From: Myxococcales bacterium
GTDB lineage: Bacteria > Myxococcota > Myxococcia > Myxococcales > Anaeromyxobacteraceae
DNA: 53,669 bases
Reading direction: 5' to 3'
Assembly: GCA_038320275.1 (NCBI GenBank)
Contig: JBBQEB010000005.1
Span: 1-53,669, forward strand
The notes beneath the pieces were generated by a model. It saw only the letters and a program-made list of their open reading frames with translations. It was not told the DNA's origin and searched no databases. Shown here piece after piece: positions 1 through 53,669 of the stretch; the first letter of the stretch is position 1, and every line of letters starts with the position of its first letter. The position numbers and the translations under genes are program-made.

Positions 1-242
1 GGCAGCCGATCGCCCTGGCGCAGCGCGTGGAGGCCCTCCGCCAGCGCGACGTCCGCCGCCCCCCGCGCCCGCGCCGCCCGCGCCAGGACCGTCTCGCAGA
101 CGTCCGCCTCCGGCTCCCCCCCGCGGAAGAGCACGTCCAGCTCCGCCGAGGTGAACGGCTCCAGCGCCACGATCGCCGCCGCACCGGTGGCGTTCCGGGC
201 CACGGCAGGACGGGCAGGGAACTCGGTGGGCGCGCGACGCAT
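1..242 (-). CDS. N-terminus (runs off window) of probable HNH endonuclease/DUF222-like protein of Anaeromyxobacter type
   Basis: Manual translation MRRAPTEFPARPAV...VLARAARARGAADVALAEGLHALRQGDRL; GAGGA RBS 8 nt upstream; family call is from recalled similarity only. Confidence 0.5.
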   Translation of the reverse strand, partial: MRRAPTEFPARPAVARNATGAAAIVALEPFTSAELDVLFRGGEPEADVCETVLARAARARGAADVALAEGLHALRQGDRL

Positions 243-343
243 CGTGAACATCCTCACACGCAACTCTGACAGTGCGGGTCGCGTAAAACGCGCAAATGTC
301 GCGCAAATGACCCGCGAACTGGGGCCGCCTCGAACCGCCGACC

Positions 344-590
344 ATGTCACCCATCTGGACCACCATCGTTGGCTTCATGGCCGGCGTCCTCGCGAAGCTC
401 GTCCACCCAGGTCGGGAGAATACGGGCTTCCTCGTGACGCCCCGCTTCGCATCGGCGGCTCGCTCCTCTCAGGCGACATCCGCTACGTGCAGGCTGGTGC
501 CCGGCCCCTGCCACCCCGCGGGCTCCATCGGGTCGGTCGCAGGGGCGCTGGTGCTACTCTTCATCGACGGCCCGGTGACAAGGCGAGCGC
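344..590 (+). pseudogene. Frameshifted GlsB/YeaQ/YmgE (transglycosylase-associated) small membrane protein
   Basis: MSPIWTTIVGFMAGVLAKLVHPGRENTGFLVT, then IGGSLL in another frame, then GSIGSVAGALVLLFI back in the first frame; end approximate. Confidence 0.6.
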
Positions 591-656
591 GACGTCGCTG
601 CGCCGACCAGCGCTCTGTACTCCTTGTTCTGACGTATCGAATGGTCGAGGCTCGCC

Positions 657-1025
657 ATGGTCAGGTTCCAGATTCGGTTCGATGCGGCGTACCGAGCGCT
701 GTCGACGGTCCTGCTCCTGTTGCCGTCCGACTCGTTTCTGGAGGTTGACGGCGACGAGGTGCGGGTTCGCATGGGCTGGGGGTTCCGAACGCGCTTCCCC
801 AGCTCGGCCGTGGTCTCGGCCACCGAGTACACCGAGAAGCCCATCAGTCGCGGCATCCATGGGTGGGCGGGGCGATGGCTCGTGAACGGCTCCGGCGACG
901 GCATCGTCAGCATTGCCCTGGCGCCAATCCAGCGCGGCTACGTCATGGGATTTCCGGTGCGGCTGAAGACGTTGCTTGTGAGCGTCGAGGACCCGGCCGG
1001 CGTGAGGGCCTCCCTCGCTGGGTGA
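657..1025 (+). CDS. Hypothetical protein (possible PH-like fold)
   Basis: 122-aa ORF with protein-like composition (GWGFR, GIHGWAGRWLVNGS). Confidence 0.7.
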   Translation: MVRFQIRFDAAYRALSTVLLLLPSDSFLEVDGDEVRVRMGWGFRTRFPSSAVVSATEYTEKPISRGIHGWAGRWLVNGSGDGIVSIALAPIQRGYVMGFPVRLKTLLVSVEDPAGVRASLAG

Positions 1026-1104
1026 AGCGCCCGGGACACGGGACAATTCCTCCTACGGTCGATGGGGGGCGCGCCGCTGCCGTGCCTCGTAGTCCTACGC
1101 TTTT

Positions 1105-1911
1105 CTACGGCAAGAGCGCCTCGCTCACGGCCTGCCGCATGACCTCCGCGAGCACGTCGAGCGAGCCGCTCGTCTCCGTGCTCGTCACGAGCATCGTCCC
1201 CGTCGCGGAGCGCGATCCGCTGTCCGCCAGGAACGGCAGCGGCCGGCGGCCCAGCCTGAGCAACCGTTCGTCGTAAAACGCCCCCTTGGCCTTCTCGTGA
1301 ATCCGACGGGCGAGCTCAGCCATGTTCTCCGTGCTGGATGGCCGCATGCCGCGCCCCAGGCACGAGAAGTCTACATGGCGCACCGAGAGCAGCACCGTCC
1401 GACCGTCACTCACGTAGACGAGCACGACCTGCTCGGTGGTCTCCTCCGAGGACCGCGTGGTCTTGGTGGCAGTGTGGGTCATCTTCAGCCCACCGGTCGC
1501 AATGGCAGTGGCCACGGAAAAGCGCTTCGTCTTCGCGCTGCGCTCGACCTCCAATCGTGTAGCACGCTGCCCCCGGAAGACTGCCACGACCTCCGGCCAG
1601 ACCATTCCAACTTCGGGACCGGACCTCGGCCTGAAGGTCGCGCCGCCGTCGGTCAGGGTGAACGACCGCGCGATGATGCGGTCCTTGTCCGAGGGCACGT
1701 GCTCATCCACCAGGACTGCCGCGATCCCGACCTGCCGGAGGGCACGACCAAGCGCGCCGGCCGGCAGGGGTTCCAGCCGCGCGATGAGCGCAGGCGGTTC
1801 CGGTGCCATCCGCATTCGGGCCTCGGCCAGCGTGAGGCCAAGGGCGCCGGCCATGGCCTTCGCCGCCTCCTCGGGTCGCGCTGGCGCGCGCACGATGGCC
1901 ACGAACGTCAT
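1105..1911 (-). CDS. Hypothetical protein
   Basis: ORF from MTFVAIVRAP, GC3-biased codons. Confidence 0.7.
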   Translation of the reverse strand: MTFVAIVRAPARPEEAAKAMAGALGLTLAEARMRMAPEPPALIARLEPLPAGALGRALRQVGIAAVLVDEHVPSDKDRIIARSFTLTDGGATFRPRSGPEVGMVWPEVVAVFRGQRATRLEVERSAKTKRFSVATAIATGGLKMTHTATKTTRSSEETTEQVVLVYVSDGRTVLLSVRHVDFSCLGRGMRPSSTENMAELARRIHEKAKGAFYDERLLRLGRRPLPFLADSGSRSATGTMLVTSTETSGSLDVLAEVMRQAVSEALLP

Positions 1912-2153
1912 GGGGTGGTCGTAGTCGGTGGACGGGGCCCGGGCTCGCTGCGCGCACCTTGGTCGGGAATCGCGCTCCGCGGCCCTCAACCGGCTCGCCC
2001 CGTGAGGGCGAGAACAGCGTCAAGGTGAAGGGCGGGGCATCGGCGCTACGAGGGCGCCGCTGGAGCCAGCATCGACGCGCCGCGTGCAGCTCCCTTCCGC
2101 GCGAGAAGGGCCTGACCCGCGGGCCCTCTCACGCGATGCAGGATCACTCGACG

Positions 2154-2630
2154 TCAGGCCGCCGCCTTCACTCCATCGTCCTGCATCACGGACTTGATGA
2201 GGTCGGCGGCGTCGGGCCCCTGCTGAGCCGAGGAGCCCGAGATCTGCTGCGTGGCGTATTGCTGCACTTTGTGATGTCCACCGCCATGGTGGCCGTGACC
2301 GCCGCCAGTCTTCAGCACCGACATGTCGCCCGACTTCGACGCCTGCTCGAACTTGTCAGCCAGCTTGTCGAGGGCCGCGCCCTTCGTGCCGCCGAGGCTG
2401 CTCGCCTCGTCGTGGAGCTTCGTCGCGATGTCCGCAGTGACCCGCTTGAACTTCGCCGGGTCCGACTTCTCGAGGTCCGAAAGGGCGCTCATCTGCTTCG
2501 CACGATCCGAGACCTTGGGTGTCGTCGCAGGCCCGCTCGTGTCCGCAGACAACGTAGCCTGCGCTCTCGCCTGGGCGACGGAGTCGATGTCGAGGATGCT
2601 GCTCGAGCTACCAACGCTGCTGATGTCCAT
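2154..2630 (-). CDS. Hypothetical Ser/Ala/Lys-rich protein with His-rich patch
   Basis: MDISSVGSSSS start with AGAAAGG RBS; GGGHGHHGGGHH motif. Confidence 0.7.
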   Translation of the reverse strand: MDISSVGSSSSILDIDSVAQARAQATLSADTSGPATTPKVSDRAKQMSALSDLEKSDPAKFKRVTADIATKLHDEASSLGGTKGAALDKLADKFEQASKSGDMSVLKTGGGHGHHGGGHHKVQQYATQQISGSSAQQGPDAADLIKSVMQDDGVKAAA

Positions 2631-2948
2631 GTCGAAGTTGCCTTTCTGTCTCCCTGCGTCCGACTGCCAAAGCAAGAGGCGGTCCAAAAGGATATTGCGG
2701 AAATCCGATGGGTTGGAGGTGTGGGGTGTCTGGGGTGGGTCGGTTCGGCCGACCCGCGTCGGGCATGTGCCGGCCATGTCCTCCCCCTGGGCCTGCGCGT
2801 CTCGCTGCGGCGGCTCACACCGCCGAGCACGCCCCCACTGGCAGGACGTAGAGACCGAGGGCACCGTCGGCTAGGACTGGGTCTTGCGTGTCGAGTCGAC
2901 TACGGTCCCGATCCTGCGCGAGACGATGCTGACACCGCGGCTCAGGAG

Positions 2949-3488
2949 ATGGCCGCCCAGCACCCATCGATCATCGCGGCGCGCCTGCGAATCCCCGAGC
3001 TGTCGTCCCTCTTCGCGGATGCCGTGCCGTACGTCCCCGCTGTCCGCTTCGAGGAGCGCCACACCATCGACCTTGGCGATCGCCAGGTCGAAGTGCGCCA
3101 CCTCGGGCCGGGCCACACCCAGGGAGACGCGGTCGTCCTCTTTCCATCGGAAGACACCGTCGCGTGCGGCGACCTCGTATTCGCGGGGTACCACTTCAAC
3201 TACGAGGAAGCGGACGCGGCCGTGCTCCCTCGGCGGCTCGAGGAGCTCGCGGCTCTGCCCGCCTCGCGCTTCATCCCTGGCCACGGCCCCCCCGGCGGGC
3301 GCGAGATCCTCGAGGAGCAGGCCCGCTATCACGCGGAGGTCGCGCGCATCGTCCGTTCCGCGGCGAGTCCCGCCGCGGCGCGCGCCGCCATCGATGCCTC
3401 CTTCCCAGGCTGCGCACTTGCGGAAGCGATGTCGACGGCGATCTCGGCCTTCGGCGGGGCGAAGGGCGGCGGCCCGTCCTGGCCGTGA
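2949..3488 (+). pseudogene. N-terminally truncated MBL-fold (cyclase-like) metallo-hydrolase
   Basis: GPGHTQGD, GDLVF and IPGHG motifs present; no HxHxDH motif upstream in frame. Confidence 0.65.
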
Positions 3489-3745
3489 CGTTCCCCCTTG
3501 CGGGGAGGGAGCAGGCGACCACCAGGCTAGGCCGGACTCGGGGCGACGTCGAGAGGCCGGCCGGCTCGCTTTCACCTCGGGGCGCATGAGCCGATGATGA
3601 GTCGAGGTCGAGCCCGCGGCGCCTCTGGCTGGGCCCCGACCGTGTGAAGGAACGCGAAGGTCCCGGGGCGCATCGAATCGGCGGTCGGGGACGTCCGTAT
3701 CTTGGGGAAGCGAAGAGGAACTCCAATGCAACCGGGAGGATCGTC

Positions 3746-4342
3746 ATGAACCGTTTTCCGAAGCTGGCCCGAGCCGCCGCGCTGGCCGCTGCATTCAGCT
3801 TTTTCCTACCGGCGCTCGCCGCTGCGCAGGCCAACGACCCGGCGCCCGGCGTCACGCCGCCCTCGTCGGCACCCACGGAGCTGCCGCCACCCCCGCCGCC
3901 CCCGGTTGGTGCGCCAGCCCCTCTTCCGCCACAGGCCCAGGCGCCCGCTCCGGCACCGCGACCGCCGCCCGGCTCGTGGGTCTACGCGCAGCAGTATGGA
4001 TGGCTGTGGATGCCATACGACGCGTCCTACAGCTATGTGCCGCCAAGCGGTGCGGGCGAGCCACTCGCCTACGTCTACTACCCCGCCTTCGGATGGCGCT
4101 GGGTGGCCGCGCCGTGGGTGTGGGGCGTCGGACCGTGGCCGTCCTTCGGCGCGCGCGGCCCGAGGCCGTTCTCCTGGTACGGCCGCGGCTACTGGAGGAC
4201 GCCCAATCGGTGGCGCTACACGCCCGCTCCCCTGCGCGGCGACCCGGTGGTCCACCAGCGCGGAGTGCGCGAAGCGCCAGTTCGCGCCGTTCGTCGAGAT
4301 CGCGCTCGGGGTCGCGAGCGCGAGCATGGCGAGCGTCGGTAG
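3746..4342 (+). CDS. Secreted Pro-rich, Trp/Tyr-rich hypothetical protein
   Basis: Signal peptide MNRFPKLARAAALAAAF..AAA-Q, GGGAGG RBS, poly-Pro, YGWLWMPY/GWRWVAAPWVWG. Confidence 0.75.
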   Translation: MNRFPKLARAAALAAAFSFFLPALAAAQANDPAPGVTPPSSAPTELPPPPPPPVGAPAPLPPQAQAPAPAPRPPPGSWVYAQQYGWLWMPYDASYSYVPPSGAGEPLAYVYYPAFGWRWVAAPWVWGVGPWPSFGARGPRPFSWYGRGYWRTPNRWRYTPAPLRGDPVVHQRGVREAPVRAVRRDRARGREREHGERR

Positions 4343-4749
4343 TCGAGGGCTCCCGGTCGCCCCGCGCCATGGTCGCCTTTTGGCCGAGGCAAATCCGGCC
4401 TCGAGGTTGGAGGCGCTCCACTTGGAATCTGTCGACGATTCGGGCACGGGCGCAATCGCCGACAAGTGCACAACATCCATGAAGCAAGGATGATCGGTGA
4501 GTGCTCCGCCCGTCCTCAAACGGCGAGGAAGCAGTGCTTCACGGCGGTGGACGCCGTGAAGAGCGTGCGCTCCCTGCTCGAGCGCCAGGCCGCTCGGCCG
4601 GCGTAGTGAGGGCTGGTGCGCTTCAGGCGATCGCGGCCCTCGATTGGGGTGATGTGTTCGGACGGCGAGTCGATGAGTGATTGACGCTACGCAGCAGCGG
4701 GCGTTCGGTGGAACCACGCAGCATTTCAAGTGTGAAAGAGGAGCCTTCC

Positions 4750-5352
4750 ATGACGCGACGCCTTCTTCTTGGTTCGGTGGCACTGACACTCCTCGCAGCA
4801 GGCTGCGCGCACGCGGCGCCTGAGCAAGCTGCTGCTCGACCGAAGACCGCGGTCGCGCCGGCTGCGAACCATGACGCCAAGATGGCGATGTGTCCCATGG
4901 ATGTCCCCGGAACCCAGATCTCGGCGGTGGACACTGTGAGCGGCGAGTCGCTGACCTTCACCACGACGCCCGATCGGGCCGCCGAGCTTCAGAGACGCGT
5001 CCACGGCATGGCGGACATGCACAACCAACATCACGCGGCTGGCGGCATGATGGGCGGTTCAATGCACGAAGGGATGATGGGCAATGCCGGGGCGGGCGGG
5101 ACGATGGGCGGTTCGATGCACGAAGGGATGATGGGCCATGCCGGGGCGGGCGGGACGACGGGTGGGACCAGCGGGATGATGATGCCGCCTCCCTCGCACA
5201 CAGCGGTCGTCGACCTTCCGAATGGCGCGCGGGTCGACGTGACGCCGGAGGCCCCCGCGGATCTCGAGAGGCTTCAGTCCGCTGTCCGCCAGCACGCCCA
5301 GCACATGCAGCAGTCTGGGTGCGGGATGATGCATCACCCCCAGGGAAGCTGA
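4750..5352 (+). CDS. Lipoprotein with Met/His/Gly-rich putative metal-binding region
   Basis: GAGGAG RBS, lipobox LAAGC, MHNQHH and repeated GGSMHEGMMG. Confidence 0.75.
   Translation: MTRRLLLGSVALTLLAAGCAHAAPEQAAARPKTAVAPAANHDAKMAMCPMDVPGTQISAVDTVSGESLTFTTTPDRAAELQRRVHGMADMHNQHHAAGGMMGGSMHEGMMGNAGAGGTMGGSMHEGMMGHAGAGGTTGGTSGMMMPPPSHTAVVDLPNGARVDVTPEAPADLERLQSAVRQHAQHMQQSGCGMMHHPQGS
5050..5157 (+). repeat. Tandem 54-bp duplication within lipoprotein gene (MGGSMHEGMMG[N/H]AGAGGT x2)
   Basis: Units 5050-5103 and 5104-5157 differ at 2 positions. Confidence 0.9.
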
Positions 5353-5488
5353 AGACTCCTGGTCGAAGCGCGGCGCCCCGGCGTCGATCACCACGAGGCC
5401 ATCTTCCGTTTCAGGATTCCGCCGGGCCGGACACGCTCACCCGCAGGAGAACGATTGCCTGCGCTCTCGATGGATTGGAGCACACGTC

Positions 5489-6544
5489 ATGAAGGCACTC
5501 GTCTATCTCGGGCCCGGCGAAAAGGCATGGCAGGACACCCCAAACCCCAAGCTGCAGCATCCGACCGATGTCGTCGTGAAGATCGAGACGACGACGATCT
5601 GCGGCAGCGACCTGCACATCCTCAAGGGCGACGTGCCGGCGGTGAAGAAGGGACGCGTGCTCGGACATGAAGGCGTGGGCCTCGTCACAGAGGTGGGCGC
5701 CGCCGTATCGACCCTCGCGGTCGGCGACCGGATCCTCCTCTCCTGCATCAAATCGTGCGGGCGCTGCGCCTTCTGCAAGCAGGCGCTCTACGCGCACTGC
5801 CTCGGCGACGAGGGCGCGGTCGGCATCGGCTGGGTGTTTGGCCATCTCATCGACGGCACCCAGGCCGAGTTCGTGCGCGTGCCGTACGCCGAGACTTCGA
5901 CGTACAAGATCCCCAAGGAGGTGAGCAACCAGCAAGCGGTGATGCTGGCGGACATCCTGCCCACGGGATTCGAGATCGGCGTGCAGAACGGCCACACCAA
6001 GCCCGGCGACGTGCTCGCGGTCGTGGGCGCGGGGCCGGTCGGCCTCGCCGCGATGCTGACTGCCGGGCTCTACGGCCCGTCGAAGGTCATCGCCATCGAT
6101 CTCGACACAAACCGCCTCGAGCAGGCGCGGAAGTTCGGCGCTACCGACTGCGTCAACTCCGGCGACGCCGACTGGAAGGCGCAGGTGATGGCGCTGACCG
6201 ACGGTTACGGCGTGGACGTCTCCATCGAGGCCGTGGGTCTGCCCGCGACCTTCGAGATGGCGACGCAGATCGTCCGCCCCGGCGGCCACGTGGCGAATGT
6301 CGGCGTGCACGGCAAGCCGGTGCAGCTGCGGCTGCAGGACCTCTGGATCCACAACATCAGCATCAGCATGGGCCTCGTGAACACGAACACGCTGCCGATG
6401 CTGCTCAAGCTGGTGACCCAGGGAAGGCTCGACGTGGACGAGTTCATCACGCACCACTTCAAGCTGAAGGACATGATCGCGGCCTACGACACGTTCAGCC
6501 GCGCAGCGGAGACGAAGGCGCTGAAGGTCGTGATCGACGCGTGA
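5489..6544 (+). CDS. Zinc-dependent alcohol dehydrogenase (MDR, FDH-like)
   Basis: CGSD, GHEG, CxxCxxC structural Zn site, GAGPVG Rossmann motif. Confidence 0.93.
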   Translation: MKALVYLGPGEKAWQDTPNPKLQHPTDVVVKIETTTICGSDLHILKGDVPAVKKGRVLGHEGVGLVTEVGAAVSTLAVGDRILLSCIKSCGRCAFCKQALYAHCLGDEGAVGIGWVFGHLIDGTQAEFVRVPYAETSTYKIPKEVSNQQAVMLADILPTGFEIGVQNGHTKPGDVLAVVGAGPVGLAAMLTAGLYGPSKVIAIDLDTNRLEQARKFGATDCVNSGDADWKAQVMALTDGYGVDVSIEAVGLPATFEMATQIVRPGGHVANVGVHGKPVQLRLQDLWIHNISISMGLVNTNTLPMLLKLVTQGRLDVDEFITHHFKLKDMIAAYDTFSRAAETKALKVVIDA

Positions 6545-6754
6545 TGGATGCACAGGGGGACGGGCCTGCGCGGGTCAGCTGTGGTCAGCATGCCGGATCG
6601 ATCGCGCTTCACGACTGGAACAGCTTCGACACCCGGTCGAGCGAACGCTGGGTGTAGACGGACCCAACAGGGCTCGCTCGCCGGCCACCTCTGCGCGTCA
6701 GATCACGTGTCCGCATTCCGCTGTGGGCGGGATGGCTCTCACCGCGGAGGCGTC

Positions 6755-8080
6755 ATGGGTTCGTTCGGGCTGCAGGGTCTCGCCGGAGCGCTCGCCGTCG
6801 CCGCGGCGCTCGCTGCCGCCGCGTGCGGCGGCTCGTCGGGCTCGCCGAGCTCCTCCGGTTCCCCGGACGGCTCGACGTCGGTGGACGGCGGCAATAACAC
6901 GCCCGTGACAGTCACCGTCGTCGGCAAGGTCCTCGCGTACGATGGGCGCGCCGGAGCCTTCCTGCCCGTGATGGTGAACGGTGCGAAGACCTCGACGGAC
7001 GGCAGCGGCAACTTCAGCCTTGGCGACGTGACCGCGCCGTACGAGCTGGTCGTGCTCGACGCGACCCAGAAGACCGCCTACGTGTATCAGGGCCTCACCC
7101 GGCCGAACCCCATCGTGCTCGTGTTCCTCGCGCCGTCCTCCACCACGACTCGGACGGCCACCATCACATGGTCGTTCACGAACTTCACCACCACCGCGCC
7201 GCCGGCCGGGCAGTTCGCAGATGGCCAGCTGGGCTGCGCCGGGTCCGAGGTGAGCGTCAACTGCGGCGTGTCGGGGTCGGTCGGCACCGCGCCGTACGAT
7301 GACACCGTGAACTGGGCCGGCCCGCAATCCTTCCGAACCACTTTCTACGCACTGCAAGCCTACAAGAGCTCGCGGAACGTGGTGACCACCTTCAACCGCT
7401 TCGGCCGGTATGACGGCCAGGTCACGGAGGGTCAAAAGAACGCGGCGCCGATCGCCTTCCAGGCGATCACGAGCAAGGTGCTCGGAGGGACCATCTCCGT
7501 CGCCCCGGGCTCGACGCTCGTGAACCGCACGCTGGGGTTCGTGGCGTCGGGCGAGCAGCTCTACCCGTTCTCGTTCGAGTCCGAGCCCACCGTCGGCATC
7601 GCCCCGAGCTTCACCTGGGCATCGCCAGTCGTCGTCGGGCTGGACCTCTGCCTCACGGCGACGAGCAAGAAGGGGGACGCGTCGGTCCATGCGACGCTCG
7701 CGCCGGTTGCTCCGGACAACACCGCGATCAGCCTCGCGTTGCCGGCACCCGTCGAGCCCGTCGAGCCCGCCGCGAACGCAGTCGGCGTCACTGGCGCCAC
7801 CACCTTCGCCTGGTCCACGTTCGCGGGCGGCACCTACTCCGTCTCCATCGCGCCGTCGGTGCCGGGCCCCCTCTCGTACGCCATCTACACGGATCGCACG
7901 GACGCGAAGCTCCCTGACCTCTCGTCGCTCGGGTACCCGCTGCCGAAGGGTGTCGCCTTCCGGTGGAGCGTGAGCGCCCAGGCGCCCGCGACCGTGGACT
8001 CACTCCTGCAGGGTGTCGCGTTGCGGCAGGCGGCTCAATCGAGTTACTCCGGGCAGCGGCCCTTCACGACCGCTCCCTGA
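6755..8080 (+). CDS. Ser/Thr-rich beta-sandwich lipoprotein, hypothetical
   Basis: GGAGG RBS, lipobox AAAC-GGSS, Ig/carboxypeptidase-regulatory-like N-terminal segment. Confidence 0.75.
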   Translation: MGSFGLQGLAGALAVAAALAAAACGGSSGSPSSSGSPDGSTSVDGGNNTPVTVTVVGKVLAYDGRAGAFLPVMVNGAKTSTDGSGNFSLGDVTAPYELVVLDATQKTAYVYQGLTRPNPIVLVFLAPSSTTTRTATITWSFTNFTTTAPPAGQFADGQLGCAGSEVSVNCGVSGSVGTAPYDDTVNWAGPQSFRTTFYALQAYKSSRNVVTTFNRFGRYDGQVTEGQKNAAPIAFQAITSKVLGGTISVAPGSTLVNRTLGFVASGEQLYPFSFESEPTVGIAPSFTWASPVVVGLDLCLTATSKKGDASVHATLAPVAPDNTAISLALPAPVEPVEPAANAVGVTGATTFAWSTFAGGTYSVSIAPSVPGPLSYAIYTDRTDAKLPDLSSLGYPLPKGVAFRWSVSAQAPATVDSLLQGVALRQAAQSSYSGQRPFTTAP

Positions 8081-8245
8081 TCCTGCGGGCGGGCTCCGGC
8101 CAGACCGGATGCGGCACGCTTGCCGTCGCCGAACGTCACCTTCCCGGCGAGCACGCACCCGCGCATGCCGGGGCAGTACGCGCGGCAGGGGGCGGTCGCG
8201 GCCCCGCGCTCGAGCGGCACCGCCTCGCCCACGCGCAGTGCTCGG

Positions 8246-8788
8246 TCAGTGCCAGATCCCCTTCCCCGACGCGAGTTGCCGCCGGCACGAGTGATCGTCC
8301 AGAGGCACGACGTCCTGCAGCGCCTCCGCCATCCGGTCCCAGAAGCCCGGGTCGAGCCAGCGGAGGTCCTCGTGGCCGCCATCGCGGATCACGACGTGCC
8401 CCACCTCGTGCGCGAGGTCCGTCGCTTCAAGGCACACCTTGCTCGTACCGGCCCAGATCTCGATGTGGCCGCCGCCGAGCACCGGAACGCGCGTCGCCCT
8501 GCCGACGGTGACCACCTTCCCGTCCCTCGCGATCACGCGGTCGCGGAAGGTGATCGTCCATCCTTCCAGGTCCCCGGCGCGCCCTCCCCACACCTGCGCC
8601 ATGACCTTCGCTGCGGCGCTGGCACGCTCGGCCAGGTCCGGTTCGTCCAACCAGCGGTACCGCGCGCCGGGCACGGGGGCGTTCGCCGCCCTGCGCACCG
8701 CAAGCGGCCCGTGGCCGCAGCCGACGAGGGCGAGCACCGCCGCCGCCACGCCGGCTCGCACGAGAGATGGGCGCACGCGAGGCTTCAC
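8246..8788 (-). CDS. Lipoprotein with HExxH zincin-like motif
   Basis: GTG start, LALVGC lipobox, LAHEVGH. Confidence 0.6.
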   Translation of the reverse strand: MKPRVRPSLVRAGVAAAVLALVGCGHGPLAVRRAANAPVPGARYRWLDEPDLAERASAAAKVMAQVWGGRAGDLEGWTITFRDRVIARDGKVVTVGRATRVPVLGGGHIEIWAGTSKVCLEATDLAHEVGHVVIRDGGHEDLRWLDPGFWDRMAEALQDVVPLDDHSCRRQLASGKGIWH

Positions 8789-9032
8789 TAGCGCCTCACC
8801 CCCGACGGCGCCCACGGCTGTCCACGAGCGGTCGACCAAGTTGGTCGCGAGGACCCCGTGACCAGCGCGGCGAAGGTGAGCCCCCGCGCGGAAGCGATCG
8901 CGTGGTCGAGCGCGCCACCACGACCACGAGGAGCGTGGCGGCAAGGGCGGTGGAGATCGCTACTCCGCTACTCCACGAACATGCACCTCGACCTCGTGAC
9001 GCTGCGGAGCTGCTTGCGAATCCCGAACGTCG

Positions 9033-9200
9033 TCATGTGCAGTCTTCCTTCCGAGGGAGGTCGTCTTTGTCGCCTTCTTGGCGCGCCGACCGGCGCGGTG
9101 ATGGCACCGCTCAGGTGGGCACCCCCAACTTCGGCAGCACCCAGGTCTGCAGCACGATCCAGGCCGCGACGAAGACGACGAATACGAGCCAGTTATCCAT
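9033..9200 (-). CDS. Small single-TM protein, 29 aa to TGA at 9111-9113; 55 aa if TGA is read as Sec (candidate selenoprotein)
   Basis: MDNWLVFVVFVAAWIVLQTWVLPKLGVPT-TGA followed by CGCGCC-GGUC-GGCGCG hairpin; third gene of the trx operon; weak RBS. Confidence 0.5.
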
Positions 9201-9238
9201 GTTCGTAGGAGCCGGGCGCCGCGAGAAGGGTTCGTCGC

Positions 9239-9427
9239 CTACTTCCCGAGGAGCGTCCTGAACCAGGACCCTCGATCCGATGGGGACTCGGCCTTGGCGC
9301 CCTTCGGCTTTTCACGGCACCGGCACCGTTCGGCCAGCGGCACGTCGCCGAGCACCTCCTCCACATGCGCACCACAACCCGCGTACGTCGGTCGCCCGCA
9401 CTTCGAACACTGTACCCGCTGGCACAT
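9239..9427 (-). CDS. Small Cys-rich protein (62 aa)
   Basis: MCQRVQCSKCGRPTYAGCGAHVEEVL...CRC; TGATG coupling to thioredoxin stop. Confidence 0.8.
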   Translation of the reverse strand: MCQRVQCSKCGRPTYAGCGAHVEEVLGDVPLAERCRCREKPKGAKAESPSDRGSWFRTLLGK

Positions 9428-9819
9428 CAGGCGCCTCCTGACTTCTCGGCTCGGGGTGCTGTTCGGTCCTGCTCCTCGATGGTACGGCGTACCTCGTCCA
9501 TGTCGAGCGCCTTCACCTTTCGGACGAGCGTGTCGATCGCAGCGGCAGGGATCGCCCCGGGCTGGGCAACGAGCACCAGGCCGTCCCTCAGCACCACCAG
9601 CGTGGGAATGGCCCGGATCTCGAAAGCGGCGGATAGGCCTGGGTCGGCCTCGGTGTCGATCTTGCCGAACACGACGCCTGGATGGCGCTCGGCTGCAGCC
9701 TCGAAGACGGGTGCGAACGCGCGACACGGACCACACCAGGAGGCCCAGAAGTCGAGCAGAACGACGCCTTGCTCGATGGTTGCCGACAAGTTCCTCTCTG
9801 TCACCTGCACGGTTGCCAT
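9427..9819 (-). CDS. trxA: Thioredoxin
   Basis: DFWASWCGPC active site, cis-Pro IPT motif, GGAGG RBS. Confidence 0.9.
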   Translation of the reverse strand: MATVQVTERNLSATIEQGVVLLDFWASWCGPCRAFAPVFEAAAERHPGVVFGKIDTEADPGLSAAFEIRAIPTLVVLRDGLVLVAQPGAIPAAAIDTLVRKVKALDMDEVRRTIEEQDRTAPRAEKSGGA

Positions 9820-10144
9820 GGGGGCCTCCATGCCCGGTCAGAGCCGTGCGCTCGACGAAGGGTTCAGTGCCCTTCGGCAATTCGACGAGAGGGTGCGCCG
9901 ATAGCTCGCGCTGCGGCAAGAAGCCGCAGTGGATGGACGTGAATGGTCACCTGGCAAACCCACGGTCGTGGAACGCGTCCCCGGATGTTCTCCCGCCCGC
10001 CGGGGTTCGTCGATCGAGCAGGCACGGACCGCCTATGAAAGCCGGCGCGCGACAGGACGTGTCGGTACGCGACGCCGCGTCGCACGAGAGCGGGAACGTC
10101 GCATCTCACGCATCGCAAAAGCCCGGTAATCGCGAGCCCGCGCG

Positions 10145-10161
10145 TGGGCACGGTGCACGCA
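10145..10161 (+). promoter_or_regulatory. Putative sigma54 -24/-12 promoter of FadL-family gene
   Basis: TGGGCACGGTGCACGCA: GG-N10-GC with GGCACG, about 90 nt upstream of ATG. Confidence 0.6.
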
Positions 10162-10247
10162 ACGCAACGGAGAGCACGCGCACAGGACGGCTGGGGGAGC
10201 GCGGGTGGCAGCATCACGCGCAGCGCATTTCTTACCCGAGGATCTCC

Positions 10248-11537
10248 ATGAGAGCGTTGACTCGACTCCTGGCCGTGGCTGGCATCGCCACGGCCTTTCC
10301 CGCATATGCAACCAACGGCATGCGCATGATCGGTTTCGGCGCGTCGCAGGTCTCGATGGGCGGTGCCGCCGCGGCGCTGTCGCTCGACGCGGCCAGCATC
10401 GTCACGAACCCGGCCGGCATCACCGGACTGGAGCACCGCATCGACTTTGGTGCCTCGTACTTCAATCCCACCGTGAAGTACTCGGCCCAGGAGGTACCGG
10501 GGCTCCCCCAGGCCGGCATGGCGATCCGGTCGACGGGCACGTTCGACTCGCAGCGCGGCGCCTCACCGGTCCCCGCCTTCGGCCTCGTCCTGCCCTTCGA
10601 TGACCGGCTCTCGTTCGGCATCGGCGCCTACGGCATCGCCGGCATGGGCGTCGACTTCGCGCAGAACGTCTTCGGAGGAGTCACCTACTCGTCGTATTCG
10701 CAGATGCGCTTCGCGCCGGGCCTCGCCTACCGGCTCACCGACTGGCTCTCCATCGGCGCGACCGCAAACGTCATGTACGCGACCATGGGTTACGACGCCG
10801 CCGAAGGCATGCTGCAGGTGTCGCATCAGGCCGCCTCCGCCTTCGGCGTCGGGGGCACCCTCGGCGTGCAGATTCAGGCGATGAAGGGCCTCACCTTCGG
10901 CGCCGCTTACGAGACGAAGAGCTGGTTCCAGGACTACAAGTACAACATCCCGGCGCACCAGCCGCTCGACCCGAGCACCGGCTTCCCGGCCGTCGACCAG
11001 GGTGGTCAGCCGGTCATCCTGCCCGCCAGCGTCGACAGCATCGCCTTCAACCAGCCGTCCAGCTTCACGGGGGGCCTCGCCTGGAACGGCTTCGAGCCGC
11101 TCACGCTCGCCTTCGACGTCCAGTTCATCCGCTGGTCGGAATCGAACGGCCTGAACCTCCCCGCCTACAACTCGGACGTGCGTCAGACGGGCGCGATGCC
11201 CTTCAACCTCAACTGGAACGACCAGTGGGTCTTCAAGGTCGGTGCCCAGTACCGCGTGAGCAAGCTCCTCGCCCTCCGCGCCGGCTACAACTACGGGAAG
11301 TCACCGCTCGACGCGTCGCGCGCGTTCGAGAACATCGCCTTCCCGGCGGTGGCCGAGCACCACATCACGGCCGGCTTCGGCCTCGACCTCTCCGACCGCT
11401 TCTCGGTCGCGCTGGCTGGCATGTACGTGCCCGAGTCGAAGGTCACCGGCTCGAACCCGCAGCAGCAAATGATCGCCAGCTACCAGGTGAGCATGTCGCA
11501 GGTCGCCGTCGACATGTCGATCGGGTACCGCTTCTAG
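10248..11537 (+). CDS. FadL/OmpP1/TodX-family outer-membrane channel
   Basis: Signal peptide then A-TNG, SMGGA, NPAG motifs; beta-strand pattern; C-terminal YRF. Confidence 0.88.
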   Translation: MRALTRLLAVAGIATAFPAYATNGMRMIGFGASQVSMGGAAAALSLDAASIVTNPAGITGLEHRIDFGASYFNPTVKYSAQEVPGLPQAGMAIRSTGTFDSQRGASPVPAFGLVLPFDDRLSFGIGAYGIAGMGVDFAQNVFGGVTYSSYSQMRFAPGLAYRLTDWLSIGATANVMYATMGYDAAEGMLQVSHQAASAFGVGGTLGVQIQAMKGLTFGAAYETKSWFQDYKYNIPAHQPLDPSTGFPAVDQGGQPVILPASVDSIAFNQPSSFTGGLAWNGFEPLTLAFDVQFIRWSESNGLNLPAYNSDVRQTGAMPFNLNWNDQWVFKVGAQYRVSKLLALRAGYNYGKSPLDASRAFENIAFPAVAEHHITAGFGLDLSDRFSVALAGMYVPESKVTGSNPQQQMIASYQVSMSQVAVDMSIGYRF

Positions 11538-11552
11538 ATCGAGCGGCCGCGC

Positions 11553-11588
11553 CACGCCGAGGCCTTCGCGTCACGAGGCCTCGGCGTG
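11553..11588 (+). terminator. GC-rich hairpin after FadL gene (probable terminator)
   Basis: Perfect 13-bp inverted repeat CACGCCGAGGCCT/AGGCCTCGGCGTG; no U-tract. Confidence 0.55.
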
Positions 11589-12155
11589 CTCGCCGCGGTC
11601 CGGCACGGCAGCACCAAGTCGTCCGCATCGCGCATCAGCTTGTGATCCCGGCGCACCGCGCTCCCACACGGTGTCGAGGGAGCTCAGGTCGACGTACGAG
11701 AGAGGGATGAGATCATCCCCCCTGCAGCATTCCCAAGACCGTCTCGGTGGGCCTCCCCTGGTGCATCACAGCGGCCTGTAGCCACTTGCGCGGCAGGTTC
11801 GGCACGCTCCAGTCGCGGGCGGGCGCCCCACCCCGCTGCGATCCGATCCTTCACCGTCGGCATGCCGGGCGACCGCCGCTCACCGTCGGCCTTGGGGATG
11901 CCAGAGCCCGGCGAACGAGCGGCCGGAGGTGTCGATGCTCAGCCTCGTCCGCAGCAGCCCGTCGATCCTACGGCCGCAGCGCCGGCGGCGGCTGAAAGGT
12001 GCCCGCCTGGAGCTCGTGGCCGAGCTCCGCTGGAGTTGCCAGAGGGGCAATCACCATGACCTTCGAACTACGTCGCCAGCCGCTCGGCGGAGTCCACTGG
12101 TTTACCGTCGAGAGCCTCGAGCGCCCTTCTGGGAGCCGCGGCGCCACGCTACCGC

Positions 12156-13475
12156 CTACCCGCAACCACCCTTCACCGCCGCCTTCGACTGCAGCTTCAC
12201 CTTCTTCGCGAAGGCGTAGGCCGGCCAGGTCGTCCCCTCGTGATCGGGCGCGCCCCCCGAGACCGGATCCTCGCACGGCGAGCGGAAGGCCCGGGAGTGT
12301 GGCAGCTCGGGCCAGGCCGCGGGCAAGCTCGCGCCGGTCGCGTACGCAAAGCGGAACCGGGGAGCGTCCGAGGAGGCAGCGGGGGCGCTCGCGGCCGGCT
12401 CGGCCACGCAGGCGGGCACGGCATACTTCTCGAGCCAGCCGTTCATGCCGCCCTCGATGACGTAGAGGTTGGGTGCGCCCATCGCCTCGAGCCCCTTCCA
12501 CGCGGCGAGCGCGGTGGCCTCGCCGTTGCTCACGAGGAAGGTCACCGTCGATGCCGGCTGCTCGAGGAGCGGCTTCAGCGTCTCCGGGCGGAAGAGCGCC
12601 TCCGGCGCGATGCGGCGCGCGCCGCCGAGGTGGAAGAGGTTGAAGTCGTGCTCGTCGCGCAGGTCGAGCACCACCACCTGCACGTTGAGGTCGTTGCGCA
12701 GCGCCACGACCTCGCCGGGGTGGACGAAGATACCGCGCTCCTCCACCGGGCGCCGGGCGTCAGCTCCCAGCAGCGCGAACTTCTCCTCCGGGGTGGGCTG
12801 GCCGCGCACGGCCACCACCAGCGCCAGGGCCATCAAGAGCCCCGCCGCAGCCAGCTTCGCGAACGACCGGGGGGCGAGCGCGATCTCCTTCCAGGGCCGT
12901 CCCTGTCCGAAGCGGCGCTCGAGCAACTCTGCGCCCCAGAACATGGCGAGCGCCATCGCCACCACTAGCATCACGGTCGCGCCGACCGGCAGCCCGAACA
13001 GCTCGGGCAGGGTGAATCGGCCCATGCTGGACGACATGAAGAAGGTCTCGAAGTGGCCGACCGTCTCGCCGAAGAGCCCGGCCCCGGCGAGCACGCCGCC
13101 AAGGAAGAGCATCCCGTCGATCTTGAGCGTGGACGCGCCGACGACCGCGGTACCCGGGCAGAAGCCGCCGAGGATGAAGCCCACGCCCATCACCAGACCG
13201 CCGACGATCCCGGGCCAGAGGTAGGTCGGGTTCACCCAGACGCGGCTCATGTCGAGCAGGCCGAACGCCGTCGCACCCGCGACGAGAACCGCCGCGACGA
13301 TGATGCCGGTGAACATGACCTTCAGGACGGTGAGGTCCTTGAAGTAGAACTGCGCCGCCAGCTTCCGCGTATCGCCGAAGCCGGCCAGCTCGAGGGCGAC
13401 GCCGAAGCCAAAGCCGATAGCACCGAAGACGAGCGCGTAGCCGAGGGTTCCGGACGTGAGCGTGTAGGGCAACAT
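12156..13475 (-). CDS. YeeE/YedE sulfur transporter fused to rhodanese-like domain with C-terminal GGCG
   Basis: GFGD..AQFY, GFCPGT, multiple TMs; DLRDEHDFNLFHLGGA and IEGG rhodanese motifs; ends KGGCG-TAG. Confidence 0.88.
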   Translation of the reverse strand: MLPYTLTSGTLGYALVFGAIGFGFGVALELAGFGDTRKLAAQFYFKDLTVLKVMFTGIIVAAVLVAGATAFGLLDMSRVWVNPTYLWPGIVGGLVMGVGFILGGFCPGTAVVGASTLKIDGMLFLGGVLAGAGLFGETVGHFETFFMSSSMGRFTLPELFGLPVGATVMLVVAMALAMFWGAELLERRFGQGRPWKEIALAPRSFAKLAAAGLLMALALVVAVRGQPTPEEKFALLGADARRPVEERGIFVHPGEVVALRNDLNVQVVVLDLRDEHDFNLFHLGGARRIAPEALFRPETLKPLLEQPASTVTFLVSNGEATALAAWKGLEAMGAPNLYVIEGGMNGWLEKYAVPACVAEPAASAPAASSDAPRFRFAYATGASLPAAWPELPHSRAFRSPCEDPVSGGAPDHEGTTWPAYAFAKKVKLQSKAAVKGGCG

Positions 13476-13498
13476 GGTAGATTCTCTCCCGGAAGCCG

Positions 13499-14032
13499 TT
13501 AGTTCCAGAGCCGGCGGACAGACCACGCCAGCGCGTAGGCGCTCGCGAAGACCGCGAACGCGAAGGCCCAGCTGCCTACCGACAGCACCGCGCCGCCGGA
13601 GAGGGCCTGCCCGGAGGTGCAACCGCGCGCCAGCCGCGCGCCGTAGCCCATGATGGCGCCGCCCAGGATCGCGAAGATGACGCGGGTGCGATTGCTGACG
13701 TTCGGCCCTTTTCGCAGCTCGAGCTTCACGCGGCGGTTCAGGAGGCCGGAGGTGAGCCCGCCCAGCACCGTGCCGACGAGCATGAACATGCCCGAGTAGT
13801 TCCAGGCGCTGCGCGCTCCGCCAGCCATCTCGGCGAGATAGGCGACCCGGTCCACGTGGCCTGGCGCAAACCAGTCGAGCACGCCCACCTCGACGCGGTT
13901 CAGCGCCGCCGAGGCGCCGAGGCCGCCGCCGGTCACGTAAAAGGAGAGGAAGAGGACGACGCCGAGCAGCGTGCCGGCGAGGTACGGGTTCAGGTACGGT
14001 CGTGGCCCGCGCGCGATGGTGGTGGTGGTCAT
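13499..14032 (-). CDS. YeeE/YedE thiosulfate/sulfur transporter family protein
   Basis: NPYLAG, GARLARGCTSG motif, 4-5 TMs. Confidence 0.9.
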   Translation of the reverse strand: MTTTTIARGPRPYLNPYLAGTLLGVVLFLSFYVTGGGLGASAALNRVEVGVLDWFAPGHVDRVAYLAEMAGGARSAWNYSGMFMLVGTVLGGLTSGLLNRRVKLELRKGPNVSNRTRVIFAILGGAIMGYGARLARGCTSGQALSGGAVLSVGSWAFAFAVFASAYALAWSVRRLWN

Positions 14033-16302
14033 GCCTGGCTCCGCTCGGGGGCGCCATCGACCTCGAGGCGCTGGTAGCCGGTGACCATCGCCTCGAGGTG
14101 CTCGCTGGGCGTGGGACCGGTGCTGACGAGATAGACGTGGAGGACGAAGAAGGTGAGGAGGAACCACGCGCCGGCGTTGTGGAGCGGGGCGACGATGGCG
14201 AGACCGGCGAAGGCGCTCCCAACCGCGGGCCAGTGGCCGATGGCCCAGATGAGGATGCCGGTGACGATCTGCAGCGGGAAGAGGACGTTCAGGAGCCCGA
14301 GGTAGGTGAGCTGCTGGAGCGGGTTGAGCTCCTGGCCGGGCGCGTTGGCGGGGTGGTCGCCGCCGAGGAAGATCCCGCGCGTCTGCCAGGCCACGTGCTC
14401 GAGCGCGCGGGCCAGGAAACCCTTCGGCTCGGGGATGAACGTCCGGATGGCGCGCGTGGCCAGGTGGTAGAAGAGCGCCAGGAACGCGTTCACCATCAGC
14501 ACCACGGCGAAGGCGTTGTGGAGCGATACGGCGGTGGCGAGCCCCATCCACGCCCCCGAGCCGGCCAGGTGTACGGCGAGCCCGGTCGCGATGAGCATGG
14601 CGCCGGAGAGTGCCATGGTCCAGTGCCAGAGCCGCACGTAACGGCCGAAGACGTAGGCCTTCCGCTCGGCGGCGACGTGCCCAGCGGGCGCGACGCGGCG
14701 CCTGCGCAGCGCGAAACGGATCGCGCCGTGCGTCGCCACGGCGAGACAGGTGGCCAGGAAGAGCAGGAAGCCCAGCGTGTTGGACAGTCCCTGGCGCGTG
14801 TGTCCGAGCACGTGGAGCCCGCCGGGGGTCGAGGTCGCGTCGCGCCGGAGCGCGAGCCCTCCGCTTGCGGTCGGGCCGAGGACACCGGCGAGCGCGACCC
14901 GCGAGCGGTCGGGCGGGCGCGGCGGCGTCCCGCCAGGCAGGTAGCCAGCGACGAGAAAGTCGCCCGAGAGGCGCGAGTGTGCGGCGTGGCAGGCGTTGCA
15001 GTCCCGCAGTGCCCGGTCGCGCGTGGAAACCCCGTGCGCAAGCGGGACCGGCTCGAGCGTGCCATCCACCGCGGGGTGCGCCACGCCCCGCGCCTGGAGC
15101 CGGGCGGCGACGAAGGAGACCTTCTCTTTCGAGTCGAGGCGGAGCTCGTGCTCGTCGAGCCGCCCATCGTGATCGGCGTCGAAGGCCTCGAGGACACCGG
15201 GCGCCCAGGCCGTGCCCTGCACGAACGCGCGGGTGACCTCGGCGAAGGGCACCTCGACCCGATCGGCGCCGGAGACCCACCGGTACCGGGAGACGAGGTT
15301 CACAGGCGCGAGGCGCCGCGCGCCGTCATCCTCCAGCCGCTCGACCAGGAGCGGCTGGAAGGGTCGCAGGATGGCCGCGTTGAGCGGCTCGCCGGGGCGG
15401 CGGTCGACGTTCCGGTAGCGCACCGCTGGCGCTCCCTCTAGCGTGGCCACGGTGGCATCGATCATCTCCGCCACGGGTGCCCTCGGCGCGGCGAGGTGGC
15501 AGGTGGCGCAGGAGAGCACGGCCATGTGCCGCGCGCGGTAGGGCAGGAAGGCATGCGCCTTCTCGGGATCGTGGCAGGCTCGGCAAGCCTGGCGGCCGAG
15601 GCGGTGGTCGGGACGCACCAGGAAGTCCGCGTGCGACAGCCGGCGCGGATCCGCGGTCAGGTACTTCAGCGTGGGCTGCTTCGCGTCCACGCGCGCCGGG
15701 TCGTTGCCGGCAAAGTGGCAGGCGACGCAGTCGACGAGCTTCGCGGCGTGCACGTCCCAGGGCGCGCCCAGGCCGGCCTTGCCCTCGAGGTTCAGGAACG
15801 AGTCGGACATCTTCTGCGGCGAGACCACCGCGCCCTCACCGAGCGTGAGCGAGAAGGTCCGGCCGTCCTTCGGCGCGGCTTCGAGGTCCGCGGGGAGGCT
15901 GAGCGCGCTGGCGCCGCCCGCGACCAATCCGTGGCAAACGCCACAGTTGGCAGCCTTCGGCGCGCCGATGCGGATGGCCGCGCGACGCAGCCTGCCGTCG
16001 GGCTCCAGCGTCGCCGGCCGCACGTCGAGCTTGCCGCCGTCGACGTGGCACTGGAGGCACGTCGCCTTCACGAGCGGGGTGGTGTGGCCGCTGTGCGCCG
16101 CGATGTACTTCGCGTCGTGGCAAGCCCCGCAGGTGGTCTCGACGTGGAGCGCGTCCGAAGTCGCCACCTTCTTGCCGGCGGCGTCGAGTGGCGCGAACGC
16201 CGGGTGGATGGGGTTCACGGCCTGTTGCGCGTGCGCCGCTGGCGCCGCGAGCAGGACCGCGCAGAAGCCCGCGACGAGCGCGCCGAGGATGGGGCGTCTC
16301 AC
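14029..16302 (-). CDS. Periplasmic 7-heme cytochrome c fused to membrane cytochrome b (HyaC/PhsC-like)
   Basis: Signal peptide; 7 CxxCH motifs; C-terminal RLWHW, LHN, NPLQQLTY, LHN, LHVY; GTGA overlap with upstream gene. Confidence 0.88.
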   Translation of the reverse strand: MRRPILGALVAGFCAVLLAAPAAHAQQAVNPIHPAFAPLDAAGKKVATSDALHVETTCGACHDAKYIAAHSGHTTPLVKATCLQCHVDGGKLDVRPATLEPDGRLRRAAIRIGAPKAANCGVCHGLVAGGASALSLPADLEAAPKDGRTFSLTLGEGAVVSPQKMSDSFLNLEGKAGLGAPWDVHAAKLVDCVACHFAGNDPARVDAKQPTLKYLTADPRRLSHADFLVRPDHRLGRQACRACHDPEKAHAFLPYRARHMAVLSCATCHLAAPRAPVAEMIDATVATLEGAPAVRYRNVDRRPGEPLNAAILRPFQPLLVERLEDDGARRLAPVNLVSRYRWVSGADRVEVPFAEVTRAFVQGTAWAPGVLEAFDADHDGRLDEHELRLDSKEKVSFVAARLQARGVAHPAVDGTLEPVPLAHGVSTRDRALRDCNACHAAHSRLSGDFLVAGYLPGGTPPRPPDRSRVALAGVLGPTASGGLALRRDATSTPGGLHVLGHTRQGLSNTLGFLLFLATCLAVATHGAIRFALRRRRVAPAGHVAAERKAYVFGRYVRLWHWTMALSGAMLIATGLAVHLAGSGAWMGLATAVSLHNAFAVVLMVNAFLALFYHLATRAIRTFIPEPKGFLARALEHVAWQTRGIFLGGDHPANAPGQELNPLQQLTYLGLLNVLFPLQIVTGILIWAIGHWPAVGSAFAGLAIVAPLHNAGAWFLLTFFVLHVYLVSTGPTPSEHLEAMVTGYQRLEVDGAPERSQA

Positions 16303-17714
16303 TTGCGGCCTCCGGTCTTGATGGGATCCCCGGCGTAGCCGAGGGCCTTCCAGTCGATGCGCCCCTCGGCGCCGTGGCAGTCGGTGCAGCCGAGCGCCTT
16401 CTCCTTCGGGACCACCATGTGCGAGAGCGGCCAGTTCATCTCCGTCGGCGCAAACCCGTACTTGCCGCTGTAGGCGATCTCCGACGCCTTCTCGCCGAGC
16501 TTGAAGGCGCTGTCCCAGTCGAACGTGGTCCAGTAGCCGCCGGGTCCGCCGGTGACCGGCGGGAAGAGGTAGTCGTTCCCTGCGTCGTAGGGCTGGTTGG
16601 CCCGGTGGATCTTGACCGGCCAGATCCGGGCAGTCTTGTCTTCCACGTCCCCGTGCAACGGGTTCAGCACCGTGGACTTCCCTGGGTCGATCTTGTCGCC
16701 CAGCAGGTAACGGCTCACCGTGCCGTTGAACCACCGGTACTCCGGCTTCGCGTCCTGCACGTAAGTGAACTCACCCTTGATCTTCAGGTAGTGATGGGTG
16801 TCGTCGAGCCGGCTCGAATCACCGGCCTTGCTCCAGTCCCAGGTCGCCTTGGTCGGCACCTTCCCGGCGTAGCTGGGGATGTGGCAGGTCTGGCAGGCCA
16901 CCGCCGAGAGGTGCGCGTTCAGCCGCTCGTCCCGGTGCTCGGGCTTCACGTGGCAGTCGATGCAGGCGACGCCGTGGGAGTCCTCGACGCTCACCGAGAA
17001 GGCGCGGCCGCGCAGCTGGTGACCGGGCGCGGCGTGGCAGTCGACGCAGAGGAACTGGTGGCGGCCCATGTGGACGTCCTCCTCCTCGAAGGGATGCGCG
17101 AGCGAGGAGTCGAGGTCGCCGTGCTTCACGCCCTGCCCGCCGCCGCCGTAGGCGTGGCAGCCGAGGCAGTTCTCGCGCCCGGGCGTGCCCACCGACTTCG
17201 CCGTGGCGACGAGGTCCGTCTCCTTCGTCGGCAAGCCGAAGGTGCCCTTCGTGTACGCCCCCGTCCGCTCGTGGCAGACGAGGCAGTCCACGTTCTCGGC
17301 CTTGGTGAAGTCGAACGAGTCGTCTTCCCAGCCGTAGCCGATGTGGCACTTGGTACAGGACTTCTCGTTGCCTCGGGCGGCGATGCAGAAGTTGTTGAGG
17401 AGGTTCCGCTTGCCGATGCGCGTCTTCCCCAGGCGGCCCGCGATCTGGACGTCCTCGCCCAGCCAGAGCCAATGCGAGGTCTTCATCACGGCGGCCGCGT
17501 CCGCATGGCACGCGAGGCAGCGGCGCGTCACCGCCTGCGGGCTTTCGAAGGGCCCCGTGATGATGGGCGCGTGGTCGAAGTGGGGGCGGACCTTCCTCGC
17601 GAAGCCCGCGGCATGCTTCGCCTCGTGCGCGGCCGGCCGGTTGACGAGGGCGGCGGCGACACCGCCCGCGGCGACCACCCCGATGGCCGCTGCCAGGATC
17701 CAAGGACTCTTCAT
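16299..17714 (-). CDS. otr: Octaheme tetrathionate reductase family c-type cytochrome
   Basis: 8 CxxCH motifs; GKRNLLNNFCI, CHIGYGW, CQTCHIP and KGEF signatures; N-terminal signal/anchor. Confidence 0.9.
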   Translation of the reverse strand: MKSPWILAAAIGVVAAGGVAAALVNRPAAHEAKHAAGFARKVRPHFDHAPIITGPFESPQAVTRRCLACHADAAAVMKTSHWLWLGEDVQIAGRLGKTRIGKRNLLNNFCIAARGNEKSCTKCHIGYGWEDDSFDFTKAENVDCLVCHERTGAYTKGTFGLPTKETDLVATAKSVGTPGRENCLGCHAYGGGGQGVKHGDLDSSLAHPFEEEDVHMGRHQFLCVDCHAAPGHQLRGRAFSVSVEDSHGVACIDCHVKPEHRDERLNAHLSAVACQTCHIPSYAGKVPTKATWDWSKAGDSSRLDDTHHYLKIKGEFTYVQDAKPEYRWFNGTVSRYLLGDKIDPGKSTVLNPLHGDVEDKTARIWPVKIHRANQPYDAGNDYLFPPVTGGPGGYWTTFDWDSAFKLGEKASEIAYSGKYGFAPTEMNWPLSHMVVPKEKALGCTDCHGAEGRIDWKALGYAGDPIKTGGRK

Positions 17715-17788
17715 GGATGGTGCAAAGCCTCCGACGGCTGGGCAACGTCGCACGCATTGCTTCGGCCCGTTTCTCGCTAGGGATGCTC

Positions 17789-17805
17789 TGCGTGTGGCGT
17801 GCCCA
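17789..17805 (-). promoter_or_regulatory. Putative sigma54 -24/-12 promoter of otr operon
   Basis: Minus-strand TGGGCACGCCACACGCA, GG-N10-GC, about 75 nt upstream of otr ATG, next to a divergent bEBP gene. Confidence 0.7.
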
Positions 17806-17907
17806 ACAGTGGATGACCGCAAGAACAGGCACTTGAACATGTGGACCTTCTGCGCATGCAACAGGGCGTTTCGATCTGTGCCACACTGCGTTTCAACGAG
17901 GTGAAAC

Positions 17908-19344
<1,437 letters not shown>

Positions 19345-19443
19345 TCCTGACGCCATCGGGGCGACCTCGGCTCGGCACCGCTGGCCTCCGAGCGTTCAGC
19401 CGGGCCCGAGCGCGGCCGCGCGCCTCGGCGCAGCGCGAGAGCT

Positions 19444-19797
19444 TCATCGCGGCATGCTGCCGATCCCGCCTGCGTTCACGACGTCCGCGAACCCGGCGCG
19501 GACCAGTGCCTTGGCCGCGATGGCGCTGCGCCCGCCGGATGCGCAGTAGACGACGACGGGTTTTCCTTTCGGGACCTCTCCCATCCGTCCGGCCAGCGCC
19601 TGCACCGGGATGTTGATGGCGCCGGGATAGGCGCCGGTCCGGTATTCTTCCCGCGTGCGCACGTCGAGGATAACTGCGCCGGCCGCCAGCTTCTCGCTCA
19701 CCTCCATGGAAGACGCCTTTCGACCTCCCAGGAGACGAGGAAGCACCAGGAGAGCGACGGCCAGCACCACAGCCGCGAACACCCAGTTCGCGCTCAC
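19444..19797 (-). CDS. Membrane-anchored rhodanese domain protein
   Basis: N-terminal TM, LDVRT, YCASGGRS active loop; GTGA overlap. Confidence 0.9.
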   Translation of the reverse strand: MSANWVFAAVVLAVALLVLPRLLGGRKASSMEVSEKLAAGAVILDVRTREEYRTGAYPGAINIPVQALAGRMGEVPKGKPVVVYCASGGRSAIAAKALVRAGFADVVNAGGIGSMPR

Positions 19798-21458
19798 GCG
19801 AGCTCCACGTCGAAGCCACCCTCCGCCTGCATCGCCTGCCAGCCGCCGGTGACGTTGACCACGTCCAGGCAGCCGCGCTCCCGGAGGATGCGCAGGGCGA
19901 GGTGCGCCCGGAACCCCGACTTGCAGTGGACCGCGATTCGGCGATCGCGCGGCAGGGTCTCCCAGCGCGCCCGCAGATCATCGACCGGGACGTGGACCGC
20001 GCCGCGCAGGTGGCCGGCCGCCCACTCCTTGTCGGTCCGGACATCGAGGACGAGGGGCGGCGCCGCGCTCGCCAGGGCCGCCTGGAGCTCCGCCGCCGTG
20101 ATGAGCGGGCTGAAGCCCGAGAGGTCGTTCTCGCCTACGAAGGCGGCCACGTTCACCGGATCGTTGGCCGAGGAGTAGGGCGGCGCGTAGGCGAGGTCGA
20201 GCTCCGCCAGCTCGTGGAGCGTCATGCGCGACTGCAGCGCCACCGCCAGGACGTCGATCCGCTTCGCGACGCCGGCACGTCCGAAGGCCTGCGCGCCGAG
20301 GAGCCGCGCGGTGGGGCGGTCGTAGACGAGCTTGAGCACGAGCTCCTGCGCCCCGGGGAAGTAGCCAGCGTGATGGTCCTTGTAGACGACCGCGACGCCC
20401 ACCTCGAAGCCGGCCTCGCGCGCGGTGCGCTCGGAGAGACCCGTCATGGCCGCTGTGGCCTCGAACACCTTCACGACGCTCGTGCCCAGCGCGCCGCCGT
20501 AGCGCAGGTCCTGCCCGAGCGCGTTCGACGCGGCGATGCGGCCCTGCCGGTTGGCGGGCCCGGCCAGCGGGATCCGCACCTGGCGCCCAGAGACCCGGTG
20601 CTTCACCTCGACCATGTCGCCCACGGCCAGGATGTCGGGGTCGCTGGTCCGCAGGCGGTCGTCGACTGCGAGCCCACCCGCGGGGCCGAGCTGAAGCCCT
20701 GCCGCCTTCGCCAGCGGGAGCTCGGGGCGCACACCCACCGAGAAGAGCACCAGGTCGGCCGGGATGCGGCGACCGTCGGAGAGCTCGACGGCCCTCGCCG
20801 CGGCGTCCACGGCCGTGACGCCGACGCCGGTCAGCACCCTCACGCCGTTCGCCGCAAGCTCGCGCGCGATGTCGTGGCCGAATTCCCGATCCATGACGGC
20901 CATCACGGACGGGAGCAGCTCCACCACGGTGGTCTCGAGCAGGCGCTTGCGGAACGCCTCGGCCATCTCGAGCCCGATGAAGCCACCGCCCACCACCACC
21001 GCCGTGCGCGGCTTCCTCGCCTCGATGAACCCGTCGAGCCGGTCCATGTCCGGTACGGTCCAGAGCCGGAAGACGTTCTCGGCCGGGACGCCGGGGATGC
21101 CGGGCACGATGGGGTTCCCGCCCTGCGCCAGGATGAGCTTGTCGTATCCCAACCAGAGGTCCTCCTGGCCGCGGCGCACGCGCACCCGCTTGCCGGCACG
21201 GTCGATCTCCCGCGCCTCGGTCTCGACCATCACCTTCACGCGGTAGCGCCGGTCGAAGCTTTCGGGCGTCTGCAGCAGGAGCTTCGTCCGGCTCGCGATG
21301 TCACGCGAGATGAAGTAGGGCAGCCCGCAGTTGGCGTAGGACACGTACGGGCCCCGCTCGACCACGGTGATGTCCACCTGCTCGCTGATGCGCCGTGCCC
21401 GCGCCGCAGCGGTCGCGCCGCCGGCCACCCCGCCGATGATCAACAGCCTCGTCTTCAT
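19794..21458 (-). CDS. CoA-disulfide/persulfide reductase with C-terminal rhodanese (CoADR-RHD/Npsr-like)
   Basis: GGVAGG, SYANC, GGGFIGLE, YAPPYS, rhodanese HCKSGFR. Confidence 0.92.
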   Translation of the reverse strand: MKTRLLIIGGVAGGATAAARARRISEQVDITVVERGPYVSYANCGLPYFISRDIASRTKLLLQTPESFDRRYRVKVMVETEAREIDRAGKRVRVRRGQEDLWLGYDKLILAQGGNPIVPGIPGVPAENVFRLWTVPDMDRLDGFIEARKPRTAVVVGGGFIGLEMAEAFRKRLLETTVVELLPSVMAVMDREFGHDIARELAANGVRVLTGVGVTAVDAAARAVELSDGRRIPADLVLFSVGVRPELPLAKAAGLQLGPAGGLAVDDRLRTSDPDILAVGDMVEVKHRVSGRQVRIPLAGPANRQGRIAASNALGQDLRYGGALGTSVVKVFEATAAMTGLSERTAREAGFEVGVAVVYKDHHAGYFPGAQELVLKLVYDRPTARLLGAQAFGRAGVAKRIDVLAVALQSRMTLHELAELDLAYAPPYSSANDPVNVAAFVGENDLSGFSPLITAAELQAALASAAPPLVLDVRTDKEWAAGHLRGAVHVPVDDLRARWETLPRDRRIAVHCKSGFRAHLALRILRERGCLDVVNVTGGWQAMQAEGGFDVELA

Positions 21459-21616
21459 CCGTTCCCCTCCTCGTAGCCCCTTCCTCGTCAGAGCCGCAGG
21501 GCGAGGAAAGGGTGCGGAGCGCCTCCCCCGGTGACGCAGCACGCCGGACCCGCCCGGGAGCGCGACACGCCCCGGACGTGCCGAGCCTCCGGGACGATGA
21601 CGGACGAGACTTCCTC

Positions 21617-22750
21617 ATGCACAGACCTGCACTCGCGCTCCTCTTCTTGGTGGCGTCCTCTGCGCTGCCCGCCCTCGCCAGCGGTTCCAGCCTGCAGGTC
21701 GAGCGACAGCCCATCGTCGATCGTCGTCAGGGCGGCATGGTCGTGTCGACCGTGGCGGTCCCCAAGGGCTGGAAGCTCACGAGCGACGTCCAGTGGCGCT
21801 ACCAGGACGTGAGCTGGCCGGTGCGCATCCATGCGCGGGTGGAGTCGCCCGACGGCTCCGCGTGGGTGGAGTTCTTTCCCGCCGAGTTTCTCTACTGGCT
21901 GGAGCCCGGCCGCGACCCGCTCCCGGTCGGCGCGCGGGCGCTGGGCATGACCCACGCCCCCGGCTTCGGCATCGATGCCGCCATGAAGAGCTTCGTCATC
22001 CGGCCGAACCGAGGAAGAGCCCCCGGGCTCCGCATCGTGAGCTCCCGAACGATTCACGGCCTGGCGGAGGCCTTTCACCAGAAGTCCAGTCCGGGAGACG
22101 AGCGCGCCTATCGCCTCACCTACCAGCTTCGCGGGAAGCCGGTGGAGGAGGACCTCTTCGGCATGCTGGGAGCGCCCGCTCGCATCCCGTACACGGGCCC
22201 GCAGGGCACGACCTACGAGGTGCACCGCGGCCTCTACTACGTGCACTCCATGGGCGCGATGAACGGTCAGCTCGCCAGCGTGCGCCCGCTCCTCGCCTTC
22301 ATCGCGGGCTCGGTCACCGTGGATCCGGCCTGGCAAAAGCGGCGCGAGCAGGTGGTCGCCCAGCTCGCCGAGCAGTTCAACCGGGCGTTGCAGGCCGGCT
22401 ATGCGCAGATCGCGGCGGCCGGGGCCGCGAGCAAGGCCATCAGCGCCCAGAACGATGCCATGCTCTCCTCCATGAGCTCGCAGCGGCAAGTGCAGGCCCA
22501 GCGCGAGGCGGTGAAGCGCGCCACGGCGAACGCCTCCCCCCGCGGCGGGGACGAGTTCGACGGCTACATCCGCGGCACGACCAAGATGAAGGATCCGTAC
22601 TGGGGCGAATCCGAGCAGTCGAGCAACGCGTCCTACCACTGGACCGACGGTCAGGGGACCTACCGCAGCTCGAACGACCCCAGCTTCGACCCCAACGTGG
22701 GGGCCGGGGGTGGCGCCAACTGGCAGAGGATGGAGCCAGCTGGAAAATGA
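21617..22750 (+). CDS. Secreted hypothetical protein
   Basis: Signal peptide MHRPALALLFLVASSALPALA; GC3-biased ORF. Confidence 0.75.
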   Translation: MHRPALALLFLVASSALPALASGSSLQVERQPIVDRRQGGMVVSTVAVPKGWKLTSDVQWRYQDVSWPVRIHARVESPDGSAWVEFFPAEFLYWLEPGRDPLPVGARALGMTHAPGFGIDAAMKSFVIRPNRGRAPGLRIVSSRTIHGLAEAFHQKSSPGDERAYRLTYQLRGKPVEEDLFGMLGAPARIPYTGPQGTTYEVHRGLYYVHSMGAMNGQLASVRPLLAFIAGSVTVDPAWQKRREQVVAQLAEQFNRALQAGYAQIAAAGAASKAISAQNDAMLSSMSSQRQVQAQREAVKRATANASPRGGDEFDGYIRGTTKMKDPYWGESEQSSNASYHWTDGQGTYRSSNDPSFDPNVGAGGGANWQRMEPAGK

Positions 22751-22847
22751 CTCCGGCCGGCTTTGCGGGGAGCGCGGCCGCGGAACGCTACTTCGCATTC
22801 TCGTAGCTGCCCGCGGAGATGGGGGCCTCGAGCGAAGCTGCCACCGT

Positions 22848-24659
22848 TCACGCCGCGCGTTTGGACTTTCTCCTCGGACGCCGCGCGGCAGACATGCGCC
22901 GTTGATAGGCGGCGAGCACGTCACTGCGGGTGAGGATGCCCACCAGCGCGCCGTCGTCCCCCACCACGGGGAGGCGGCCGACGTCGGCCTCCAGCATCGC
23001 CTCCACGGCCTCGCGCAGCGTCGCCGCCGGCCCGATGCAGAGCGCCGGCCGCCGGATCAGGGTGCGGACTTGCGCGGATGGGTCCGCCACGGGGTCGAGG
23101 AGGTCTCGGCGGGTCACGACGCCCGTGATCCCGCCATGACGATCGAGCACCGGATACCCCTGGTGCCGCGACCCTGGCGCACCAGAAGCGATGCGGGCAC
23201 GCACGGCCTCGAGCGGCTCGTCGGAGTCGAGCGTGACCACCGGCCAGGAGGCGCGCTTCGCGACGTGCATGCCCTCGAGCACGTCCGCCTCGTACTCGCC
23301 GGGCGCGTGCACGCCCCGTCGAGCGATCTTCTCCGTCATGATCGAGTGGCGCATGAGCCGCGACGAGACGAGCAGCGCCACGGCCGTCCCGGCGAGGAGC
23401 GGCACCATCGCGGCCGGCTGACGCGTCACCTCCAGCGCGAACACGGCTGAGGTGAGCGCCGCGCGGGACGCTCCGGCGAACGTCGCCGACATGCCCACCA
23501 GCGCGGCCAGCCTGGGATCGATGCCGGCCTGGGGAAACAGTGCGGCGAACGCCGCGCCCGCGGCGGCCCCCAGGCCCCCGCCAATGGTGAAGATGGGCGC
23601 GAGCGTACCGCCCGACGTTCCGCTCCCCAGCGAGACCAGCCACGAGGCGAGCTTCCAGAGCGCGAGGACCGCGGCAGCGCGGCCCACGAGCCCCCCATCG
23701 AGGATGTCCTGAAGATTGTTGTAGCCGACGCCGAGCGTGCGCGGGGCAAAGAGCCCCACCATCCCCACCACCACCGCCCCCAGCGCCGGCCACCACATCC
23801 AGTGAATGGGAAGGCGCTCGAAGGCGTCCTCGATCCAGTACAGCGCGCGGGTGAGCCCGACCGCGAGCACGCCGGCTGCCCCTCCCAGGGCGAGGTAGAA
23901 GAGCGCGGCGAGCGGGACGACCTCGACCGCCAGCTGCATCGAGAACATCGGACCCGACGCACCCAGCGTCGTCCGCAGCACCACCGCCGTCGCCGCCGCC
24001 AGTGCCACCGGCAAGAACGATCTCGCCCGGAACTCGAACAGCAGCAGCTCGATGGCGAGGAGCACGGCCGCGAGCGGGGTGCCGAAGGTGGCAGCCATGC
24101 CCGCCGAGGCCCCGGCCGCGAGGAGCACCTTTCGCTCGTCGGCGCTGGTGTGCAGCACCTGGCCCAGGAGCGAGCCCAGTGCGCCGCCGGTCGCGATGAT
24201 CGGTCCCTCCGCTCCGAACGGGCCGCCCGTGCCGATGGAGATGGCGGCGGAGAGCGGCTTGAGGAACGTGAGGCGGGCGGGGATGCGGCTCTCGTTGACG
24301 AGCACCTGCTCCATCGCCTCGGGGATGCCGTGGCCCCGGATGGCAGGGGAGCCGTAGCGCGCCAGGAGGCCGACGAGGAGCCCTCCGATCACCGGCACCA
24401 CTGCGGCGGCGAGCCCGAGATGATTGTCCGCGGGAGACGAGGGAGCGAGCGAAAGACGGCCGTGCCATGCGAGCTGGGTCGTGACGTCGATGAGCCGTAT
24501 GAGGAGTTGCGCAGCTCCCGTGGCGGCCGCCGCCAGCACCATGGAGAGCAAACAGATCAAGGGCGTGCGCGAATCGAGCCCTGCCCGTACGGATGCCCGG
24601 CCAGTATGGGAGGAGGCGGCGACCGGCGGGCTGGCAGGCGTGCTCACGGCTGGCATCAT
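22848..24659 (-). CDS. ClC chloride channel/antiporter with CBS domains
   Basis: GHGIPE, GAEGP, GGTLAP motifs; C-terminal CBS pair; start approximate. Confidence 0.92.
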   Translation of the reverse strand: MMPAVSTPASPPVAASSHTGRASVRAGLDSRTPLICLLSMVLAAAATGAAQLLIRLIDVTTQLAWHGRLSLAPSSPADNHLGLAAAVVPVIGGLLVGLLARYGSPAIRGHGIPEAMEQVLVNESRIPARLTFLKPLSAAISIGTGGPFGAEGPIIATGGALGSLLGQVLHTSADERKVLLAAGASAGMAATFGTPLAAVLLAIELLLFEFRARSFLPVALAAATAVVLRTTLGASGPMFSMQLAVEVVPLAALFYLALGGAAGVLAVGLTRALYWIEDAFERLPIHWMWWPALGAVVVGMVGLFAPRTLGVGYNNLQDILDGGLVGRAAAVLALWKLASWLVSLGSGTSGGTLAPIFTIGGGLGAAAGAAFAALFPQAGIDPRLAALVGMSATFAGASRAALTSAVFALEVTRQPAAMVPLLAGTAVALLVSSRLMRHSIMTEKIARRGVHAPGEYEADVLEGMHVAKRASWPVVTLDSDEPLEAVRARIASGAPGSRHQGYPVLDRHGGITGVVTRRDLLDPVADPSAQVRTLIRRPALCIGPAATLREAVEAMLEADVGRLPVVGDDGALVGILTRSDVLAAYQRRMSAARRPRRKSKRAA

Positions 24660-24839
24660 GTAGACGCTTGCCGCACCGCGCAATGGTAGCGACCTGACCC
24701 GCCGAGAACGCCCTCAGGCCGGGCACCCGGGCGAAGGTGCGCTCCGCCGAACGGCGCGCGAGGCCGCACGACCTGAGTGGCCGGGGGTCAGCGCGCGACC
24801 CCGAGTCGACGGGCCCGGGGCCGCGTGCGGCAGCGCAAG

Positions 24840-26054
24840 CTACATGCCTGGGAAGGGGAACGGCGTCCCGTCGGAGTAAGAGGTCGGCCACCCCGTGAAG
24901 TCTGCCGAGCCGTCCGTCAGGGTGGGGACCGGCCCGAAGACAGGGTCGCAAGCCTGCGCGGAGGCATCGCCGAGGTGCGTGCTCGACTCACCGGCGAGGG
25001 TGGCGCCGCTGGCGCTCTCCGCCTTCATGAGCCAGAAGCCCTCGCGCTGCGCAGAACCCTCGCCGCTGCCTTCGTGGCAGGTGACGGCCGCGACGTGATC
25101 CACCGGCGACGCGAGCTGTCCACCCATCATGAGCGCGTCGGAGCGGCCGTGCACGGTTCCGTCGGCGACCTTCGTCCAGCGCGAGACGAGCTGCGCGTTG
25201 GCGGCGACGAGCGACGGGTTGGCGGGACAGGCGAAGACCATCTGGTCCTGGAGCTTCAGGCTGCCGCCCTTGCCCGCCTCGCGGAAGTAGACGTACGAGC
25301 CGCTGCGGGGCGCCTCCAGAGCGGCCAGCACCGCGGGCGAATCGAACTTCGAGCCGTCGAGCTCCCACGCGACGTTGGCCGCGGTGACGGTCAGCTTGCG
25401 GGAGCCGGCCCCGCTGTCGAAGGCGACGTCGAGCGTGCCGGTGGTGACCTTCTCGCTGGCGTAGGCGGCGTGCAGCTTGGCGAAGTCGATGTGGACGGTG
25501 CCCTTGCCCTGGTGCGGCCTGGTGGCTCCGGTGCGGTCGATCCGCCCGGTCATGACGGCCGGTAGTGGCGAGGTGCCGGCGACACCGAGATCGAGCTCCC
25601 AGTCGTACACGCCCGCCGAAACGAGCGTCAACGTGAACTTGCGCTCGACGCCGCCGTCCACGTCGTCCCAGGTGCGGGAGGTGGCGGTGGAGCTGAGGGG
25701 GGCCTTGGCGAGGAGCGCCTCGACGTGTCGCAGGGCCTTGTAGATGTGCCGGTTCACCCGCTCCACCACCTCGCGCTGACGCAAGAAGAGGTGCGGGTGG
25801 CAGGCCGAGCCCTGCATGACGACCGCCGTCTGTAGCGCCGCGCTGCGCCCGGGCGCGTCCGCGTCGAGCACGAGCGCCGCGCCGTCGAGGTCGGTGGACT
25901 GCTGATCGAGCGACAGCTCCGCGTAGCTGGGGGTCGCGCTCGCGAATGCCGCGGAGCCACCGCCGCCGGCGTCGACTGCGCCGGGGCCGGAGCTGCCGCC
26001 GCAGGCGACGAGGAAGGCGAGTGGAGCTGCGAAGAGGATGTTGCGCGTTTCCAT
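24840..26054 (-). CDS. Hypothetical lipoprotein
   Basis: GGAGG RBS, lipobox LVAC-GGSS. Confidence 0.8.
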   Translation of the reverse strand: METRNILFAAPLAFLVACGGSSGPGAVDAGGGGSAAFASATPSYAELSLDQQSTDLDGAALVLDADAPGRSAALQTAVVMQGSACHPHLFLRQREVVERVNRHIYKALRHVEALLAKAPLSSTATSRTWDDVDGGVERKFTLTLVSAGVYDWELDLGVAGTSPLPAVMTGRIDRTGATRPHQGKGTVHIDFAKLHAAYASEKVTTGTLDVAFDSGAGSRKLTVTAANVAWELDGSKFDSPAVLAALEAPRSGSYVYFREAGKGGSLKLQDQMVFACPANPSLVAANAQLVSRWTKVADGTVHGRSDALMMGGQLASPVDHVAAVTCHEGSGEGSAQREGFWLMKAESASGATLAGESSTHLGDASAQACDPVFGPVPTLTDGSADFTGWPTSYSDGTPFPFPGM

Positions 26055-26151
26055 GACGAGCCTCCGTGTGTGCGGCCTCGAAAGCTCGAGGGCGCCGTGA
26101 CGGAAGAGGAAACCCGGCGCGCGCGATCCGGTTGCGGTGCGCCGCTGCGGT

Positions 26152-26919
26152 TCAGGAGCGGGCTGGGACCGCGCCAGCCGCCTCGCCGCTGGCGTCCTGT
26201 GCGATGGTGCGCGCGATGCTGTCGCGCACGTCGTCCCGGAGCTTTCGCAGGTCGCGGATTCCGAGGCCGGTGGTGGGCACGGGTGGGAGGATGCGCGCCG
26301 TGAGGTGCGCCGGCCGCACCCAGGGGCTTCCCTTGGGCATGCCCTGCGCCGTGCCGGAGACCGCGATGGGTAGCAAGGGCACGCCGAGCTCCACGGCCAT
26401 CATGAAGGCGCCCGCCTTGAAGGGCAGGAGCGTGCCGTCCTTGCTGCGGGTGCCCTCGGGAAAGAGGATGACGCTCATCCCGTTCTGCAGGTACCACTTG
26501 GCCTTGTTCATCACCTGCATGCCGCTCGCGGTGCTGTCGCGCTCGAGGCAGAGGTCGCCCGCGAGCCGCAGGCCCCAGCCGAACATCGGGATCTTGAACA
26601 GCTCCTGCTTCGCCACCCACTTCATCTCGTGCGGGATGTTGCAAAGCAGGAAGACGTCGAGGAACGACTGGTGGTTCGCGACTACCACGTAGGCCTGCTT
26701 CCCGGGCGGCCACTTCCCCTCGATCCGGATGCGCCAGAACGGGAACACCCGCGACCAGAACACCGGCAGGTAGCGGTAGAAGCGGCCCGCGATCCGCCGG
26801 GTGGGATCGAACGGCAGCGTCACGATCAGCAGCAGCGCCGTGACGGGCGGCCAGACGATGACGGCGATGAGGCTCAGGATGTACGAGAAGGTGGCGACGA
26901 TGGGGACGAGGACGCTCAA
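26152..26919 (-). CDS. plsC: 1-acyl-sn-glycerol-3-phosphate acyltransferase
   Basis: NHQSFLD, FPEGTRS, FKAG motifs. Confidence 0.88.
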   Translation of the reverse strand: MSVLVPIVATFSYILSLIAVIVWPPVTALLLIVTLPFDPTRRIAGRFYRYLPVFWSRVFPFWRIRIEGKWPPGKQAYVVVANHQSFLDVFLLCNIPHEMKWVAKQELFKIPMFGWGLRLAGDLCLERDSTASGMQVMNKAKWYLQNGMSVILFPEGTRSKDGTLLPFKAGAFMMAVELGVPLLPIAVSGTAQGMPKGSPWVRPAHLTARILPPVPTTGLGIRDLRKLRDDVRDSIARTIAQDASGEAAGAVPARS

Positions 26920-26936
26920 GGGCCCTGCAGGATAGC

Positions 26937-28409
26937 TCAGGGTGCTCCTCTTGTCTCCCGCCCGATGGCGCGGATCCCCGCTTCCCCGCCCCGGCCGGCC
27001 ACCGTGGGCTGGAGGGTCGCCCGCGCGGCGGTGAGCAGTTGCATCCGCTCGTAGGAAAGCGCGGACACGGGCCTCTCCAGGCGAGCCAGGCGGCGCTGGA
27101 CGGCGCGCATCCTGCCGAGCTCGGCCCGAAGGGCCGCGAGCGCGCGCCCGCGCCCGCGCCCGCTCTCCGGCGCGGCGTTGTAGGCACGGGCGAGGTCGTC
27201 GAGCGAGGCGTTCACCCTCGCCAGCTCGGCCGCGAGCGCCACGCGCCCAAGCCCGATGCGTGCCGCCGCCCCCGCGAGCGCCTGCGCGACCCGTTCGACC
27301 TGCCCGGCGAGCGGACCGAGCCTGTGGCCCAGCTCCGCGGCGCCCAGGGTGGCCGGTGCCGGGAGCGGCTCGGCGCGGCGAGGGTCGACATAGGCGCCGT
27401 CCCCACCCGCCCTGCGGGCCTTCTCGCCCCGGGTGAGCGCCAGCGCGGAGTGGATCTCACGGGTGGGCGATCGGGCGGGAACGATGGGCGGGAAGGGCGC
27501 GGAGGAGTTCAGGTCGACGACGCGCGTGAAGTGCTCCGCCCAGGAGTGATCCTCTCCGTAGCCGGTGTCGGTGATCCCCACGCTCGTCACCGACCGATCG
27601 GCGAGCTCGGGAAAGCGCGTCAGGAGCCGCTCGATCTTGGCGTGGCTGCTGTTGATGCGAACGGCGCTCGGCCCCGAGATGCGGCGCGGCTTCGGCACGA
27701 GGAAGAGCCGGTCCACCTGATAGGGCGAGCTGTAGGCGCCGCCCGCCTCCTCCGCGCCGGAGGAGACGACGTCCTCGACGCCCAGTGCCCGGGCCGCCAC
27801 CTCCAGCGCCGGCTGCGGGGAAGCGCTCGAGATGACGATGCGGATCCCCGGGCAGCGCTCGCGGAGCCACGCCAGGTCCTCGCGCTCGACCACCTGATCG
27901 GCTGCGTGGCGGTCCCAGACCTGCTGCGCGAGCGTACGCAGGGTCGCGACCGGCACCTGCGCCATGTGGTGCATCAGCGCGAGCTGCGGGATGCGCTGCA
28001 CCGCCGCCACCGGGTCCGGTCCGAAGCGCCGGTAGACTCCGCGCCGCGTGCTGGCGAGAAGCGACGGGAGCTTGCCCCAGAGGAAATAGAAGAGCCCCGG
28101 GTAGCCCCACATCCTCGCCGTGGTGGCGAGATACCGCACCGCGCGGGACGGGCGCGACCGGTCGAGGAAGAAGCGGCCCGGTGGCCTGGCAGCGATGGCG
28201 GGGAGATGCTCGGGGCCGTAGCCCTGGTACGCGCACAGCTCCCAGCCGAGGAGCTCGCCCATGTTGCGGGCGAGGTGCATGGTGCGGTCGAGGTCGAGCA
28301 CGAGGAGGCGCGTCGACTCGGGGACGGCACGCGCGCAGAGCTCGCGGAACGAAATGGGCGGCCCGTGGATGACGAGCCGATCGACGAGTCTCGTGAGCGG
28401 TGCGTTCAC
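26937..28409 (-). CDS. HAD-superfamily hydrolase with C-terminal coiled coil
   Basis: LDLDRT motif I, ISSAS motif II, K and DTGYGED; directly upstream of plsC. Confidence 0.7.
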   Translation of the reverse strand: MNAPLTRLVDRLVIHGPPISFRELCARAVPESTRLLVLDLDRTMHLARNMGELLGWELCAYQGYGPEHLPAIAARPPGRFFLDRSRPSRAVRYLATTARMWGYPGLFYFLWGKLPSLLASTRRGVYRRFGPDPVAAVQRIPQLALMHHMAQVPVATLRTLAQQVWDRHAADQVVEREDLAWLRERCPGIRIVISSASPQPALEVAARALGVEDVVSSGAEEAGGAYSSPYQVDRLFLVPKPRRISGPSAVRINSSHAKIERLLTRFPELADRSVTSVGITDTGYGEDHSWAEHFTRVVDLNSSAPFPPIVPARSPTREIHSALALTRGEKARRAGGDGAYVDPRRAEPLPAPATLGAAELGHRLGPLAGQVERVAQALAGAAARIGLGRVALAAELARVNASLDDLARAYNAAPESGRGRGRALAALRAELGRMRAVQRRLARLERPVSALSYERMQLLTAARATLQPTVAGRGGEAGIRAIGRETRGAP

Positions 28410-28699
28410 GTTCCCGTGCTAACCCGCGCCGGCACTGGGCGCCGTGCCGGGCGGCGGCGGCGGGAGGCGCGTCACGGGTGGGAGTCACGGTCGAGCCCCC
28501 GCCGGGCACCCAGCCGGCGGAGCAGGCGGTAGGCCACCGAGCTGGCAACCCGGAACCGAGCAGAATGCCGAGGGCGGTGAGCCGCGCGGAATGAAGCGTC
28601 AGGCATCCATCATCCTTGTGCCAGACCCTGTTCGACCTCGCGCTCGTCCACGGCGGCGTGCAGTACCGCGAAGCCCCGCCCGTGGACAGGTTCACGACC

Positions 28700-29131
28700 A
28701 TGCGAGGCGCGGACGCTCTACCCGGATTGCGAATCCTGGTGGTGGAGGACGACGGAGCAGTCCTGGAGCTTCTCGAGGAGACGTTCGAGCTCGACGGGCT
28801 CGAGGTCTCGACCGCCTCATCGGGCGACCAGGCCCTCCGGAAGCTCGAGGCCGGCCCGCTGCCCGACATGGTGGTGCTGGACATGAACATGCCAGGCATT
28901 CACGGTACCGAGGTGCTCCGGCGCATGAAGTCGGACCCTCGCTGGGCCGACATCCCGGTGGCGGCGATCAGTGGAAGCGAGCGGGCCGAGTTCCGCCTGG
29001 CCGCCGAGCCGGACGCCTTCCTCTCCAAGCCCTTCGACATGGAGGCGCTGACGGACACGCTCGCCCGCCTGCATCGAGCTCGAGAGGAGCGGCGGCCCCT
29101 GCAACTGACGGACGCGATCACGAGCCCTTGA
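28700..29131 (+). CDS. Single-domain response regulator (receiver)
   Basis: LVVEDD, LDMNMP, ISG, KPF. Confidence 0.9.
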   Translation: MRGADALPGLRILVVEDDGAVLELLEETFELDGLEVSTASSGDQALRKLEAGPLPDMVVLDMNMPGIHGTEVLRRMKSDPRWADIPVAAISGSERAEFRLAAEPDAFLSKPFDMEALTDTLARLHRAREERRPLQLTDAITSP

Positions 29132-29225
29132 GGGGGCCTCACTCCGCTTCCGTCGGCGCGCCTCCTCCGGCGGGGTGTAGATCGTCCGCGCCAACCTTCA
29201 CCTTTCTCTCCAGGAGCGGAACGCC

Positions 29226-29885
29226 ATGCGCAGGATGATGCTGTGTGCAGCCCTCGCGGCCGTCGCGTGCGGTAGTGACTCCACGAAGAGCGCCGGCGGG
29301 GTGACGGGCACCATCTCCGGCAAGAGCTTCACGCCGGTGGAGACGGTCGCCTTCAACGCGGGCCCCGCATCCTGCTCGTTCGCGGGGACGACCCTCAGCA
29401 TCTCGGCGCTCGGGCTCGCCTTCAGCCCGCAGAGCGGCTCGTGCGGGCTGTTCACGACCGGCGCCTGCAACGTGAAGGCCGGCTCCAGCGCGGCGCTCCT
29501 GTTCGTGGCGAACGTCAGCGGCAAGCCGGTCGGAACGGGCACCTATGACGTCGTGGCGTCCCCCGAGGCTCTCATCGGGAAGGTCTTGCCCAGCGGTACC
29601 GCCGCCATCGGCACCTCGGAGACGTTCCCCTCCAGCACCGGCGCGTGCACCGCCGCGGCACACGGGGCCGTGGGCTCGGTCACCATCACCTCCATCGATG
29701 CGAGCCGGGTGAAGGGCCATGTCGACGTGACGCTCGGAGAGGGCGCGGGCTCGGTGAAGGGCGATTTCGACGCGAGCCTCTGCGCTGCTCCCGAGCTCTG
29801 CAGCCTCATCGTCGGCTACGTGGGCACCGCGGGAAACGGCGTGGCGAGCTCCCCGGTGTGCGGCGGCGGCTTCACCTGCCAGTGA
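29226..29885 (+). CDS. Cys-rich lipoprotein, hypothetical
   Basis: AGGAG RBS, lipobox VAC-GSD, multiple Cys. Confidence 0.75.
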   Translation: MRRMMLCAALAAVACGSDSTKSAGGVTGTISGKSFTPVETVAFNAGPASCSFAGTTLSISALGLAFSPQSGSCGLFTTGACNVKAGSSAALLFVANVSGKPVGTGTYDVVASPEALIGKVLPSGTAAIGTSETFPSSTGACTAAAHGAVGSVTITSIDASRVKGHVDVTLGEGAGSVKGDFDASLCAAPELCSLIVGYVGTAGNGVASSPVCGGGFTCQ

Positions 29886-29913
29886 CAGGAGGTCTACAGG
29901 GCCACGGCGCCGA

Positions 29914-30810
29914 TCACAGCAGCCGCTGCTGCGCCTCGGGGCTCCGGGCGTCCGCCCGGGCGTGCCCCGCCAGGACATCCGGGTAGCGCGCCAGCACTTC
30001 CGGAGGGACGGCCACCTCCTCGCCCGACACCATCGACGCCAGCATGGCCGCGTTGGCGACGGCCTTGCCCTGAAAGTGGTTGTTCGTCACGACGTACACG
30101 TCTTCCACCCGCGGCGTGTCCGCCAGCGTCCGCGTCCGCTCCGCCCACGGCCGGAGCTCCGCCGCCGTGTAGAGGTAGTCGTACCTCGCGTCGCGCCCGG
30201 CACCCTGGCGAAACCAGTCCTTGTAGTTGCGGCCGTGGACGCGGACGTATCCCACCGGCGACGTCGCCACCGCCCCCGGCGCGATGGAGTGCTGGAAGAG
30301 CGGCTGATCGAGGTTCACGAACCCGACTCCGCGGTCCATCAGCTCGCGGTACGTATCCGGCACGTTCCACGACGCGTGGCGCACCTCCAGCACGAGCGGC
30401 AGGCCGCGAAACGCGCCGAAGAGGTCCCGCAGCCACTCCAGCGCGGGCTCGTCCCTCCGGAACGACCAGGGGAACTGCAGCAGCACCGCTCCCAGCCGCC
30501 CTTCCGACGCCAGGGCGTCGAGGGCTTCGCGCGCAGACTTCACCTCGCCAGCGCCGTAGGCGCCGCGATCGTGCGTGAATCGCTGCCACAGCTTGGCGGT
30601 GAACTTGAAGCGGGGGTTGCCCTGGGTCCGGCTGCACCAGGATCGCGCCACCTCCGCGCGCTGCGGCCGGTAGAAGGTGGAGTTCACCTCCACCGCGTCG
30701 AAGAACCCGGCCAGGTACGCCAGCGGGTCGAAGCCGCGGGGCGGCTTCCTCGGGTACACGGCGCCCCGCCAGTCGGGATAGTCCCAGCCGGCGGGGCCGA
30801 AGCGGATCAC
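29914..30810 (-). CDS. DUF72 (YecE-like) protein
   Basis: GWDYPDW, VEVNSTFY, LLQFP, YVRVHGR, YDYLY, NNH. Confidence 0.92.
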   Translation of the reverse strand: MIRFGPAGWDYPDWRGAVYPRKPPRGFDPLAYLAGFFDAVEVNSTFYRPQRAEVARSWCSRTQGNPRFKFTAKLWQRFTHDRGAYGAGEVKSAREALDALASEGRLGAVLLQFPWSFRRDEPALEWLRDLFGAFRGLPLVLEVRHASWNVPDTYRELMDRGVGFVNLDQPLFQHSIAPGAVATSPVGYVRVHGRNYKDWFRQGAGRDARYDYLYTAAELRPWAERTRTLADTPRVEDVYVVTNNHFQGKAVANAAMLASMVSGEEVAVPPEVLARYPDVLAGHARADARSPEAQQRLL

Positions 30811-30813
30811 CGG

Positions 30814-30987
30814 TCAGTTGTGAGGCGGGAACGCCGCGGGCGCGTTCACGCCGCCGTTTCCGATGGGGAGCTCGCCCGGCCGCTGCTGCACCGGCTCGGC
30901 CGGAATGTGCTGCTTGCGCTGGGAGCCATCTGCGTTGCGGTCCTTTTCCTCGTCCTCGAGCGGGTACTTCGGTCGCTTGCTGGGCAT
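30814..30987 (-). CDS. Small hypothetical protein (57 aa)
   Basis: Manual translation MPSKRPKYPLEDEEKDRNADGSQRKQHIPAEP...; stops 3 nt before DUF72 start. Confidence 0.4.
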   Translation of the reverse strand: MPSKRPKYPLEDEEKDRNADGSQRKQHIPAEPVQQRPGELPIGNGGVNAPAAFPPHN

Positions 30988-31112
30988 GGGAAAAGGATGC
31001 GCACTGTGGCGGGCGCGCGCGAGCGCGTGTCACACCCGATGAGCCAAGCCGGCGAGCGAGCGCTCGAAATGTCCTTTGCCGTGCGCCTTCCATCGTCGTA
31101 GCGTGCCGTCTC

Positions 31113-31709
31113 ATGGCCTCTCCACCCTCCGTGCGCGCACGACACATGAAAGGGCACCTCGCGAGCGTCGATGCGCTCGCGGCGCCGGCGGCGCAGGCCA
31201 TCCACGCCCACGTCTCTCCGGGGACCCTGCGCACGATCGCGGACGCCTCCGGGATCGACTGGCTGCCCATCGAGGTCAGCGTCGAGCTCCGGCGGGCCGT
31301 GAACGCGGTGCTTCCCGCCCCGGAATTCGACGCCTTCTTCCGGGGCAGTTTCGGAAAGGCGCTGCAGACCCCGGTGTTCCGCGCCATCGTCGAAAGCACC
31401 ATCGCCATCTTCGGGATGGATCCCGCCTCGTGGACGCGGCTCATGCCCACAGGGTGGGCGCTCCTGTTCCGCAACTGCGGAGCCTGGAAAGCGGATCGCC
31501 TCACCGGCACCTCGGCGAAGCTGACCCTCCACGACCTCCCCCCCGCCTGCGTCGAGGACGACATCTGGGCCCGCTCCATCGGCGCGTCCACCGGAGCCAT
31601 CGTCGACCTCGATCCCTCGAGGCACGGCGGAGTGCGCTTCGTCGAGCTCGATCGCCCCGCCGGCAGGGCAGTGTACGAGATGTGGTGGGAGCCGAAGCCG
31701 ACCGGGTGA
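31113..31709 (+). CDS. Hypothetical protein (possibly myxobacterial TIGR02265/DUF2378-like)
   Basis: 198-aa GC3-biased ORF with DWLPIE motif. Confidence 0.65.
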   Translation: MASPPSVRARHMKGHLASVDALAAPAAQAIHAHVSPGTLRTIADASGIDWLPIEVSVELRRAVNAVLPAPEFDAFFRGSFGKALQTPVFRAIVESTIAIFGMDPASWTRLMPTGWALLFRNCGAWKADRLTGTSAKLTLHDLPPACVEDDIWARSIGASTGAIVDLDPSRHGGVRFVELDRPAGRAVYEMWWEPKPTG

Positions 31710-31757
31710 GGCGGCGGTCCAGACCGATCGAGGCGTGCGGCCAGTCCGTGCGGACAA

Positions 31758-32219
31758 TCAGCCCCGCTCGAGACCTCGTGAGGTGCCGTCGACGTTGTAA
31801 GCCGCCAATGTCAGGTGGACGGGGCGAAGGTCATCGAAGTCGGCATCGAGGGTCATGAGGGTTGCCCCTGTCACGGAAGCCGTCGCCGCAATCCAGAGGT
31901 CGTTCTTCCCCATCTTGCGCCCGCGGTTTAAGGACCACACGTCGAGGTCTGCATATCGCGAGATGATCGGGGCGTTGTTGATGTCGACGACCACCACGTT
32001 GCGAAGAAGCTCGCCCATCGCGTCGACCTTCTTCTGGCCCCAGGACAACTGCTTGGCGAGCGAGTGCATCTCGCCCACGGTGACCACCGAGACCAGCGGC
32101 CGCTCCGTGCCGCTAATCTGCTCGGCGTCCTCGTACGCGCGCTTACCGACTGCCGACTCCCGCAGGACGTGCACGAGAATGTTCGTGTCGAACAGGACCA
32201 GGCCCGATGCCCCGGTCAC
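31758..32219 (-). CDS. PIN-domain (VapC-like) ribonuclease
   Basis: FDTNILV, VTVGE, KNDLWIAATA, LMTLDADF. Confidence 0.9.
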   Translation of the reverse strand: MTGASGLVLFDTNILVHVLRESAVGKRAYEDAEQISGTERPLVSVVTVGEMHSLAKQLSWGQKKVDAMGELLRNVVVVDINNAPIISRYADLDVWSLNRGRKMGKNDLWIAATASVTGATLMTLDADFDDLRPVHLTLAAYNVDGTSRGLERG

Positions 32220-33136
32220 GACACCGCCTCGAGCGCTCGCCTGATGGTGTCGTCGTCCTCGTCACCAGGCCACTGCCCTAGGAGCGCGTGAAGTCCCGTC
32301 CGTGGCCCCTGCGGCACTCGGAGATCCCTCATGTCGCTCTGGGATCCGAGAGGTCGCGGCGAGATCCCCCAGATGGCGAGCTCGGACTCTGTTGCCTGGC
32401 ATACGGCCCGGGCTTCGATGCGCAGCACGCTCCCGGACGGGCGAAATACTGCCATTCCGGCGATGACCACCGGCTTCCCCCAGAGCGCCGCCAGGTCTCC
32501 TTCCTCCACTTCCTCGGCGACGCCCCGCAGCTTGTCTCGGTTCGGCAGCACGAGCTCAAACATGCGGTCGCTGTACCTGATGGAGTCTAGCTCGCCTGCA
32601 ATTCGCACCGTGCGCGGGCGCGGAGTCTGGCGCCGCAATGCCTCCACGCGCGCCAGGCCGGCTCTGGACACGGTAACCGTCCGGCCATTCAAAATTTCCA
32701 GCGAGTCGAGCCCAGCCCGATAGAGGTCCGCGAACTCGGCGTAGGTCGTCGCGAGCCCCTCGTCGAACAGATCGCTGTCCGGGTTCCCGCGGAGGGCGTC
32801 CTCCAGGCCGTCCTCGAAGAGGTCGATAGCCGATTTCTCGGGATTCACCGCCTCGAAGAAGTCCCGCTGCTTGAACTTCTCGGGCAGGGCCTGCCGCAGG
32901 GGGAGCGCCTCCAGCCTGACCACCGACGGGTCGCCGGTCGGCAACAACTTGAACTCCGCGGCGGCACGGAGCCATGCGGGCTTTGCGCCTTTTGCCCGGC
33001 TGCGCCCCTCGAGCCGGTAACGCAGGACCTGCTCGGCCCCATCGACCATGATCTTCAGCAGACCCGAGAGCAGAGGCGCCGACACTCGGTCGGTGCCGAC
33101 ACCAGGGCCAGTGAACTTGAGCTCGTGACGCAGCAT
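32216..33136 (-). CDS. 306-aa hypothetical protein coupled to the PIN gene (putative large antitoxin/partner)
   Basis: GGAGGAGG RBS, GTGA overlap with PIN start; acidic tail WPGDEDDDTIRRALE. Confidence 0.75.
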   Translation of the reverse strand: MLRHELKFTGPGVGTDRVSAPLLSGLLKIMVDGAEQVLRYRLEGRSRAKGAKPAWLRAAAEFKLLPTGDPSVVRLEALPLRQALPEKFKQRDFFEAVNPEKSAIDLFEDGLEDALRGNPDSDLFDEGLATTYAEFADLYRAGLDSLEILNGRTVTVSRAGLARVEALRRQTPRPRTVRIAGELDSIRYSDRMFELVLPNRDKLRGVAEEVEEGDLAALWGKPVVIAGMAVFRPSGSVLRIEARAVCQATESELAIWGISPRPLGSQSDMRDLRVPQGPRTGLHALLGQWPGDEDDDTIRRALEAVS

Positions 33137-33251
33137 GGCTGGCCTCCTCCGACGGCGGCTTAGAATACCCGGCGTGGAGCCGCCGGAGGGGAACGGAGCT
33201 CGGCCTGACCGGATACAAGCCCGCCGCGCCGAGCGATTCCCCAGCCGTCCT

Positions 33252-34466
33252 TTAGAAGGAATGCACGAACAGCCCGCTCCGCAGCTTCGGCTCGAACCAG
33301 GTGCTCTTGGGCGGCATGAGGAGCCCGGCGTCGGATACCGCGATGAGCTGCTCGATCCGCGTGGGATGGAGGTGCAGCGCCATCGACCAGCCGCCCCCGT
33401 CCACCCGCTTCTCCAGCTCCGCGGCGCCGCGGATGCCGCCCACGAAATCGACGTTCCTGTCGCGGCGGGGATCGGCGATGCCGAAGATGGGAGCGAGGAT
33501 CTGGTCCTGCGCGATGGAGCAGTCGAGGGCGGCCACCGGATGGCTCGCGTCGTAGGTGCCGGGGCGCACCCGGGCTCGCCACCAGCGGCGGGCAGCGTAA
33601 ACGCCGAACGAGAGCGGGGCTTCTGGAGCGGGAGACGTGGCGGGCTCGACGTCCATGACCTTCCGCAGCTCGGACAGGAGCTCCTCGGCGCCCCTGCCGC
33701 GAGCGTCGCGCAGGACGCGGTTGTAGGCGAGGATCTGCATCTGGTCATGCGGGAAGATCACCGCGAGGAAGCGGTCGTGCTCGCCGGGCTGGCCCACCCG
33801 CGCGGCGTGCACCCGCGCGGCCGCCGCCGAGCGGTGGTGTCCGTCCGCGACGTACAGCGCGGGCACCCGGCGGAAGGCGGCCTCGAGCCTCGCCCCCGCG
33901 CCCTCGGGCACGACCCACAGCTTGTGCTCGACCCCGTCGGCGGTGGTGAGGTCGTACTCTGGCGCCCCGCGCGTCACCTCCTCCACCGCACGGTCGATCT
34001 CCCCCCGCGCGAGATAGGTGAGGAAGACCGGCTCGTCGTGCGCGCCGAGCTCGTCGATGTGCCGGGTGCGGTCGTCCTCCTTGTCCGCGCGCGTCTTCTC
34101 GTGCTTCTTGATGATGTCCTTCACGTACTCCTCGACGGACGCGCAGGCCACGATGCCCGCCTGGCGGTGCTCGCCCATGCGCTGCGCGTACACGTAGAAG
34201 CGAGGGGCGCTCTCCGGGCGGAGCACGCCCCGGGCGACCAGCGCGTCGAGGTTGTCACGGCCGGCTGCGTACACGGCGTCCGCGTACTCGTCCGTGCCCT
34301 CGGGCAGGTCGATCTCCGGCCGCGAAACGTGCAGGAAGCTGTCGGGGTTTCCTGCCGCGAGCGCGCGCGCCTCGGCGGTGCTGACGACGTCGTAGGGCGG
34401 GGAGGCCACCTTCACGGCCGCCTCGGGCGACGGGCGCAAGGCGCGGAATGGGAAGAGGAGGGCCAT
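33252..34466 (-). CDS. DUF1015 family protein
   Basis: PFRALRP, SPPYDV, YVADGHHR, MPPKSTWFEPKLRSGL. Confidence 0.93.
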   Translation of the reverse strand: MALLFPFRALRPSPEAAVKVASPPYDVVSTAEARALAAGNPDSFLHVSRPEIDLPEGTDEYADAVYAAGRDNLDALVARGVLRPESAPRFYVYAQRMGEHRQAGIVACASVEEYVKDIIKKHEKTRADKEDDRTRHIDELGAHDEPVFLTYLARGEIDRAVEEVTRGAPEYDLTTADGVEHKLWVVPEGAGARLEAAFRRVPALYVADGHHRSAAAARVHAARVGQPGEHDRFLAVIFPHDQMQILAYNRVLRDARGRGAEELLSELRKVMDVEPATSPAPEAPLSFGVYAARRWWRARVRPGTYDASHPVAALDCSIAQDQILAPIFGIADPRRDRNVDFVGGIRGAAELEKRVDGGGWSMALHLHPTRIEQLIAVSDAGLLMPPKSTWFEPKLRSGLFVHSF

Positions 34467-34627
34467 GTGGGCTCCGGGCTCGGGGGTGCCCTTTCTTAAC
34501 ATCGCGGGCACGTCCGGGGCAGGTCTGGGCGCGCCCGCCCGAACGGACAGGCTGGAGCGCTCGCGCGGTGATTATCTTTCTCGCTCACCGATGGACGCAC
34601 CTCGCGTCCTCGAGAGGGAGATATCGC

Positions 34628-34897
34628 ATGAAAAACCTGACCAGGGCGTTCGCGGTGGTGCTGGCCGTGGGCCTCGCCGCTCCGAGCTTCGCGGCGAGCG
34701 ACATGTCCGACACCATCACCGAGAAGAAGAGCGACGCCAAGCGCAAGGCTCGCGACCTGAAGCCGGGCGACAAGACGGCTGGCGATCACGTCGACGACGC
34801 CAAGGACGCGACCGTTGGAGCCGCGGCCAAGACCCGCAAGGGCGCACGGAAGGCCGGGCGGAAGGTGAAGCACGAGGTGAACGAGGCGACGAAGTAG
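34628..34897 (+). CDS. Small secreted Lys/Ala-rich protein
   Basis: GAGGGAG RBS, signal peptide ..APSFA-A. Confidence 0.75.
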   Translation: MKNLTRAFAVVLAVGLAAPSFAASDMSDTITEKKSDAKRKARDLKPGDKTAGDHVDDAKDATVGAAAKTRKGARKAGRKVKHEVNEATK

Positions 34898-35053
34898 CAC
34901 CCGCCGTCCAGATCGTCAGGGTCGCGGCCGCTCCGGGTCGCCGAGGGGCCATGCGCGCCCTACCACAGGCCCGCGCAAGTGGCCGCGACCCCTGAAGTTC
35001 CAAGGTCCCAGCCTCGCCGGGCGCTCGGTGCGCCCGATGCAACGTGGCCGTGC

Positions 35054-36058
35054 GTGCAGGACCTCCCTTCGATTCATCCCGAGCTCGAGCGCCGCCTGCG
35101 CTCGTGCCCGACCCTGCCTTCCCTCCCGGCGGTCGCGTTCGACGTCCTGCGGCTCTGCCGGGACGAGGACGTGGATCTGCGCAAGGTGGGCGAAGCGCTC
35201 TCCAGCGATCCCGCCCTCTCCGCCCGCGTGCTGCGGGCCGCCAACTCCACGTCCATCGCCGCCCGATCGCGCGTCGCGACGCTCACCCGCGCCGTTGCGC
35301 TCCTCGGCTCGAGCGCCACCGTCGCCATCGCCCTTTCCTTCTCGCTGGTGCGGGGGCGCCGGCGCGGCGACCCAGCCGGGCTCGACCACGGCGCCTTCTG
35401 GAGGCGGGCCGTGATCTCGGGCATCGCAGCGCGCATCCTGGCCGAGCGCGAGCCCTGCCGCGCCGATCCGGAAGAAGCTGCCCTGGCTGCGCTCCTGCAG
35501 GACCTGGGGATGCTGGCGCTGTCGGAGATGTATCACGAGGAGTACGGGTCGATGTGCGCGGAGGCCCGCGGCGACCACGACGCGCTCGCCCTGCACGAGC
35601 GGGAGCGCTGGGGTGCCGACCACGCCCAGGTGAGCGCGCTGCTGGCGCGTTGCTGGGCGCTGCCCCCACGCTTGCAGGAGGCGCTCGCGGGGAGCCACGG
35701 CGAACCGGCGCCCAGCGCGCAGGGCGCCTCCCTGGCCTGCTGCGCGTGTCTTTCGAGCCGGCTCGCCGACGTATGGGTCGGCGGCGGGACTGGCGCGGCC
35801 CTCGAGGAAGCCCTCGAGCGCGTGCGAGAGCGGCTGGGGGTCGGTCGCGAGGCGCTGTCCACCATCCTCGCCCAGATGGCGGTCGCCATCCCGGAAGCCG
35901 CTGCCGACTTCGACCTGGATCTCGGCGGCGAGGACCGCGTGGAGCAGGTGCTCGGCGAGGCGCAGCGGGTCGCGGCCGCGCGGGCCGTGGGCGGGGGCGG
36001 GGGCGGGGGCGCGCTGGCTTCGAGAATGGCGCTCGGCGCGCCGGAGGCGCTGTCGTGA
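35054..36058 (+). CDS. HDOD domain protein
   Basis: LPSLP, DPALSARVLRAANS, LLQDLG, DHAQV..W.LP; start approximate. Confidence 0.88.
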   Translation: MQDLPSIHPELERRLRSCPTLPSLPAVAFDVLRLCRDEDVDLRKVGEALSSDPALSARVLRAANSTSIAARSRVATLTRAVALLGSSATVAIALSFSLVRGRRRGDPAGLDHGAFWRRAVISGIAARILAEREPCRADPEEAALAALLQDLGMLALSEMYHEEYGSMCAEARGDHDALALHERERWGADHAQVSALLARCWALPPRLQEALAGSHGEPAPSAQGASLACCACLSSRLADVWVGGGTGAALEEALERVRERLGVGREALSTILAQMAVAIPEAAADFDLDLGGEDRVEQVLGEAQRVAAARAVGGGGGGGALASRMALGAPEALS

Positions 36059-37413
36059 TCGTCTCCCCGCTCGCCGTCTTGCCCGCGCTGGCGGCCGCGG
36101 CGTTCTCCGCCTCGGCGGTGATGCTCGGGCTCCGTAGCCGCCGCAGGGCCTGCGGGCGCGGGCGGCTCGAGGAGGCGCTGAGGAGGCGGGGCGAGCGCCT
36201 CGAGCACCGCGCGCGCGATGCGCAGCAAAGGCTCGACCTCGACGACGCCCGCAACCACCTCCAGGTCTCGGAGCGACTGGCCGCGGTGGGGCGCCTCGCG
36301 GCGGGTGTCGCGCACGAGATCAACAACCCGCTCGCCGTGACGCTCACGAACCTGGCCTGGGCGCGCGAGGCGCTGCCGGCCATGCTCGCGCCGCGCGCGG
36401 AGGGCGTGGCGGGGCCTTCTCCGGAGGATCTGCTGGCGGCCCTGGCCGATGCCGAGGAGGCCTCCCGGCGCGTCGCAGCCATCGTCCGCGACCTGCACGA
36501 CTTTGCCGCGGACGGCAGCAACGGCCTCGGGAGCGCCGACCTGGTCTCGGTCCTGCAACACGTACAGCGGCTGGTCGCTGGCCAGGTTCGGCAGCGCGCG
36601 CGACTCGCCCTGTCCCTGCCGCGGGGGCCTGTCCTGGTGCGGGGCAATGCCTCACGGCTGGCCCAGCTCTTCGGACACCTGCTCCTCCATGCCTCCGGCG
36701 GGATTCAACCGGGGAAGCCTCAGTCGAACGAGATCCTCCTCCAGGCGCGCCGCACCGATGCGGGAGCCGAGGTGGAGGTGCGGGACACCGGCCAGACGCT
36801 GACCCCGGACGAGCTCGCGCACGCCTTCGACCCCTTCTACGAGGGCTGGCCCCGGGGGGGTGGCCGCGGGCTCGGGCTCGGGGTCTGCCACGGCATCGTG
36901 GGCAGCCTGGGCGGCGAGCTGACCGTGGAAGCGCTCCCCGAGGGCGGGACGCTCTACCGCGTGCGGCTCACCTGCCCCAACGACGGCTCGCGGCTCGCGC
37001 TGCCCCCCGCGCCGCTGCCGGTAGCGCGGCCGCGGGTGCTGGTGGTGGACGACGAGCCGCTCGTCTGCGCCTCGCTCTACCGCGTCCTGTCGCCGACCTT
37101 CGACGTGGCGCCTCACACGAGCCCCCGCCACGCGCTCGCGCTGCTCCGCTCGGGAGCGCGCTTCCAGGCGGTTCTCTGCGATCTCGCCATGCCCGAGCTG
37201 AGCGGGATGGAGCTGCACGAGGAGATCCTGCGGATCGATCCCGCCCTCGCCGGGCGCACCGTGTTCCTGACCGGCGGCGCCAGCGCGCCCGGATGCCGCG
37301 AGTTTTTGGCCCGCGTCCCCAACGTGCGTCTGCAGAAGCCGTTCGACGGGCGCGAGCTGGTGGTGGCCCTGACCGCGCAGTGCGGCACGCAGCAGGGCGC
37401 CGAACGAGCCTGA
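36055..37413 (+). CDS. Hybrid histidine kinase/response regulator with degenerate N-box
   Basis: AHEINNPL, GLGLG, receiver VVDDE/CDLAMP/KPF; GTGA overlap with HDOD gene. Confidence 0.88.
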   Translation: MIVSPLAVLPALAAAAFSASAVMLGLRSRRRACGRGRLEEALRRRGERLEHRARDAQQRLDLDDARNHLQVSERLAAVGRLAAGVAHEINNPLAVTLTNLAWAREALPAMLAPRAEGVAGPSPEDLLAALADAEEASRRVAAIVRDLHDFAADGSNGLGSADLVSVLQHVQRLVAGQVRQRARLALSLPRGPVLVRGNASRLAQLFGHLLLHASGGIQPGKPQSNEILLQARRTDAGAEVEVRDTGQTLTPDELAHAFDPFYEGWPRGGGRGLGLGVCHGIVGSLGGELTVEALPEGGTLYRVRLTCPNDGSRLALPPAPLPVARPRVLVVDDEPLVCASLYRVLSPTFDVAPHTSPRHALALLRSGARFQAVLCDLAMPELSGMELHEEILRIDPALAGRTVFLTGGASAPGCREFLARVPNVRLQKPFDGRELVVALTAQCGTQQGAERA

Positions 37414-37502
37414 TCGCGGGCGGCGCCGGCCGCCAGCCGGCCGACGGAGGGGCTCGAAGGTCCCTCTTCGCGCGCGTCGGCGCGACGCGTTAGGATAGGA
37501 GG

Positions 37503-38603
37503 ATGCGGCGGCCACTTCGCGCCCGCGCCTCGGGCGCCCTCGCCTTCGCGCTGGCATTCGCCTGCGCCCACCCGCCCTCCGGCGCGGCGGCCTCGGCCCG
37601 CGCGGAGCCGAGCGCCTGGGAGCGCGAGAGCCCCCTTCAGCCGCTGCCCACCCCGCCCCTCGGGATCGAGGTCGATTGGGCTCGCGCGGAGGTCGCGGTC
37701 ACGCCGCCGCGGGTACGGCTCGGCCGGTGGCTCTTCTTCGATGCGCGACTCTCCGCGGATGGCACCGTCTCCTGCGCGAGCTGCCATCGGCCCGAGAACG
37801 CCTTCTCGGAGCCTCTCCCCCGGTCGAAAGGCGTGCGCGGCCAGGAGGGCACGCGCAAGTCGCCGGGCATCGTGAACGCCGCCGTCGGGGTGGGCCACGC
37901 CTTCTTCTGGGATGGGCGCGCCGCCACGCTCGCGGAGCAGGCCAAGGGGCCGCTCACGAACTCGGTCGAGATGGGAAGCACGCACCAGCGGGTGGTGGCG
38001 ACGGTGCGCGGCGTGGAGGGCTACCGGCGCGCGTTCCGCGAGGCCTACGGCGACGACCGCCTCGATCTCGATCGCATCGTGGGCGCCATCGCCGCCTACG
38101 AGGCGACCCGGCTCTCCGGCGGGTCCGCCTACGACCGCTTCGCCGCGGGAGACGAGGCGGCGCTCTCGCCCGAGGCGCTGGCCGGGCGCGACGTCTTCTT
38201 CGGGCGCGGACGCTGCAACGCCTGTCACCTGGGGCCGGGGCTCACCGACGGCCGCTTCCACAACATCGGGGTGGGGTACGTCCCCGGCACCGACCTCGTG
38301 CGAACCGGGTTCGCCGATCCCGGCCGTTACGGCGTGACGTTCCGCGCGCCGGACGTGGGCGCCTTCAAGACGCCGACCCTCCGCGACGTCTCGCGCCGCC
38401 CTCCTTACATGCACGACGGCTCCGTTCCTGACCTCGCGCAGGCCGTCCTCCAGTACTTCCAGCCGCCTTCGAATCCTTGGCTCGATCCCGCCATGCTGGA
38501 GGTGCAGATCTTCCCTTCGGACGTGGGTCCGCTGGTCGCGTTCCTGAAGTCGCTGGATGGCACCGGGTTCGAGGAACAGCCGCCGCGCTTCCTGCCGCAA
38601 TGA
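37503..38603 (+). CDS. Di-heme cytochrome c peroxidase/MauG family (possible lipoprotein)
   Basis: CASCH, FWDGRA, CNACH, FKTPTLR, PYMHDG. Confidence 0.92.
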   Translation: MRRPLRARASGALAFALAFACAHPPSGAAASARAEPSAWERESPLQPLPTPPLGIEVDWARAEVAVTPPRVRLGRWLFFDARLSADGTVSCASCHRPENAFSEPLPRSKGVRGQEGTRKSPGIVNAAVGVGHAFFWDGRAATLAEQAKGPLTNSVEMGSTHQRVVATVRGVEGYRRAFREAYGDDRLDLDRIVGAIAAYEATRLSGGSAYDRFAAGDEAALSPEALAGRDVFFGRGRCNACHLGPGLTDGRFHNIGVGYVPGTDLVRTGFADPGRYGVTFRAPDVGAFKTPTLRDVSRRPPYMHDGSVPDLAQAVLQYFQPPSNPWLDPAMLEVQIFPSDVGPLVAFLKSLDGTGFEEQPPRFLPQ

Positions 38604-38637
38604 TCGATTGTCAGAGCGCCCTGGCATTCTGCGGAGC

Positions 38638-39486
38638 GTGAAACGGTACGTCACGCTCGATCTCGAGACGGTGCCCGACGAGGACCTCGTCAGCGCAGTG
38701 GATGGCGAGCCCTCGCGCCCCTACGCGGATAAGCTGGGCCGCCTCCTCGCCGCTCGCCGCGCCCAGAACGGCGGGCGGAGCGACTTCCTCCCCATCCCGT
38801 ATCACCGCCCGGTGGCGGCGTGCCTGCTGGAGGCGGTGGAGGTGGACGGCGCCCTCGAGGTGCGCGACCTCGCCTGCTGGACCGACCGCCGCTCCAGCGA
38901 AGAGCGCTTCCTGGCGAGCCTCTGGGAGCGCCTCGACCGCAGCACCATCGTCACCTTCCACGGGCGCGGCTTCGACCTGCCGGTGCTGGAGCTCCGCTCG
39001 CTGAAGCTGGGCCTCTCCGTCCCCTCCTGGTTCTCCGCGGGCCGCCTGGCGCTGGAGGAGCACCACGACCTCTACGAGTTGCTCTCTCATGGCGGTACAT
39101 CGCCCGCCCCGCTCGATCTCTACGCCAAGCTTGTGGGGCTCCCCGGGAAGGAGGGCGTGGCCGGAAAGGACGTCGGCGCGCTGTACGCGCAGGGGTCGCT
39201 CGACCGCGTCGCGGGATATTGCATGAGCGACGTAGTGCAGACCTGGCTCCTCTACCTGCGCTTTCGCCTTCTCGCGGGCACCCTCTCCCCCGGTGAGTAC
39301 GAGCGGAGCGTCGCCTCCTGCCGGGAGAACCTGCCGGGCCTGTTCGCCTCCAGGCTCGACCCCGCCGCGTGCGAGTTGCTCGGCACCTTCATGGCGCGGT
39401 GCGCCGCCTTCCTGGACGACGTGCCAGCTGCGCCACTGCGGCGCGCCGCACTGGTGCGAGGGGTGGGCAACTTTCGCCCGGGGTAA
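38638..39486 (+). CDS. PolB-type (DEDD) 3'-5' exonuclease
   Basis: LDLET, FHGRGFDLP, YCMSDV. Confidence 0.88.
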   Translation: MKRYVTLDLETVPDEDLVSAVDGEPSRPYADKLGRLLAARRAQNGGRSDFLPIPYHRPVAACLLEAVEVDGALEVRDLACWTDRRSSEERFLASLWERLDRSTIVTFHGRGFDLPVLELRSLKLGLSVPSWFSAGRLALEEHHDLYELLSHGGTSPAPLDLYAKLVGLPGKEGVAGKDVGALYAQGSLDRVAGYCMSDVVQTWLLYLRFRLLAGTLSPGEYERSVASCRENLPGLFASRLDPAACELLGTFMARCAAFLDDVPAAPLRRAALVRGVGNFRPG

Positions 39487-39557
39487 CGGGCAACCCGTTC
39501 GATACGCCCGCAATTGGAGCGATCGGGCTGGCACCGCGCTGGCAATGATCCCTTCTC

Positions 39558-40184
39558 GTGCGCCCCGCGGCACAGAACGCGCTCTCCAGCGCCATCCGGT
39601 CCCTCGCTGCCGACCGCAGCCCAGGCTGCCTCCTCGATGCGCAAGGCGCGTTCATGTTCGTGAACGAGGCGTGGGACCGGTTCGCCGAGGAGAACGGCGG
39701 CGCTCCCGCGTGCCTGGGCGATGCGCTCCTCGGCACGCGCTGGCTCGACCACATCGCCGGCGAGGAGGTGCGCGCCACGCACGCCGCCCTGCTCGCGCGG
39801 GCCCTGAGCCCGAGCTCAGGGGCTCGCGGGGCGATCGTGCAGGTGGGTGAGTGCAACACCGCCATCACCTCAGCCCTGGTCTCCACCCGGCTCCAGCCCG
39901 TGCTGCTGCACGGGATCGAGCCCACCGGCGTCGCCATCGTGCACGAGACCGTGCGCGCCCGACCCATCGAGGAGGTCTACGATCCGGTGGCGCGAGGGGT
40001 GGAGAGCTACCGCGACGGCGAGGGCCGCCTCACCCAGTGCTCCTGCTGCCGGAGGCTGCGCGATCCGGTCGAGGGTGGGAGCTGGGACCTGGTGCGCGAG
40101 GTGGTGCAGGCGCCGCCCACGCCCGTCGTGCACGGCCTGTGCGAGCTGTGCGCCGAGCTGCACTTCCGCTGCGCGCACGACTGA
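39558..40184 (+). CDS. PAS-like protein with C-terminal Cys zinc-ribbon
   Basis: FVNEAW PAS signature; CSCCRR...HGLCELC. Confidence 0.75.
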   Translation: MRPAAQNALSSAIRSLAADRSPGCLLDAQGAFMFVNEAWDRFAEENGGAPACLGDALLGTRWLDHIAGEEVRATHAALLARALSPSSGARGAIVQVGECNTAITSALVSTRLQPVLLHGIEPTGVAIVHETVRARPIEEVYDPVARGVESYRDGEGRLTQCSCCRRLRDPVEGGSWDLVREVVQAPPTPVVHGLCELCAELHFRCAHD

Positions 40185-40209
40185 GGCTGGGCGCGAGAGG
40201 CCGGCGAGG

Positions 40210-40338
40210 CTACACGGCCTTCTTGGAGCGGCGCTTCCGCTTCACGGACAGCTTGCGCTTCGAGGTCGCGGTGGCCCGCTTGGTCTTCGACCGGTTGGCG
40301 ACCTTGCGCTTGGACCGGTTTCCCTTCGGCGTCGGCAT
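40210..40338 (-). CDS. 42-aa Lys/Arg-rich basic peptide
   Basis: MPTPKGNRSKRKVANRSKTKRATATSKRKLSVKRKRRSKKAV; GAGGAG RBS; below ORF-track cutoff. Confidence 0.7.
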   Translation of the reverse strand: MPTPKGNRSKRKVANRSKTKRATATSKRKLSVKRKRRSKKAV

Positions 40339-40397
40339 GCGGCGTTCTCCTCGTGAGATGGGCGGCGGAGTCTACTGGGCGCCCTCGCCCGGTCAAC

Positions 40398-41501
40398 CTA
40401 TTCCAGCCAGTCCTTCTCCCGCAGCTTCCGCGGCAGGTACTCCTCGGTGATGAACGAGATGCCTCTCCGCGAGAGCGCCTCCAGCTCGAACTTGAGCCCC
40501 GAGCGCAGCATCTCGCCGATCTCGTCCTGCCAGCGCTTCGCCGCGAACCAGGGATAGGCGAGCATCTGGCGTGCGCGCGCCTCGTCCCCCTCGTCCATCT
40601 TGATGGCCACGTTGGTCGGGAGCTCGTAGCGGTCCTTGTCGAAGGACGAGAGCCCGATGTAGCGCGCGTCGGGCACCGCCATGCGCATGGACTCGTACGC
40701 CAGGTTGATCGAGCCCTGCTTCATCACCGAGTAGATGTAGAAGCCCCACGGATCGTTGTCGACGAGCACGTACACGGGCAGTTTCAGCTCGGAGTGGAGG
40801 CGCTGCACCAGCCGGCGGACCCCGCGCGGCGGCTGGCCGCCGCCCTGGAGGATGATGCACTTCTCCCGCCTCCAGAACTTGTCCTCGTTGAAGCGCGTCC
40901 AGACGGCGTCCTTCTCGATGAGGAGGATGTACTCCGCCTCGTGCCGGGCGAACTGGATGACGTTCGCCTCCACGATGGAGGGCACCGCCCAGCCTCCCGA
41001 GCCCATGCGCCGCAGGTCGATGGTGTCCCCGGAATCGCGGATGGTGATGGGCCCGACCATGGAGCCCTTGCGCGAGGCGAAGAGGTGCAGCTCCTCGCGC
41101 AGGGCGTCGAGCGCCACCTCCAGATCCTCGATGATGGGGTCCGACTCGTCCTGCTCCTCGAAGGTGTTCCCCTTCGAGTCGCCGATGGTGTGCTTGGTGA
41201 TGTAGTAGAGGTCGCGGATGCTGGTGGTCTTCCCCGCCTCCACCAGCTCCTTGCAGGCCTCCGAGACGAGGAAGGTCTGCATGAACTTCTTCGCCATGGA
41301 GACGTTGAAGAAGTAGCGCTTCTGCTTCGCCTTCCCGAGCTCCACCAGCCGCCGCTTGGGGTTGAACTTCACGTTCGCCAGCGAGCGGATGGGGATCTCG
41401 ATGAAGGGGTTCTCGCCCTCCTTCACCGTCCGCATCACCGCCTCGGCGAGCTTCTCGATCTTCTCGGCCGTCCTCTTCGAGACCGCGTCCATCCTCGGCA
41501 T
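40398..41501 (-). CDS. top6A: DNA topoisomerase VI subunit A (Spo11-like)
   Basis: SIRDLYY catalytic Tyr, EQDESD, IEK, DNDPWG toprim, ELEAL. Confidence 0.95.
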   Translation of the reverse strand: MPRMDAVSKRTAEKIEKLAEAVMRTVKEGENPFIEIPIRSLANVKFNPKRRLVELGKAKQKRYFFNVSMAKKFMQTFLVSEACKELVEAGKTTSIRDLYYITKHTIGDSKGNTFEEQDESDPIIEDLEVALDALREELHLFASRKGSMVGPITIRDSGDTIDLRRMGSGGWAVPSIVEANVIQFARHEAEYILLIEKDAVWTRFNEDKFWRREKCIILQGGGQPPRGVRRLVQRLHSELKLPVYVLVDNDPWGFYIYSVMKQGSINLAYESMRMAVPDARYIGLSSFDKDRYELPTNVAIKMDEGDEARARQMLAYPWFAAKRWQDEIGEMLRSGLKFELEALSRRGISFITEEYLPRKLREKDWLE

Positions 41502-41504
41502 GGG

Positions 41505-43565
41505 CTACTCCGCCTCCTCGCGCCCGCTCCCGCGCGGCCGCCTCGACACCGTGTCGCTCGCCTCCTGCAGCGCGGCGTCGTCGGCCTGCAGGTCGTCGTG
41601 CGCGGTCACCTCGCGCGCCACCTTCAGGAACTCGCGCTTGATGGCGTCGCGCGAGCGGCCGGAGATCTTGCCCAGCGCCGTCGCCACCTCCTCGATGTAG
41701 AGCTCGAAGATGCTGCGGCGCTGCGCCTGGTAGTCGGCGTGCTGGCGCTTGCGGATGTGAGACGCGAGCTTGCGGCCGCACTCCTGGGCGGCGAGCTGAA
41801 TCTCGCGGATGATCTCCGGATAGTGCGCCACCGCCTCCTTCGACTCGCTGGTGAAGGGTACCCAGACGCTCGCCACGTGGACGAGGAGCGCCATGGGGCC
41901 CACCGGCAACGAGCCCTTGGGCTGCGCGAGGAGGTAATTGCGCCAGTCGGTCTTCACCACGGCGTCGGTGATGCCGCAGGCGCTCCGCTGGAAGAGGAGG
42001 GGCACCCGGTTCGCGAAGCGGAAGAGCTCCACCGGCTTGTCGGCCGGCCAGGACCCGCCATAGGCGAGCCCCACCTCCACCTGGAAGGGGTTGCCACGGT
42101 ACACCTTGGGTGGACGGGTGACGGTCGCGATGAAGTAGTTGTGGCCCTTGATCTTCTCGACGCCCTCCTCGGGCGGAGCGTCGGGCACCACGGGCGCGGC
42201 GGCCTTGGCCTGCTTCTCCTTCCGCGTCGCCTTCTTCTTGCCCGCCCCGTCGAGATCGAGCTGCGTCTCCTCCTCCGGCCCCTCCGTCTCGATGACGTGG
42301 AGGAAGCTCACGAGCCCCTTCTTCATGAGCGCGTCGCCGATGGGTGAGAGGCAGTTGGTGGGCGGCGCCATGATGCGCGTGGCGGCGATCGCTTTTTGCA
42401 GCCGCTCTGCCAGGGCGCGGTCCTCGGAGAGATGGCGCGGGCGCGCCCGGCCGCCCAGCGCTGCCCGCTCCAGGATCTCGTCGGCGACCGCCGCGGAGAC
42501 GCGGCTGAAGGACGTCTGGAGGAAGCCCTTCAAGTCGCGGCTCTTCGACTCGGCCGCCATCAGCATGAGCGCGCCCAGCTCCACGCCGTGCGGGTGCGGG
42601 CGGATCTCGAGCGCCTCCTTGGGCAGCTCGCCGGTGGCGCGGGGAAAGGTGAGCCGCTCCTGCCTCGGCCGCAGGTAGTGGAGCGTGGCGTGCGGGTTCG
42701 CGAGAGCGGTGTGCTCCACGTAACGGTTCACGAAGCGCTGCCCCTGCTGCCAGCTCGCCACGATCTCCAGCTCGACGCGGGTGCCGTGATCCTGGTGCCA
42801 GTCCGGGAGCTCGTCGTCGCGAGCCACCACGGGGTCGTTCTTGCGCGTGTCGATCTGGATCTCGAAGAAGTGAGCCGGCTTCGCCCTGGCGGTGCGGCTC
42901 GTGACGCGGATGGGGCTGCCGGTGGTGAGCTGGCCGTACATGGCGGCGGCGCTGATGCCGATACCCTGCTGGCCGCGCGACTGCTTCAGGCGGTGGAACT
43001 TGGAGCCGTAGAGGAGCTTGCCGAAGATCTTCGGGGCCTGCGCCTTCACGATGCCGGGGCCGTTGTCCTCCACCACCACCACGAAGCGGCCTTCTCCCTT
43101 GGTGAGCTCGCCCCCCTGCGCCTCGAAGGCGACGTCGCGCACCTCGATGGTGATCTCGGGCAGGATGCCCGCCTCCTCGCAGGCGTCGAGGGAGTTGTCG
43201 ACCGCTTCCTTGATGGTGGTGAGGAGCGCCTTGGACGGATTGTCGAAGCCGAGCAGATGCCGGTTCTTGGTGAAGAACTCCGAGATGGAGATCTCGCGCT
43301 GCTTGCCCGCCATCTGCTCGGCGGTGGCGCGCCGCCGGGGCACGCGTTCTGGCGGCTGCTCCTCGGACCGCGGCGCCACCGGCACCTCGGCGGCCAGTTC
43401 CGATGGGTCCGTCTCCGATGCGGGCGAGCGCCCGGTCGTTTCGCGAGCCTTTCGCCCCTCCCTGACCTGCGGCAGCGCGACCAGCTCGAGCTGCCCCACC
43501 GGCGCGGCTTCCGACCCCGCCGCCCGCGCCCCGCCCCGCCTCGCCTTCCCCACCTTCGCCGCCAT
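41505..43565 (-). CDS. top6B: DNA topoisomerase VI subunit B
   Basis: EFFTKNRHLLGF, KEAVDNSLDA, DNGPG, SRGQQGIG, RFANRVPL, VPFTSESKEA. Confidence 0.95.
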   Translation of the reverse strand: MAAKVGKARRGGARAAGSEAAPVGQLELVALPQVREGRKARETTGRSPASETDPSELAAEVPVAPRSEEQPPERVPRRRATAEQMAGKQREISISEFFTKNRHLLGFDNPSKALLTTIKEAVDNSLDACEEAGILPEITIEVRDVAFEAQGGELTKGEGRFVVVVEDNGPGIVKAQAPKIFGKLLYGSKFHRLKQSRGQQGIGISAAAMYGQLTTGSPIRVTSRTARAKPAHFFEIQIDTRKNDPVVARDDELPDWHQDHGTRVELEIVASWQQGQRFVNRYVEHTALANPHATLHYLRPRQERLTFPRATGELPKEALEIRPHPHGVELGALMLMAAESKSRDLKGFLQTSFSRVSAAVADEILERAALGGRARPRHLSEDRALAERLQKAIAATRIMAPPTNCLSPIGDALMKKGLVSFLHVIETEGPEEETQLDLDGAGKKKATRKEKQAKAAAPVVPDAPPEEGVEKIKGHNYFIATVTRPPKVYRGNPFQVEVGLAYGGSWPADKPVELFRFANRVPLLFQRSACGITDAVVKTDWRNYLLAQPKGSLPVGPMALLVHVASVWVPFTSESKEAVAHYPEIIREIQLAAQECGRKLASHIRKRQHADYQAQRRSIFELYIEEVATALGKISGRSRDAIKREFLKVAREVTAHDDLQADDAALQEASDTVSRRPRGSGREEAE

Positions 43566-43653
43566 CGCGGTGCTCCCCGAGCGATATCGCCGGTTTGGCT
43601 CTAGCACGCGGGAGGGGCCGAGGCGAGAAAGGCAGCCTGTGCCGCGGCAGCGA

Positions 43654-43701
43654 GGTGGGGCCCCCGCCAGCTTCGTTCGACGGGGCGGGCAGCATGTCCC
43701 G
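43654..43701 (+). repeat. REP-like dispersed repeat, copy 1
   Basis: GGTGGGGCCCC..G...CGGGGCGGG-CAGCATG.CCCG shared with 45152-45198. Confidence 0.6.
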
Positions 43702-43741
43702 CTGATTTGACGGGCGCTTTGCGGTGCCTATGTTCTCGCGC

Positions 43742-44665
43742 ATGGCCTGGTCCGAACCGAACGCGGAACGCCGCACCCACTTCGTCTCCTCGGGTGTAGG
43801 TCGCAACTACGCGAAGACCGCGATGCTGATGGCGTTCCTCATCGCCGTGCTGGCCATGGGCGGCGGAGCGCTGGGCGGGTACCCCGGCATGCTGCTGTTC
43901 GGCGTGATCGGCCTCGTCTTCAACTTCTTCTCGTACTGGTTCTCGGACCGGATCGCGCTCGCCATGCACCGCGCCCAGGAGGTCTCGCGCGAGCAGCTTC
44001 CCCAGGTCTACGACATCGTGGAGCGGCTGACGCAGCGGGCGGGCATGCCCATGCCGAAGGTGTACGTCATCCCGTCCGACACGCCCAATGCGTTCGCCAC
44101 TGGGCGGAGCCCGTCGCACGCGGCGGTGGCCGTGACGCAGGGGATCCTGCGGCTCATCGACGCCCGCCAGCTCGAGGGCGTGCTGGCGCACGAGCTCACC
44201 CACGTCCGCAACCGGGACGTGCTCATCTCCACCATCGCCGCGGCGGTGGCGGGTCTCATCAGCACGCTCGGCCACGCCGTGCAGTGGGGCGCCATGCTGG
44301 GCGGCTTCTCGCGGCGTGACGGCGAGGATCGCGGCGGCGGGCTCATCGAGATGCTGGCCTGGGCCATCGTCGCACCGCTCATCGCGCTGGTGGTGCAGCT
44401 CGCGGTGTCCCGCTCGCGCGAGTTCGCGGCGGACGCCGGAGGCGCCGAACTGATGGGCGATCCGGAGCCCCTGGCGCAGGCGCTCCTCGCGCTGGAGCGC
44501 GGGAACGTGGCGCTTCCCTACCAGTACGGCGGGCCCGCCACCTCGCACCTCTTCATCGTCCATCCCTTCAGCGGGATGGGAGGCAAGATGGCGAGCCTCT
44601 TCTCGACGCACCCGCCGGTCGAGGAGCGCGTCCGGCGCCTCCGCGAGATGCGGGGCGTGCGGTAG
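43742..44665 (+). CDS. htpX: Membrane zinc metalloprotease HtpX (M48)
   Basis: PNAFATG, AHELTH, SRSREFAAD, STHPP; start approximate. Confidence 0.93.
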   Translation: MAWSEPNAERRTHFVSSGVGRNYAKTAMLMAFLIAVLAMGGGALGGYPGMLLFGVIGLVFNFFSYWFSDRIALAMHRAQEVSREQLPQVYDIVERLTQRAGMPMPKVYVIPSDTPNAFATGRSPSHAAVAVTQGILRLIDARQLEGVLAHELTHVRNRDVLISTIAAAVAGLISTLGHAVQWGAMLGGFSRRDGEDRGGGLIEMLAWAIVAPLIALVVQLAVSRSREFAADAGGAELMGDPEPLAQALLALERGNVALPYQYGGPATSHLFIVHPFSGMGGKMASLFSTHPPVEERVRRLREMRGVR

Positions 44666-45151
44666 GGCAGGCCCGGGCATCCGTTCACGCGTGGCATCGC
44701 GCATCACCCGCGCGACTCCCGCTTCCGGTCACTCCGACGTGATCCAAAGAGGAACGGCTTCGCCACGCCCGCGCCGGTCCGGGGTCACCGTCGCCGCTGC
44801 GCTCCGCCGCGACCACGGCACGCATGGCGTCGGAGCGCTCCCAAGTGACGCGCACGCTGCGCTGCCGTAACTCGCTCGCTTGCGGTTCCCAAGACGCGGC
44901 GGCGCTGGTCAGGGCGCTCGCTCAGACAGACGGCAGCGCGACACAGGGGCACGCATGGCGCTCCGCCGCTGTCGGGGTACGCTCGTGCGCGGCTCCGCAA
45001 GGCGGCTCGGGCGACCTCCGGCCCGGCGCTCGATTCCAGAGCTTCCCGCCACGCGGTGCTGCCGCGGGAGGGTTCCCAGCGAAGCTGGGGAGGGCGGAGC
45101 CCTCCAGGCAGGGACAGCGAGCGAAGCGAGCGTGGGCCCCTGCGAGCGGAG

Positions 45152-45198
45152 GGTGGGGCCCCGACGGCTCCGCCGGCGGGGCGGGGCAGCATGCCCCG
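45152..45198 (+). repeat. REP-like dispersed repeat, copy 2
   Basis: Similar to 43654-43701; abuts the stop of a convergent gene. Confidence 0.6.
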
Positions 45199-45612
45199 TT
45201 ACAAGGTACAGCTCGCCGGCCCGCCTGCCTGGGCGGTGACGCTGGTCTGTCCGGCGCCCGAGGCCGTCGTGTAGAGCACGTTGTAGGTCACACCGGCGGT
45301 GAGCGGCTGGTCGAGCGTGCAGGTCACCGGCGAGATGCTGCAGGCGGTGGCGCAGCCGGTGTTGTTCTGGCACTGCTGCACCACCGAGTCGAGGTGGATC
45401 TCGTTGTTGGGCCGCACCTCGCCGGTGCAGGTCGGGGCGGTGTCCGCGCAGGCCGGGCAGAGGCGGAGGCTGATGGTGGCGGCCTGGCTCGCCGCGATGA
45501 TGCTGCAGCCGTTGGTGACGTCATTCACCGGGGTGGCGGCGGTGGAACAGGTCTCGCCGCAGCCGGCGATCGCGATGAGGGCGGCGGGTACGAGAGCGAA
45601 CAGTCGCTTCAT
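45199..45612 (-). CDS. Cys-rich lipoprotein
   Basis: GGAGG RBS, lipobox IAGC, many Cys. Confidence 0.75.
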   Translation of the reverse strand: MKRLFALVPAALIAIAGCGETCSTAATPVNDVTNGCSIIAASQAATISLRLCPACADTAPTCTGEVRPNNEIHLDSVVQQCQNNTGCATACSISPVTCTLDQPLTAGVTYNVLYTTASGAGQTSVTAQAGGPASCTL

Positions 45613-45671
45613 GATGTCCTCCAAGGGTGGTCTGGAGCGGGACGGATGAGCGCCGCCCGCCATTCAAGCGG

Positions 45672-46700
45672 TCAGGGGTTGAGGACGACCTTACCGAACT
45701 GGGCGCGGTCTTCCAGGAGCTTCTGGGCTGCCGCCGCCTCGGCGAGCGGCATGATACGGTCCAGCACCGGGCGCAGCTTTCCGGCCTCGACCAGCGCCAG
45801 CACCTGGAAGAGCTCGCCCTTCGATCCCATGGTGGAGCCCAGGATGGAGAGGCTCCGGTAGAAGACGTGCCGGAGGTCGGTGGGCGGGTCGTACCCCGTG
45901 GTCGCCCCCACCGTCACCACCCGTCCGCCGCGCGCGAGCGACAGCAGTGACTTCTCCCAGGTGGCCTTCCCCACGTGCTCGAACACCACGTCGACTCCGC
46001 GCTTGGCGGTGATGCGCCGCACCTCAGCCTGAAAGTCCTTCGAGCTGTAGTTGATGGCGTGGTCGGCGCCGAGCGCGAGCCCACGCTCGCACTTCTCGTC
46101 CGATCCGGCGGTTGTGATGACCGTGGCGCCGAGCAGCTTCGCGATCTGGATCCCGGCCACGCCGACGCCGGAGCCGGCAGCGTGCACGAGCACCGTCTCT
46201 CCCGCCCGGACCTGCGCCCGGGCGACCAGCGCGTGCCAGGCGGTGAGGAAGGTGAGCGGGACGCAGGCCGCCTCGTCGAAGGAGAGGTTCTTCGGCTTGG
46301 GCACGACGTTCTGGGCCGGGACCGCCACGCGCTCGGCGTAGCCGCCGGAGCGGTGCTCGCCCAGGATGGAGTAGTCGCGGCACATGGTGTCGTCGCCGGA
46401 GAGGCACGCCTCGCAGCGGCCGCAGGAGAGCCCGGGGTTCACCACCACCTCGTCTCCCACGGCGACCCCGCGCACGCCCGGCCCCACCGACTCCACCACG
46501 CCGGCGACGTCCGCGCCGAACACGTGGGGGAAGGTGAGCTTGAGCCCCGCCCAGCCCTCGCGCACCCAGACGTCCAGGTGGTTCAAGGCCACCGCCTTCA
46601 CCCGCACCACCACGCCGCCCGGACCCGCCTCCGGATCCGGGAGGTCCTCCAGCCGGAGGACGTCGAGCCCTCCGTGCGCCCGCATCGCGATCGCCTTCAC
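45672..46700 (-). CDS. Zn-binding MDR (quinone oxidoreductase-like) dehydrogenase
   Basis: LNHLD, CGRCEAC, AAGSGVG, GKVVL. Confidence 0.9.
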   Translation of the reverse strand: MKAIAMRAHGGLDVLRLEDLPDPEAGPGGVVVRVKAVALNHLDVWVREGWAGLKLTFPHVFGADVAGVVESVGPGVRGVAVGDEVVVNPGLSCGRCEACLSGDDTMCRDYSILGEHRSGGYAERVAVPAQNVVPKPKNLSFDEAACVPLTFLTAWHALVARAQVRAGETVLVHAAGSGVGVAGIQIAKLLGATVITTAGSDEKCERGLALGADHAINYSSKDFQAEVRRITAKRGVDVVFEHVGKATWEKSLLSLARGGRVVTVGATTGYDPPTDLRHVFYRSLSILGSTMGSKGELFQVLALVEAGKLRPVLDRIMPLAEAAAAQKLLEDRAQFGKVVLNP

Positions 46701-46720
46701 GCCTTCACCTCCGGTTGGGG

Positions 46721-47143
46721 TCAGAAGAAGTAGGGCTGGCCGCCCGCGAAGCGGGTGGCGCAGACCTGCGAATCGTCCACGTAGCCGCCCGGGGGGCCGG
46801 GCGAGTAGGCCTCGCACACGTAGAGGCAGTTGCCCGCGTTGCAGAGCGCGTCGTCGTTGGCGAGCCACTGCCAGTAGCGCCGGCAGAGCTCCTGCCCGTC
46901 CTGGCCGCAGGGCGGCTTTCCGTTCACCTGGTAGCCCGTGCTGCAGCTCACGATCCCGGAGACGGAATTGGGGATGAACCCGAAGTCGTCCGAGGCCTGG
47001 CTCACCGTCTCGCGGTCTCGCGCGATGCGGTCGCAGGTGGCGTGGCGCTCGTCGTAGAGCTCGTGCTCCTTGCTCTTCCCGCAGGCCGCCAGCCCGAGGA
47101 GCGCGAAGAGCATGACCGTCCACCTGTGCCTCACCTTCCCCAC
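46721..47143 (-). CDS. Cys-rich lipoprotein, hypothetical
   Basis: LAAC lipobox, multiple Cys; start may be 47113. Confidence 0.7.
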   Translation of the reverse strand: MGKVRHRWTVMLFALLGLAACGKSKEHELYDERHATCDRIARDRETVSQASDDFGFIPNSVSGIVSCSTGYQVNGKPPCGQDGQELCRRYWQWLANDDALCNAGNCLYVCEAYSPGPPGGYVDDSQVCATRFAGGQPYFF

Positions 47144-47191
47144 TTATCGCACCTCCGCCCGCCTTGCCACGGCGCGAGCCGTCCTGCTTGG

Positions 47192-47743
47192 ATGCTCTCC
47201 GTGGCGGAGCTCGAGCGCATCGCAGTCCTGGGAACGGGTGAGGAGGGATGCCTCCTCGCGGTGGCGGCGTCGGTCGCCGGCTGTGCGGTGCGCCTGCACG
47301 GCGATGACTCCGCCACGCTCGATCGCGCCCAGGAGACCGTTCGCCTGGCAGTGGAAGCGCAGCTGCGCTCCGGCCGCCTCGGGCCCGCCGACCGGCAGCG
47401 CGCGCTCGACGGCATTTTCACCACCACAGATCTCCTGGAGGCGGTGACGCACGCCGACCTCGTCCTCGTCGCTGGCGAAGGGCCGGGCTCCACCCACGCG
47501 CTCGTCCATCGCCTCGGCGAGAGCTGCCGGGCCTCTGCCATCGTGGCCGCGCGCGGGGGCCCTTCGGAGGAATTGGCGGCACTGCTTCCCTCCCCCGGCC
47601 GCCTCCTCGGCCTCTGCTGCCCGCGGGCGGGAGACGAGCTCATCGAGCTCTCCGCCGGGCCCGGCACGCCTGGCCACGTCCGCGAGCGAGCCGGGCGGTT
47701 CTCGGCGCGACTCGCTCGCGGGAGCGCTGCCCGGCGCTCCTGA
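47192..47743 (+). CDS. 3-hydroxyacyl-CoA dehydrogenase NAD-binding-domain protein (degenerate, no C-terminal domain)
   Basis: IAVLGTGEEG Rossmann-like, TTDLLEAVTHADLV. Confidence 0.7.
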   Translation: MLSVAELERIAVLGTGEEGCLLAVAASVAGCAVRLHGDDSATLDRAQETVRLAVEAQLRSGRLGPADRQRALDGIFTTTDLLEAVTHADLVLVAGEGPGSTHALVHRLGESCRASAIVAARGGPSEELAALLPSPGRLLGLCCPRAGDELIELSAGPGTPGHVRERAGRFSARLARGSAARRS

Positions 47744-47805
47744 GGGTACGAAGGCCTGCGGCGAGCGCCGCGGCCGGCTAGTTCACCTGACACAGGAGGT
47801 GGACC

Positions 47806-48303
47806 ATGCACGGACTGCTCGCGATGATCCTGGGCGCCACGCCGTTGAAGGTGGGCGACCGGGCACCGGACTTCAGCCTCACCGACACCCAGGGGAGCGA
47901 GGTGACGCTCTCCGCCACGCTCGCGAAGGGGCCGGTCATCCTCTTCTTCTTCCCCAAGGCCTTCACGGCGGGTTGAACACGCCAGACCACAGCGTACCGG
48001 GACCGGTATGCCGACGTGCAGAAGAAGGGGGCGCAGGTGATGGGCATCTCCACCGACGACCGCGACACGCTGCGGCGGTTCAAGGAGGAGACCAAGGCGC
48101 CCTTTCCGCTCCTCTCCGACCGCGATGGCTCGGTGTCGAAGAAGTTCGCGGGCCTCATGCCCATCCCTGGGGTGAACGTGGCCAAGCGGGCCAACATCGT
48201 CATCGACCGCGACGGGACGGTGAAGGAGGTCGTCACCGGTAGCGACGCGGTGGACCCGTCGTCGGCGGTCAGCGCCTGCCCGACCCACGGCGGCGGCTCG
48301 TGA
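47806..48303 (+). CDS. Selenocysteine-containing peroxiredoxin (BCP/PrxQ family), Sec57
   Basis: [19 protein letters not shown]...[12 protein letters not shown](47974-47976)-TRQ continues in frame to GIS.D and FPLLSD; TGA sits at the peroxidatic Cys position. Confidence 0.9.
47992..48011 (+). promoter_or_regulatory. Putative bacterial SECIS hairpin
   Basis: GCGUACCG-GGAC-CGGUAUGC, 8-bp stem starting 16 nt after UGA. Confidence 0.7.
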
Positions 48304-48533
48304 GCCCGTCCGGCCTTCTCTCGCGCGCCCGGGGCATCCTCTCGCGCGCGCTGCTGGGCGTCTCGGCGGAGGAGATCCGCTACACCTTCGAGGATGTTCG
48401 CGCGGAGCTGCGGTCCACCCGGGCCGAGCTCGGATCCGAGCTGACCGCGCTCCGCCGCGCCGTGGAGCGGCTGGAGGCGGACGAACCGGTCCCGCCCCGC
48501 GTCGAGCGCCCGCGACCTCCTGCGCCCATGTGA
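48300..48533 (+). CDS. Small coiled-coil hypothetical protein
   Basis: GTGA overlap with Prx stop; heptad pattern. Confidence 0.6.
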   Translation: MSPSGLLSRARGILSRALLGVSAEEIRYTFEDVRAELRSTRAELGSELTALRRAVERLEADEPVPPRVERPRPPAPM

Positions 48534-48552
48534 ACGGCGGCGGCGACGAGGG

Positions 48553-49470
48553 TCAGGCGTCGCGCTCGGTCGCAAGGACGCGCCGAACCACCGCTTCGCC
48601 GCCGTCGCCCACCCCGACGGCGAGCCGCTCGCCGGCGCTCCAGTGCGCCCGCCGAAGGTATCCGAGCCCGACCCGGCCGCCCCCGGGCACGTCGACGGCG
48701 CTCGTCACCAGGCCCACCTCCCGCTCCCCCGCGAAGAGGCGCGCCCCTGGCGCGGCGCCCGCTGGCAGGTCGAGCTGCACCAAGCCCTTCTGGATCTGTC
48801 CCCGGAATGTGCCGCGCAGGACGACCTCCTGCCCGAGGTAGCAGCCCTTGTCGAAGCTCACGGCAGAGGCCACCAGCCCCGCCTCCATGGGCAACCGGGC
48901 GGCGTCCACGTCCACGCCGTAGCGCGGGATCCCGCCCAGCACGCGCAGCACCTCCAGATCCCCCTCCTCCAGCGCCGCTGCACCAGCCGTCACCAGCGCC
49001 CTCCGGGTCCCCTCGGCGTCGGCCGCAGGGAGGAGGAGGCTCCAGCAGGGTGCGCCGCGGCGGGCGTCGGGCCAATGCACGCCCTCTCCTGTTGGCGGAA
49101 GGGGCGCACCGGCCTGCCCGAACGCCAGCAAGAGGCGCCAGGCCACGGACTGGTCCTCCACCGCCACGCTGTCCATCACCACGAAGCGGTCGAGGTGCTC
49201 GCCCAGCGCAGCGGCGCGGCCTGGCCCGACCACCGCGAGGACGTCCTCCGTCCGGACCAGCAGCGCCGCGTCGAAGAGGACGTGCCCCTTGGCGTCGAGG
49301 AAGACGGCGTGCTGGGCCGCTCCAGGGAGCGCCTTGCTCACGGCCTGGGTGCACATGCGATGCAGGAAATCGAGCCGGTCTCCGCCCGTCACCTGGAGGA
49401 CGCCCACCGCGAGCACGGGGCTCACCGCTGCCCCGCCTCGAGCCGCGCCCAGCCGCTCTGCCTGCGTCAT
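48553..49470 (-). CDS. ygfZ: Folate-binding YgfZ/GcvT-family protein
   Basis: KGCYLGQE signature. Confidence 0.9.
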   Translation of the reverse strand: MTQAERLGAARGGAAVSPVLAVGVLQVTGGDRLDFLHRMCTQAVSKALPGAAQHAVFLDAKGHVLFDAALLVRTEDVLAVVGPGRAAALGEHLDRFVVMDSVAVEDQSVAWRLLLAFGQAGAPLPPTGEGVHWPDARRGAPCWSLLLPAADAEGTRRALVTAGAAALEEGDLEVLRVLGGIPRYGVDVDAARLPMEAGLVASAVSFDKGCYLGQEVVLRGTFRGQIQKGLVQLDLPAGAAPGARLFAGEREVGLVTSAVDVPGGGRVGLGYLRRAHWSAGERLAVGVGDGGEAVVRRVLATERDA

Positions 49471-49510
49471 GGACCGGGAGTAATGCCGCTCGCCCTCGCG
49501 CGCCCCCGCG

Positions 49511-50401
49511 TCAGCCGCGCTCGGTGAGCACGACCCCGGCCAGCACCATCGCGCCTCCCGCGAGGAAGGAGCCGGTGAGCTGCTCCCCGTACAGGGCCCA
49601 GGCGAGCAGCGCCGTCAGCACCGGTTGAAGGTTCGACCAGATGGCCACCCGGCTCGCCTCGGTCCGCTCGAGTGCCCAGAAGTAGATGAGATAGGAGGCG
49701 ACGCTGGTCGCGAGGACGAGGTAGGCGACCGCGAGCCAGCCCGTGCGCGAGAGCGCCTGGAAGTGCTCGGCGCGGGAGAGGACGAGGCCGATGGGAAGGT
49801 ACTCCAGGGTTCCCAGGCCGAGCGTGATCCCGGTGGCCGCGAGGCCGCCGTAGCGCTGCGCGTACACCTTGCCGCCCACGGCGTACACCGCCCAGGCGAC
49901 CACCGCCGCCAGGATGAGGAGGTCTCCGCGGAGGATTGCTTGTCGCTCCCCGGCGGGGAGCGCGATGGCCCCGCGCCCGAGGAGCACCACCAGCACCCCC
50001 GCGAATGCGAGCGCGATGCCGGCGAGCTTGAGCGCGGTGGCGCGCTCGCCGAGTCGCAGCCGGGCCAGCAGGAACACGAAGATAGGTGTGAGGGCGTACA
50101 GGAGCGCGGCGTGGCCAGCCGTCGAGCTGGCCAGGCCGGCCAGGAAGAGCCCCTGGTTGAGGGGCAGCGCCACGAACCCCAGCGCGGCCATGGCCCACAG
50201 GTCGCCCCGCGTCACGCGCGGGCGTTCGCGCAGGAGGAGCACCGCGTAGATCGCGCTCGACAGGACGAAGCGCACCAGCGCCAGCTCGAAGGCGGAGAGC
50301 TCGCCCAGCGCCCTCTTCGCCGCGACGTAGGTGCCGGCGGAGAGGACGGAGTGGACGAACATGGCGAACGCCACCGCGGCGCCGGGGGATCGCTCCTTCA
50401 T
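49511..50401 (-). CDS. DMT/EamA family transporter
   Basis: About 10 TM helices in two EamA repeats. Confidence 0.9.
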   Translation of the reverse strand: MKERSPGAAVAFAMFVHSVLSAGTYVAAKRALGELSAFELALVRFVLSSAIYAVLLLRERPRVTRGDLWAMAALGFVALPLNQGLFLAGLASSTAGHAALLYALTPIFVFLLARLRLGERATALKLAGIALAFAGVLVVLLGRGAIALPAGERQAILRGDLLILAAVVAWAVYAVGGKVYAQRYGGLAATGITLGLGTLEYLPIGLVLSRAEHFQALSRTGWLAVAYLVLATSVASYLIYFWALERTEASRVAIWSNLQPVLTALLAWALYGEQLTGSFLAGGAMVLAGVVLTERG

Positions 50402-51435
50402 CCGCGCCCGTGCTCCAGCCGGTCCACCGCCCAGCGCACCGCCTCGCGAACGCCAGGGTGCTCGCTCGCGGCGAGCGCGCGGAGGGCGGGCAGGCGGCGC
50501 CGGTCACCCGCCTGGCCGGCCGCCATCGCCGCGTTCCTGAGCAGGCCGTCGTGCCGGGCACGCGCGAGGGAGGTGCCCCAGAATCGCCGCTGATACTCGG
50601 GGAGCGTGAGCGCGAGCGCGGCGTCGAGATCGAGAGCGCGCTGATCGCTGCGCGGGCGCAGCTCCGGGTCGCAGCGCGCCTCGGCCCCCGCATTCCATGG
50701 GCAGCAGGTCTGGCAATCGTCGCAGCCGAAGGCCCAGGGCCCGAGCCGCTCGGCGATGGCGTCCGGCACCGCCCCGCGCCGCTCGACCGTCTGGAAGGAG
50801 ATGCAGCGGCGCGCATCGACGAAGCCGGGCGAAGGGATGGCGCCGGTGGGGCAGGCGGGAATGCACGCCGAGCAGGACCCGCAGCGGTCCGGGTGGGGAG
50901 CGTCCGGCTCGAGCTCGCGATCGACGAGGACGGTGGCGAGCAGCACCCAGCTGCCCAGGCTGGTGGTGACGAGGCACCCGTTCTTGCCCACCCAGCCGAT
51001 CCCCGCGAGCTGGGCCCAGGCCTTCTCCATCACTGGAGCCACGTCACAGCTCGCGAAGGTCCGCACCTCGGGGTCGCGCGCGCGAAGCCGCTCCACGAGG
51101 TCCCGCAGCTTTCGCTTGAGGACGGCGTGGTAGTCGCGTCCCCGCGCGTAGCGGGCGATGCGGCCGGCGCCGGGCTCGGGCAGGTCCGCGGAGGACAGGT
51201 CGAGGTAGGACACCGCCAGCGCCACCACGCTCCGGGCGGCGGGCAGGAGCCGCCTGGGGTCGAGCCGCTCCGCGCGCTGGGTGCCGAGCCAGACCATGTC
51301 CGCCTCGGCCCCCGCGGCGAGGACGCGGTCGAGCGGCCCGGGATCGAGCGGCCCCGCGCAGGCGATGCCCACCCGGTGAAACCCGGCCTCGCGGGCCGCC
51401 TCCTTCACCGAGGCGCTGTCGAGGGCAGGCGCCAC
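50398..51435 (-). CDS. queG: Epoxyqueuosine reductase
   Basis: YARGRDYH, EKAWA, GKNG, CGSCSACIPACPTGA, GCDDCQTCCPWN. Confidence 0.93.
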   Translation of the reverse strand: MAPALDSASVKEAAREAGFHRVGIACAGPLDPGPLDRVLAAGAEADMVWLGTQRAERLDPRRLLPAARSVVALAVSYLDLSSADLPEPGAGRIARYARGRDYHAVLKRKLRDLVERLRARDPEVRTFASCDVAPVMEKAWAQLAGIGWVGKNGCLVTTSLGSWVLLATVLVDRELEPDAPHPDRCGSCSACIPACPTGAIPSPGFVDARRCISFQTVERRGAVPDAIAERLGPWAFGCDDCQTCCPWNAGAEARCDPELRPRSDQRALDLDAALALTLPEYQRRFWGTSLARARHDGLLRNAAMAAGQAGDRRRLPALRALAASEHPGVREAVRWAVDRLEHGRG

Positions 51436-51438
51436 GGC

Positions 51439-52383
51439 TCAGCGGCTGGGCGCCGGGCGCGGGGCGGGAGGGACCACCCGCCGCACCAGTGCTCCGGCCA
51501 TCCATCCGGCGAGCGCGCCCGAGATGGCGCCCAGCACGACGCCGCCCACCGCAGGCCCGACCGCCGAGGCGGGCGTGGCGTTGAAGGCCACGAGGAGCCC
51601 GAACGCGAGCGCCATGCCCGCCGGAACCGCGAGGTCGTTCCGGAGCCCGAGCCTGGCCTCGGCGACGCAGGCGAGGAAGAGCGCGATCCCCGCGGCGAGC
51701 CAGGGGCCCCACGGGAAGGGCAGCGGATCGCGATAGGCCGCGACGTGGAGCGGGCTCGCGAGCTGTCCGCCCACCCGCTCGAGCCGCAGCGCACGCGCGC
51801 CGTCGTCCAGTGTCACCGGGTAGAAGTCGGCGGTGTGGTCGTGCGCGACGCGCACGCGGGTGCCCCGCCCCACCCGCGCCGAGCCGTAGGTGCGCTCGAG
51901 CTTCCCCTCCACCGGGGCGCGCCCGCCACCCAGCGTGAAGCCCACCGTGGGCTCGCCGCGCTCCGGCAGCTTGCCCGAGACGAGGAGCCGCAGCCGGCCC
52001 GACGCGCCGCCGGGCACGGGCACCTCCTCGCCCACCGCCGCGACGTCGCCGGCGAAGAGCGGCTCGCCGGGCCGCACCGAGCGCAGCGCCGGGAGCAGGA
52101 CCGCGAGGAGCGTGGCCGCAGCGGCCGCGGCGGCGAGCGCCCGCGAGCCGCCGTCGCGCCGCGCATCGACCGCCGTCCGAAGGATGAAGAGCGCTGCACC
52201 CAGCCCCACCGCGAGCACGAGGAGGCTGGCGGTGGTCACCTCGCTCGCGAGTCCCGCCAGATAGGCGATCGCCACCGCGACCAGCAGGGCGAGCGCCGCG
52301 ACCGGGAGGGTCCAGCCGGAGAGAGCCTCCTCGAGCCACGCCGCGCGGGCGTGAGCGGACGTGGAGGGGAGGCTGTCAGCCAT
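51439..52383 (-). CDS. Membrane protein, hypothetical
   Basis: Start MADSLPS; 3 TM, soluble domain, 3 TM. Confidence 0.75.
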   Translation of the reverse strand: MADSLPSTSAHARAAWLEEALSGWTLPVAALALLVAVAIAYLAGLASEVTTASLLVLAVGLGAALFILRTAVDARRDGGSRALAAAAAAATLLAVLLPALRSVRPGEPLFAGDVAAVGEEVPVPGGASGRLRLLVSGKLPERGEPTVGFTLGGGRAPVEGKLERTYGSARVGRGTRVRVAHDHTADFYPVTLDDGARALRLERVGGQLASPLHVAAYRDPLPFPWGPWLAAGIALFLACVAEARLGLRNDLAVPAGMALAFGLLVAFNATPASAVGPAVGGVVLGAISGALAGWMAGALVRRVVPPAPRPAPSR

Positions 52384-52503
52384 GCGAACGGACCTCGGGC
52401 AGAGTGGAGCGGCGCGGCAGCATAACCGCACGCCAGGGCCCTTTCTACTCGTGATCAGGATGATTTTTTGACGCCGATCCCGTCTCGGCCCATACCAGAC
52501 GGC

Positions 52504-53382
52504 ATGGCTCGACGTCTCGACCTCCGCGCCTGGAACGACCTCCCGGGAACCTCCGCGCGCGGCGCGAGCTGGGCCATGGTCGAGGGCGACTGCCTGGAGG
52601 CCCTGGAGTCGCTCCCGCCGCAGTCCGTGGACCTCGTCTTCGCGGACCCGCCGTATCACCTGTCCAATGGCGGCACCACCTGCCGCGGCGGACGGCGGGC
52701 CAGCGTCGACAAGGGCGCCTGGGATCGCTCCTCGGGCATCGCGGAGGACCACGCCTTCCAGGCCCGCTGGCTGACCGCCTGCCGGCGCGTGCTGAAGCCG
52801 TCCGGAACGATCTGGGTCTCGGGCACGCAACACGTCATCTTCTCGGTCGGCTACGCCATGCAGGAGCTCGGGTTCCACCTCCTCAACACGGTGACCTGGT
52901 ACAAGCCGAACGCCGCGCCCAACCTCGCCTGCCGCTTCTTCACCCATTCCACCGAGATCCTGGTCTGGGCGAGCCCGTCCCGCGGGAAGCCGCTGCCGCA
53001 CCGCTTCAATTACAAGGCGATGAAGGCCGTGAACGGCGGGAAGCAGATGCGCGACCTGTGGCAGATCGTCGACCGGCCCGAGCCCTTCGGCGAACAGGTG
53101 GTGTGGTCGCTCCCCACCCCCCCAGTGCGGGAGAAGGCGCACGGGCGCCACCCCACCCAGAAACCCCTGGCGCTCCTCGACCGCGTGCTCGCCGCGAGCG
53201 CTGGGCCCGGCGACCTGGTGCTCGATCCGTTCTGCGGCTCGGGCACCACCGGCCTCGCCGCCCTGCGCGCGGGCTGCCGCTTCCTGGGCATCGAGCGGGA
53301 GGCCTCCTACGCGTTGCTGTCGGCGCGCCGGCTGGCCGCGCTGGAGGCGCTGACCTCCGAGCTGCCGACGTCCGCCGCGTGA
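52504..53382 (+). CDS. Orphan beta-class N6/N4 DNA methyltransferase
   Basis: DPPY before HPTQKP and DPFCGSGTT; no adjacent endonuclease. Confidence 0.9.
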   Translation: MARRLDLRAWNDLPGTSARGASWAMVEGDCLEALESLPPQSVDLVFADPPYHLSNGGTTCRGGRRASVDKGAWDRSSGIAEDHAFQARWLTACRRVLKPSGTIWVSGTQHVIFSVGYAMQELGFHLLNTVTWYKPNAAPNLACRFFTHSTEILVWASPSRGKPLPHRFNYKAMKAVNGGKQMRDLWQIVDRPEPFGEQVVWSLPTPPVREKAHGRHPTQKPLALLDRVLAASAGPGDLVLDPFCGSGTTGLAALRAGCRFLGIEREASYALLSARRLAALEALTSELPTSAA

Positions 53383-53490
53383 GGCCATCGTCCCGAGCCG
53401 TGGCGCGGTCCGGCCGCGGGGGATAACTCTCCGGCGCGTGCCCGCGCACCACCCCCTCTCCGCCCACCCCGCGCGCGCCTCGGAGATCGA

Positions 53491-53669
53491 ATGAGCGCGC
53501 TCCTCGTTTCGCTCGCGCTCGGCGCGGCGCTCTCCGCGGGCGACCTCGCCCCGGCCGCCAACGCCTTCGCGGTCGCGCATCCGCAGGCGCGGCTGGTGCG
53601 GGCTCCGGGCGGCGGCCTGGAGCACGCCTCCGGGCTCGCGGTGGCGCGTGCCGCGCCGGACGACGAGGA
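53491..53669 (+). CDS. Secreted protein N-terminus (partial)
   Basis: GGAG RBS, signal peptide MSALLVSLALGAALSAG; open to window end. Confidence 0.6.
   Translation, partial: MSALLVSLALGAALSAGDLAPAANAFAVAHPQARLVRAPGGGLEHASGLAVARAAPDDE

Follow-up and report, generated by a model that had tools for sequence, protein, structure and literature searches.

An octahaem cytochrome with a split YeeE transporter and a cysteine-tipped tail in a Myxococcales genome: a candidate reductase of carrier-bound sulfur

To our knowledge, no cellular job has been confirmed for octahaem tetrathionate reductase (OTR) in more than 20 years. The window analysed here, a stretch of 53,669 nucleotides (contig JBBQEB010000005.1, assembly GCA_038320275.1, family Anaeromyxobacteraceae), carries an otr gene among genes for sulfur handling, which raises the question on which substrate the enzyme acts in this setting. 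According to work cited in PMC12949373, purified Shewanella OTR favours nitrite and hydroxylamine, the strongest in vitro activities reported, and is also active on tetrathionate. In the 2026 study itself, deletion of otr in Shewanella ANA-3 left tetrathionate use unchanged and two Shewanella strains showed no otr phenotype on tetrathionate, which argues against the namesake reaction there; the single hint from the knockouts was sulfite, found in excess in a ttr otr mutant (PMC12949373). In tetrathionate-amended sediment, otr transcripts were up 36-fold at day 8 (PMC8528874). Free tetrathionate, the substrate assumed in the initial annotation of the locus, is thus not supported in view of the ANA-3 result.

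Gene set and conserved core

All genes named in the initial annotation were found in place within 12.4 kb, and both gene overlaps, GTGA at 16299-16302 and ATGA at 14029-14032, were confirmed to the base. The conserved unit consists of four genes:

16299..17714, minus strand: otr, a 471-aa octahaem cytochrome c of the tetrathionate reductase family (TIGR04315) with a hydrophobic leader at its N-terminus
14029..16302, minus strand: 7-haem OTR paralogue fused to an FdnI/PhsC-type di-haem cytochrome b (7 CxxCH, PF01292)
13499..14032, minus strand: YeeE half 1, PmpA-like, GCTSG motif with Cys138 (PF04143 positions 175-308)
12156..13475, minus strand: YeeE half 2, PmpB-like, GFCPG motif with Cys106 (PF04143 positions 7-191)

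Of 80 related loci, 70 contain this core, and contig ends truncate the remaining 10. Every otr locus with room on its contig has the split YeeE partner (70/70), in several phyla. Co-occurrence in other genomes, set beforehand as the test that could refute the clustering, was found for the core, the sigma54 activator and FadL. Clustering beyond chance holds for these parts, whereas the link of the CoADR-rhodanese gene is weak and none was seen for thioredoxin. The 12.4 kb are neither a single operon, as they comprise five transcription directions, nor one conserved island, as at the 80 loci the 10 kb around otr contain no close CoADR of full length. No GC step was detected over the region, and recent horizontal transfer was rejected on this basis. 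The genome is 4.1 Mb in length and 90.7% complete.

OTR features eight CxxCH motifs, scores 529 bits against TIGR04315 (cut-off 375) and matches Shewanella oneidensis OTR (1SP3) over its whole length (E 1.8e-130). Lys102 and Cys110 at the catalytic (second) haem are present in 74 of 74 aligned proteins and align with 1SP3; a Lys ligand and a Cys at this haem are named OTR features (10.1101/2023.04.20.537704). The Shewanella enzyme is described as soluble and possibly CymA-fed (PMC12949373), whereas at this locus a dedicated wire of cytochrome b and multihaem parts, a sigma54 activator and a split YeeE with Cys tail accompany OTR.

The 7-haem part of the fusion protein lacks the Lys/Cys catalytic segment; six of its haems are invariant and the first is variable. 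The best model for the cytochrome b part is PhsC (E 5e-29, below cut-off), and His560, His595, His708 and His722 are kept in 59 of 59 aligned proteins. The predicted structure of the fusion matches 1SP3 and 1KQF_C, with the cytochrome b in the FdnI/HyaC fold. The protein is predicted to be an electron wire between OTR and the quinone pool, as had been suggested earlier. Respiration in the sense of energy gain, also claimed then, is not supported, because an FdnI/PhsC-type cytochrome b leaves the direction unfixed. Cytochromes of the FdnI type usually feed electrons into the quinone pool. CbcL of Geobacter, a fusion of a multihaem c part and cytochrome b, has a comparable architecture. In Methanosarcina, MmcA, a relative of OTR with seven haems and no catalytic site any more, functions as a wire (10.1101/2023.04.20.537704), but it serves Rnf and is not fused to a cytochrome b.

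Both YeeE/YedE genes of the initial annotation are present, and they are two halves of one transporter: adjacent genes, 23 nt apart, that match the C- and N-terminal parts of the family and contribute one channel Cys each, as in the PmpA/PmpB split form. In a full-length YeeE/TsuA, a single chain has 330-350 aa and includes three conserved Cys, and the TsuA model scored 35 bits against a cut-off of 400. YeeE proteins import sulfur (PMC11582611). PmpA and PmpB are described as YeeE halves of 130 aa, shorter than both halves here, and their sulfur-transporting heterodimer was proposed, not demonstrated (PMC11582611). No solved YeeE structure was among the matches listed by a profile search and two fold searches, in which the rhodanese domain of half 2 filled the lists; Sud (1QXN) appeared there as one of many rhodaneses.

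Beyond PF04143, half 2 continues with an extra helix, a rhodanese fold (Z 12.1, rmsd 1.9, 103 residues aligned to 3TP9) and a C-terminal GGCG tail with Cys438. No Cys occurs at positions 314-319 in 61 of 61 aligned proteins, and the rhodanese domain is, judged from its residues, catalytically dead. Cys106 and Cys438 are both kept in all 61 intact half-2 proteins, and the GGCG end is found at 60 of 70 loci. The tail is predicted to be periplasmic by the positive-inside rule, hydropathy and charge, and the helices of the model. A complex prediction of OTR with the rhodanese-tail domain scored 0.14 (mark 0.32). Among 80 metagenome loci, 3 encode the channel Cys by TGA; together with the catalogued Sec forms of OTR and YeeE (PMC13188914), this points to thiol chemistry.

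The remaining genes of the region include an accessory CoADR-rhodanese:

19794..21458, minus strand: CoA-disulfide-reductase/rhodanese fusion of the Npsr/CoAPR type, Cys44 and Cys512
19444..19797, minus strand: single-domain rhodanese with a membrane anchor and Cys85; the gene overlaps the stop of CoADR (PF00581)
9427..9819, minus strand: thioredoxin, WCGPC (PF00085)
9239..9427, minus strand: 62-aa Cys-rich protein of a known unnamed family

The CoADR-rhodanese is an ordinary full-length member of the Npsr/CoAPR group (3NTA, 8A56, 3ICR) with both the CoADR and the rhodanese Cys kept (8A56 E 4e-137, 3NTA E 3e-133; TIGR03385 426 bits, below the cut-off of 579). The membrane rhodanese follows it at 22 of 24 loci. 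In 5 of the 30 other genomes having this pair, it lies near an OTR or Psr module, 11-13 kb from otr (G055, G056, G050) or directly behind psrC (G068, G070); no module was seen at four CoADR loci fetched with 8 kb flanks. Near otr, thioredoxin gave merely weak partial matches at 2 of 80 loci. The 62-aa protein belongs to no Pfam or NCBIfam family and had no match in other loci; Atlas clusters it at 0.97, with recognition just below the mark. After the search of other loci, both genes were rejected as conserved module members. A fixed route ending in cytoplasmic persulfide reduction, as first proposed, is not supported by these distributions.

Shared regulation and exchange of the catalyst

The control elements and the outer-membrane channel are as follows:

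17788..17805, minus strand: sigma54 -24/-12 type promoter of the otr operon (GG-N10-GC site)
17889..17907, no strand: inverted repeat of the GTTTCA...TGAAAC type, seen in most rows of the upstream alignment, candidate binding site of the activator
17908..19344, plus strand: sigma54 enhancer-binding protein with an unclassified sensor domain (PF00158)
10145..10162, plus strand: sigma54 -24/-12 type promoter of fadL, 14 fixed bases in common with the otr site
10248..11537, plus strand: FadL/OmpP1-family outer-membrane channel, sole copy in the genome (PF03349)

An AAA+ activator, GG-N10-GC promoters and rpoN are all present in the genome, as in a sigma54 regulon. The long form of the motif occurs twice in the 4.1 Mb, before otr and before fadL only. 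The sigma54 motif precedes otr at 19 of 19 loci having the activator and lines up in an upstream alignment. Sigma54 control of otr and fadL, together with the sulfur handling proposed for the locus, is supported at this level. A pattern scan for GG-N10-GC found no sigma54 site of this form before the CoADR or thioredoxin genes. The activator keeps Cys37 in 51 of 51 and Cys127 in 50 of 51 proteins, and one activator subfamily adjoins otr, psrA and a divergent octahaem gene. At 9 of the 24 closest loci, fadL and otr are less than 10 kb apart; among 20 fetched fadL loci, 14 adjoin an OTR or Psr module and 4 have neither module nor activator.

Three catalysts were found on the same chassis: OTR, a Thermus-type PsrABC and the divergent octahaem cytochrome. 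The close PsrA matches Thermus PsrA (2VPW) with E 6.5e-216. YeeE and a Cys tail accompany 26 of 29 psr loci, 23 by a split YeeE with the same fused tail and 3 by a tail-less YeeE next to a small exported GGC-tailed protein; the other 3 lack YeeE. The same activator is found at 17 and the same FadL at 12 of these 29 loci. The divergent octahaem protein keeps the active-site Cys at 20 of 20 loci and has Met at the Lys position. Where its YeeE is tail-less, a small exported xGC-tailed protein comes next at 12 of 13 loci, and one has no carrier.

Among 92 family genomes, 24 have OTR only, 33 Psr only, 21 both and 14 neither. Strict mutual exclusion of OTR and Psr is rejected by the 21 genomes with both, and the avoidance is weak (Fisher p 0.03, for kin that are not independent). 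When both modules are present they often stand side by side and have separate YeeE pairs. Substrates that differ or follow one another would account for this as well as redundancy would. The source genome has no close PsrA and the window no molybdenum catalytic subunit, so the locus is not itself PsrABC or PhsABC. On comparative grounds, OTR likely works like these enzymes.

A related arrangement is in print. The phsABC-pmpAB-sulfurtransferase cluster of Ca. Electryonea, Ca. Lernaella and Caldithrix combines a putative periplasmic sulfur reductase with two YeeE halves and a sulfurtransferase, which in Ca. Lernaella is fused to one half; sister genomes of the source show the same layout. Its catalyst is a molybdoenzyme, and the parts of the description available to us mention no terminal Cys tail, octahaem version, FadL or regulator (PMC9324843). 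In the mostly open-access literature searched, no description of otr with a split YeeE or a Cys tail was found. All parts belong to known families and the Psr version has been published, so the gain is the link between the OTR and Psr versions. What is new, on sequence grounds, is one set of sigma54 activator, promoter, FadL and split YeeE with Cys tail that serves three interchangeable catalysts within a family. The initial annotation missed this exchange with PsrABC, the dead rhodanese with its Gly-Gly-Cys-Gly end on YeeE half 2, and the UGA-containing gene described below.

Proposed function and alternatives

We propose that OTR works like Psr/Phs on carrier-bound sulfur and not on free tetrathionate, a reading to which we give about an even chance. 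Action on tail-borne sulfur is likely because related genomes have an enzyme of the polysulfide reductase type in this position instead. Sulfane sulfur, as polysulfide or in a form derived from thiosulfate, would enter via FadL and be sensed by the Cys-bearing activator. The sulfur would be loaded on Cys438 of the periplasmic tail, which may act like a membrane-tethered Sud or SoxY arm. Electrons would run from menaquinol over two b haems and seven c haems to OTR, and the proton gradient would probably drive this flow, as it does in PhsABC. The S-S bond would be attacked by Cys110, next to the catalytic haem, and sulfide would be released. Some of the sulfur may instead go from the same tail to the two cysteines of the channel and be imported. 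In genomes that have the CoA-persulfide reductase and rhodanese, these could then reduce the imported sulfur, either for biosynthesis or as a sink for NADH.

Sud is a soluble protein that relies on its rhodanese active-site Cys. Our working model is PsrABC with Sud (Wolinella; Thermus 2VPW), a quinol-driven periplasmic reduction of sulfur on a rhodanese-fold carrier in which Sud feeds PsrABC (PMC2628731). Here, in contrast, the rhodanese Cys is absent, the carrier Cys sits on a channel-tethered tail and haem replaces molybdenum. For S-S cleavage by a periplasmic multihaem protein, we liken OTR to MccSep of Geobacter sulfurreducens, in which a haem-side Cys/Sec pair reduces polysulfide (PMC13510729); MccSep is of a five-haem family with His/Cys ligation and Sec, and was compared by description only. 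Against the proposal stand the genomes with both modules (21/92) and the weak avoidance, the psr loci without YeeE (3/29), the tail-less locus without a carrier (1/13), the fadL loci lacking both module and activator (4/20), the preference of purified Shewanella OTR for nitrite and hydroxylamine with the sulfite hint from the knockouts (PMC12949373), the usual direction of FdnI-type cytochromes and Caldithrix, which has phsABC with pmpAB and otr and yet respired neither sulfur, thiosulfate nor tetrathionate (PMC5317091).

The best-surviving alternative, in our view unlikely, is that OTR is a periplasmic sulfite (or S-sulfonate) reductase that finishes thiosulfate cleavage begun by Psr/Phs or the tail, the tail and channel collecting the sulfane half only. 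In its favour are the surplus of sulfite that the ttr otr mutant of Shewanella showed (PMC12949373), adjacent otr and psr operons in several genomes (L029, L162, L205, L209) and the absence of a sirohaem sulfite reductase from 24 of 45 OTR genomes, compared to 7 of 47 others. However, the within-genera trend is not significant (odds ratio 2.7, p 0.14); sirohaem replacement is a trend only, and PF01077 mixes several enzyme types. Moreover, 24 genomes, including the source, have OTR without a close Psr, and free sulfite would need no dedicated tethered Cys tail.

Less likely again, the module may mainly acquire reduced sulfur for biosynthesis or be a fermentative electron sink, without respiratory growth. 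This would be compatible with the carrier chemistry proposed above, with sulfur import by YeeE (PMC11582611), with the negative growth tests of Caldithrix (PMC5317091) and with the finding of no PAPS reductase, sirohaem reductase, dsrA or SoxY in the 90.7% complete genome. A chain of 15 c haems and a di-haem cytochrome b would, however, be costly for assimilation alone, and the sirohaem reductase is retained in 21 of the 45 genomes with OTR and in most of those with Psr only.

We regard it as improbable that the chain runs in reverse. In that case OTR would join sulfide or thiosulfate to the tail by oxidation, in the way that SoxAX acts on SoxY, with electrons entering menaquinone and a proton gradient being built. 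The FdnI/HyaC fold is quinone-reducing in formate dehydrogenase and hydrogenase, and the tail resembles the GGCGG arm of SoxY. The terminal GGC motif alone is in common with SoxY, no PF13501 being found in the genome; the use of SoxY is described in PMC11582611. Against a reverse chain, neither dsrA nor SoxY was found as a downstream oxidation pathway, the interchangeable partner is Psr-type, and the best cytochrome b model, PhsC, is a reductase subunit.

The route of the initial annotation, in which OTR would turn free tetrathionate into thiosulfate for import by YeeE and reduction inside by CoADR-rhodanese, appears very improbable: the activity of the purified Shewanella enzyme (cited in PMC12949373) and the sediment transcripts (PMC8528874) favour it, but two Shewanella strains lack the phenotype (PMC12949373), the invariant tail is left unexplained and CoADR is linked in just 5 of 30 genomes. 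That OTR is a nitrite/hydroxylamine reductase with incidental sulfur neighbours is hardly credible despite its strongest reported in vitro activities (as cited in PMC12949373), given the split YeeE at 70 of 70 loci with room in several phyla and the presence in the genome of a separate gene of the NrfA family, which runs into a contig end.

Returning to carrier-bound sulfur, the module swap points to tail-borne sulfur as a specific class of substrate and to three key residues: Cys110, Cys438 and the channel Cys. More tentatively, and with a chance somewhat short of even, the porin, the Cys-sensing sigma54 activator, the split YeeE and a terminal-Cys carrier in cis or trans may form a general plug-in chassis for periplasmic sulfur redox. 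Psr (molybdenum) and haem catalysts (two OTR clades) would be interchangeable on it, and OTR would be a molybdenum-free reductase of protein-bound sulfane sulfur. If true, this would settle the OTR question open since 2004, assign an unrecognised sulfur-cycling role to Anaeromyxobacter-like soil and freshwater bacteria and to Anaerolineae, and give split YeeE proteins a dissimilatory role. The numerous metagenome studies in which otr counts as a sign of tetrathionate or nitrite respiration would then have misread it.

A UGA-containing microprotein

At one end of the 12.4 kb lies a further small gene:

9033..9200, minus strand: one-helix membrane microprotein with an in-frame TGA (9111-9113, codon 30) and a hairpin downstream (9082-9097)

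One internal TGA is present in 62 of 66 matches of this microprotein, all from a search within the phylum, and 5 of 7 hairpin pairs show two-sided changes among 15 sequences. The genome encodes selA and two tRNA-Sec. Based on these features, the microprotein is likely an uncatalogued selenoprotein.

The otr operon and its conservation

An otr operon (octahaem tetrathionate reductase family cytochrome c, OTR) with a split YeeE and a cysteine tail is present in the window. All genes named in the initial annotation were found, and the overlaps it reported, GTGA and ATGA, are exact in the sequence.

16299-17714, minus strand: otr, eight CxxCH motifs, 529 bits to TIGR04315 (cut-off 375)
Following otr: gene with seven CxxCH motifs and a cytochrome b561 domain
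Following the cytochrome b fusion gene: two PF04143 (YeeE) genes
17908-19344, plus strand: sigma54 enhancer-binding activator, divergent from otr

The operon and fadL are convergent; neither the CoADR-rhodanese pair nor the thioredoxin trio belongs to the operon, each forming a unit of its own. No GC step was seen across the region, and the nearest relatives bear the titles Anaeromyxobacter or Myxococcales.

Among 185,579 species genomes scanned, 178 otr relatives were found, the best 80 of which were used. In 70 of these 80 loci, the 6 kb after otr contain the cytochrome b gene and the two YeeE genes, confirming the expected co-occurrence; the remaining ten contigs stop less than 5.2 kb past otr. 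Locus titles comprise Myxococcota, Chloroflexota, Gemmatimonadota, Bacteroidota and others. The operon is not described in the available portions of PMC6896113, PMC11237559, PMC10376724, PMC13490349 and PMC9431562.

All 74 aligned proteins (the window plus 73 intact of the 80 loci) have OTR residues Lys102 and Cys110. The seven-haem domain is paralogous to OTR and lacks the Lys/Cys segment; MmcA, as excerpted (10.1101/2023.04.20.537704), offers a parallel. Six haems of the domain do not vary, and 32 of 59 proteins lack the first. The b domain of the fusion has four invariant His residues and the FdnI fold. Longer OTR-like multihaem proteins (open frames of about 700-770 aa, e.g. G019:C3:803077-804318 of a family genome and similar entries) match residues 52-302 only and sometimes lie less than 10 kb from otr. 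Contigs C24 and C62 of the own genome encode very large multihaem cytochromes with 26, 20, 16 and 14 CxxCH motifs.

Each YeeE gene covers half of PF04143, the first gene the C-terminal and the second the N-terminal part, and each has a single channel Cys. PmpA/PmpB show this arrangement, and for these split halves the consulted part of PMC11582611 proposes a heterodimer. Half 2 runs on into a rhodanese fold, whose active-site Cys is absent in 61 of 61 intact proteins aligned (the ten loci lacking a complete frame with a GGCG end were excluded). Of 70 loci, 60 encode a protein terminating in GGCG, two are truncated at contig ends and eight are broken or end otherwise. Judged from charge distribution, this tail would lie outside the membrane. 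In three of 80 metagenome loci (L279, L333, L334) the channel Cys codon of a YeeE half is TGA, about 310 bases into the match. This half reads GF-Sec-PG, a Sec position that differs from the GUxSG form in a 2026 review.

A GG-N10-GC site is located about 75 bases upstream of otr and about 85 upstream of fadL, and the long form common to both occurs in the genome only at these two places. Sites of this type precede otr in 19 of 19 loci with the activator; among the 61 otr loci without it, the pattern matches five, one alone being consensus-like. Together with rpoN, which is present in the genome, and the activator, these sites support the proposed sigma54 control for otr and fadL. Upstream of the CoADR and thioredoxin genes the pattern scan found no site. 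The sensor domain of the activator matched no family; all 51 proteins retain its Cys37 and 50 of the 51 its Cys127.

Exchange of the catalyst

Tracing fadL, present in 71 of the 92 family genomes, led to loci without otr, in which psrA, psrB, two half-YeeE genes and an NrfD-type psrC are flanked by fadL and the activator gene. Their PsrA matches Thermus PsrA (2VPW) with an E value of 6.5e-216, and its best NCBIfam model is PhsA, below cut-off. The excerpt of PMC9324843 records phsABC with pmpAB and a sulfurtransferase, with no function given. The YeeE half of this version terminates in GGC-x-G. Among the loci of 29 genomes examined, out of 54 with a close PsrA, the fused tail occurs in 23, a tail-less YeeE with a 103-aa exported GGC-ended protein in three, and YeeE is missing in three; the activator (17/29) and fadL (12/29) lie within 6 kb. 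Across the 92 genomes, 24 carry close OTR alone, 33 Psr alone, 21 the two together and 14 neither (Fisher p 0.03, with kin not independent and many genomes incomplete). Close PsrA was not found in the own genome (90.7% complete). The OTR version predominates among 80 metagenome loci.

A third catalyst is a divergent octahaem that scores 161 bits against TIGR04315 and is accompanied by an activator from the same subfamily. It keeps the Cys and has Met at the Lys position in 20 of 20 loci.

L154:5187-6557 (locus of a relative), plus strand: divergent OTR-family octahaem, common in the family, Met replacing the Lys haem ligand
L154:4853-5161, plus strand, and L335-L352: small exported protein of about 103 aa with xGC end, CusF-like features (Atlas)

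The xGC-tailed protein adjoins the divergent octahaem in 16 of 20 loci, with three contigs breaking off at that point; of 13 loci with a tail-less YeeE, 12 have the protein after it. Found beside tail-less split YeeE, divergent octahaem or PsrA, it is a candidate soluble sulfur carrier. A 296-aa exported protein of no family (L154:6579-7466, plus strand) recurs near these modules, with a 62% identical copy in the own genome (C95:8443-9258).

Possible substrate of OTR

The sulfur theme of the initial annotation holds for the region. Its tetrathionate substrate does not: the consulted part of PMC12949373 finds no role of OTR in tetrathionate use, gives some indication of sulfite reduction and refers to stronger in vitro nitrite activity. 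Elsewhere, in sources likewise seen as excerpts, sediment otr was induced by tetrathionate (PMC8528874 and its preprint), and Caldithrix did not respire sulfur, thiosulfate or tetrathionate (PMC5317091).

We give an even chance to OTR reducing carrier-bound sulfane sulfur. Three points favour this reading: the exchange partner belongs to the polysulfide/thiosulfate reductase type; what stays constant is a channel plus a terminal-Cys carrier; and the residue that the two octahaem clades share is the Cys. Precedents, from the portions available, are polysulfide delivery to Psr by Sud (PMC2628731) and the Cys/Sec next to haem in MccSep (PMC13510729).

Sulfur acquisition stays in play as a less probable reading, since dsrA, SoxY, PAPS reductase and sirohaem reductase were not found in the own genome (90.7% complete). 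Sirohaem sulfite reductase is lacking in 24 of 45 OTR genomes vs 7 of 47 others, a difference that is no longer significant within genera (p 0.14). Reducing low-potential sulfur with menaquinol via an FdnI-type cytochrome costs proton gradient. An NrfA-family gene of the own genome is interrupted by a contig end. Adjacent PF01077 gene pairs of dsrAB-like size occur in several family genomes (G008:C33:101917-103713, G054:C82, G074:C6, G009:C15, G059:C13 and others).

Accessory genes and a UGA-containing microprotein

19794-21458, minus strand: CoADR-rhodanese, an ordinary Npsr/CoAPR-type protein
19444-19797, minus strand: membrane rhodanese
9427-9819, minus strand: thioredoxin
9033-9200, minus strand: microprotein

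Another 30 family genomes carry a close CoADR-rhodanese orthologue, and the membrane rhodanese follows it in 22 of 24 loci. Only five genomes (G055, G056, G050, G068, G070) have the gene near an OTR or Psr module, and related loci show no conservation of thioredoxin or the 62-aa gene (9239-9427) near the module, which speaks against the fixed five-step route ending in persulfide reduction. G055 unites CoADR, rhodanese, fadL, activator and otr operon, so the layout of the window is a minority one, though not unique. Three sizeable open reading frames, 21614-22750 (plus), 6548-8080 (plus) and 24840-26054 (minus), matched no Pfam or NCBIfam family; the one at 21614-22750 runs divergently from the CoADR gene and has no homologue near any otr locus.

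In the microprotein gene, the reading passes a TGA after one membrane helix. Homologues were found in 63 of 301 phylum genomes, with exactly one internal TGA in 62 of 66 matches and a recurrent hairpin about 20 bases 3' of it. In an alignment covering 15 of 30 loci, with the structure taken from the window's own sequence, 79% of cells pair (0 of 500 shuffles) and five of seven pairs show two-sided changes. The own genome encodes selA and two tRNA-Sec. NCBIfam holds no matching family, and the motif is not in Table 1 of PMC13188914, as far as accessible. The in-frame TGA and covarying hairpin indicate that this is likely an uncatalogued one-helix selenoprotein family. A second copy lies on contig C263 of the own genome, and many members are Cys-ended (L164-L193). 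Neighbours vary, often being DUF302 or rhodanese genes, and three loci are near Psr or divergent-octahaem genes.
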